From Catajapyx aquilonaris (Eukaryota), in assembly GCA_000934665.2 (NCBI GenBank), contig KZ538502.1, forward strand, positions 1 through 64,000: a stretch of DNA of 64,000 nt. Reading direction: 5' to 3'. The notes under the pieces were generated by a model. That model had not been told where the DNA came from and did not search any database. It saw only the letters and a list, made by a program, of their open reading frames with translations. Shown piece by piece: positions 1 through 64,000 of this stretch; position 1 is the first letter of the stretch, and each line of letters opens with the position of its first letter. The translations under genes were made by a program, and so were the position numbers.

Positions 1-110
1 CCTGGGTTCGAATCCAGGGGCCGACGATCCTGACTGTGGTTTTCCACGGTCTTCCTAGGATAATTCCGGGGTCGCTTCCATATAATAGGCCACAGCCTCT
101 TCCTTCCCTC
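1..110 (+). mobile_element. tRNA-derived SINE fragment (truncated by window start)
   Basis: Pol III B-box GGTTCGAATCC at 5-15, followed by a body resembling arthropod SINEs (ggttttccacggt ... ataggccacagcctcttccttccc). There is no tRNA acceptor stem. Confidence 0.55.
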
Positions 111-597
111 CTTGGAGGTTGAAGAGGCAAAGCTGAGCCAACATCCCTAATATCAATTATTAAAAAGTCACTTCACGTGTCAGTGACCCTCCAGTAGCCA
201 ATCTTGGATAATTATTTTTGTCTGCTTCTTCACATGCTCAGAATACTCTTGTTGCCTTGGACTTACTAAATGCTTTTGCCTGTACCCTTTTCAGTGTGTT
301 GTAAATCATGACTTATGAGTCTGGAGAAATATATTTAAATGTCAGAAGTGCATGACTGCAGCTGCCATATGAGAATGAGTTATGCTTGACAGTATGCAGA
401 ATTCTACTCTCATAAATCACCCTGTACACAAGATATGATACGATTTGCATAGATAATTTCATACACTACACATTGCAACATTTACCACAGACTTGTCAAT
501 TTTATAAAAATAGTTGCAGGTAGATAACTTTTATAGACCAGCTACAGGGAGTCGTGGGGGGATTGCTTGCGGTTTATAGAAAAGCATCTTAAAAATA

Positions 598-1129
598 CAA
601 GGTGTTTCAGGGTCACGGGCCCAGCGCGCGAGGGGGTGGGGAAAAATCGGAGGTGGCAACAACCCCGGTCTGTTTTATAAAACAATTAGAAGTACGGGAG
701 TAAGCAATTATTTTATTACGGCGTGATGTCACATCCTTTCTATTCGAATTGACTGGCGCGGACTGGCAGGTGCCGTGGGTTGAATGGCTTTTTAGCCTTG
801 CGGGTTGCACTGAAAAAGGCTCTCTCACTGGCAAGGCAGGGTACTGTACACACTACTCTGTACCGTACAGTAGTACACTACTCTGTACCGTACAGTACCC
901 TCCCGGTATAGTATGAGAGCGCCATTTTCAGTGCAACCCGCAAGGCTAAAAAGCCATTCAACCCACAGCTCCTGCCGGTCCACGCCAGTCAATTCGAACA
1001 GAACCATAAAAAAATAATTGATTACTGCCGTATTTCTAACTGTTTTATAATCCCGACAGGGGTTGTCGCCACCTACGATTTTTCCCCACCCCCTCGCACG
1101 CACTTTACCCATGACACTGAAACACCCTG
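598..1129. mobile_element. Tc1/mariner-type MITE with ~230-bp imperfect inverted arms
   Basis: Termini are ta|CAAGGTGTTTCAG ... CTGAAACACCCTG|ca. The arms are reverse complements, e.g. gtgggttgaatggctttttagccttgcgggttgcactgaaaa versus ttttcagtgcaacccgcaaggctaaaaagccattcaacccac. The centre carries a tandem duplication of cactactctgtaccgtacagta. Confidence 0.8.
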
Positions 1130-2177
1130 CATATGTGCAACAGAGGGGTAAGCCACTTCAGGTGTACAATGATAATATGATTGCTTGTGAGTGTGCATAT
1201 TCATATTCTGGAAGAAACTTATTCTTGATACATAATATGCACCTGATCATGCAAACAGCTAAACCCTGGGATGCAACTTATGGCTCACTGGGAAGAGATT
1301 GACAGTAAAGGTGCACTGATACTTTTTTTTAAAAAATACTCATATTATTGTTCAACCACAGAATGGGACTGTGTGACATTATTATGAAATATGGACACCT
1401 GCTTTTACAAATTTCCAGAGGATTATCATTTCCCCAAGCTCTAAAAAAGAGGTAACCACTGAGTACGTTTCAAATGGAACCTGCATCATTGACTAATTTT
1501 ATTTGTCTTTTACGTTTAAGTTAAGCTCAGTAACTATCAGTACACCTCTACATGCAATGTAAGGTTCATTTATCCTGAGAATTGCACTGGCATCGCAATG
1601 GGCAGCAATGAAACTAACGATTAAAGGACTATGACACCAGTGATATTCGCTGGCCAAATGAACCGTATCTTGTACTATTATCCCTCTGATTTGTTTATTC
1701 TAATTCTTCAAACTCCTATTGAAGGAACCCAGAGCTTGATCGGTTAAAATAATCAGATAATTTTTCTGTGCCCTCTAGGTTGGTTTATGTACCTAAGGAG
1801 GTGGTGAGCGAGTAAAAGCACAAGTTAGTTTAATAGAAAAGGTCATCATTTCTAAATGGCAACTAGACTCAAATATTTGTAGTGCTCTCCATCTTCCTTC
1901 ATCCGGTACATCAACCATCTCAGAATAAGGCAGATATACTCGTTCCTTGGGAACTGCATATAAAAAATTTCCTTTAAAATGCTAATCTCATCATTGGCAC
2001 TTTTTGTGTACTTGGGGAGCTAAATTAGCACCAAAAAAACATGGGCTGCCACCAATCTGGGTCATGCCCACTCATGGTAACTTGAGGCACATATAAGTCC
2101 TGACAGCAACCTTTGATTCAAATAGTGCTTATGTGATAAGAACTAATTGAACCAACAGCTGGTTAGGATTAGAAAAA

Positions 2178-3158
2178 TCAATTTTCTGGTATGGGTGAGT
2201 TGCAGTTCCCATGGTAGACTTTGACCTCCCCATTGCACTGGAAATACTCCTGGAACACGTCTTTGTACCCATGCTGCTCCCACCACTGGCACAGCTGCCT
2301 GTTCCAGGTACATGGCAGCTTATAGATTCCCTCTGGCCAGTCGTAAGACAGCAGAGTGTAGAAGTCCTGGTCGCCTAGGTGGCCTCGAAAGTGGTACTTT
2401 GTAGCTAAGCTGGTCACGTTGGCAGCGTCGAGGTATTCGTTATAACGCCAGCTGGCTCTCATGACCTCCAGATCCAAAAGCAGCACACCCGAGTTCACTC
2501 CAGGGTTGGATGGATTCCCAGCAGACGTGCCCGGATTCTTGCCACGGTATGTGTACAGCACATGTCGGTATACAGGCGACAACTCAGGAGAAGCACCCAG
2601 AATGGCCGGGCCAAACTTATCAAACTCCGAAGCAAGGTCGCGTATATCCGCTCGAAACTCCAGATCCACATCCAGCACTATCACACGCTTCAGGTGCTGT
2701 GGCAATACCCGATGCAAACCGATTGACAAGAAGAACAGGACATCGCTGTAGTAACCGCCAGGTTGTGGACTGAAGTGCGTTTGCATGGCAGCTATCAAGT
2801 CTCGCAGCTTCCCAGCCACCTGCAGCACGGAATAGGTGGTGACCCGTGCATCCTTCCTAGTAATCTGCACAGCATGCCTCACGACAGCCCCTCCGTCCCT
2901 GTCTGTCACCACATGGAAATGCACCGACTCATTAGTGTTCCGCAGCAACGTCGTTATCATACGCCGTGCATTGCGCTTGAGTGTCGGGTTCTGCGCAGAC
3001 TTGGTGAAGGTGATGACAACATGCGTGAATGTTCTGTTGAGCTGTTGGTGCGGCCTGGGGAGTCTGGGCAGGTAGTCAACTTGGTACAGAGCGTAGATGA
3101 TGATGAGGAGGGAGGCGACCAGGACCAGGTTGAGGAGGATGCTGCGGAGGAGAGGCAT
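2178..3158 (-). CDS. XXYLT1: Xyloside xylosyltransferase 1 (GT8 family), single coding exon, ~326 aa
   Basis: N-terminal type II transmembrane segment, DxD motif (LDVDL), NSGVLLLDL, GHLGDQDFYT, LPCTWNRQLC and HGNC. The first ATG is at 3158, with an in-frame TGA at 3174-3176 upstream. Confidence 0.92.
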   Translation of the reverse strand: MPLLRSILLNLVLVASLLIIIYALYQVDYLPRLPRPHQQLNRTFTHVVITFTKSAQNPTLKRNARRMITTLLRNTNESVHFHVVTDRDGGAVVRHAVQITRKDARVTTYSVLQVAGKLRDLIAAMQTHFSPQPGGYYSDVLFFLSIGLHRVLPQHLKRVIVLDVDLEFRADIRDLASEFDKFGPAILGASPELSPVYRHVLYTYRGKNPGTSAGNPSNPGVNSGVLLLDLEVMRASWRYNEYLDAANVTSLATKYHFRGHLGDQDFYTLLSYDWPEGIYKLPCTWNRQLCQWWEQHGYKDVFQEYFQCNGEVKVYHGNCNSPIPEN

Positions 3159-3278
3159 CAGCAAGCAGGCCGCTCATTGCTCAGCACCCACCAGAACACG
3201 TCGGAATCACATTTGGTATGTTGTCATCAACTGGTCAGAAATGATTTCAGATCATTTATCACTGATCTCGAATGTTTT

Positions 3279-3500
3279 GGACGCCATCTTTAAATGAACT
3301 TTTCGCATTCCACAGGGAGCCACTAATTATACTACATTACAACACTATATGAAATGCAGTTTCCATAACTGATGCAATTAAAAATTGTACATGAACCGAA
3401 ACCAGTGCATTATTCCGTAAACGATGAGTGTTTGAAGATTAAGTAAATGCATTGGCACCATTGCGGTGACGTCACGGCATGTTTCAAGATGGCCGACTGA
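3279..3500. promoter_or_regulatory. Bidirectional promoter shared by XXYLT1 and Sas10
   Basis: Divergent genes with 425 bp between start codons. Outward-facing YY1/Pho-type motifs occur at 3283-3290 (GCCATCTT) and 3486-3493 (AAGATGGC), and a palindromic CRE TGACGTCA at 3467-3474. Confidence 0.6.
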
Positions 3501-3582
3501 ACAACGTGTTTTGCACATTTTTCGACGGGTGGACACAATTTCCGGCGTTCTCTTCGCTCTTTGAGCTTATTATCACTCCACC

Positions 3583-5689
3583 ATGCCTAAAAGGTAAGCT
3601 GATTGATTGGTCTTAAACCTTAAAAGCTTAAAGTTTGGGTAAAAACTAGGCTATCTGCATTTCTAATCCAAGACATCTTTTGATCCCAACTGTTGAGGTG
3701 ACTCCAAAATAATATACCCAGATCATCTAAAAATTGTAAATAGTCTTACGTATTACCTGAAAAGAAAGTGTATCTAATTATTGCATGTGTTGGAGCACAA
3801 CCATCAGGGTACATCTGGCAGATATAGTGACTTTTTGTTGCTCAGATGAGTCCCAGCCTCATTCATTGCTAATGTACTTTCATGCCTTTTTAGGAGAAAG
3901 CCAAAGCGTGTCTCGGACCTCATAGATGCGGTGTCTGATGAGGAAAAAGAGGCAGATCCAGACCCAAACTCCAATGAGTTTTTGTACGATGAAGTGGATG
4001 ACTTTCACCACAAGAGGGAGAAGATATTGCTGGATAGCGGAGACCGGAAATGGGTTGGGATGGGGTCGGAGAGTGAAGATGAGGAGAATGAAGAGGTGCT
4101 GGGCTTGGATATGTTGTCAGAAGAGGAGGGCAACAAGGATGCTGAGTATGAGCTAGAAAGTGACTTTGACGATGAGAGGGAAGCAGAAGACTTTTTGCCA
4201 GATAGAAGAGCATGGGGGAAGAGGAAGGGGACATTTTACAGCAGGGATTACGAGGCCGATGAACAGAAGCGTGAGTTATAATTAATGTGACAAGTTGCGG
4301 TTTAACTTTTATAATTGCATATCTAAGGTTATATGGATATTAACATTTCTTTATATGCCATGTACGGTCAGGTTTGGAGGGTGAGGAACAGGAAGCAGCC
4401 GAACTAGAGGAAAAAGAGGCAAGAGAGATCCAGAAGCGGCTGGTGGCTGAATTGGATGAGGTTGACTTTGGATTTGACATGATTCTTCCCATGAAGAAAG
4501 ATTCCCAGCAGGCCCAAGAAGAGGAGACCAAAGCTGAGAGGGTTCAGGCAGACTTCTCTGGGCTGAGCAAGAAAGAGAAGCTTGAACTACTAAAAAAAGA
4601 ATCTCCCGAGTTCCTTGAGCTTATACATGACTGCAAAGGTTCGTTAAGTTGTTGCGTCTTTTTCAGTCTGACTGTACCCTGTCAGCTCTTTTACTTGCAA
4701 AATATTGTGGACATTTTGTGAACATTGGGGGAGTGAAATCATAAAATCAATTGTCTGTTTCAGAAAAAATGAAAGAGCTTCACCAACTGTCAGCTGTGCT
4801 TAAGCTGGCTTCGGAAGGGAGGATGCCTCAAAGTGGATGCGAGTATGTCCGCACGAAGTACAGCCTCATCACAAAGTGAGTTGTATGGATCAGTTGTGTA
4901 TGATGCATGTGCACTAACATGACATTTCACTCTTGCAGTTATTGCACAAATGTGGCATACTACATTCTGCTCAAATCCAAGTGTGTGCCAGTCCAGTCCC
5001 ACCCGGTACTCCGACGTCTAGTACAATTCAGGCAGTTGCTAAAGGAGCTAGAATCAGTTGACGAGCAGGTTACCTCACAAGTGGAGTCACTGCTGGAGAG
5101 AATGGCTGTGGGAGAAGAGATCCCTGTGGTTTCTGAAGCTGTAAAGACTAAGAATCGCAAAACCCTACAAATTTTGACAAAAATGGGTGGAGAGCCTGAG
5201 GCAAAGAGAGTCAGATTTGAAGCTGAGGCCAGTGGACAGGGAAGGACCAAGCAGAAATTGGGTGGCACTTCCAAGATGGCCATCATGGGCAATGTGGCTG
5301 CCAAATCTACAACCCCAGCTGCTGGTTCCAAAAAGGCTGCGGATTCTAAACCGCTTCCCATTGCAAAGTTTGCTAAGGAAACGCCCAACAGTAATCTTTC
5401 TGCTGGAACTTCTATGGATGCAACAGCAGATTCAGCTGATGCAGATGATGCAAGCGGAATGGATAAGCGTGGCATAACCAAGGAAATGGCCAAGAACCGT
5501 GGCCAGACACCGAAACCACGCAAGAAGGACCGCCGCAATCCTCGTATGAAGCATCGAACCCAATTCAAGAAGGCAGTGATCCGTCGGAGGGGTCAGGTTC
5601 GTGATGTCAGGAAGGAAGTGCAACTGTATTCTGGAGAAAAGACTGGGATCAAGGCAGGACTGGTCAAGAGTATCAAGATTAAGGCATAA
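3583..5689 (+). CDS. SAS10: Something about silencing protein 10 / UTP3 (SSU processome), 5 exons
   Basis: Exons 3583-3593, 3894-4270, 4372-4638, 4764-~4875 and ~4939-5689 join in frame at GT-AG sites. Motifs include [41 protein letters not shown] and the C-terminal RNPRMKHR...[17 protein letters not shown]. Confidence 0.95.
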
Positions 5690-6256
5690 TTGTTATTTTT
5701 TTCATTATTTCCCCTTCTAATAAAATACAGTGCTAAAGTAACATTTGACATTTTAATTATCATCTTTCACAAATGGCAGCTCATTTTTAGACTAGTACGT
5801 CCAGTTAATATCTGATGAATATTCATAACAGTCAAGAGTGACACGTTGTTAACAGCCAACATCCAACAGGTCTTTAAAATCCACAATGCAGTACATTCCC
5901 ATTATTAAAATCATCCCATTTCGCAGCATCCTCATTAGGTCACACCTACAATGCATCCGCTCTTACAATAATGATGATGTTACATTTTTGATAGTTTGGA
6001 TAGTGCTTATTGTCACAGAAATACTATTCTAAGGCTGAACACATTGTAGAGGTGGCCCACTAAGCCATCATGGATACCACTTTGTCTGTAAAATATGCAC
6101 ATGGGGTATTCCAACTTGGTATCCCCACATGCTGTGTAATATCGAACTAATATTCTTGATTGCACATTTTTACTGCTTTCACACATTCCTGTAGACCAGC
6201 TACCAATTTTCTGTACAATTTTTTTCTAATAATTTGTCGTCGGCTTCCATTTTTGC

Positions 6257-7949
<1,693 letters not shown>

Positions 7950-8868
7950 CTCTGCACAGCTCACTTGGAATTTATCCGGTTAAAAAGGGGTCCGAATGAA
8001 GGCTTTTTATCCGGGAGGAACGATCCGTCCTCTTAATTGCCTTCCTGATCGTTCAGAAGATCCGCCGACAGATGGCAGCTCACTCGCTACGATACGTTAC
8101 GTCATCGGCTGTTCGAATTATTACCGGGAACTTTGTTTTCTTTTTCGATTATTCCAACTGGTTTTAATAAGGGAAGGACTGCTGCGATGGGTAATGTTGT
8201 AAGATGTGGCTCTTCTTCCGGTCCTTATTGCTGCAGGTTAAGCATTGATCTTAGAGGAGTTTTGTAAGGACCGCCTGTTATTACGTGAGAGATGACATCA
8301 TAGGGTGACATTTCCCAACAGTTCATATCACCTTCAACAGAGGTCGGCATCCAAATAGGACATGTGAAGAACAATGTGCGGCGCTTGTTTTATGCTTATG
8401 CACTTATCTACCCTGATTACCGCATCGGACATGCCCAGCATATATGCATATTCCCATTAATTAATGTAAATTATTAAATAATTTTTCTAAATTATGTCGC
8501 CACTGCAATGTTGGGCTGATTTTTCTTTCTTATATGGTCTTTCGTTGCACGAATATTACACTAGTTACAGTGGTCGAAATATTCGGATGCGAAAGGTATA
8601 CAATTTTCACTCCAAAATATGTTATCTGCACTCCAAACTGAATCTTGGCGTTCAAAGTATGGATTCCAGTTGGTCCTGCATGGCTAAACCCAGTTTAATT
8701 ACAGATTAAGTAAGTATTTTGCATTCACAAAGGGGAGCAACTATAACTTACAACTGAGCAAAGGTAAGTCGATCTCTCCTGGACCAAAATAAATAAATCA
8801 AATCGACCCCTATAATTGGAGTAATGCAATGAAACCTAATATTGTGTATTTCTCTCAGTGCACTGAAA

Positions 8869-8963
8869 ATTATTGAAGTGGGTTGTGTACGAATAACGTC
8901 GGTAATAAAATAACATTATTACCGATGTTGTTAGTATACTACTGTACAGCCCACTTTAATAAT
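8869..8963 (+). ncRNA. Candidate structured RNA / pre-miRNA-like hairpin
   Basis: A 24-bp stem (8885-8908 with 8916-8939) closes a 7-nt loop, and a 16-bp lower stem pairs 8869-8884 with 8948-8963. Five of the six non-Watson-Crick positions are G:U on the + strand. Confidence 0.35.
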
Positions 8964-9051
8964 ATTTTATTACTATGGAAACAAACACATCAGGTCCATT
9001 AGATGTAACAAGAAGGTGATCGCGCAGTCCAGTCCTCAACAACTTAACATC

Positions 9052-10591
9052 ATGTCGAGAGGATGGCTGTGGAGGACACTATTAGGAGAATCGCAACCTG
9101 GACATCCACATGGGTCAGAAGAGGTGGAGTACTACACCATATTATTCAACATTGCTCCTGAGGTGCACTCGAAGGTTCTTTCCTTGCCTCCTCTCTTGGG
9201 GAAAAATAAGTCGAAAGGGAACAGTTATTGCGACAACAGCATAATGTACTTCAACTACAACGATGACGGTCAAGAGTTGGAAGTGACCATGGAGCCTTTG
9301 CAGGACGATCTGGATTGTCCAGTCGAGCCGATTCCAGAGAGCACTTGCACCATTTGCGACTCCAAGTCTCAATCGCCCAAATCAAAAGGCACCATCGGAA
9401 CGTGGCCAACTGCTCATCAGTTCCCATCAGCCAGATCAGTGAGGGTGTTTCAAAGGGACAATGCCGAATACGCGACTATCGAGCCACCAATAACGTTCAT
9501 CAAGTATCTGCCAATCCTTGATGAGCGTGAAAGCGAGAGTGAAAACAATTTGATCAGGCTTTTAAACAAAGAACTGGAATTGTTCCAAAAGTTCAACGTG
9601 GCAAACAAGTCTGATGATTGTGCAATTGTGACAAGAAGCAAAAGTGAACAAATTATTCCCTCAGGTACTATGACAATAACATTCTTATAGAGCCAATTAA
9701 ATTATAGGGCTCATCACGTAAAATCTTCCACTTTCAGAGGAAGCTCGTCTAGCTCGAGATACTGCAGTGGTTGTCAAGGGAATAAGGTTAGTTCGTGTAT
9801 GACCCTGAAGTTAACTTACACAGTCACGTGGAGTAATTTGTTTCTTTGTATATAATTGAAAAATTACACCCGTTGTCCAGACTAGGGCCTTTAAAAAAAG
9901 CACATGTTTGAATAATTCTAATGACAATTATGTCTTTTCACAGTGACACGTTAATCAAATGTGGAAACATTAGTGCTTGTATCCCCAATCTGAAAGTGTG
10001 CAAAACTATACCAGGCAGGTTTAGTTTCACTCTAAATGACACTTACGTACAAGAAGTTCTGTTTGGAGACTATCGAAGCCATTCCGTAGCTCTCTACATC
10101 ACGAAATCTCCAAAGTTAGGCCAACTTGAGTGTGACATCATGGAAGGTATTGTCTTCCCAGAAAATACATGAAAAAGGATTGCCTGTACCGTTTATACGT
10201 GCATTCGTTGCAGATTTAAGCACATACTTGCTGAAGAGTTTCCTGTGGCCGAGTAAAAATGTGAAGATAACTTGGATGAAATGTCTCCACAAACTGTTGG
10301 CCCAGATGATCCTAGATTCCTCAGCCGAGCCCATCTTCCCCTGCCAACGGTACTTATTGCACTACAATACTTCATGACCAACTCCTGTGGGGGAAACTTC
10401 ACTATTTTGTTCTCACCAGATTTGAGGATGGGTACGACGCTGCAGCCCTGTTCTCCCCCAAAGCCTCCCTCTACGTTCGACACACGGGCACCGCGTTCAT
10501 CTTCAACCTCAGCCAAATTCTCAAGACATTTCCCCACCGTGTTCTGATGCTACGTGAAAATCAACACCGTCCAATTTCCAGTCTACAATAA
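9052..10591 (+). CDS. Uncharacterised 5-exon protein-coding gene (~390 aa), no family recognised
   Basis: Exons 9052-9664, ~9738-9787, ~9944-10147, ~10214-10349 and ~10420-10591 join with matching phases at GT-AG sites into one ORF. AATAAA overlaps the stop at 10587-10592. Confidence 0.65.
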
Positions 10592-10753
10592 AGTCAATCA
10601 ATCTCAGAGCTACAGTTATCGTGAGTTTGATTCCGATGCAGGTCTGCCAACCGAAAAGAGCGGCGCTGTGTGACGTCACTTGACACCGTCACTTGTTCCT
10701 AGTTGAAAACAGGAATGGCGTCTTGAACAAGAGGAGAAGAAAAGAGCGTGAGG

Positions 10754-13247
10754 ATGTCGAGGCTCTTCCTGCTCCTCTCCGTCCTGGTCCTGGCCCGCAG
10801 CTGTGCCGAAGCCACGGACTGCACCTTCCCGAGCCCAACGGCCAGCAAGTCAGCTCTTCTGAAGAGCCTGGAAGCACTTAAAGGACACACGTATGGATCC
10901 ACACTGCAACTGGACCGGGTCTGGACCGGGTTCGGTTTCCCAGGCGGCAGTGTTGCCAACCCACCCAGCACACAGCTTATTGACTACTGATTGATTTCCA
11001 GGAGATGGGTGGCGGCGGGGATGCACAACTACACTGTCGGAGTGTGCGTGGAGGCCAACAGCTCCATGCTCGGAGTTGGGGCGGTTCAGCAGATTGCAGG
11101 GAATGAGTCGGTGCCGCTTGGGTTGCTGAACCAGACTGATGTGACGGGGAATGGGACTGGTTGGGTGCTTCTTACTTACGGGGGTGGGCAGGTTTACAAG
11201 GGGACCGCCTGCCACAACGAGATCCGGAAGACCATGGTTATGTTTGTGTGCAACCGATCGGCGCATGAGGTTGGTTGGACCATGACGGAAGAGCTGGTTT
11301 ATTCACTCGCTTCCACTGTAACTAAAAAAAAAAGCATGGTCACAAAGTCAGCAAGTTTTATGCAACAGCTGGAAATGCAGCAAATCAAAATTATCGAAAA
11401 ATTATTTTACAAAAAATATATCATTTCAATCCAAACTAATTGTACGCTAATTTTTCTAAATTTTACACTATTTGAGTCCACTTCACCGAGATGTACTGCT
11501 TATGATGTAAGCAATTTGCCTGGCAGATAACCAGCAGTGATAATTTACTACATGATAGTGTGTGATTATGCAGCGAGTCACATACCAAATGATTTGTTTT
11601 TCAGATGCGATTGACGTTTGTTGAAGAATCCAAAGTTATTCAGGATGACTGTTATTACATGTTCCAAATTGAAACTGATGTTCTTTGCCGGAAGACAAAT
11701 CCTGTTACAGAAGAAGGACTGAGCACTTCATCTATTTTTTGCATACTGTACGTATAATAATAGTTTTTTAGATATGTCCTTACTCACAGTCAGTATTGAT
11801 TTTTATAAGGTAACTAGCTGGCAGCTCAAGTTGCCGATTGATTGATCAGATTGATCAGATGAACGTGTTCCAAATCACCATTACTTATAGTGTTATTTCA
11901 ATTCTCTGGTAATATTCACTGAATGAGTAGCATGGAAGAATTGATTTTGTTTTCTTGATACAGTAGCACTGTTGCATTTTGATCAGTGGACAATGTTGCA
12001 ATAGTGACATATTTTTTAAGTCCTCACTACACTTGTGTTTTAACAAATCAGGGATTTTAAAATTCCCTATGTGCCCAAAGTTTGCAAGTTGTAGCACCTC
12101 ATATATAGATTTGTTAACAAAATTTCACAAGACTCAATTTCGCAATGATATGCATTACCTATAAATATAATGCACACATACACTGACAACTTGTCCTGTT
12201 TGGGGTTACCAGTAATGAAGAATAAGCCACACGTAACACCATGTACGACTCTTTCCTCATCTCACAAGACCGTTACTCAATAATCCTCAGGTGTACACAA
12301 AGGAGATAACATGTTTGATGGTGATGAGATTAAATCATTCAACCTGGGCTGTGGTATCATGCTCGTATCATGTTACTGACCTGTACATCATCAGATTGTT
12401 GAACTCGAGACATATTTTGATCAGTAATTAGTTGTGATTTCCAGAGATTTCTTGCTCTTGCTTGTCAAGTTTGAAAATTTCAGTCATGTCCCAGGTTGCA
12501 TCCCAGGCATCCCAGGCATCCCAGGATGGAACATTTGCCTGGCAGTCGCGAAATCTTATCGTTCATTCCCCCCTCTATTCCTTCTCCTCACAACTTGGCA
12601 AAGTTTTTGTGTTGGAGGAAGTAAGAAGTATACTCAGAAATTTATTTTAAAGCTAACATGGTTGGAAAAGATCATGCATCATGGGAAGCAAACGGTGTCA
12701 AAAACTTAACCAAAATAAACAGAAAATTTATACTTCGTTGTTTGTGATAGGTAGTAAGACCAACTTATTGAGTACACGACAGTAGGTGTCAGAGAGGATA
12801 GGCGTAAACTAAATTTTTCATTATGCCCCATTCAATCTCTGAGAATTGGTGTGTGTTTAAAATAAATAATAGAAGACTTAATAGATGGTTGACATTTTAC
12901 CTATGTTATTTAATTGTTATTCATGTAAGAAGTTCCCTGGCAGTGGGGAAAGTACAGTGGTGTAACAGATTTTAATTAATCCGTGCAGGTTGCTAGTTGG
13001 TGTTAGTGTGTACCTGCTGATAGGTCTGGCCTACAGAAGACTCATCGTAGGCGCAAAGGGATTGGAGCAGGTGCCTAACTACGAGTTCTGGAAAGAGTTT
13101 GGGAGACTCGAAGCAGATGGATGCGACTTCATATGCCGATGTGGTGACCGATATTCCTCACGAGCGTACCGAGACATTGACAGCCACTTGACCAACGAAT
13201 TTAGCGACACCAACGCTGACCGTGATGATGCCTTACTGCGACCTTAA
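10754..13247 (+). CDS. M6PR: Cation-dependent mannose-6-phosphate receptor-like, 4 exons
   Basis: Exons 10754-10890, 11002-11269, 11605-11747 and 12989-13247. Signal peptide, a single MRH domain (YTVGVC, LTYGGG..Y, RKTMVMFVC, FVEE, DCYYMFQI), TM segment, then cytosolic GAKGLEQVPNYEFW, ADGCDFICR and a C-terminal DDALL acidic dileucine. Confidence 0.9.
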
Positions 13248-14183
13248 CTATTTATCTCGTCTTTTGAATCTTTAAATATTAGATATCTAGTCATTGGTTG
13301 ACTTGCCTAGTAACACCAGTGGGCTGGTATTTTTGCAGCTTCTGTTATGACACTTTTTGGCCATTGTATTTAGATCTGATGTTGTGTACTAGAAGTGAAT
13401 GTGATGATCTGATGCTGAAAGTTAATGAACAACAAAAAATGTGATCTGAGCAACAAAGTTACCCTATGCTTTAATTATATGTCATTTGTCATAATATTTT
13501 TGGAGTCATTTTGCTGTTGTTGCCTGTGAAAGATGCCTTGTGAAGAGAAATGTTACGCCAACCTGTATTTTTCCAACGAGAAATAAAGATTTCTACAAGG
13601 GTTGGAATCCTGCATGTTCCATTTCCCTCCCCATTATCATGCGAGTGGGATGATGCCTGTATCTGACAGGAAGAGGCAATAATTTATTATCAAACATACT
13701 GCAGAACCAGTGTACAAATACTCGTTGAGTATCGACTCAATTTATGCCATCAATACGAAGTATCATTTGACTTGTGAATATTGCCACTCTGGCCAGTCCG
13801 ATATTACCTGTAGGTGAGTGCCATTTTACGATTGATTGGGTTACAGGGAACAAGTGTGTAAATAGGTGTAAAGTCTGCCTTACCCACCCCCCTTCCATCC
13901 CCCTTTTTCTCAACCAATCCCCCCCTTTTTAGTGCGCTATCTTAGGTTGTTTGGTTGAGGTCATTGTGATCCACACGTTGCAAAGGACGATAAGTAGAGA
14001 AGGGAGCATCATGAGCCAGATCCGTGTGTTTACTTATCGATTGCTGGCCTTTACTGTTTGTTTTGGAAGAATCGAGTCACATTCCATGCTCTAGGTTCAG
14101 GCTGGATGTCTCGTGAGAGAAAAGTGAAGTGATACGAAGGTTCTCTCTAGATTGGTCTGGTTGGTTTGCAGTTCGCTGTAATT

Positions 14184-17100
14184 ATGGGGAACGAAGATGA
14201 AAGGATACCTCTGGTAAAAGATGACCACGTGGACAAAGCCTACTGCTCCTTCACGGAATCTGTAAGTGTTAATCATTTTCGCACATTTTACGCAATGGCA
14301 GCCTTGAACTGTTCAGGGTGCACATTTTCGGATAATAACTATTATCGAGTACATCACATCGTTACATTAGAGAAAATATGTGTAGGCCTATAAATAGCAC
14401 GCCCGATTTTCCTTCTGAAATGTATAACGTCGAATTCATAAAATAGATGAAATATTCTGTCTGTTATAATCATTCCACAAGTAGGCTACTGACTGGCGAA
14501 AAGCCAAACGGAGGAGATATGACAATGTGACACTATTGAATAAAGGGGAATGAAGTGCGAGGTTTTGTCTGCATGTTATAACTGAAGTGCTACAGTGTAC
14601 ACTTTTCAAAAAGAAACAGTAGCAGTATCGTACATTTCGTAAGCTGGGTGTATTATTTTCAAAAATTTATTCCACTTCATTTAGACTTGGAGTGTAGGCC
14701 TACTGCAGGGTGTTGTCATGAAGAAACCTACAAAATGGTCTTCAGGAAGTCATTGCTTACCATGAATTTAGAAGCTATTAATGCAATTTAGTGACATGAA
14801 AGCCTAAATCTTCCAGGCTCCAGCAACTAATCTAATTGCAATTTTAGTAGTGTAGAATATTTATATAAAAAATCCATTACAAAAAGCATCCGCCAAATCC
14901 AACAGTCAGGAATATTATCTAGATGATGAAAGCATCCTGTCCAATTATTGCGAACTACAGCCATAAAAAGGGGTCTGGAAAGCGAGAATAATGTCGCCAT
15001 GCAGATGTTGATGAAACAGACAATAACTGCCTGTTTCATCAACATCTGCATGCCGTACATGAACTGTTCATGTACGGAAATTGATCAACGCAGCTGGTAA
15101 AAAGCGGATCATATCATCTCATTTCATTATTACTGTATTGTTACCATTAGCCTTGAAAGTACTCGCAGAGTAGACTGTGTTGCCACTGAGAACTGCGAGC
15201 CCCGCCACCATCAATATTATAATAAGTGAGGGTGATTTGAACGATTCCATCATCTAGACACAACATACTGTATATAGCGTTAGTTTACGAGCAGGGGCAG
15301 TCCTTCTGTGGGCCTATATACCACAAACTTTATAGTGATGGATGCTACTAGAAAATTGGATACCTTGGATGTTAAGGTGAGAAAAAAAAACATATTGGTA
15401 AAGAAAGCGTCGCGTCGGTTAAACTCTTATGTGGAATATGACTATATAGTCTACATTTCGCAAGTCCCCAGGTCAAGAGGTGAAATTGTGAATTGTTGCT
15501 TCCAGTTTCCTTAATCCTTCTACTGTATAAACTGATTGCAGGATTGAACAATCTATTATACAACTTCACCTATCCCGCTCTTGAGGAATTTTCCAGTGCC
15601 CGTAAGGCTAAGTTATATGAAAATCCTATGGTGTCCTCACAATGATGACATTGAAATATCGCATCGAATTTAATCACTTGAGCAATGCAAGTGGCGGTAA
15701 ATGAGATAGACACTTGGGGCAGGTGTAGGTGCACAGCTAATATGAGATCAGGTATATATGATGTTACTACAAGTCGTATTCGTATAATAATTATTTAAGT
15801 CTAAAGTGTCTCATAATTATATACTATACTGTAGTAAAAACATATTCACAACAGCATACATAATTATATCAAAACCAAACACTTCAGAAAATATCATTTT
15901 GCATTGCTGGTCTCACTTGTCAGTTTGATTAGAGTACTTTATTGGGCACTGCGTTTGTTCGTACATTGTATTTGGTCTTTGCTTGTCCTTCATGTTAAAG
16001 CAATTTGTTTTCATATTTTAATTTCCAGCATGTAACTCGTCGTGTTCTTATTTGTTTGCTGTTTAGATAAAAAAAAGGAATCAGACATACAGGTCTATTA
16101 CTGCTACAAATTGCACCATTAAAATTCACCGCATTATCAGAATGGTACCGTAAATGTCAGTGAGACCAAGGGAAAAGCCATAAGATTATGCAAATTTGAA
16201 TCATTGTATGCAGACGCTGCCCTTTCCATTCAGGAAGGTTATTCTCTAAAACAATTCGCATGAGAATATTTGAATGAAATTTATATGTGGTGTATGAAAA
16301 GCTATAGTGTAGTCATTACAGCAAAATTAGACAACAAAATTAATATGAAACTCGAGAAGTTTGTGTCTGGTCACCTGTACTGTAATCTCATCTATTTAGC
16401 CAAACGGAAATAAGTGTTTGCCTTGTTATTGCCATACATATGGCATTACTTTTCAGGCTTTTGCATATTCGACCAGAAATAACGACGGCGTTACATTAGA
16501 GGTGGAAAATGCTAATACCGAAGGAATAACGTATTCTTGGAACAACATTGAAGTTTCAGTGGAAGAAGAAGAGAAGGAAAGTTGGAAGAAACGGATTCAA
16601 AATTTAATGCCGAATAAATCAGGAGCAGATGGCATCAGTACTCCGAGCAAACCCAACAGGAAGTTGATTCTGAAAGGAGGTAAGACATGGAAATATGTGA
16701 TTTGAGTTTCACATATTAATGTGTCCCATTTATACTCGTAGTGTCTGGAGTTGTGCGACCAAAAGAACTTTTGGCTCTGATGGGTGCTAGTGGAGCAGGC
16801 AAGACCACCCTCCTGAACGTCCTGACTTACCGGAATAGGTCACAGAACATGACAATCAGTGGTCAAAGGAGCATCAACGGAGCCCCGGTCGGGTCAGACA
16901 TCCTTACGTCACAATCCGGGTACGTCCAGCAGGATGACCTCTTCATAGGGACACTTACTGTCAAGGAGCAGCTGATCTTCCAGGTAAGGAGTCACCTTTG
17001 CACATTTTTCTAAACCAAATTGACTCCTCCAATAAGACAAAGGACCAACTCCAGACTGAAAAAATGGTGGAGGTGCAATTATTAAAATGACGGTCTTTTT

Positions 17101-20100
17101 AAAACTTTTTCCGCAAGTTCTGCTTAAATACGCAGGTTAAAACAGCATTTTTTCGTGAGCTATATGTTTTTTCATGTAGGCCTACAGCAGCTCTGTTGAG
17201 GTTTTCAATTTATTCTTTTGCAAGTTCAGAATTTACAGAGTCGCATACAGATCATTTTCATCTTTCACGAGAATAGCCGTAGCATTGTCAGATCATGCCT
17301 GGCGAAGCAATTCAACTTGCCAATCACTTGAGATATGCACGTTTTACTAAACAAAATGCCCATCTATCTATCACCTGATGCACGACCTGATGTGTGAGAA
17401 ACGAGCGCCAAAACATCATAATAAATATGTGGCGTCCAAATGGGGCACCACATGTTCTTTATGAACCTGCGCACAATCAGCCTATAGATCCATACCTGCG
17501 AAAGTCTGATGGTATTTACAATCCCACATTTACAATTTATACAATAGATCTTGGTGTGTGGAGGGGGGGGGGGCAGGAGAAAGAAGATCTATAGGAGGCA
17601 AGAACCTGCAAACTCTGCTGCGCTGTACAGCACAATCATGTACTGCGTAAAGAGTATTTTGCAACCAGCTTCTCCTCCTGCAAGCATTCCACATGCTCAT
17701 TGTTATTTTAAATCATCTGTCACTGTGTACTATCATAGATTTCTCCACGTTTTAGTGTTGTGAAAATTAATTACGTAATCACGTAGTTGCCCCATATATT
17801 GGGTGGCAATTTTCGACTATCAACAAACCACCTGCTGTGGTATGTCAGTATATTAGAGTTCGACGGGTGAATAAAAACAGGGCAACAACCAGCTGGAATA
17901 AAGACCAGAATCTACTATTGTGACGATATTTCTTGTATCCGCATGTTTCATGGTGCAATATAACACTTACTCAATAAGGCTCATATTATGAAAGAACTCA
18001 ACATTCTGTTCATTCCCAACTTCCTCTCATTCCAAGTTCATTGCTGCAGACAGCAGCTGCCTGCACCCTGGCTTGCACCAGGTTAACCAATTACCAATTA
18101 ACCAATTTAATGACGACTGCTGTTCAGGTTATTGGTGTTACCAATAACCTGAACAGCAGTCGTCATTTAATTCACCTTGTCTGTCTGTATAGCAATTAAC
18201 CTGGTGCAGGCAGCTGTGTGCAGCAATGAACTTGGAATGAGAGGAAGTTGGGAATGAACAGAATGTATTGTTGAGCTTTACACAATGTGTCAAGATGGTG
18301 TTAAGTAAATTTATTTCTTACTCTGAAAATTTTAATATGTGGCCCCACACCATTTTTCTCCTGGACTGCGACCTTGTCATGCTGGTCATTCATAAAGCTT
18401 ATTGATGCAGTGACACAAGTGAGCCAGACGCGCTCGAGACGCGGTTCTAATTACGTATGCACTACTTCAGCTCACTTTGCACTGAGAAGTTTACCAACTC
18501 TTGCGCATCCTCTGTGCAAAAGCCACTTAAGATCTTCTTAAATCTGTTTCTATGAAATGTTCTTCGATGCCCGCAGGCTTTGGTCCGAATGGACAGACAC
18601 ATCCCTCGTCAACGGCGAATGCAGAGAGTTGAAGAAGTTATTGCCGAGGTCAGTTCTTCTGAGTCACTTAGCACATTGCAGTTAGGTTTTTTTTTGTAAA
18701 GTACTGCAGAGTGAGTAATGCATTTTTTCCCCTCCTGTCAGCTGGGATTAGTGAAATGTGCCAACACCTTGATCGGCGTCCCTGGTCGCGTCAAGGGCAT
18801 CTCTGGTGGCGAGAAGAAGCGTCTTGCCTTCGCCTGCGAGGTCTTGACCAACCCTCCTCTTCTGTTCTGCGACGAACCCACCTCAGGGCTGGACTCCTTC
18901 ATGGCGCAGAACGTGGTCCAGACCATGCGGTCCATGGCCGAGAGGGGGAAGACCATCGTGGCCACCATCCACCAGCCGTCCTCAGAGGTCTACGCACTGT
19001 TCGACCGCCTCCTGCTTCTGGCCGAAGGTCAGGTCATCTTCACCGGGAGTCCTCAGGAGGCCCTCGACTTCTTCTCGTCACAAGGGCTGGTCTGTCCCCA
19101 TAACTACAACCCGGCCGACTTCTTCATCGAGACAATGGCTATCAAGCCAGGGCAAGTGGAAGAGTGCAAGCAGCGTGTGGAGGACCTCAGCACCGCCTTC
19201 AAAGAGACGAGAGAAGGACAGATGAGCCTCAAGTCTGCACAGGCCATGAACGGCAACCACCTTTCTAATGGAGGTACCAACGGACAGCATCGTCATTCCC
19301 CGTACAAGGCTTCGTGGTGCCAGCAGTTCAGAGCTGTACTTTGGAGGTCGTGGTCCAGCATCTGCAAGGAGCCTATGATCATCCGAGTGCGATTGTTTCA
19401 GACTGTGGTATAGTGCACGACGAATATTATTTAGTTATTTATTAAAATGAATTACACTTCTACATTCTTCATACAAAAATTGAAAAATGGCAAAAGAGAA
19501 ATTACAGCACTTGACATATTGTTTTGCAGGTGGTGGCACTATTGTTGGGGTTAATATATTTTGGACAAGTTCTTAACCAAGAAGGCGTCATGAACATAAA
19601 CGGAGCTCTCTTCCTCTTTCTCACCAACATGACCTTCCAGAATGTCTTCTCAGTGATGAATGTAATGCACTTGATTTGCAATGACGTTGATGAAATTTCC
19701 TAATTCTCTCGTGCCTCGCAGGTATTTTGTGCGGAGCTGCCCATTTTCTTGCGAGAGCATGCGAACGGGATGTATCGCACTGACGTCTACTTTCTGAGCA
19801 AAACTCTGGCCGAGTTGCCCTTGTACATATTCCTTCCAATTGTCTACACCAGCATATGTTACTACATGGTAGGATTCAATCCTTCGGTTGAAAGATTTAT
19901 GATATGCGTGGGCATCATCATTCTTGTATGCAACTCAGCCACTTCTTTCGGTATGTATGACGGCGTTCAACATGTGCGGTGTAACTTCACTCTCTTTTTG
20001 TCACCAGGTTACATGATTTCGTGTGTAAGCAGCAGCATAACTGTCGCCCTGTCTCTAGGACCACCTCTCATCATTCCTCTCATGCTCTTTGGAGGCTTCT

Positions 20101-20517
20101 TTCTCAACAAAGCGTGAGTAGCCTGTTGCCCATTGGCGGTCATTATTGTTGGGAACGACCAAAAGACAAATATGTCCGTGTAAACCCATCTCCTCCCCTT
20201 TTGATTCTCCTGAAAATTTCACATTGGCTGTTTCTCTCTGCAGGTCCGTCCCTGTGTATTTCATATGGCTTCGCTACGTATCATGGTTCCTGTACGCAAA
20301 CGAGGCTCTGAATATCAACCAGTGGGTGGGCGTGGACTACATCAAGTGTGGTAAGTCCAACTCTTCCTGCATGCCCGATGGGAACACGGTCCTAATGACG
20401 CTCAACTTCGAACCGCACAACTTCTACCTGGACATCGGCGCTCTCGTTCTGCTCATCGTGGCCTTCCGCGTCCTGGCATTTTTGGCACTTTTAGTCAAAA
20501 CGTACCGTACAATGTAA
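14184..20517 (+). CDS. w: ABCG half-transporter White, 9 exons
   Basis: Exons 14184-14261, 16457-16679, 16742-16983, 18577-18648, 18742-19407, 19530-19661, 19722-19950, 20008-20113 and 20244-20517. Walker [10 protein letters not shown], signature ISGGEKKRL and [12 protein letters not shown], plus the White-typical [20 protein letters not shown]. Confidence 0.95.
17997..18275. repeat. Foldback/palindromic element in white intron 3
   Basis: The outer arm acattctgttcattcccaacttcctctcattccaagttcattgctgca (from 18001) pairs with its reverse complement ending at 18266. An inner perfect 28-bp stem pairs 18109-18136 with 18140-18167 around a 3-nt loop. Confidence 0.85.
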
Positions 20518-21411
20518 TTTTCTGTAATACTTAATTTCGAAAACTGTTATATTAGATTTGATTTCAAAAATTGTAGATCCAGTGAAGTTATTTCTTTCCT
20601 AAACCACTGTATTTATGGTATTGTATAAAGTGCGCTGAGTATACATTTCTTTACATCCTTTCCTATACATTCCTGTCTCTCTTGACCGTCAGTGATAAGA
20701 TGGGTTGACACATCGACACATGCAAAGGTAGGCTGTGGCTGGGAGAAACTAATCCAGGGATATGCAATACACACATCCAGAGCCCATGTTAACCCAGCTG
20801 TAGTCTGTAAAACCACAGACCTTCATTATTTACATAACGCATTCTCAATTTCCGGAATGAACATAGGCTACTCTCCATGTTAGGGCACGCAGTTTATATC
20901 CCTGGTCCTCAAAATAGCCACTTGTGTTATCAAGATTGACAGCGGGAATATAACGCCAGGAAAATATTTCAAGCACTGTTTCTATCTCGAGCTAGAGATA
21001 TCTGACCCATTTTCCCTCACCTCTGTAACCTCATCCTTGGAAATATGAAGTGCCCTATTTCATTCCAGAAAAATTTGAAACACAATTTTTTATCTCCAAC
21101 AAATTCGGTCTGTCCCTCAATTAGACTCCATGAAACACTGTGACACCATTTTCATCTGGGTCAGTCAATCACTTGCGAGATAAAGGGGTTTAAGAGTAAA
21201 TAGTGCACGAGAGATGTCGCGTGACACTGAATTCTTCACACCAGACCTAGATGCAGTGTATGCTACAGTTGACTTATAATCTCGAGCATTATCGCACACA
21301 CGGCCCTTCGACTCGATTTATGCAGGCGGGGCCTGGGAGTCAAGAGACAATCAGCACACACAGTGAAGCCGCAGGATCCGTTTGGTACACGTGCACAGGA
21401 AGGTACAAATT

Positions 21412-24400
21412 ATGGAAGAGGAAAAGGTAAGTTATTTTAACCTTCAACAAGTGTACACTACGCTTACATCTTCAAACTTGCATAATATGCCCAATTTATT
21501 AGTTGGTGTACAATATTATGTAGGACAGTAGTAGGCTATAATTCTTCAAATTTCAAACACATATTTTTGTACACAATGAGTAAAGTCAAAGCTGGATGAT
21601 CTATTTGTTGACCTGATTGCAGACTTGGCTGAAGACTGAAGACTTGAGTGAAGGTCTGACTTTATCCTGGAGAAATTTGTCAGTGTCCACGTTTCTGAAG
21701 AACAAACGGTGGTTTTCATGTGGGGGAAATTCAACTCGACCTCGAAAGAAGTTGCTTACAAATTGTAAGTCACATGTTAGCACACTAACTAGTACATCTT
21801 GTTAAAGGTGAACTGAGAACTGTATTCCATTTTTAGCATTTGGAATTGCACATCCTGGAAAGATTCTTGCTATTATGGGAGCCAGGCAAGTAATGCAGTG
21901 TGTTGACAATGTAAAATTATTCTCATTACGTGACATTATTGCAGCGGTTCTGGAAAAACCACGCTGATGGATGCATTGGCTCATCGAACACCCCGTAAGT
22001 AAATAATTATGGCACACCAGTAATCCACACCTTATCATTCACTCTGTTGACTCAGGCACCATGATTGTCAATGGAGAAATATGTCTGAATGGCAGGCCAA
22101 CTTCAGGTAATCTCATGCAACACCTCAGTGGGTACGTCTTCCAAGAGGACCTCTTCATAGATACAATGACAGTAATGGAGCATCTCACCTTTCTGGTACA
22201 GCTATTTGACTGACATGTTAGTCAATAAAATGTCTCCCTTTCTCAAGAGAAGAAATGTGCCTTGACCATACCAAAATTCTTGTTAGGCTCGCCTGCAAGG
22301 AAGTGACCAAGAGTTAAACACCACCAAAGTGCGCAAGGTCCTCAACCAGCTGGGACTTGAACGAGTGTCTGGTCGCAGAATAGGTGTCGGCTTGTCTGGT
22401 GGGGAAAGAAAGAGGCTCTCCCTCGCTTGTCAATTGCTTCCGGACCCTCCTATACTATTTTGTGATGAACCCACTTCTGGCTTGGACTCTGCCTCGGCCA
22501 GGGAGCTCATTCAGCTCCTCTCTCAGCTTGGGCAGACTCATCACAAGACAGTGATCATCACAGTTCATCAGCCAGCCTCAGACCTGGTAGCCTTATTCCA
22601 CAAGATTCTGCTGCTTGCACCAGGTGATGGACGGTTGGTCTTCTGTGGGTCTTGTCCAACAGCATTCCAGTTTTTCCAAAGGTAGCAGTACTGTATGAAA
22701 AATACCCTGGTGTTACATTAAAACCTTAATATTCCTGTGTTCCAGTTTGGGTTACACATGTCCTGATACATACAACCCGTCTGATTTCTTCATCCGGACG
22801 CTGGCTGCTATTGGTGGAAAAAATGGTGAGAATGCAGAAGGCATTGAAGAAATGACCTTTCAGTTCGAGGAGTCTGCCAGCTGCAAGCAAGACTTGATGG
22901 AAATTGACTCACTTCACAAAACAGATGATAATACTAAGAGAAAAGACTTCCAGAAATTGTACATGTGAGTACAATACAATCCGTGACTTGTGCAATTCTA
23001 TTTGCATATTGTTCTATCTGCAGTCCGAGAGCCAACTGGTTCATCCAGGTATATCTGCTGTTGTGGAGGTCAACACTTCACATGATCAGGAATCCATCTG
23101 TGCATTTGGTCCGAACTATCCAAAAATTGGTAGGTAGAAAGTGGTGGTAGCATGTGACACACTAAAAATGTCACTTTTGCTTTTAACTTCCTACAGTTTA
23201 TAGCTGTGTTGATGGGGATGTGCTACGGAGGTATTTCCAACAATCAAGGTGGGATAAGGGCAGTTCAAGGAGCAATCTTCTTATTTGCCACAGAAAATAC
23301 TTTCCCTTCAATGTACGCAATGATTCAAGTGATTCCTCAGGATCTGCCAGTAATCTTACGTGACCATCAAGCAGGTGTCTATCGAGTGGATGCCTACTAC
23401 ATTGCCAAAGCAATCTCAGTTGTACGTAAACCTTCACAGTGTATAGTTCTTATTGTAGTTTGGTTCATATTTACGGGAAATATTAATCATGTTGAATTTC
23501 AGATACCTACATTTATTATTGAACCTGTTTTATTCACCTGCATTGCCTATTGGTTCATTGGCTTGAGAAACTCCATTACCGCCTTCATCCTGACAACTTT
23601 GTGCTGCATTCTGACAGCAAATGTGGCAGCAGCTGCTGGTGAGTGTGTCTGTCTCTCCTAATATGGATTTCTGTCTGGTTCCAATCCCCCTTTTGGCGAT
23701 AAGGGAATGAACAAGTAATAATACAGAATATGAGCTGCAATACAGTACTCTATTGTAATAAAAGTATGTGTTGGATTTTTTAAATGTTAAAACTGTGGAC
23801 AAGTACACTGTGGTCTAAAAATATCTAATAGATTAACCACTCCAGAGAAGTATTTTTGCAACCAATTTGCAACTGGGCTCTTGATAAATTAATTCTCTTC
23901 CAGGGTGCGCGTTTTCGACTGCATTTGAGAATGTGGGTGTTTCTCTCGCTTACATTATTCCTTTTGAATACCTCCTCATGCTCTCAGCAGGGCTTTTCAT
24001 TAACCTTAGGTAAGGCAAAACAACATGTTACCTGTGCAATCAATGCAACAAGATAAAACTTGATGAAAATTCATACTTCTTCCAGGTCCTTTCCAGTCTA
24101 TGTCAGTTGGACCAAGTACTTTTCCTGGTTTATGTACTGCAATGAAGCTATTGCTATTACTCAGTGGCATGGAGTCACCAATATCAGTGAGTATCACAGA
24201 CTCAGATATGCAAATAGTGGTGCAGCCCAATAGTTCCATCTGAATCTTTTTTGTATGATGCCAAGCATATGGAAAGGAAGCCAATAGTGCTCTCTCTTTA
24301 CCATTGGAAATACAACCAGCTCTAAATGCTTTTTTAATAACAAAAAGATGAAGTGACGTAACCTTGGACGTAACATTGCAGGTTGTGAGTTTACAGCCTC

Positions 24401-24560
24401 TAATGCTCCCTGTATTCAACGTGGAAGTGATGTCCTAGAAGAGTACAGTTTCAACGAGGGGAACTTGGTGCTGGATTTCTGGGCTCTCTCCATACTCTAT
24501 TTTGCATTCCATCTTCTTGGATTAATTTTCCTTGTGATTCGTTGCAGGCACAAGTCATAA
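21412..24560 (+). CDS. st: ABCG half-transporter, scarlet-like, multi-exon
   Basis: First exon 21412-21426, last exon 24382-24560. Walker A GASGSGKTT (split by an intron), LSGGERKRLSLA and [11 protein letters not shown], plus scarlet-type VRTIQKL and AVQGAIFLFATENTFPSMY. Scarlet versus brown/ok needs a phylogeny. Confidence 0.8.
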
Positions 24561-25700
24561 GAAAATGTTTCATTCACATGGCAACCCCATTTATTATGCA
24601 TTAAAAGTCATCACAGAATATTGGGGGATAAATTGACATAAACAGGAACTAAAGTGTATGTATCAGGTGGTAAGTCCTGGACATTTAAGATTTGGCACAT
24701 TATTTGTCTCACAAACCATAAATAATAAAATACATGATTACACATATGTGATGTTAAGTTATTACCCCTTTCACCTTGCGTGACTAGGAGACCAGTTGTC
24801 TCTCTTAAAATTATGTGAGTAGTTACGGGCAGAAAAGTACAACAAAAAAACCAGCCTCGTCGCTGACAAAATGCATTTGTCAATGATGGATTGGCAAGTA
24901 CAAAGTTTCAAGTCTATTGCAATTTAATCTCTCTCCTGATCGAGGAATGATTACAAAAAGAAATATGTTGGCATGAGATCAAAGTACAATTTTAATGGTA
25001 CTTTTTAAGTCACTTGGGGTGGCCCTCTATGCCACAAGAATGTAAATGCATCGTTGTTTTAGCCTACAAGGCACTCAAATTGCTTTCAATATGATTTGCA
25101 GGGAGACACTTCTCCCACCCCATGACAAAATGCTGTGACACTAATGTGCGAATGTTCACTGTCACTTTTTGGACTGCAATGTGCTACTGCAGTCAGAGAA
25201 GTAACAGTGACCTTCTTGCATAATTATGTCAGTTACACCTTTTTCACAAGGAATGGCAGATTTTTACTTAATCTTCACACAAAAATATTTATGCACACCA
25301 TTGCGGTAACTCAAGACCAACATTTTTTCACAAACAATCAGTTCCCAAGCTGAACTGAAACGTACTGTATTTCACTTTCCTTTTATAATGTCATTGTACT
25401 TGGAAGTGTTTAAATGGCTTATTCTAAATATAAACACACAACAAAACAGCTTAAGAATACTGGGCAAAAATGACGAATACCCGTGTCATTTTTTTTCTTG
25501 GCAGTTATCAATTGCCAGAAAATAGCAAGTCGGATGAGCGGATGTATTATTTGAAACTTGCCTTGAGCCTCATTACAATAATACTTCTTAGTTCTAAAAA
25601 TCACAAGACATGATACGTACATAACTTTGGCATTGGGGAAGCAAGGCAATTACTGTAAGGCGAGTTGCAGTTGCAAACAGTGACATATTGCCTATACTTA

Positions 25701-31111
<5,411 letters not shown>

Positions 31112-31938
31112 TTGTCAAGCATACTGGGCCTCAGCTAGCAAGAGTGACGAACCTGAAAAGCAAGCCCAATGACACCCTCGGTCAACCAGGGAGACCAGCT
31201 TAATCAGCTCAATCAATTTCTTTCCCCCCAACATCATTATCAATAATAATCGAACGCGGAAGCGGGAAGTTTTTCCACTGCCTTTTTCCTGTTGACTCCG
31301 CACCACTCCGCACCAACCTGCAGCTGCCACCGCCCCAGAGAAGGCGACGACTCCCCTGGACGTCATCCGGCCTGCCCGTTGCCTGTCCCCTCTCAGCAGG
31401 AGGTCCCTCAGCCGCAAAAAAAAAAAGTATGCGGTCCGTTACGACAGCTCGATTATCACTAACCTCTCGGACGCCATCTTGGAAGCTATTAAACCCTCCT
31501 CCTCCTCCCCACTCTCTTCCCTCCTCCTCCTCCTTCCCCCTGATGAAGGAAGGTCACACTGTTGCCAGACGAATGTGAAGGAGGGAATATTCGAAATGTG
31601 AAGGTCATGCACTTATCGCACGTGACCGAAATAATAATTGTTCTTCAGCTGTACTGTACGTGCATCCGACTAGATGTCAAAATGTTGGGACGGATGTCTT
31701 CCACGTAATTATGTGTTAATATTATGTATAGCTGTTATCTGAGGTTTTATATCCACAAAGACACGCAAGGTCATATTCGGGTATTAGTCAGGTTGGGTTT
31801 TAAACTCTTTTTTGATTTTGTAAAAATACAAAGAACGCATGTTATTTTTATTATGTGGAACAATGCAGTTGTTGTGACTGCAAACCATTCCGTCTGTATT
31901 TCAGTGATGTCTTTTTTTAAGTTTGAAAATAGTAGCGG

Positions 31939-34478
31939 CTAAGAAAGCATTGCTTCTACGCTGGCCATAAGAGATCGCTTTTCCTCCTCGGCGCTTTCAT
32001 CACTCAGAACCCGATGGTGCTGCTTGCTCTCAATCTCCCGAAGTCCAGGAAGACTCATTATGTACATTGCCTGTTGTTGAAAGAAAAAAAACCAGTACCG
32101 TACCAATAATACGTCACGACAATAACAGGATATGTGAATGAGGCAAAAAATACTGACCATAAAAATAATGAAAAGAGCTATAGTGACGCAGAGGTACAAG
32201 TTAGGTGTGTTCACTGTTGATGCAGACCAAGTGGGTCCCAAAATCAGAGCCAAGTAAGTCACAGCACGTCTACATCCATGTCCAAAACCTAAGAAGGAAA
32301 TTAAGAAACACACAGTTCATTTTGGCAGCAATGAAAACTTTTAAGTATACCTTGTGTTTCATTGCTGAGTCCCTTGGAAAACAGTGATATGCTTGCAGTG
32401 CCAGCAATTGGGAACCCGACAAAAAACAGTACTATACCAGCCAGAAATTGTGGCAGATAATCCAAATCATCTGAAAATCGTGATTGACATAATTACAGTG
32501 CCTGTGCTTGAATATTTTAAAATCCTCTTCAGCAGTTCATACCTGATTTGAAGTGAGGTATGTACACAATATACCATATGCACCCAAGGATCATGAGAAC
32601 GCAGCCAAACAAGACCATAAACCAGTCAGGGACATGATGCCTGCTCAGGATTGCCAGAAGTCCAAAGGATAAAAGGGACAGAATCCCTCCTCCCATGTAA
32701 ACCAGGCTGACATTGAAAGTGGTGAAGTGGAAGCTCTCTTGAGTGATCACAGGAATCACTGTCTGCAATATCAACACACTTCAGATCACCAAAACTGCAT
32801 GTTTCTAGTGGAAAAGTGGTACTCACTTCAAGTCCAATCTCACAAAAGTATAGAATGAATGGTATGACCAGCAACACTATGGTCGTATCATACATGAATT
32901 CTGGAAAAGAAGCATTTCATAAATATGAGCAAAAACTGCAAGTGGAACATTTCAAAGTTTTTAAAAATCAACATGATACAATTTGGTTGCACCAATTTCA
33001 CTGGTCTATTATCAGGTGATGGGACTTGTACTGTAGGTTGCCTATTACCCAAATGTTGCGAATCGGGTGCTTTAACTACAGGAGCTGACATGGGACTATA
33101 AGTGATGGGACTATAAAATCTTCCAACAATTTGAAATAATGAACACTCATGGATTTACCAGAGAGATACTGCCTGAATCCAGGCACAACCCGTGTTGGAA
33201 TTCGGTTTTCTGTGGGGATGTGATGCACTCCGCTAATGGTGACAGGATGTTCCTGCTGTATGCTGTAGTCTCCAACACTCAGAGAGTGAGTGAACAATGG
33301 CCTCTCTTCCTCCCAGATACCACTACTGGAACTGCTTTGGCTGAAACTCCCATATGATCCGTGCAATATGTCACGTGCCAAATCATCATTCCCTAGCTGG
33401 TTGTGATCCCCTCCATTGAGCCTTTCTTCCTGACCCAGCAGCCATTCATATTCCTGGGTCAGATCAGTCATGAAAAGGAGAACTAGCAAGGCAAAGACAG
33501 CCCACACTCCAGCCATGAAGAGTCCTGGGGCATTCAGAGGTGTGACCCGAAAGTCTCCAATGGGGAAGTGAAACACCTCTAAAAGTGCCTGGAGTGCAGG
33601 CCCCATCAGGATCCCCATTTGACGACCTGCATTCACAAATGAGAGAATGGCTGTTCTCTCTTTTTGGTCTGTCACTCTGCATATGTCTGCCAACATGGCA
33701 CCTCCTGCACCCGTACCCAACCCTGGAATATTTAAAAATGCGATTAATGCAAGAAGACACTGTAAAGTTGCATAACTACATGATTTCTGCTTATCCAGCA
33801 GGACAACATAAAATATTTGCATTATTTTTCAGCACTAACAACCACAAATAATGCATCTGCTATTACGTATTATGAACAGAGTAAATATGACAGAAGGGTG
33901 ACAGTCATCAGATGTTAAAACCATTTATCTGGAAAGTGACAATCATCAGCACTTTAAAAAATTACTCTACACCAAGTCAATAAAGTTGTTAACAAAACTA
34001 AAACAATTTGTAGTCATTAAAATGTGATAATATAAATATCCATGTTACAAAATGCATGCAATGCAATGGGGAATGAAAACACTGCATGTGAATATCAGAG
34101 GAGGCAGTTGGACCTAATGAAGGTTTGTAGGGGATGTGGAGTGGCGCTGTGGTAACTTACGCACCCACGGATGTAAGGGTTCCAGGTTCGATACCAAGCC
34201 CGGGCATTCCCCCCTTCATCTCGTGCAGAGTTGGGTCGTCTCTGGCTTTGTCTAGGGTGGGATTCCTTGAGACTAACCACCGGGGGAAGTTCACTAAATG
34301 ACCAAGCAACGACATTACACTGCACATTGCACATCCCATCCCACCCATCGCATCCGCCCCCCTCGCTCACGGTACTCTGGTGTTAAGGCTGAAGGACCAA
34401 CTTGTATCAGCTTGTACAACATAAGCTAAAATAAAGGCACTGTGCCAGATGCCCATCGTTGTGCGGTGCACTACACCC

Positions 34479-34545
<67 letters not shown>

Positions 34546-34738
34546 AATAATATTAATAATAATATTATTAATAATAATACTATAATAATAATATTACTAT
34601 AATAATAATACTATAATAATAATAATATTACTATAATAATAATAATAATATTACTATAATAATAATAATAATAATACTATAATAATAATAATATTACTAT
34701 AATAATAATAATATTACTATAATAATAATAATATTACT

Positions 34739-34769
<31 letters not shown>

Positions 34770-37342
34770 TAATAATAAAGGTTTGTAACTATTACTGAGT
34801 ATATGTGTAATTTAAATCAGAGCATCAAGATATGCATCAGTAGATGTGGTTTAAAAAAAATTCAATATTATAAAAATGGCTTCAAGTACAGTACAGCTAA
34901 AGTAGTGCCAAATAGATAATGCTAGTTGGCATAGTCATCAGCTAACATCCCTTTCCTCACAACACTGGGAAACAAAGATAAGTGGTTTTATCATGTGATA
35001 GGCCACTGGACTCTTCCCCTCATTCCAATGGAGCGCACTCACTCACCACAAAGGAATCGGCTAACAATGATATTAGTGATGCTGATCCCTGCTAAATACT
35101 GAATGTTTCCACCAATCATGAACACCATGCAGATCAATGTCAGTGTCTTGGTACTCTTCGGATAGTGGTCGTTTATCCTTCCGCCAATTATTCCAGCCAC
35201 CATTGCACTCGCACTGTAACCTGAAAATCAAAGAACATGACTGCTATTCCAGAGAAGCAGGGATGTTGGCTATAACAATAGTGCTTTTCTCATTCTTACT
35301 GGAGACTGTGAATCCAAGTATGTCTCCACTTTCTGCGCCAAGACTCTGCACATAACTCCATGCTGTAGGAAATATGACAACTGAAAATGTAAAAAAAAAG
35401 TCAGTAAGCATAAAAAGCAAAATGCAGCATAAGCAATAGAAAAATTGATGACCTCCTGCTATGCATGATATGATAATGTCACCTAGATCTAGGGCTTCAG
35501 TGCAATATATGTGCTTGTGACCTCAAGTAACAGATCTGAGTACACTTTGAGTTAACTCTACCAGTTCATGACTGGTACAAACCACCTCAGTTAGGATGTG
35601 GCTGTGACCCTCCCAGATAACCTATTACCATTAGATTACTGCTATTACGTCAAAGCTCATGTCAGCCAAGCTGTCTCCTTTCACATTGATAATAAATGTC
35701 GGCATATGCGGCTCATCTGTTGTAGGAACTCCCAAAAATGCAGACCATGTAGCCCTCATTTTATGGAAGGGTTAGTTTCCAGCAAAACATCGTTGTAAAG
35801 AGAAACATCATAAAATGAGACCAAATTATAATACCAGTGAATGAGATAGGTTCCAAAATTTTCCAAATTTTCCCATGTGCCATAATAATATTGCTCCTTT
35901 TTACTGACAGTATTTGCGACTTTTAATGCACTTATAATGAAGGGTTCCACATTGGAGGTCATCAGGTTCAGAGGGTTCCTTTCCCTTCTTTGTCAAGAAC
36001 TGCAGGACATTTAGATGCAGTGTTTTGTAACAATGGCTCCAGGACTTCAGGGAGTGCAGACAGGGTGCAGAGACTAATAAGACAGTACCATATAATTATG
36101 TCTCTGAACACTGCCACAATTAATGCACCACTAAAAAGAAAAAAAAGCGTCTATTGCATGTTTATCTTTATAATAGTACTCACAAACATTGTGACAGTGA
36201 CATGTTACTGTTTTGAATATTTTGATATTTCTGCTTTTTTTGCCCATTTGAAAAATATTTTCCTTGTCTAAAGGCCCTTTGGAAATTGTCATTAATGTGA
36301 AACGCCAAAAAAACTGCCATAAAATGGGGTCTTCCTGTATTGTGCGTGCTGATATGAAAAAATTAGACAAATGCTGTCTGTTAAAGGTTGAAACTCAGGA
36401 AAATTGTGTGCCTACAGGTTTTTTGCTGTCAAAAAATTGCATCATCACTTTAACATATTGCATCATTATGCACTGAAACTTGAGATTAATTATACAGCTT
36501 ATAGTATTCAGATACTGATATCAGACCTTGACTTAGAATGACATCTGAAATCATCCAAGTATTTTAAAAACATGATTGGATTTCATACACTAACTGTAAC
36601 TCTGTAAGTGATTGTAACAAACATCACAAGAGATATTTATTAAAGTGAGAAGTTAATTCATTTGCCATGTTGGGCATCCAAAATCAGAAAATATCAATGA
36701 TTCCATATACTGTAAACCATTGGGTTTGGTAACAAGCATCACATAAGCATAAAATTTTCAGTCAAAAATGGTTGTATTTAAAAGCCAGCAGCAAGTCTTA
36801 GCAAAGAGGTGAAAAGCCACAAGGAAAAATATGATGGCAATCATTTAGCCCTTCTCTGATAAGTTCCTGAGAACTGCAGTAGGTGTAGCGGCAACACAGT
36901 ACTACCATATTTTCTACCACATTCAATCAAGCATGTTACAACCAAAATCTGGTGGTATTTGCTCATGCCATGAATTTGCAAAAAAAATAATATTCGGAAT
37001 CAGTGTTTTAAAAAATATTTGCCAAAATACCAAACCCTTCGTTTCAGAGAGAGAAATTCTTATTAGTCTTTTCTCTCTCATCCTCCGCATTAGATCACCA
37101 ATCTCCATAATACATCAGCTGTCATATTTTAGAAGATCACAATACTTTTTAAAGTATAAAAGAAACACTTTCAAATTATTTTAAGTGCTTTATTACCAAA
37201 TATTATTGTTAAACTAACCATATTCAAGTCCTCCAGTGAGCAAGTAGAGGGCAACAAGGAATAGCAAGATCCTCCTCCTGCACCAGAAGGCCTTCTTCCT
37301 CGCCCGAAAGGCCTCCCTCACTGGATCCATGTCCCTCCGCAT
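31939..37342 (-). CDS. MFSD8: MFS transporter, MFSD8/CLN7-like
   Basis: First coding exon from ATG 37342 (MRRDMDPV...LLTGGLEY), joined to VIFPTAWSYVQSLG, GNIQY...IIVSRFLCGLGTG, ERTAILS and GILMGPA, followed by TM exons to TAG at 31939. Subfamily assignment is by motif recall. Confidence 0.75.
34137..34478 (+). mobile_element. tRNA-derived SINE with (TAT)n tail, in MFS gene intron
   Basis: A-box-like TGGCGCTGTGG (34142) and B-box GGTTCGATACC (34185), then a GC-rich body ending directly in (TAT)n. Confidence 0.65.
34479..34779. repeat. Compound AT microsatellite: (TTA)n switching to (TAA)n with ~20-nt higher-order units
   Basis: TTA repeats run from 34479 to ~34542, followed by AAT repeats interrupted by recurring tattactataataataataa units. 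Confidence 0.95.
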
Positions 37343-37671
37343 TGCACTGAAGACTGGGACGTGTGTGGGACTCACACCCCCTCAAATCATGCCAGCACAC
37401 CCATCTGGGACGGCTCAAACATACCCAACCTGGCTTTCTTAGCTCTTGAACTAAACCCTGCAAAACTACACCATGGTATATCCTACTTAAGGCCACTAGT
37501 CAGATGACCTTTCTTAATCCTCAAATTGGCTGACCTTATGATAATGCATGGAAGTATCAGACACATATCAGGAGCTGCTTTTCTCAAGTTTATATCTGGC
37601 ACTCACCCCTCTCCACAAGCACCTACTGTGACGTTGGACAACTGAACCATAAAAACTGAGATTTTAATGTA

Positions 37672-37979
37672 CAGGGTGATCCATTTGGGTAGGGATCATT
37701 TGAAAAGTGTATTTATTTGTGATGGGATTTGTGAAGAATATTGTCAATGGACAACGACCTCAAAGCCTAGATGACCTGAACATGAAAATGTCTGCACCAT
37801 TCGCACAGATCACTCCGGAAATGTTACAAAACACGTGGCAGGAATTGAGCACCCGGTATCAACTCTGCCAAGTCCGCAAAGGGGGTCATGTGGGGACCTA
37901 GTCAAACTCCCATTTATAAAGATAATCGGTGCCAAATTAGGATCTATTATATCTGTTACAATACGTACAATCCACCCTG
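37672..37979 (+). mobile_element. Internally deleted Tc1/mariner element
   Basis: ta|CAGGGTG ... CACCCTG|ta termini with a TA duplication. The residual ORF at 37707-37901 resembles a transposase C-terminus (FVMGFVKNIV...PQSLDDL...ITPEML...C...GGHV). Confidence 0.8.
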
Positions 37980-38035
37980 TATTCTTACTATAAGTAGAAG
38001 TTCAAGGAGCGTTAAGATGAACAGATAAAATGGAT

Positions 38036-41000
38036 TTATTTTTTGCGATGTGACTTCAGAAGAGCTTCATTAAATTCCCCAACGCCATGAAAGACCAGCT
38101 CATAAGCAAGTACGTCCACCTCTTCAAGGAAGTATACCTCAACTGTTTCAACTTCTTTCCTGTGTTAAAAAATAAAGCAACAAATGAGAATGAACTTCCT
38201 GAATGTCAATAATAATAACTTATATTATGCTGGCTAGGATGTTACTTTACTCTGGAAAATGCATGGACTGTCATTAATATGCTTGTAAGTTACAGTATCA
38301 TGCATACACATCTATACAGATGCTTGTTAAGCTATAGCATAGGGGATCCTGAACAAATTTCAATGTTCCAGTTCTAAAATGCAATGCACTTATATCTACT
38401 TATACACTCTTCAGTAACATTGACTGGTGAAGCACCCACTATCTAAGCAACATATTCGCAACGCAGAAGCAGATCTGTGGATGGCAAGAACAGGATGTGC
38501 CTCTTATCTGTCATTTCTCTTAATTTTTGTAATCCATTATACATTGTACTTTAGTGTAGCTCTAATGTCTATAGAGTTCTTTTTCAGGTAGCCTCCTCAG
38601 TCAATGCTAAAATTTAGTACAGTAATACATACTGAGGAGCAAAAGTGATGGTGATGTCGATGTGACCGAGTGCTGGTACAGTAATTTCTTCCCCTAGCGT
38701 AGGTGTAATAGTGAATGGACTCAAAGCAACACATTCCACATCATATGGGTGAAGCTTGATAAGCACTTTCTCATCTACATTTGGAATTTCAAAAGAGCAT
38801 GGGATTAAATAAATGCAATTGTTATTTTTTTGTCAAAAACAATCTTGTAAAAAATTAGGTGCAGCCAACCTGTAAGGTTGAAGACCTTCAGTGTCTTTGT
38901 CCTCTTGCGGTTGACTTTAACAGACCCTATATCCTTTCCAAACTGGGGTATGTACAGGCGGGACAAGGTTATGTATGCGGATAGAAGTGCCAGCTGTAAG
39001 GAGGATTGAGAAAATTATCGCACTTGTTTACCACTTATGCTAAAAATAAGCGTAGAGAGTGAAGTTTCACTGATTGGAGAAGGTCAGTCCCTGGCAAGGA
39101 ACTGCAGAGTCACATGGAATCAACTGCAAGCACAGCATAAGTTTTTTTTTCCACTCATATGTGCAGCAATGCAGAAAGACAACCAAATTGGTCACTACGG
39201 AGACTGCAGCCAATGGTTTCATACCTTTTAAAATCTTTTATTGAATAAAAAAATTCACCAAATAAATCATATTGGTACAAATTGCACAATAGGAATATAA
39301 ATTAGTGGAATCATCTCTACTGGAATCTCCAAGGGACCAGAAAGAAACTTCAACTTATGGAAAACTCAATTAAATAAGTTTAAAAATCAGAGTTTAATGA
39401 TATACATGGACATTTACATTTATTTCTACACTGTCCAATAAACAAAAACCCATAATGATCCTTCACATCATTTTGGGGAAACGAAGCTTGTGATAAAGCC
39501 CTAGCGAAGATTTTTCACTCTGAATAGATGATTTTCTAGTCACTAGTGCTGCAAAAATGTCATTTGAACCTGTTCATTTATAATCCAATTGGCTTAGTCA
39601 ATAGCATTTACTGAGTGGCCTCTGCTCGACATGAGCTGCAGCTTCTAAAACCAGTAACAAAGAGCAATTAATTATTATCAGCTTAATTTCCCTCAAAATC
39701 TCACCTGCAGAGCTCCTCTAGAGTATTTGACCTGCAACACACACTCAAACTCAGCCTCCACACGGCCTGCAAATTCTGGCACTGGTACCAGTCGGCAGCC
39801 AATGGGCTTCACTTTTCGGTAGTAAGCAGCCGTGAGTGCTGCATGCAGTTGCTTGTGCCCAAAGGTCACTTGCACTTCCAGTTCAGCTGCCGATTTGGCT
39901 GGGAGGTGAAAAATCCAAGGAGGGTTCATGCTGCAAATTTTTGTGCAAATTTAGGATCAGTGCAACAATTAACCAAAACAATGTTAATGACTGATTACAT
40001 TTTTGTCCCTCGAGTGTAAATCCCAACTATGGAGTAGGGTTTCCGAATGTCCAAAATGGCATCCACTGCAATAGTGCTTCTGTTCACCAGCTTCAGTCGG
40101 CCATGCTTCTTAATTTCCCGGTTGAAAATTATGGCATCTTGCAGATCATGGTCTAAGACCTTTGGGAACAGTTGCAGAAGTCTTAGAGTAGTTACAACCA
40201 ACAAGTTTTAAATGCCAGTATATGTCCACATTACATACTGAAGACACTCGACCAATCGAGTTAAATCAGAGTTGTTACTATTGCTGATGTGCAAGTGTTA
40301 CAATCTTATAAAATTTTGGTGCTGCAACTGCATTGTTATTATTGACATTCCCCCAAAAAACACTACCAAGATAGCCTATATTGCAGCAGTCCTACATGAA
40401 GATCCTTCAAAACTAGTCACTGATGTAGGAGTCCTTTGTTCATATTAAATTTTGAAGAATCTGTGATAACATCTTCAGTTATCTTTTTTAAAGTCCAAAA
40501 ATTCATGCACATGTAAGTTGAGTATTTATCTGGAACTAATGTTAAGTGGAGGATTCAAGAATCATTATAAGGGCTGTGTTACAACAGTGGCAATATCTAC
40601 TCCAACTTGAAGCATTGAATCAATAATTACATGTAATTTGTTCATTAAGTCATTATGTGCATGTAGAAACTATAAAATTATGTAAACAATTCTAGGATAT
40701 AAATAAATGATAAGTCCTGTTGAATGTACCAATACCAACCTTGATGGGATCAGTCAAGTTCTGAATCTGCAGGGTAGGAAATCCCACAGCAGCAGTGGCC
40801 TCAACAACGAATGGATTTATCTCCCACTCATGGGGACAATCCTGTGCCTTAAACATCCGTGACAAACCTGGCGCACGGGGATGCTTCACACCCTTTCGGG
40901 GAGAATTTGGGGGCACAGGAGGCATCTCTTCCATTGACATAAACGATGGTGTTGACAGCCTGAACACAAAATTAATCCAACAATAATTACTAATACCACC

Positions 41001-44000
41001 ATGATGTGGCACTCTCAAAAATGCATAAAAGCACAAAGAAGTGCAATATTTACAAGAAGGTCTCTCTTCCAGGTGTGATCATATATGCCCAGGTCAGGAG
41101 GTTGACAGTTTTTAATTCTGGAACTGTCCCTGGATTCAACATACTGATACCATCCATATCACATCGTTGATCCTCAGCCACTTCAACAGGCTCCTCATCT
41201 GGCTTCTGCACAGCTTCCCAGGCAAACATTGGTTGGAAAATAATGTTAACCCAGGCAAAACTTTTCGCAGGTATGGAGAGTAACTTGGGCTCAAATGAGA
41301 TTGGCAACTTGTAATGAACAGAATCCTCCTCCAGAGGAAGAGCCTTTCTGCGGTCATCCACTTTAAAATCCCCTTCCATAGTGGGCTCCCCTTCCACACC
41401 AAGGTCTATCAGGGTCTGCCAATTTAAGACGAAGGGAACAGGACTTGCATTGTAAATTTTGGCACGACGGATTAGAGGCTCTTTCACATTGCCTGCATGA
41501 TGCCCTATCCTGCAGGGAGAAGGAAAATGATGAGGGCTCGCACTGAATTACCTGCAAAACGGGTCTTGTAATATTGTTAACCTGTAGTGTCAACAAATTA
41601 TTTTGCCATGTAGGATGTTGCCAACTTATATACTGTCACTAGCAAAAAGGAGGATAACTGTATAAAAAGTACTTATATAAAAAGTCTTTTGTTGCTACCA
41701 TGGGTATGAAGTGCTTCAATGTGCATGAGTATTTCACACACCTCTCATTGAGAGTGTGCGCAGCATAAGGTGATCTAAGTGGGTTGTTATCAAGCGGTAA
41801 ATCACTCGTCAAGTCTGTTGTACGGTATAAGGCGCCAAGTCTGACAAGTCCAGGCTCAAGTCCGGCTTTTTACCAGTCCTTTGTACGCTTAACTGCCAAG
41901 TGACTTACCCCTTGGTTGTTATATTATTATTTCGGGGATAACATTTGTAACTATATTATGTCCTCCCAACCCTGTGCTCATGACTGTAGGGCTTATGTAG
42001 AGGCAACATTACAAAGGGTAAAGGTCCATTCACATAGTCACATCTTTTTCCCAAGCAAGCAGGTCCTTTTAAATTGCAATTTAATAATTACCCACCTTGC
42101 ACTGCTTGATTGGGAAATATAATTGGTGGTGTGCATGGGCCATGAGCTTTGCATTCCCAGTCACAAAAAAATAATTGTGTTAGTATGAAGCATGAACATT
42201 GCACTTGCCTAATAATGTTTGGTGGGGGTTCAGGCACCAGATAGAATTTAAGTGGGCATCCCTCAACATGGACCCGAAGGGGAATGATCAAGGGTCTACG
42301 ACTCATTGCAAACGTGATAATCATGTTATCCTCATAGGTACCCCACATGTCTGAGTGAACAGTAATGTCCACCACCATGCTCCCGTTTTCTTCCAGGACA
42401 CCCTCCTTTGGACTGAACACAAAAGCCAGGCCTTTCCCGTGGGACAGGTACTGTTCCTGCTTGTCTCCTGCGTAAGGTAAAAGGGTTAAATTTTCACATT
42501 GTTGTCGCTCTGTATATATTACAAATAAGTAAGAAAACCTTAGTATTAGTTTTCATTAATAGCCATGACAGTGGCTGTATGTAATATTATAATGTACAGT
42601 GTGTTTATGATGATACTGGTAAAAACGCAAACTATGTTCTGTTGACAGCAGATGTAAATACATATAATAACTGATGCCCATTTACCTTCCTTCTTCTGTT
42701 TTATAAGCTGGTCCAAACGATTTTCAAGATTTTCCTGAGGATCAAAATTGGACGCTGGAAAGTGTTTTGCTTCAACTGAGTACATTGTTGTGATAGGAGT
42801 CTCATTCCAAACTTGAAGCCTCCTTGTTACAGCTTGAAAAAAAATATGATAACATTACAGAATACATTTATAACATCTAATACTAGTTGTCATGAATTCC
42901 ACTCTTAGAGGCAAGCTGTTTCACAAAATGTCATTGGCATTAATTTGGGCACGCACTCAAAAATCCATCATTGGGGTATAATGAACACACATCCTTTAAA
43001 GGTGATTCCATGCAGACTAAATTTTTATGCACAGTCTTCCCTGGAAATTGTCCTTTTATCCAGTAAGTGGCTTTGCCATCTGGCTGGAGAAATTACTTAC
43101 CTTTTCCCAAGGGGACACATTCAAAATCAACAAATGCAGGTTCTTCCTGTTCCTGTGGCGCTGTCTCTTGGTCTTGCACTTCTTCATCTTCACAAAACAA
43201 GAAGTCAGACAAAGATTCTTGTGATGAAGTTACGCTAGGAGGGTTGTAGTCGAAGTAGGTGGGGCTGCTTGGGAACTTGCTTGGGCACACACTGAAGTAG
43301 GAGCACTCTGATTCTGTGCAGTAAACCAAGGCACACAATGGGACATGTAGAGGTACGTAAGATTCATGATAATTATATTGTAGAACTAAACCTTGATCTG
43401 TATGGGAATTTATTTCAGGCACCTGCTGCATAATATGATATGTACACCCACGAGCATAAAGATGGAGACGGCAGGCCCTCACCTTCGGCAGGCTGCTCTG
43501 CCAATTGCAGCTATTACGGTATCAAATATACTGTCATAAATACACGAACACATGCCTGATGCAGCTAACTCGGTCCAAAAAGAGTTCATTAATTTGAGTC
43601 GGATAAAGCAAGGTCAAAAAAGGGCCTGACGTCTCCATCTTTATGCTCGCGGGGGTACATTATATACATGGAAATACAAATTAGATCCCCTGGAATCTGG
43701 CCATACCGTAGGTATGTATTTTGCAGTCTGCTGTAACTTGTAATAATTATTGTTAAAATGAGATAACTTGCACTCACCAAGAGAGCTGTGTGACCCTCCT
43801 GATTTCAGAGTATCCTTTCTAGGCGTAGGTTTGGTACTCAGCTTTTGCTTTCCTCCACTACTGGGACCCTTCTCTTTGGAAACAATCATTTTCTTGCTAG
43901 ATGCTGCGTCTTTCAAGGGCTTCACACTTGGTGTTGGTACGATGGGTTCAGATGGGCCTGGTGGCAATTCTGGTACAGAAATATTGACCTCTGACTTGAA

Positions 44001-47000
44001 GATTTCCACTTCTTTCTCTTCAATATCTTCTACCATTTCTTTCTCCACTTCAATTTTTTTCTCCTCTACCTCAGGCATCTTCACATGACCTTCCTTCATT
44101 AACCAGGTCTCAGCCTCATCAAGATAATTTCCCAAATGGTCCTCTTCTATTTCCACAGGAACCACCTTTGCCTTGAGAATCAAGCCAACAACCACACCTC
44201 GCCAAGTGGTGAACAGTGGAGTAAGGCATCCCTCCACACAACAAGGGAGCCACAGGTCATCTACTTCTCCCTGCATTATATGTGTCATACAAAAAGGGTC
44301 TCTCTTCAAGACATGTTTGGTGACCCCCAACTCATGGTGCAACAAAATAATATTGCAGGAGTTACGGAAAAAAAGAGGAAACTGTACAGCTAAGGTAAGT
44401 AAGGTAAGGTAAGGTAAGGTAAGGTAAGTCTGATAACAAGTGGAGTCACAATAACGCATTCTAGGCAAGAACACTTTTCTTTCGACAAATAGTACAGATG
44501 TGAAACACACTCACCTCTTCCATTGCCACCAAAGTAATGCATATCTCCATTGTCCCAAATGCAGGAACACTTCCCTGAGATGGCTCCACTTCTACTCTTG
44601 TGTGGAACTTGCTCTTACCAATGGCTTGTGCCCATGCAAATTCACCAGATACGCCACTGTGGTTTACCAAAGTGGCCACAAATTGATGTCGTACATTCAA
44701 GTATATGGCATCTTCACCTGCACATGTTCGAGTTACACATTAAAAATATTTTGAGTGTCCCTTTCCCACCGACTATAATGAATCTCTTACACAAGTGCAA
44801 CACACTGGGTTGAAGTGTTAATACAGGTCTTGTGACGTGTCCCACAACAGGAATGATATGAGTAGTAGACGAGCCCACACACTGGACCTCCAGAGCCATT
44901 GACACAGGACCTAAGTTCTGCAATGATTTGTTTGTTACCTCTCTTCAATGATACTCCAGGTGAAAGATTATTATGTTGCCTTGAAAATTAGCCACATGCC
45001 TTCCATGCCAAGAGTAGTCATGTGTGTTGGTTGGTAAAAAACATTGATGGGCAGTATTGTTCCAACTCACAAGAATTTTCAGGACAACTCATACAAGCCT
45101 CACATGTCATGCACACATCATGCATGGTACAGTACCAGGATTGACTAGTATACCGATTGGGAATCCTTCATCTCAAATGCTTGGGGCCTGAATGGAATAC
45201 TTGCATCTATAAAATGGGACAGCTTTTGGACTTACTTTCGATATCCACTCTATTTCTGCTGCATCTAAAGATCTAGTAAAATTTAATGCTTGATAGGAAA
45301 GGCGTTCGGAGGGCTGATTAGCAATTCTAATTAAAAACTGGAGCCGTTGTTTTGCTATGTTCACAAATAAATGCCACCTTCCTGTGTCAAGTCTTGCTAA
45401 ATAACCCGCTGCCCTTTTTGGGAGGGAGCAAAACTCCTTAATAAATTGAGTTTGGATTTTTTCGATCTCTAAGAAATGAGCCAGCGACCATATTGGGGCC
45501 ACACATAGAACCGCTGGGAGAACTTGTGCACTGAAGATTTTTACTGCATGTGCAAAGTTAGGTATTTTAAGCTTAACGAGAGTATGCCATAACGCGTTTA
45601 TAATTATTCCAGTTGCTTTCAAGTACGTAGCTTCCATCATCTTCCTAGATGACGTTTCTGATGAAAAAATAACCTCTTTTGTGTGTTATTTTGCCAGTGA
45701 AACTTACTTAGCCTGTTGTGGGAGTCTTCGTTTGTTTTTCGAAAAACTACCTTGTTGGTCTTATTTATATTAATGTTTAATCCTTTCTAGTCCAGGTAGT
45801 CAGCCATTAAGTTCAGCAGTCTTTGTAAATAGAGTTGATGGTCAATTAGTCATACAAGGTCATCAGCAAACTGTAAACAATGGAACTCCTTTGTTCCGGG
45901 TCCAAAATTAACTCCTGGTACATCATTTTCCTCCCATATTGTTGCCAAATCTGCCAAAAACAAATTAAATAGAAGAGGAGATAAACGTTCCCCCTGAAGG
46001 ACTCCCTTAGTGATTTTAATATTAGGATATCCATTCTGTCCAATAATAATTGAACCATTCTCATAGATCTTTCGAATTAATGCAATAATTAGTCTTCCTC
46101 CCAATCCTAGTCTTCCTGGGGAATCGAATAGTTTCTGGTGGGATACATCATCGAAGGCTTGTAAGGTCGAGAAAGGCTGCAAAAAGTTTTCCTTTTGGTT
46201 TGGCTGTGTATTTTTGAATAATGATATTTAGTGTAAATAAGTGGTCGCTGGTGTTCCTATTAGGCTGAAAACCCATCTGAAATTCAGGTAGAATGTCCCA
46301 ATCTTCAGCTCACTTTCTTATTCTAGCTTCCATAATATATTGCTGTAAGCACTTTAGTAACATTATTCAGTAGTAATATTGGATGGTAGTTTGCCGCTTC
46401 TAATGGATCCCCTCCTTTAAAAATAGGTATCACATTTACTGTGACCAAATCAATCGATATTATCATGTCGTTTAGGAATTGATTGAAAATCGACAGTAGC
46501 ATTTCCTTTAAAGTTGAGGAAGAGACAGACCAAAGTTCATTTGGAAGCAAGTCAGGGTCTGTTGCTTTCCCTTTTTTTAAAAGTTTTTTCAAAGCTGTTT
46601 CTAGCTCTTGCATTTTAAAGTCAAGATCCAGCAGATGTGGCAGGTAGATAGAGTACAATTCTAATGGACCTGATACCTCAGATTTGTAATAATCCGTTAA
46701 GTATCGAAACCAGTTACCTTCAGGTAGTTTCGTTGTTCTTGGTTTAAGTTTGAATTTTTTAAGTGTCCCAAAAATCGTGTGAGTTATTAGACCCAATAAG
46801 TTTTTGAAGTGTATTTGAGAAGTAGGCCTACAGCTTTTTTTTTATGCTATCAGTTTTTTGGAGGCTCTATCCAAAAAGATTTTCTTACCAGACTCTTCGT
46901 TAGTTTTTTGCCATTTTTAAAATTCCAATCTGGTAGCTTTTTCGTACTTCTCAGGCTGGGCGTGTAAGGCTCTTTAGGTTGTAACAATAAATCCATAATC

Positions 47001-50000
47001 GTTAAGTAGGTCTGTTAGTGTCAGAATCACGAATTGGGCCGCCTCTATCATTGTTAAACCCTCCCATTTGCACTTATCTAACAGATGCAGGTTACTGAAT
47101 ATAAACCCTCAAGAGAGTTTTGTATCATTTAGCAACTTTGTGTAAGTACAAATACAGGTAATGATGCTGGTCACATGACATTCTCATGGATTTGTGATAT
47201 TTTCAATTTGTGATCCGTCATGTCAGCACTTTAAAAAAACCGTCAAATTTGGGAGGTTTTTGGTTTTTAGAATTGAAGATAAAGGATTCTCAACCTGTAC
47301 TAGCAAATGAAAATGCAGCTTTGTCTGAAGTGTATTCAAGTGTAATACCTTTGCATGCACTTGCAGGTAAACAAAGCATCGGTTGTGTGGTTCAAGAAAA
47401 CCAGTTGGCTTTTCAAGGATGAGCTCCACTGGCTTCGCTGGTGATTCTTCTTTCAATTTTATTCCCCAGGCATGTGATTCACGTCCAGAAGGTACAGTTG
47501 ACAACTGATCTGTACACTTTATGAAGCACCTGCAGTCCCATTCATCACAACCTATGTACTCAGCTGAACAGGTGTACATTTCATTCAGATCTCCATGTAT
47601 CAGCACAAATCGAGCCTTCACATCAGAGAGATTAAGAAGCTCTAATGCAAATTCTTGTTCGGCACCCATATGCATGTGACCAAGGTCCACCCTGCACACC
47701 AAGCATAATGAAGCATCATTACGTAATTGTCATGAGGCCCTTGACTTTTAGGTGATTTTAGATGGCCGGTGGCTTTTACAAATTGAAAATTTGAAGTTTT
47801 GATTCACTTCATATGGGGCTTCTGATCATTAATTCATCATTCAGGGGCCAATAAAGAAATATCTTCCTCTAACAAATCTCAACTTACTGCAAGATAATTG
47901 GTTTTCATACAAATTATTACAACTTATAATCAAGACACCGAGTGTGTTTTAAAAAACACACAAATGAACACTTAAAATTCTAGTGGTAAAAAAAAGGGGG
48001 CAAACCGATCAATCCCAAAGACGACCTGTGGTCCGGCGAGACGAGTCCTGATCTCGTAGTGCATCATAAGAGGCACGTTCGCAAAGTGTGGATCAGCTGT
48101 CTTCGGCACTTGTGGGGTGATGTTGCCCTGCAGGAAGTGCCTGACAGGCATCTCAACAGTGCCTCCCACTTCCACTTTGAACTGGACAACATCTGCAGGA
48201 GCAAGGACAACCTCCTTGGGAGTGATCTTGACCCAATAGGTAGAATTTTGGGTGAGAAGGCTGTAGACAGGGCGAGAAGGCCCTCCCATTGGAAAAACAC
48301 GAGTAAGTCCCACACGCTGGACATCTGTAGAGGGTTTTCTTAATAAAGAAGCTGTGGATGCTCGCAGCACACACTTCCGAGTGGGATCTGGTGGTTAAAA
48401 GTAGGCTGCAGTCATGAACTGTGCTTAATGAGAGGTCAGTCAAAGTTCATTCCTTCCATACCTCCTATACGTTTCTCACCTGGAATGAACGTGTCATCCT
48501 CAGTAAGTCCCATAAATGGCGAAGGATTCTGCTCATCCCAGACCACCTTGAATGGCCTTGGAGATGAGTTTATCAGCATGAAGGATCGCATTCTGGATTG
48601 CCCCACAGGTAGGTTCTTGTGCAGATGAATTCCAGGAGGAAAAAACTCTGCCTTCAGAGGGTTACACCTGGTCCATATCTCTATCTCAGAGTGCAGCACT
48701 ATTTTCTGCATCACCTCTACCATCACCCCAGGGTTAGGCCTCCAGTCATCCCGTGCCAGAAATGTCCAACTCATATTCGGAGTTGGCAAAAACATCGATG
48801 ATTTGTACTCCTCCAGGGTTGCTCTTGGCAGAATACCATGGTCATCATCAATTTCCTCTGGTCTAGATAGTTCTGGGATGCCAATCAAGCACAGGCTGCA
48901 GCAGAATGATCAATTGTTTTTCTAACAGTTCAATTTTATCATCATCATCGACACACAAAACGTGGCATGTGTCAAAATGTTATTCCAACAATATTGAAAG
49001 TTCATGTGGTTAGATTACATCTTTCTTTCTTTTTCAGATTATCTAGGCACTCGAGACAGTAACTGCACAGAGTATTAACTCACCTGATCACTCTGCACCA
49101 CAGCTGGTCATCTGCACATGCATCTGGCCCTCCTACCAGAGAGATCTCGCAGGTTACATTCCTCTTGGGGCGTATTATGCCACGGGCAGGTGTAATCATG
49201 AGTCTCCCCTGTCTGTCATCTCCAAAGTTAGAGTGCTCTTGCATATGCCGTGGAAGGCGCACAGTCCACTCATATTTCAATTCAACATTCCTGCAAGCAC
49301 AAGTGTTGGGCATTTTATGAACTCAGATTCCAAAGTAGTACAGATACGAGTGACCTAACGTCCCATAGTTCAGACTAGGTCTGAACCTTAGCAAAATGCT
49401 TGCCATACATTACTAAAATTACCCCCAAAATTATCGGATGCCTCCCTTTTGCGACTCAAAAATTGTAAAAATTTTCCTTAAGAATAGTGAGAAAATCTGC
49501 AGAAAAACAGCGATACTTGGTACTAAAAATGTTAATATCAGCTGACCCATGGTTTGTAAGGTTGATATTTTTCATGACAATCTCATTGGGTATTAAATCC
49601 TGATCCACATGAATAACATGTGAAATTGATGGGTCAGTGTCACATCCCTGTGGAGGAGGTGCCCAGGGGCCATCCACAGTCAGCATGTCGGGTGAGTAGA
49701 CAATACATTTTCCAGTGATGGTGATCTGGCGGGATATGCCGTTGTCACATAGCAGCATCAGTCCAATGGTGTGGACTGCCTCTTGAATAGGCATGAAGCG
49801 TATCTCCAGGTTCCAGGATGATTGAGACTTGCTCGGAATTTCAAAGTATGTTCCCTTCAGATGGAAACAGTTGAGAAGAAAATCCTGTGGACATCTGTCT
49901 GTCTTCCCCACTTGCTCCATCCACTATCACAGAATTTTAAAAAATAAAATTCATTATACTGAACAACTAATATTCCAACAGAAACCCAATCATCAAGCAA

Positions 50001-52670
50001 CTCAAGTTGGCACGATTTGTATATTAATCCTTGCCCTCAAAAACTCAACAGGCAGCCAAGGACAAAAAAAAAAAAAAAAAAAACACCATCAATTGCTACC
50101 AATTCTTCACCAAATTTGTGCCTGGTCTAGGTTAAAAGAGATTTTGAAAGGCTTTAGAGAAAACCTAACTCACGTTCCATCCGTGACAATACCAATCATG
50201 GTCTGAAATCAGCCAAAACTTTCCTGGCAGTCCACCAGTATTGCTCACTGTGCAGATTTTCTCTTTGCGGCCACCCAGGAAGCACGACCCTAAATGTATC
50301 TCTGATGGCACTGCAAATAAAAGAGCAAAACTATTGAAAATAAACTAACAAGTACTTAGTCGACAAAAATTGCTACCTGAAATGGGCTCATCAATTATTA
50401 TTATTTGAGCATACAGGCCAGCCTGAATGTCATGCAGACAAGCTTACAACAATCCATGTTACAAGGCTACCAAAAGTACACTGGAACTCTGGTGACATTT
50501 TTACTTCAACAGGAATGTATATTCGCAACAAATGAATGACACGACATACTCCATGCGAACATGATGGCCATGATAAAAAGTACTCAAAGAAACGTTTAGG
50601 CAAAGGTGTCTTCAGTGCTAAACAACCAATCAGGTGGATAATTATACTCATCAAGGAACATATTTTGTAAGTTTTCTAGGTTTGCAATCAATTTACTTAT
50701 ATGTAATTAGGTGTCTGCAACATAAATGGTCACTCACAATCCAATTTTGCCTGGTCTGCTATCCCCTTGATTGGGACGTTAATAGTAAATCCAGCTTCTG
50801 CATCGATGTGGAAGATGCTTTCAAAGACTCTGGTGGTAGGTGGAGAGAAGCGGACCCTTAGCCAGAAGGACATTCCAGGGGCCAGAATGCTGCTCCTGGT
50901 CTTGGGGCAATTTGCCCTGCCCCCTTGTGGATGCTTGATATCCTCTTCCCAGAACACGTGGAACACACCTGAGGTTATCTCACACAGATTTGGTGGAAGG
51001 AGAATCAGCCTGTCATGTGTTAGGCCCACATTCACTATCTGAACTCGCACCTGCACCACAAAATAACAATTGACAAGTTTAATATGTTTGAGTCGATAAA
51101 TTCCTCTTGGTCCTGCCAACTTTTAAATGTTTGGACCACACAATAAATTTTACCCCATATTTTACCATCATGGATTTGTGAATTGTACATGTTGATGTTA
51201 TTACATACCTCATAAACACTGCCTGCCTCATACTCTTTAAATATGACCTTCGGTGGTCGAGCTTCATATGCTACTGGAAGTTTGTCTCGAGGAACTTTCA
51301 GTGACTCAGATAACCAAGCCCCCTTTTTAATGATCTTCTTTTTATCTAGCTCCCAAAAGCGACGGTATTCTAATCTGGAAGGGGGAAATGTAAAAATTCT
51401 GTGCAACAGTTTTCCTGCTTAAAATTTATGTACTCAGTAATTTCTTGTATTTTTGGTACTCGTGGCTTAATTATTGGAGGCAATCTCACTACTGGTCTCT
51501 TCACCAGATTCTCCGTCAAGACTTTCACTACCAATAGAAACATACATCAGTCACTTTACACACAATTTACAAGGTAAGCATGACATACCACTTTTGATCT
51601 GCTTCGACAGGATAGGTATGTCAAACACATCCTTTGGATTTATAAGGTACACGGCAAAGTCGTCAGGTGGCTCATATTGCGTCAGTGGGCTCTTCATAGT
51701 CAGACGCTCCAAAGAACTATGCATAGTGCCATGCTTCTCCTCAGAGAGCAGATTAACCATTAGATTCGCTTTGGATTGCATCAATTTATCCTCTACATTT
51801 AGTAAGGTCTCCCCCTTCACTCCATAGTCATACTCCAGCTGAAAGAATCAAAAATATTCATTACCTTCCTTCTTTTCCCCCCCCATAGAAGCCCTTTTAC
51901 ATCCTACAAGCTTTATATTAGCTGTGTGTGGTACAGTACCATCACACACATTTCCTTATGAGTGAGGAGAGAAGCGACTTCAAAAAGACTATTTGAGGGG
52001 TGTGGTGGAAAAACATAACTGACATTTTTGACCTAAACACCTAGCAACTATGTATAAGACATGACAAACAGTTTGGTATACTCCAAGTTCACGTACCATG
52101 CCACACGGACTAGATCAAAATCAGCATTCCCCATGATTTGTTAAGAAAATGCAACCTTCAATTCGCTCTCCTGCAAAATTACACCTTTGTCAGTTCTCAT
52201 GTTTTTCCACCACACCCCTCATTTGACGACATTGCCTGATGCAAGACTTGGAAGTCCTAGCCAGATAAAATCCTGTGTGTTATCTTCAAATGGTGATCCA
52301 GTGGTTATGCTCAGGATAATACCATCTAAAAGCACATCATTTGCATAATAAGAAGATTCTGAAGCTGCTCACAGGCAATTTACTAGTAACACTTCACCTT
52401 TTCAGCTTCTGCAGCATAGGTAGTGAGGCCTTCAGAGGCGGCAGTCACTATCAAGCTCTTTGCCCTTCGCTCAGGAGCTTCTTGTGGTGGGTCCAGCAGA
52501 GGCCTGAAGGCTTTCAGGACGCATGCTGACATCTCCTGATCAAATACAGCCGGATGTAATGGCAGCAAGGGTATTCCCTCCCTTCTATCCATTTTTTTTC
52601 TTGCAGTTGTCTTGTAAGGGAGGTGATCACACCCAAGGGACTTGTGGGTTGTTGACACATCTCCATGCAT
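38036..52670 (-). CDS. DLEC1: DLEC1/CFAP81-like ciliary Ig-fold (ASH) repeat protein, ~20+ exons
   Basis: N-terminal LPLHPAVFDQEMSACVLKAFRPL, PPKVIFKEYEAGSVYE, LAPGMSFWLRVRFSP, SDMWGTYEDNMII..GCPL, IYNASPVPFVLNW and terminal GVGEFNE. The exon junctions checked are in frame. The stop is at 38036-38038 with overlapping AATAAA. The start codon is uncertain (52670 or 52592). Confidence 0.8.
43445..43655. mobile_element. TA-flanked MITE (Tc1/mariner-like) in DLEC1 intron
   Basis: ta|CACCCACGAGCATAAAGATGGAGACGGCAGGCCCT ... AGGGCCTGACGTCTCCATCTTTATGCTCGCGGGGG|ta, giving ~35-bp TIRs with 3 mismatches. Confidence 0.75.
44391..44428 (+). repeat. (TAAGG)n pentanucleotide repeat
   Basis: About 7 units: taaggtaagtaaggtaaggtaaggtaaggtaaggtaag. 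Confidence 0.9.
45173..46800 (-). pseudogene. Decayed non-LTR retrotransposon (LINE) ORF2 fragment in DLEC1 intron
   Basis: RT motifs KATDPDLLPNE, VIPIFKGGDP..AANYHPILLL, AFDDVSH, GVLQGERLSPLLFNLFLADL, FADDLV and EKIQTQF are spread over several frames with stops and frameshifts. Confidence 0.9.
51995..52220. mobile_element. Sola-like MITE
   Basis: Perfect 22-bp TIRs GAGGGGTGTGGTGGAAAAACAT and a 4-bp duplication ATTT at 51991-51994 and 52221-52224. GAG termini with a 4-bp AWWT target are Sola-type hallmarks. Confidence 0.75.
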
Positions 52671-53874
52671 CCTCAAGTAACAATATTAATGACGCCTGTT
52701 TGACTGAAGTCACAAGAAATGGTAATGAAATAAATAAGGATGCTCATATTGCACTGGCTCACTTCTCAGTGTGGACTGTTCCCTACTTGAAAGTCTATTT
52801 TACTTTAACTCAGACCTGGATGCACCATGAAAGTAGATGCTCCATTGTAATCTGCACTCATGTTATTGTTTGCAAATTGTTGTCCCAATAACATGTTAAA
52901 ACTTAACCTGAATTTCATTTCCAGCTGAGAAAAGTACGACCCGAGAAGTGTGCATGCAGGATGACTTCATTTCCAAGCCAATTTGCTTCAACAAGTCTTC
53001 CTATATTTCCATACTGTGACTATAAAAAGTAATACTTTTACTGTTATACAAATAAATACAACAACAAAAAATATGACAAAAGTACCCTCAAAAGGTTGGC
53101 TGAACTGTAGGTTTCGCCTCACTGACAAATTTTTATCTGGCACCAATATTTATTGCTTTGCTGCCCCTTTAGAAATTAACACAGTAGTGTAAAATAAGAA
53201 ATAATTTCAATCCAAATTGTGCCTTGTGAAGGGTTCATCTACTGAACAGATAAGTTTGCTTACAGTGAAAAATTTCACTCCGTTCTACCACACCTTCCAC
53301 ATACTCAATATAAAACCTGGCTAACAATATAAAAAGTGGGAAAATGAAAATAAATTTGACGGGAAGGAAAAGAGCCTGTCACTCCAGAGCATTCTATCAC
53401 TGGACCCTGTTTTTTGAGACTTCTCTACAGAAGGTAATGTCACTGTCATACAAAAACACTCACTGTACAATACATTACCATATGTGCAACAGTTTTGAAA
53501 ATATCCAACAATCTTTTTATCCAGCATCACTAAAGAATTCCTTCCCTCCACACTTCTACGCTTGAATCCATGAAAATACAGCTCTTGCAAAACCAAACAG
53601 CCATACATCTGGTTGCAAACTTCATTTCGTGAATCAGAAAGTTGACTGAGGACAACACCAGACTCCAAATAATATAATAACAAAGTTCCCTTCCTATGGA
53701 CTGATATGACCATCTCCAAATAATGACCATTTCTTCCCTGTTGCCCCAAATGTACACCACTAATAAACCCATGTGCACCTCCTCAGTCAACTTACCAACT
53801 CATGAAACTTAATCCCATTTCCCACAGTAAAATACCCTACCTCCCGGAAACCGATTCATAGAAACATGTACAAA

Positions 53875-53910
53875 TACACATACATACATACATACATACA
53901 CACACACACT
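53875..53910. repeat. (TACA)n(CA)n microsatellite in presumptive chiffon 3' UTR
   Basis: Read directly from the sequence. Confidence 0.85.
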
Positions 53911-55022
53911 CACTGGCACCTCCCTAACAGATGCTGATATGAACCAATGTACACTATGGAGTGGAGTTTGGGATCACGTGAAGTTAGGGAGGAAGCCAAG
54001 TCAACACGCCACTCGCACATATATCTCTCTCTTCAACAAGCTCACTAAATTTTGTGGAAATGAATGTGAAAGAGAATGATGGAGTGAGCGCAGTTCCAGG
54101 TTTATCTTGCCTTTTTTTTTTGCTCCGACTATAAAGTGCATGTGAAATCCATATCCACATCCAACAGGTTGCTTTTTTTTGCATACATGGACAAACCAAA
54201 CTGCAATTGCCTTGACTAGAACCTGGTCCAAGCCTCAACTAATGAACAAAAGTGAAAAAGGAAAAATGGTCCCAAACAGTTCCCATATTTTACAAGCATT
54301 AAAATGACGAGATCTCAGGTGTGTGGCCAATGTGAATCTCTGCTTCCCAAAGCTTCCCACTTTTTCCCTTATATCAACAAAGTGTTTCTGAATGATGAGG
54401 TAGGTTAGATTCAATATTACGTAAGCTTTTTGTAGGCACAGTTATGTTGCACTTGGAAAAGCAATTAAATCTTATGCAAAGGACCCCCATTAAAACTTCA
54501 CCGAATACATACGATACATCGCATATGGAAAAAAAAAGGTTGGGCAATTAGAGGACACTCAAATGTGTAGTACAAGTTGACAAAAAAGGTGACACATGAC
54601 TGAGAACACAGGGTAAGAATATAGCACTGAGCACTCAGTCCAACCGTGTATAGGATGGCAGTAGGGATGACAAATATACCTGAAAATAACTGCCTTTTGA
54701 GCATGGAAATCGATACAAACATGTCAGACCGAAGTGCACAGTCAACAAGGATGTCACTAAAATAAGGCAGTAATCAAGACCTGGGCAATATATATCCGCA
54801 TGAAAAAGCACAGACGGTAAACAAGAAGAAATCAATAGCAAAGTGGGCCTATTACCATCCCTACCATACAGAGAAGGAAAGAGGATACAACAGAAGGGAA
54901 CATTTCTGTTACTTCAGAACAACTTTGGTGGGCCAAATCAAAGCAGTTAAAAGAATCACTTTGGGTGGCAACAAAATAATGTTCATCACTGCAGGCTTAT
55001 TCTAGGAGGAGCCAACAGCCAA

Positions 55023-58000
55023 TCAGAGGGACTTGCGAGTCCGGGTGGGCAGATAATCCACCTTCACAAGTATCTGCGACTTTGCTTGTCTTGGAAACTC
55101 TCGTCTGTGGATGGTGGATATCTCGCTTGGCGGAGAGGAAGGTGATTCATTACTGGTCCGTTCCTCATGGTCGTCTTTTCCCTCTGACCTGCCCACACTT
55201 GCACTTTCAACTGGCTCTGCAATTGAGATGGGTGGCTTCTTCCTCTGCCTGGGCTTGTCTCTAGGCCACCCAGTCATGTTACGTTTCCTCTTCTTTGCAC
55301 GTCTGAAAGGAGTCACTGTTGAGTCGGCCTCTGACGTAGTGCTCGTCACATCAGATCCTGCTCCGTTGTCACAAGTACCACTAACTGCGCCCTCCACCTT
55401 TTCCAGACAAGCACATGAACTAAATTCGCTCACCATGCTCACTACGTCTGGCTCACAAAATGTCACTGGATTAGGTGTTGGTCTCTTGAACTTCCTAGGT
55501 CGACCTCTAGTGGGAGTGGTCTTGACACTAGGTCCCAATCCAACCTCTAATCCAGCTGCACGAATATCCTCCTCATTAGCAACACCACCCACACCTTTAA
55601 GGTATGCCTCAAGGTCACCATCAGCTGACTCGAGAGCTGCCAGCCTCTGCCTTGAAATGCCCATCAGCAGTGCCAAAGTGGAGGCATGGCAACGAGGTGA
55701 TTTGCGTGGCAATGATGAACTGGACTTTGACTTCCGTCGTCCTGGACCAACTTTAGGATAGATCAAGTCCTGGGGAAGCTCATATGGGAGGAGGAAGTGC
55801 GGCTTCTCCTCCTTTGCATCAGGAACTGAGTTTGCAACATCACCATTGTCTTGCCGCTGGTATGTCCTGAACCAGGGCTCTCCAACTGGGACACTCTCAA
55901 AACTAAACTTGAGTCGGGACATCCACTCTGGAAGATCTTGGTCTGGGTTGTCATTGGATTCCCGGCTCTCCTCATCTGTTAATGAAGCACGGCGATGGAT
56001 CCTATGGGTTGAACGAAGCTTGGACGACAGGATCTCAAACTTGTAGTACTCATGGTTGTCTGATATAAGTCGCACTTCACAACTGCGTCTCCTCTTTTGC
56101 TTTGCCTCCTCCGAGTCGTCATCATCAGCCTCTGCCTCTGACTGACCCCCCTTCTCTGAGGGACTTGCATCTTTGCCTTTTAATTCTTCATCACCCTCGA
56201 CAAGTTCTGATTCCGCTTCAAGTCCAGCCTCTTTCGCCCCAAATCCCATCTCTTCTTTAAGGCCCCCTCCTTTCCCTTCCCTACGCTTCTCTTTCTCTGA
56301 AAGCACTGCTTCTTTTTCACCAGGCTCCTCTTCACTGTCCTCCTCGTCACTGGAATCTTGCTCACCAAACAAGAACACTTCTGCCTCACTCAAGCACATC
56401 TGCGAAGCATTCCTCCTCACCTTAACCCGCCTCCTCTTCAAGCTATCACCATTCACATGCTGCCTGCTTGAACGCAACTTTGAGGGAAGCACTTCCACTT
56501 TGTAGTACTGCTCATTGTCTCTCAGAAATTTCTCGTCACCGGCCACCTTTCGACGCTTCTGCTGGCAATCACGCTTTAGGAACTCGATGGATGCGAGCCC
56601 ATTGCTCACTGCACTTAAGGCACTCTTGCTGGATGCCAGGTTGTTGTTGTTCGTCGATACCATTCCGCTGACTGTCCGTCTTCGTTGGCCATTGAATGTT
56701 CCTTCCACAAGCACTGGTCGTTTTTCCTTGGCAGGGTAACTGTTTGTCCATGTGGCCGAAGGGGCAATGCGTTGATCCCCATAGGTAGTTCCGTTGCGGA
56801 GTGTCAGTCCCTTCTTGATTTGAGGTTCTGAGTAAACTCTGGCACTTCGGAGGCAACGTCGTACTGGCTCCTCCTCACTATTTCTGGACGAGAAGAAAAT
56901 CTTTGTAACCAACTCAACGAGATGATTTATAAATCAGAATGAATTAGAACTTGTATGCTATTATTTATTAAGTAAAACTAATAGTGGCATTCTCTGTCAA
57001 TCATCATTACTAATACATCACAATTACCAAAATGTGAATATTAGTGTCAGGAAATCACACAAAAGCATGGCAAGGCATGTAACAGGAATTTATGTCCTAG
57101 GTGAATNNNNNNNNNNNNNNNNNCCCCCCCCCCCCCAATCCAAATTGGATATATTTTGAGTTAATCTCACATGCCTCTGCATGTACAGTATTTGTGCAGC
57201 TTATGCCCCAAACCCACTTGTCTTTCCCCTGAGTAAAGAGCAACAATTAATCATCAGCCAGAAATGGTTAAGATATTTTGAGAAGCAACTTCTCTGAAAT
57301 TGGGGACATGTTCTCCTAGTTTCACATACACTGCAGTACCCTTTTCACTGCTTATGTAATGACAGCAGTTTTAAAAGAGATTAAGACACTTAAAACAGCC
57401 CCCAACTTTTGTGTAAAAAGTAAGATCTACATTCGATAATTCTGGAAATGTGAACCAAAGCCAAATTCTAAGTCAAATAAATTTTTATGAAGTAGAACTT
57501 CACACTGTCAATAATTATGTGAAACAGGCCTACATGGCTGAACATCAATAAAGCACAATGGTAAACATTCAGAGCAGCTCATCAGTTTCATCATGCTGAG
57601 CATGCATTGTCCCAGTTAACTTCTACATTAGTATGGGTATTCAACCTTCCTCGCTTCAACAGAATTTACCCTGAAATAATCTTCCAAAGTTGTTCCTAAC
57701 ATCACCGACTCAAGGGAAGTGTGGAATATTGATAAGCATGACAACTATCTACGGCTGGTTTCATTAGTTACAACAATCACTTTACCAATCATTGACCAAT
57801 CCAACCATACGGAACTGATATAATGATTTGGTGTTTTTTCTGATCATGCGAGTCAGTTGCTATCACAGAAGGTACCCCCCACAACTTTAACTTTACAAGT
57901 CCCAAAAAAGAAATAACAAAAATGCATTGGAAACTGATATATTTTTGCCTGACTACCATTGGTGGCAGATAAGACCTTAACAATGATATTTTCCATGTAC

Positions 58001-61000
58001 CAATACTGACACTTCATCTATGGTAACATGAATTATGCCTTGAAAGTCAAAGTAATTACAAAAAAACAGCAATAAAGGGATAAAGAAGTGAAAAGCCAAA
58101 GCTGCATGCAAGCAGGAAAATAAAATTGCAACACACGCCCACGAAACAAGTTCAACATCTCATTCAAATTCCACAATTGCATGTTAAAGAAGATGGGTAG
58201 GTTATTAACAATCTTCTGTACAGAGATTTCAAATCAGGATGGAAAGTTGTGTTGCCATTTTACCCTCAGATACGCTAACTACAATACCATAAGTATAACC
58301 TTTAAACAAAACTTACATCTATCATTAGGGATAAGCAAAATAAAAATGTGAATTGATAAAACAGGTAATTTACTGCATGATAAACTGAGGGAGACGATTT
58401 CCAGTCAACTCCAGTGGATGCATTCGTCTTCCAGATCTCAACTCCCAACGCATGTCCTCCTTTCTCTCACTCCCTCTCTTTCTCTCCCTCTCGCCCTGCC
58501 TTTTGACTTTGCTTTTGTTTACAAGTGAGGGTGACCGTGTCTCACTGGAACCCCGGAACTGTAAACACAGGCATGTTGTTGGGTTATTAAAGGGGGGGAA
58601 GGTGAGGTGCCAAAAGGTGCAAATAGAAACAACAATAATTTTGAGTCAAGGAAATACTGGTCATTCTAGTTAACGTCACACTAAATACCTCCAATGTACT
58701 CTCAATTTATCTCTCATTACTCCTAATAATCCAATCATTAAATTAGTTCAACGCAAGAAATGACTAATGCAACACATACTTTCATCCTACACTAAAGAAG
58801 ACATGCTCATCAAGAGCAATATTTTATTTTGGTGCATCAGACTTCCAATGCGACAAACTTGTGCATTTCCCATGCCCCCATTTATAGAAGAACGTGCAGA
58901 ATAAGGAAACAACACACCAAGGTATATTAAATTAAAGCTTCCAGCTAAATTAAAACAACAAAGCCACAAAACTCTTCTCCTGATTCATCCTATCAGGCTA
59001 CCTTCGAAACAAAACTCACCTGGAAATGGATCCTTTGAACACTTGCAGCCCCACATCCTTTCCATTCCCTTCCTTAATGAGACGATCCAGCTCCTCGTAG
59101 TTTCTTTCGTCACTCACAAAGCGAAGGTGTAGCTCACACTTGAGATGCTCTGCAAGGCTACGGTAAGTCACTCCACAAATTTCGCAATAGCTCCGCTTTG
59201 CTGCCTGCACGTTGGCCACCGACACCTGCCGTTGCTGCCGTTGCAGTTGCTCCTGGTGTTGGTGGCGTCCTTGCTGCCTTGGCGACTTTTTGATGTTGGT
59301 AATTCTCTTCTTCCGCTCGGTTACTTGGTTGGCGTCCTCAAACGGTGAGCTAAGTGACCCAGTCCTCACACGCAGGACAGGCCAACGAACAAGCTCTCTG
59401 TAAATTGGTATCTCCTCACAGTCCTCAACCTGTACAAAAAAATATTAACTTAATGATTATTGTGAATGAGACTAATGAAACCAGATATAATTATCCAAGG
59501 AAATGTGTCTTGGCCCTCCGTACCAACATCAGCAAAACGTATGCACCTTGTAATCAATATTGCCCTTGTGGTGCACATCATATACTTGCACATCATATAC
59601 TTGGCTGAACACATCTCATGTTAGATACCCTAGCTATTAAAGACTATCATTATTATTGCTAACTCAGCTGCTAATGAGCTTTTCCTCAGTAGGCATCTAC
59701 TTTTTCTCCCAGGTAGGCACAGCATTTCCCCCCAATAAACACTACACCCTTCCTTGGCATGAAATTTACTGAGGGTGTTTCACCAACTCACCAAATTCGA
59801 TTTAAATTTTCTTCCTCCCTATGGAACATTACACTCACCTTAATGTATGGCACGCTCAGACGTCGGACACTCACAACAGGCAAACGGCGGTTGGCGACAG
59901 TATCTGATTTTTGTGGTGATGGCAGTGCCGCCTTCTTCAACCCCGCAATGTACTCAACAGCCTTTTTAACAGACCATATCTCGGTGCCCCAGCGCTGGGC
60001 ATTGGCTAGGACATCAGAGGTTCCACGCCTCTTGCTCCGTGCCTGGTCTAGCATAGCATCCACCCGGCTCCTCAGCTGGCGGACCCCTGCCCCACCATTG
60101 GCTCCTGACAAGATCCCTCTGGTTGCTGGGCGGGTAGGTGTAGCAGGAGAGGCATTGCCTCTCCCAACTGAAGTGCCGCTAAGGCGGCGCTGGTCAGTCA
60201 CAATGATGTCTATGTCCTTGCTCAGAAATGCTTCAATCACCTGCAATCATGACAACTAGCTCAGTCAAACTATAACACTGGTTATTAAGACCTACAGGCT
60301 GCAAATATTCCATTTCAATGAAGAAACCCAACTTAAATTCCCACCATTTTTAAACATAAAAATACCTTATCATCAGTATTAATATAAAGCACAGGTTGTT
60401 GGTATGTCTGTCACGTCACACCTATTTAACCCACTTCCCGAGTCCCGAGAGCGCTGAAACTTGGCACGCCCATGTCTTACGTTTCGCTGATACCAGGAAA
60501 ATTTGGCAACAAAGCGCTTTTATATTTTTAAAAAGGCGTGGGGGGCAATAATTGTCATTTTTGAGGGGAGTTATTTTTTAAAGTTATGAACAAATTTCCG
60601 TACTTTCGCGCACGTTCGTCGCCATACTGCATTGCTGCCCTGCTGTGTACACTGGTAGAGGAAGTTTCTATGTGGAACTCCACAAATCAATATCCTCTCA
60701 ACAATATCTCAGGTTTCAAGATCCCATGGAGATGACACCATTCATATAGGCGGCCTGCCCTGACTTTGACCTTACGTCATCATTTTGTGTACCAACTCCT
60801 AGTCAAAGGAAATCTGCCAGAACGCACCCCTGGAACCTCACACTGTTCAAGTTTCCATGGAGATTCCCTCTTGCAACAATGGGAGTAAATTGAGTAAACA
60901 CTGACAACAACAGAACCACGAATACCATTGAAAACCGCTGTTTACGTCCGCATTTACTCCCATTGTTGCAAGAGGGAATCTCCATGGAAACTTGAACAGT

Positions 61001-62851
61001 GTGAGGTTCCAGGGGTGCGTTCTGGCAGATTTCCTTTGACTAGGAGTTGGTACACAAAATGATGACGTAGGGTCAAAGTCAGGGCAGGACGCCTATATCA
61101 CGATTTCATGTCGATGTCTCGCGCCTCTCTCTTTTACACTTCGTATCACCGTAAATTCAATGCATCAATAATATATAAAGCCCCTCTCCGTGGATATAGG
61201 GGGCTATAGGAGGATAGAAAAGATCTTGCACTTCCCAACGTCGTACAGTGCTGGGCATATTAGCCGTCGCTGAATTTTTTTTTTTCGGCGGCGGCGGCGC
61301 TGCCGTTACCTGGCAACCCTGTCCAGAGGGCCAATTCAAACATCAGCCCATGGAGAGCGCTTCCATTGTTGCCACTGTTTACAAATCGAGTGAGTGACCC
61401 CAAAATGACTTATTGCTTCTAACATCATTATTTTCCCTGTTTTCTCCTGCATATCCCTGCAGATACTGTGTAAGCAGGCAGAAGAGACCCGTCGCTGGGT
61501 TGTCCGCGTCACTCACTCGATTTGTAAACAGTGGCAACAATGGAAGCGCTCTCCATGGGCTGATGTTTGAATTGGCCCGCTGGACAGGGTTGCCAGGTAA
61601 CGCCGCCGCCGAAAAAAAACATTCAGCGACGGCTAATATGTCCAGCACTGTACAGGGCTGGGAGTTGGCTCGTTTAAATATAAGAGCTGAACTCACATTA
61701 GAAACTCAAAAAGTTGTACTTACAGCCCCAAGTGACTCCAAATCTCTCGTCAGTGACCTGACATCAGCCTGGCCCTTCACGTCAAGGTAGTAATGCTTTC
61801 CTTTCAAAGGCTTCTTCTCAGGAGACTTTTTCACTGCAATGTTAACAAGAACATTTTATTAATCAATTGTTTTCTTCATGTTTTCAGTTACAATGTCATG
61901 ACAACAACATATTTCATTCAAACAAGGATGGGTCATAAGGGTCTTAATTACTTGTAAAGTGGGCAACACTGGAAAGAGAACTTCTATCCTAATGCCAATG
62001 GGCAGACATTGCAGCTCAATCCTTCATGCACATTGACATTTGCTACCAATGTCATCTAAATCCTTGTTACAACACCCCTTGCTATCTCTGGCTTTCACCT
62101 CTCAGGCTGAGCTGCAGTAATTATAAATACATTTTACGTTTCATATAGGTTCCACACTACAAGGTCTTACGTGGGTGTACTTCCATGAATTAAGAACATG
62201 TTGTAGAATTATTCAAGGTGAGTTGTGCCTAACAGTCAATAAAATTGGTATACAAGATTTTAGAACTGCTTTCCAACCCATATGCATCTATGCCTGACTA
62301 GGTAGCTTGTCAACTACAGCCTTTTACCTACCAACCGGCGAGGCCTCTACTCTTTTTCACACAAGTAATAGTACCTTAAAATATCAAGCAGCTTTGTATG
62401 GTAATCACCAGATTACTTCAAGGTCAACTTTTGCAATAAGTCAAAATGAACAGTGCCAGAAAACTGTCACCCAATTCCATTATGTGGTAAATTGTTGAAA
62501 CCCAACCCAACACCCTTATAATAAGCCTACAAAAACTGCTAAGGGCAAGGCTGTTTCACGAATTCTATGGCAAGTGGGACAGGATATGCATGTTATGAAA
62601 TTCACAAGTTGCGCAGTGATTGAGTGCCAGTTAAACGCTGAACCTGATGGATTTATCGCAGATGGTAAGCAGGCGGCAATGGGGTTGCTATAGGCCTGCA
62701 ATTCCACCTGCTCATCTCCCACTTCGCTCACCGAACATGTGAAGCAGCCTCCGTCCGCAAGCGTACTCCGACAATGAACCTCACCTCTATCTCCTTCCTT
62801 GAGTCGTACCCACTTCCCATTCACCTTCTGCTTCTTGGAGGGCGAAACCAT
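55023..62851 (-). CDS. chif: Chiffon / DBF4 (Cdc7 activator) fused to a long C-terminal extension
   Basis: Exons 62851-62785, 61833-61724, 60240-59839, 59429-59020 and 56883-55023 give a 949-aa ORF. Motif N is KPLKGKHYYLD..LGAVIEAFLSKDI, motif M is PYIKVED..PIY, and the motif C zinc finger is YCEICG..Y..LAEHL...LH. The C-terminal blocks are FSFESVP..EPWF.TYQRQD, RKSPRCHASTLA and KRNMTGWP. Confidence 0.88.
57107..57123. other. Assembly gap (17 N)
   Basis: A run of n followed by a poly-C tract. Confidence 1.
58374..58786 (-). CDS. chif: Candidate chiffon cassette: 7-nt micro-exon (58786-58780) plus 185-nt exon (58558-58374)
   Basis: Splice contexts are tctttagtgtag|GATGAAA|gtatgt and gtgtttacag|TTCCGG...ATGCA|gtaaat. 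The sum 7+185=192 nt keeps the frame between the phase-2 flanking exons with no stop. Confidence 0.5.
60372..60720 (+). mobile_element. Possible non-autonomous Helitron-like remnant
   Basis: The start atcagtattaatataaagc..gtatgtctgtc and internal ctgaaacttggcac resemble arthropod Helitron 5' regions. No clear 3' hairpin or CTRR end was found. Confidence 0.25.
60744..61098. mobile_element. Near-perfect palindromic MITE (147-bp arms) in chiffon intron
   Basis: Arms 60744-60890 and 60952-61098 are reverse complements with about 2 mismatches by eye. Termini are tata|GGCG ... CGCC|tata. Confidence 0.85.
61246..61650. mobile_element. Tc1-like palindromic MITE (~150-bp arms) in chiffon intron
   Basis: ta|CAGTGCTGG ... 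CCAGCACTG|ta termini. Arms 61246-~61397 and ~61508-61650 are nearly identical reverse complements. Confidence 0.85.
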
Positions 62852-63244
62852 CCTGGCCGCGGAGGAGCCGCTGCTGCAAATTCAACCAGGCACATTTGCA
62901 CCAGCGACACCCTCAACAACGCCCCTGCTCAACAACAGTCCAGCCTCCAATCTGCACAACCACCTTCAACACCCTGTAACAACAACAACAACAAAATATG
63001 ATGCTGCACTCAGTCTAGCCAACCCAACCCTTAAAAAGTTGGCTCCCTCAGTAATGCCAACACTAGTTTGCACAACCCACATAAGACTGTTGCTGGGCTC
63101 GGCTGGCAACAACAAAGGAGCAGTCTCTGGATTCACACACACAGTCCCCCCCCTTCCAAGGCTTGTTGTTTACCCCACCGGAAAAACTCCCCAAAACCGC
63201 CCACCAGCCGAGGGGGAAGTTGCGAGAAAAACGGTCACAACCCT

Positions 63245-63265
63245 GTGTGTGTGTGTGTGTGTGTG
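63245..63265. repeat. (GT)n microsatellite in chiffon 5' region
   Basis: Read directly from the sequence. Confidence 0.9.
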
Positions 63266-63889
63266 ACTAGTTGGGAGGTGGAAGGGTGGGAAAAGAGGCG
63301 GCGTTGCCACATCGACCCCAACTCCCAACCGGGGCCATGCGACGTTGCCCAATCTACACGCTCGATTTAACATGTTGGGACAGGTTATTGCGCCTCCTCT
63401 TTTTTTAATAAATATTCAAACGTAATGCACGCGATCGGATAATCCCAATTCGAACGTGACGTCACCGTATTCTTGCACATGCCAGAATATTATTGCGGTT
63501 ACTAATACTTGACGTCACAATGCCCGTTCCAAAACAGCAAGTGGGTCATTAACATTCTGTCTTTTTAAACCAGCAACAACGTCCGTTAGCAGCCCAGCAA
63601 GGAGATCAAAGGTCGCAGCCCCTCCCCAGTCTCTGCGCTGGCCCCCGCCCTGTGAGAAGGCTATTTTGAAATTCCTTGATAGTGGACAGAGCATGGAACG
63701 TGGCAACAATGCGTTTCGTCGAACTTGCCCTTTTTTTCTCTCTCTCTCTCTCCCTCGTCCCTCCCCACTCCGGACCGCCTCCCACTAAAACCAGCCACGG
63801 TGGATATGGGGAAAAATGGCAGGCTCGCAACTTCCCGCATCATCGGGGCTTGGCTCGGCAGCCATTTTCGAACACCACACCACACTCAC

Positions 63890-63920
63890 ACTTGATCCCC
63901 TGGGGCAGTCCGCCGCCCAT
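63890..63920 (-). CDS. chif: Candidate alternative first coding exon of chiffon (MGGGLPQGIK)
   Basis: Kozak ACCATGG at 63920 and donor T|GTGAGT at 63889. It is phase 1, matching the exon that starts at 61833. The frame stays open to the window end, so it may extend upstream. Confidence 0.5.
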
Positions 63921-64000
63921 GGTCCTCCTGTGGAACAACACACGACGGACGCTGCCAACAGCACGCAACAGCAAGCAGTGCGACCAACTCCCTCCCGCTT

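What the first reader, a model, noticed from the sequence alone, without database searches (positions are those of the whole stretch)
58370..59020. A 7-nt micro-exon as a possible frame switch between Dbf4-only and full-length Chiffon
Seen: the zinc-finger exon ends in phase 2 (AG|gtgagt, 59020) and the long C-terminal exon starts in phase 2 (56883). Between them lie a 7-nt candidate micro-exon GATGAAA (58786-58780) and a 185-nt exon (58558-58374) with a long pyrimidine-rich upstream tract. Including both adds 64 in-frame codons (1013 aa), and skipping both gives 949 aa. Using the 185-nt exon without the micro-exon stops after SSGVPVRHGHPHL, leaving only the Dbf4 N/M/C motifs. The micro-exon itself contains an ATG in frame with the C-terminal half. 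Established: Drosophila chiffon yields separable products, a Cdc7-activating Dbf4 part and a C-terminal part that nucleates a Gcn5 acetyltransferase (CHAT) complex. Inference: here splicing could set the ratio of the replication-kinase and histone-acetylation modules.
Basis: partly seen in the sequence, partly recalled or inferred. Interest (0 to 1): 0.8.

Follow-up and report, generated by a model that had tools for sequence, protein, structure and literature searches.

The report
Alternative exon splitting a Dbf4/Chiffon gene
In this arthropod's Dbf4/Chiffon gene a 185-base optional exon, seen spliced in RNA, sits exactly between the replication-kinase half and the long C-terminal half and most likely cuts the reading frame to give a Dbf4-only protein, whereas the proposed 7-base micro-exon has no support.

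Summary
The sequence is as described: every coordinate, splice dinucleotide, frame and protein length (949, 1013 and 342 aa) checks out. The gene is a minus-strand Dbf4/chiffon ortholog with a zf-DBF exon and an insect-chiffon-like last exon.

Spliced contigs of one public run (X1) show three of the five predicted junctions: 59020>58558, 58374>56883 and 59020>56883. So the 185-nt exon is real and is both used and skipped. Joined directly, it shifts the frame and stops after SSGVPVRHGHPHL. That leaves a 342-aa protein with the zf-DBF finger and the regions that align to Dbf4 motifs N and M. The next three ATGs all open the C-terminal frame, giving a 646-codon ORF.

The micro-exon is unsupported. 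Neither of its junctions was reported, and 20 equivalent AG..GT candidates lie in the same intron against 14.8 expected from shuffles. The tool could not say whether extra letters sit inside the 59020/58558 joint, so it is not strictly excluded.

Whether the C-terminal half nucleates a Gcn5 complex here is unknown; that binding was detected only in Diptera (PMC9796610). Verdict: partly supported; a new variant of a known system, resting on one run.

The parts
62785..62851 (-). Exon 1, coding part (ATG at 62851-62849; donor GAG|gtgagg)
   Evidence: Joint 61833<>62785 in an RNA contig. This is the first in-frame ATG after an upstream stop.
61724..61833 (-). Exon 2 (start of the BRCT-like motif N region, KPLKGKHYYLDVKG)
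   Evidence: Joints 61833<>62785 and 60238<>61722 (cut +2); sequence read.
59839..60240 (-). Exon 3 (rest of the motif N region)
   Evidence: Joints 60238<>61722 and 59427<>59837 (both 'cut +2'). Weak DBF4_BRCT match of 22.2 bits, below the cut-off of 27.
59020..59429 (-). Exon 4: motif M plus the DBF zinc finger (motif C); ends in phase 2 at CAG|gtgagt
   Evidence: Pfam zf-DBF, E 5e-15, 55.7 bits against a cut-off of 24.8. RNA contig record 5 covers 59020-59427. Donor matches the consensus at 9 of 9 positions.
58780..58786 (-). Candidate 7-nt micro-exon GATGAAA (not supported)
   Evidence: The sequence is present. No joint with it was reported. It is one of 20 equivalent candidates against 14.8 expected. 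A competing AG lies 5 nt upstream (tttAGtgtAG).
58374..58558 (-). 185-nt alternative cassette exon
   Evidence: Joints 58558<>59020 and 56883<>58374 in RNA contigs, and the skipping joint 56883<>59020. Single copy in the window. Weak donor GCA|gtaaat, 5 of 9 positions.
58519..58521 (-). TAA stop that ends the Dbf4-only frame (342 aa) when the exon is joined directly to exon 4
   Evidence: It lies 145 nt upstream of the exon's donor.
58470..58492 (-). 23-nt uninterrupted purine (GA-rich) run inside the cassette exon; possibly a splicing enhancer (inference)
   Evidence: longest purine run 23 nt; the exon is 63% purine.
58451..58453 (-). First ATG after that stop (65 nt downstream), in the frame of the C-terminal half; opens a 646-codon ORF
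   Evidence: The next two ATGs (58423, 58378) are in the same frame, and the first out-of-frame ATG comes 246 nt after the stop.
57945..58373 (-). Intron stretch just downstream of the cassette exon that carries RNA cover (read-through, alternative 3' end, or another transcript; unresolved)
   Evidence: Contig record 4 covers 57945-58216 at 100% identity. The depth arithmetic leaves 713-775 depth x nt unexplained in bin 58192-58475. AATATA lies at 57943-57938.
55023..56883 (-). Last exon: 619 codons of Chiffon-type C-terminal extension plus the stop (55025-55023)
   Evidence: 19 homologs, including 'protein chiffon' of Anthonomus grandis. Local matches to the motifs around PRKSPRCHASTLA and KRKRNMTGWP (68-78% identity over 18-22 residues). 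RNA contigs cover 55703-56883.

Best explanation
The window carries an arthropod Dbf4/chiffon gene on the minus strand. Exons 1-4 encode the Dbf4 part: the zf-DBF finger plus the regions that align to motifs N and M. One large last exon encodes the Chiffon-type C-terminal extension.

In the 2.1-kb intron between the two parts lies a 185-nt cassette exon (58558-58374) that is alternatively spliced.
- Skipped: the message encodes a fused 949-aa protein.
- Included and joined directly to exon 4: the frame shifts and stops after 13 codons. The main reading frame then gives a 342-aa Dbf4-only protein with all of the Dbf4 part.

The rest of that message still holds the C-terminal half as a separate 646-codon frame. 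It starts at the first ATG, 65 nt after the stop.

Shown: the exon, its three junctions and the frames. Inferred: that the joint is direct, that the short protein is made and active, and that the cell uses exon choice to set the balance between the Dbf4-only and fused forms. The 7-nt micro-exon is most likely not used.
For: - Gene identity. zf-DBF scores E 5e-15 in exon 4. The last exon finds 19 homologs, 4 of them with a precomputed zf-DBF domain and one named 'protein chiffon isoform X3'. Fused relatives match both exon 4 and exon 5.
- Splicing. Contigs of run X1 join 59020>58558, 58374>56883 and 59020>56883. They also join the three upstream introns, all with GT..AG ends on the gene strand.
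- Only two continuations. Listed pieces plus exactly two junction contigs, each with 30 nt on exon 4 and on exon 5, explain the exon-4 and exon-5 bins to within 0.3 depth x nt. Only two continuations from the exon-4 donor therefore reached contig level.
- Frames. The isoforms give 949 and 342 aa. The stop TAA lies at 58521-58519, and the next three ATGs are all in the C-terminal frame.
- Position. The exon sits about 25 residues after the zinc finger. In Drosophila the first 400 aa suffice for Cdc7 binding and the break between the two products lies at 400-500 aa, just after the finger at 307-356 (PMC9796610, section 6).
- Precedent. Complete Dbf4-only ORFs with the same MVSP start, ending 10-29 residues after the finger, occur in 4 clusters of other organisms' contigs. 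Nine MVSP-starting clusters are fused forms.
- Splice signals. The exon's weak donor (5 of 9) and its 23-nt purine run fit a regulated exon.
Against: - Only one run of one study, kept as contigs. It may come from the same sample as the assembly. Its kind is not on record, and contig depth gives no isoform ratio.
- The three key joints are flagged 'between: not known', so a direct join is my reading, not a measurement.
- The stop lies 145 nt upstream of the last exon junction and would leave more than 2 kb of 3' sequence. The message may therefore be degraded rather than translated.
- No protein data exist.
- The exon is open over all 61 codons in the frame that a +1 insertion would need. That happens in 8.9% of dinucleotide shuffles and 3.8% of intronic 183-nt windows, a weak hint that something restores the frame.
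- Conservation of the exon could not be tested. No related genome is held, and no relative closer than about 40% identity was found for this gene.
- Unexplained RNA cover flanks the exon on both sides, so further transcript forms exist.
Confidence: 0.6

Rival explanations
1. Poison exon. The 185-nt exon is an unproductive cassette whose premature stop sends the message to nonsense-mediated decay. Its role would be to lower Chiffon/Dbf4 output, not to make a Dbf4-only protein.
For: The stop lies 145 nt upstream of the last exon-exon junction, and a 3' region of more than 2 kb would follow it. The exon peptide has no family and no similarity to relatives in any frame tested.
Against: Exon-containing junction contigs were assembled in the same run as the skipping contig, so the form is not vanishingly rare at steady state. 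The truncated frame keeps exactly the whole Dbf4 part and nothing else. Stand-alone Dbf4 ORFs ending at the same place exist elsewhere.
Confidence: 0.2
2. The 7-nt micro-exon (or another +1 event) is co-included with the 185-nt exon. This gives a 1013-aa protein with a 64-residue insert in the linker. Omitting the micro-exon then acts as the frame switch.
For: The arithmetic is right. The exon is open in exactly that frame, as in 8.9% of shuffles. The micro-exon donor AAA|gtatgt matches 7 of 9 positions. The tool cannot exclude letters between 59020 and 58558.
Against: Neither micro-exon junction was reported. Twenty equivalent candidates lie in the intron against 14.8 expected by chance. An AG 5 nt upstream competes for the acceptor. 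The depth arithmetic leaves room for only two continuations from exon 4. The 61-aa peptide has no similarity to 168 related proteins (best E 1.2).
Confidence: 0.1
3. The exon belongs mainly to a separate transcript end inside the intron. It could be a composite terminal exon (exon 4 > exon 185 > read-through to about 57945 and polyadenylation), which would give a short Dbf4-only message. Or it could be an internal start upstream of the exon that gives a C-terminal-only message from ATG 58453. This can coexist with the best explanation.
For: RNA cover continues from the exon into the intron to 57945 (record 4, 100% identity; 713-775 unexplained depth x nt). Some cover also lies upstream (96-328 and 126 depth x nt). 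The parts of this intron further downstream, and introns 1-3, are joined across without cover outside repeats. The donor is weak and AATATA lies at 57943-57938. Anthonomus grandis has an annotated C-terminal-only isoform X5 with another 5' end.
Against: This is inferred from bin arithmetic only, because the piece table was cut (30 rows not shown). No canonical AATAAA, no poly(A) loose end and no strand information are available. Low-depth retained intron or an unrelated transcript would look the same.
Confidence: 0.15

Closest known systems
Drosophila melanogaster chiffon (Chiffon-A / Chiffon-B, 'dicistronic' gene)
   Same: It is the same gene family, with a Dbf4 part (motifs N, M, C) followed by a long C-terminal extension. 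Two separable products break just after the zinc finger. Chiffon-B is still made when Chiffon-A carries nonsense mutations (PMC9796610 passages and section 6; PMC8917357 passages).
   Different: In the fly all coding sequence is one ~5-kb exon, no alternative splicing accounts for the two products, and a translational mechanism is invoked. Here an intron separates the modules and a cassette exon supplies the stop. The protein is 949 aa, not 1695 aa.
Frame-shifting 'poison' cassette exons coupled to nonsense-mediated decay (general class; recalled, not looked up)
   Same: It is an optional exon whose length is not a multiple of three, with a premature stop more than 50 nt before the last junction.
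   Different: Here the truncated frame ends precisely at a domain boundary and keeps a complete functional module. Decay was not tested.
Anthonomus grandis chiffon isoforms X1-X6 (XP_050304601-608)
   Same: A non-dipteran arthropod in which transcript variants separate the modules. Isoform X5 (849 aa) lacks the zinc finger and keeps the whole C-terminal part.
   Different: Separation there is by an alternative 5' end, not by a stop-carrying cassette exon. The other isoform differences are 3- to 19-residue indels elsewhere.
Ada2b-PA / Ada2b-PB splice isoforms that decide between CHAT and SAGA/ADA in Drosophila
   Same: Alternative splicing of one gene decides which complex is built (PMC8917357 passages).
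   Different: It is a different gene, and both isoforms are in-frame proteins.
Animal micro-exons of 3-27 nt (recalled class)
   Same: The size and the AG/GT flanks of GATGAAA fit.
   Different: No junction evidence exists here and the occurrence is at chance level.

Membership tests
Dbf4 / Chiffon (Cdc7 activator) | DBF4-type zinc finger (motif C) | tested here: met
   Pfam PF07535 zf-DBF, E 5e-15, 55.7 bits against a cut-off of 24.8, residues 83-125 of the exon-4 frame.
Dbf4 / Chiffon (Cdc7 activator) | Motif M upstream of the finger | tested here: met
   Homologs align from residue 7 of exon 4 (VEDCEEIPIYRELVRWPVL region) through the finger. This holds in phmmer (113 hits at E<=0.001) and in blastp to fused and short relatives. 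No separate Pfam motif-M hit was obtained.
Dbf4 / Chiffon (Cdc7 activator) | BRCT-like motif N | tested here: inconclusive
   DBF4_BRCT scores 22.2 bits, below the cut-off of 27. The KPLKGKHYYLDVKG start resembles relatives by eye.
Dbf4 / Chiffon (Cdc7 activator) | Binds and activates Cdc7 | not testable with these tools
   No assay. In Drosophila the first 400 aa suffice (PMC9796610, section 6).
Class III Dbf4 (Chiffon-type C-terminal extension) | Long C-terminal extension homologous to insect Chiffon, with its conserved motifs | tested here: met
   19 hits at E<=0.001, including 'protein chiffon isoform X3' at E 1e-14. Several local matches to fused relatives.
CHAT complex nucleator (Chiffon-B) | C-terminal domain binds Gcn5 | not testable with these tools
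   Detected by two-hybrid only for Drosophila, Lucilia and Aedes. Not detected for bed bug, nor for honey bee Chiffon-B tested with Drosophila Gcn5. Inconclusive for Tribolium (PMC9796610, section 9).
Alternative cassette exon | Both inclusion junctions and the skipping junction present in RNA | tested here: met
   Joints 58558<>59020, 56883<>58374 and 56883<>59020 in contigs of run X1; one run, one study.
Micro-exon | Junctions 59020>58786 and 58780>58558 (or 7 extra letters in the joint) in RNA | tested here: inconclusive
   Not reported, but the joint is flagged 'between: not known'. The sequence signal is at chance level.
NMD-coupled poison exon | Premature stop more than 50 nt upstream of the last exon junction | tested here: met
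   The stop ends at 58519 and the donor is at 58374: 145 nt.
NMD-coupled poison exon | Inclusion isoform stabilised when decay is blocked | not testable with these tools
   Needs an experiment.
Dicistronic chiffon (two polypeptides from one message) | Downstream product translated independently of the upstream frame | not testable with these tools
   Only the layout is shown: stop, 65 nt, then three in-frame ATGs and a 646-codon ORF.

The most novel reading that the evidence does not exclude
Inclusion of the 185-nt exon turns the fused Dbf4-Chiffon message into a natural two-cistron message. The Dbf4 frame stops inside the exon, and the C-terminal half is translated on its own from the first ATG 65 nt later, or from an internal start of transcription at this exon. 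Splicing would then do in this arthropod what an unknown translational mechanism does in Drosophila. It could be the older way of uncoupling the replication-kinase activator from the chromatin module.
Probability: 0.15. Interest if true: 0.75.

Novelty: new variant of a known kind. Interest (0 to 1): 0.5.

Why it matters
Drosophila chiffon makes a replication-kinase activator and a chromatin-complex scaffold from one gene. How the two are produced separately is still called an uncharacterised translational mechanism, and alternative splicing is explicitly ruled out there (PMC9796610, PMC8917357).

Here a different arthropod has an intron at the module boundary. That intron holds an alternatively spliced, stop-carrying exon. 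If the exon is used as a switch, separate control of the two halves would be older than flies and achieved by different means in different lineages. It would also offer a tractable system, since exon choice can be measured and manipulated, for asking why the two functions are linked in one gene.

The two paper searches that addressed this (7 and 6 papers) returned no report of such splicing for chiffon/Dbf4 in any arthropod.

Tried and rejected
- Run search: no RNA holder listed. The single holder X1 has no kind on record; laying it showed spliced contigs.
- Using the 'both' values (3, 5, 0) of the joints to prove direct abutment. I rejected this because they equal what the reference alone predicts, and the tool flags 'between: not known'.
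- Contig depth as an isoform ratio (4.7, 5.8, 3.8). Rejected, because contig depth does not rank parts of a gene.
- Exon 4 against longer proteins by word search: none at E<=0.001 among 229 candidates.
- Pfam on the 61-aa exon peptide and on the last exon: no family.
- blastp of the exon peptide against the 168 related proteins on disk: best E 1.2.
- Logan ORFs that hold only the C-terminal part (P0001, P0003, P0005, P0016) as evidence for two-cistron messages. Rejected, because their contigs could not be fetched and the ORFs may simply be exon-limited.
- Two metagenome scans for the contigs of the Dbf4-only ORFs: first none, second one 1287-nt locus with only the N-terminal part at 39% identity (L001). 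Neither was useful.
- ESM Atlas for P0152: only generic Dbf4 clusters.
- Own-genome search: no genome held.
- Earlier findings of the scan: none for this genome or for 'chiffon'.
- Search for the 2019 J Cell Sci paper: not in the library. It is known here only through citing passages.
Full report
**What is in the sequence**

On the minus strand the window holds a Dbf4/chiffon ortholog.
- The zinc-finger exon ends ...TTTCCAG|gtgagt at 59020 with two bases of a codon.
- The long last exon starts ...tcgtccag|AAATAGT at 56883 with the third base.
- ag|GATGAAA|gtatgt lies at 58786-58780.
- A 185-nt stretch, tttacag|TTCCGG...ATCATGCA|gtaaat, lies at 58558-58374.

The splice forms translate as follows:

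| Form | First ORF |
|---|---|
| Skip both | 949 aa |
| Include both | 1013 aa |
| 185-nt exon alone | 342 aa, ending ...GSISSSGVPVRHGHPHL (TAA at 58521-58519) |
| Micro-exon alone | 333 aa |

**What the gene is**

- The exon-4 frame carries a DBF zinc finger: Pfam zf-DBF, E 5e-15, 55.7 bits against a cut-off of 24.8.
- Exon 3 gives only a sub-threshold DBF4_BRCT match (22.2 against 27).
- The last exon and the 61-aa exon peptide match no Pfam family.
- The last exon finds 19 proteins at E<=0.001 among 8000 scored candidates. The best is 39% identical over 25% of the query. Named hits include 'protein chiffon isoform X3' of Anthonomus grandis and proteins of Tribolium, Zophobas, Euwallacea, Pediculus, Cacopsylla, Armadillidium and Amphibalanus.
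- blastp shows that fused relatives match both exon 4 and exon 5.
- A full HMMER scan with exon 4 gave 113 hits at E<=0.001, only 2 at E<=1e-10, and a top identity of 37%. This lineage therefore has no close relative in the libraries.
- A PI3K exon elsewhere in the window is 83-85% identical to its top-ranked hits, which come from several insect orders, with nothing closer. The organism is an arthropod that I cannot place further.

**RNA evidence**

The run search listed one holder, X1. Its kind is not on record, it is kept as Logan contigs, and it holds 0.61 of the sampled words.

Laid on 54500-63000, its contigs are clearly spliced. They join 61833<>62785, 60238<>61722 and 59427<>59837, which are the three upstream introns. 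They also give three joints at the intron in question:

| Joint | Skips | Contig depth |
|---|---|---|
| 58558<>59020 | 461 | 4.7 |
| 56883<>58374 | 1490 | 5.8 |
| 56883<>59020 | 2136 | 3.8 |

All have CT..AC ends on the + strand, which is GT..AG for the gene. The two junctions that involve the micro-exon were not reported. The 185-nt exon is thus a real cassette exon, both used and skipped in the same run.

Limits of this evidence:
- It is one run of one study, possibly the sample behind the assembly.
- Contigs drop rare forms, and contig depth is no isoform ratio.
- The tool flags these three joints 'between: not known'. It cannot say whether extra letters, such as the 7 of the micro-exon, lie inside the 59020/58558 joint.
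- The 'both' values (3, 5, 0) equal what the reference sequence alone predicts, so I do not use them as proof of abutment.

**Depth arithmetic**

The listed pieces plus two junction contigs, each with exactly 30 nt on exon 4 and on exon 5, reproduce 18 of the 21 bins between 54500 and 60463 to within 1.6 depth x nt. The exon-4 bin is within 0.1 and the exon-5 bin within 0.3. This leaves room for only two continuations from the exon-4 donor, so at most one version of the exon 4 > exon 185 link reached contig level.

The three bins around the cassette exon are not explained. They leave 713-775 depth x nt in 58192-58475, 96-328 in 58476-58759 and 126 in 58760-59043.

Record 4 covers 57945-58216 at 100% identity. 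Together with the unexplained cover, it means RNA cover continues from the exon into the intron to about 57945, with some cover upstream of the exon too. The rest of this intron and introns 1-3 are joined across without cover outside repeats.

I cannot tell whether this is a retained intron at low depth, an alternative 3' end (AATATA lies at 57943-57938, with no AATAAA), an internal start, or another transcript.

**The micro-exon**

In the 461-nt intron there are 20 AG..GT segments of 30 nt or less that would restore the frame without a stop. Dinucleotide shuffles give a mean of 14.8, and 500 of 500 shuffles have at least one. Under stricter flank criteria there are 3 observed against 1.7 expected. 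The presence of ag|GATGAAA|gt is therefore what chance gives.

Its acceptor is preceded by a second AG 5 nt upstream (tttAGtgtAG). Using that AG would give a 12-nt insert with an in-frame TGA.

In its favour:
- Its donor matches the consensus at 7 of 9 positions.
- The 185-nt exon is open through all 61 codons in just the frame that a +1 insertion would produce. That is seen in 8.9% of shuffles of the exon and 3.8% of intronic 183-nt windows.

Against it, the peptide in that frame has no family and no similarity to the 168 related proteins on disk (best E 1.2). I put its use at about 10%.

**What inclusion does**

Joined directly, the exon ends the frame 13 codons after exon 4. The 342-aa product keeps the whole Dbf4 part and nothing of the C-terminal half.

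[quoted passage not shown] The exon here sits at the corresponding boundary.

After the stop, the first three ATGs (58453, 58423, 58378) are all in the frame of the C-terminal half. The first out-of-frame ATG comes 246 nt after the stop. From 58453 the frame runs 646 codons to the normal stop. The exon-containing message thus has the layout of a two-cistron message. Whether the second frame is translated is unknown.

The stop lies 145 nt before the last junction, so decay of this form is a serious rival.

The exon has a weak donor (GCA|gtaaat, 5 of 9), a 23-nt purine run and 63% purines. These suit a regulated exon, but that is inference.

**Relatives**

Among the 126 Dbf4-like proteins on disk that reach the finger, 17 start with MVSP as this gene does.
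- Ten of them (nine clusters) are fused forms with a Chiffon-type C-terminal region.
- Seven (four clusters: P0043/P0152, P0128/P0163/P0164, P0159, P0096) are complete Dbf4-only ORFs that end 10-29 residues after the finger.

Their organisms are unnamed and their contigs could not be fetched. They show only that such stand-alone frames recur, not how they arise.

In Anthonomus grandis six annotated isoforms exist. X5 lacks the finger and keeps the entire C-terminal part through another 5' end. The others differ by 3- to 19-residue indels elsewhere.

**Literature**

In Drosophila, chiffon has one ~5-kb coding exon. No alternative splicing accounts for the two products, the switch is thought to be translational, and the gene is called dicistronic (PMC9796610 passages and section 6; PMC8917357 passages).

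The C-terminal extension is described as insect-only. Its binding to Gcn5 was detected by two-hybrid only in Diptera (PMC9796610, sections 9 and 10). Calling the C-terminal half of this gene a histone-acetylation module is therefore not justified yet.

Two searches ('chiffon, Dbf4, CHAT, Gcn5': 7 papers; 'chiffon, Dbf4, alternative splicing': 6 papers) returned no report of stop-carrying alternative exons in chiffon/Dbf4 of other arthropods. I judged this from listings and abstracts, and read passages or sections of only two of the papers.

The 2019 J Cell Sci paper was not in the library and is known here only through citing passages. The supplements of PMC9796610 (species tables, alignment) were not read and may bear on the 'insect-only' statement.

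**Verdict**

The micro-exon part is at chance level and unconfirmed.

Exon choice here decides between a fused frame and a Dbf4-only frame. The switch is the 185-nt exon itself, not the micro-exon, and the function of the C-terminal half in this lineage is open.

It is a new variant of a known system, resting on one run. Confidence in the best explanation is 0.6 and interest is 0.5.

Noticed in passing
window 57945-58373 and about 58559-58800: RNA cover flanks the cassette exon inside the intron: record 4 at 100% identity, plus 713-775, 96-328 and 126 unexplained depth x nt in three bins. The rest of this intron and introns 1-3 are joined across without cover outside repeats. It could be an alternative 3' end, an internal start, or a retained intron.
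   Followed up: partly
P0036 (Armadillidium nasatum, 1391 aa): An isopod crustacean protein matches both the exon-4 Dbf4 region (E 1e-16) and the Chiffon-type C-terminal region (43% identity over 89 residues, E 7.5e-17). The papers read describe this extension as insect-only.
   Followed up: partly
P0020-P0024, P0009 (Anthonomus grandis chiffon isoforms): Five of six annotated isoforms start just before the zinc finger, without motifs N and M. Isoform X5 lacks the finger too and is C-terminal-only.
   Followed up: partly
P0160 versus P0159/P0162 (unnamed JGI contigs): In another organism's Dbf4-only ORF cluster, one member diverges in the middle of the zinc finger to a different 19-residue tail. 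This suggests an alternative or frame-shifted ending there as well.
   Followed up: no
window 60744-61098 and 61233-61663 (intron 2): Three inverted-repeat pairs lie here (147 nt at 99%, 104 nt at 96%, 52 nt at 88%). RNA contigs of depth 18 and several loose ends are laid on 61316-61599. They look like expressed, MITE-like repeats.
   Followed up: partly
window 57107-57123: An assembly gap of 17 N lies next to a run of 13 G (gene strand) in the intron between the cassette exon and the last exon.
   Followed up: no
window about 25870-30600, minus strand: A class I PI3K catalytic-subunit gene lies here (exon 83-85% identical to the top-ranked insect orthologs). In Zophobas morio the PI3K and the Dbf4-type protein carry nearby locus tags (Zmor_026526 and Zmor_026530), so the neighbourhood may be conserved.
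   Followed up: no
window 18700-23700 (+), 6500-6950 (-), 45170-46840 (-): By eye only, from the ORF list: ABC-transporter-like exons, a triosephosphate-isomerase-like exon, and reverse-transcriptase-like ORF fragments. None was tested.
   Followed up: no
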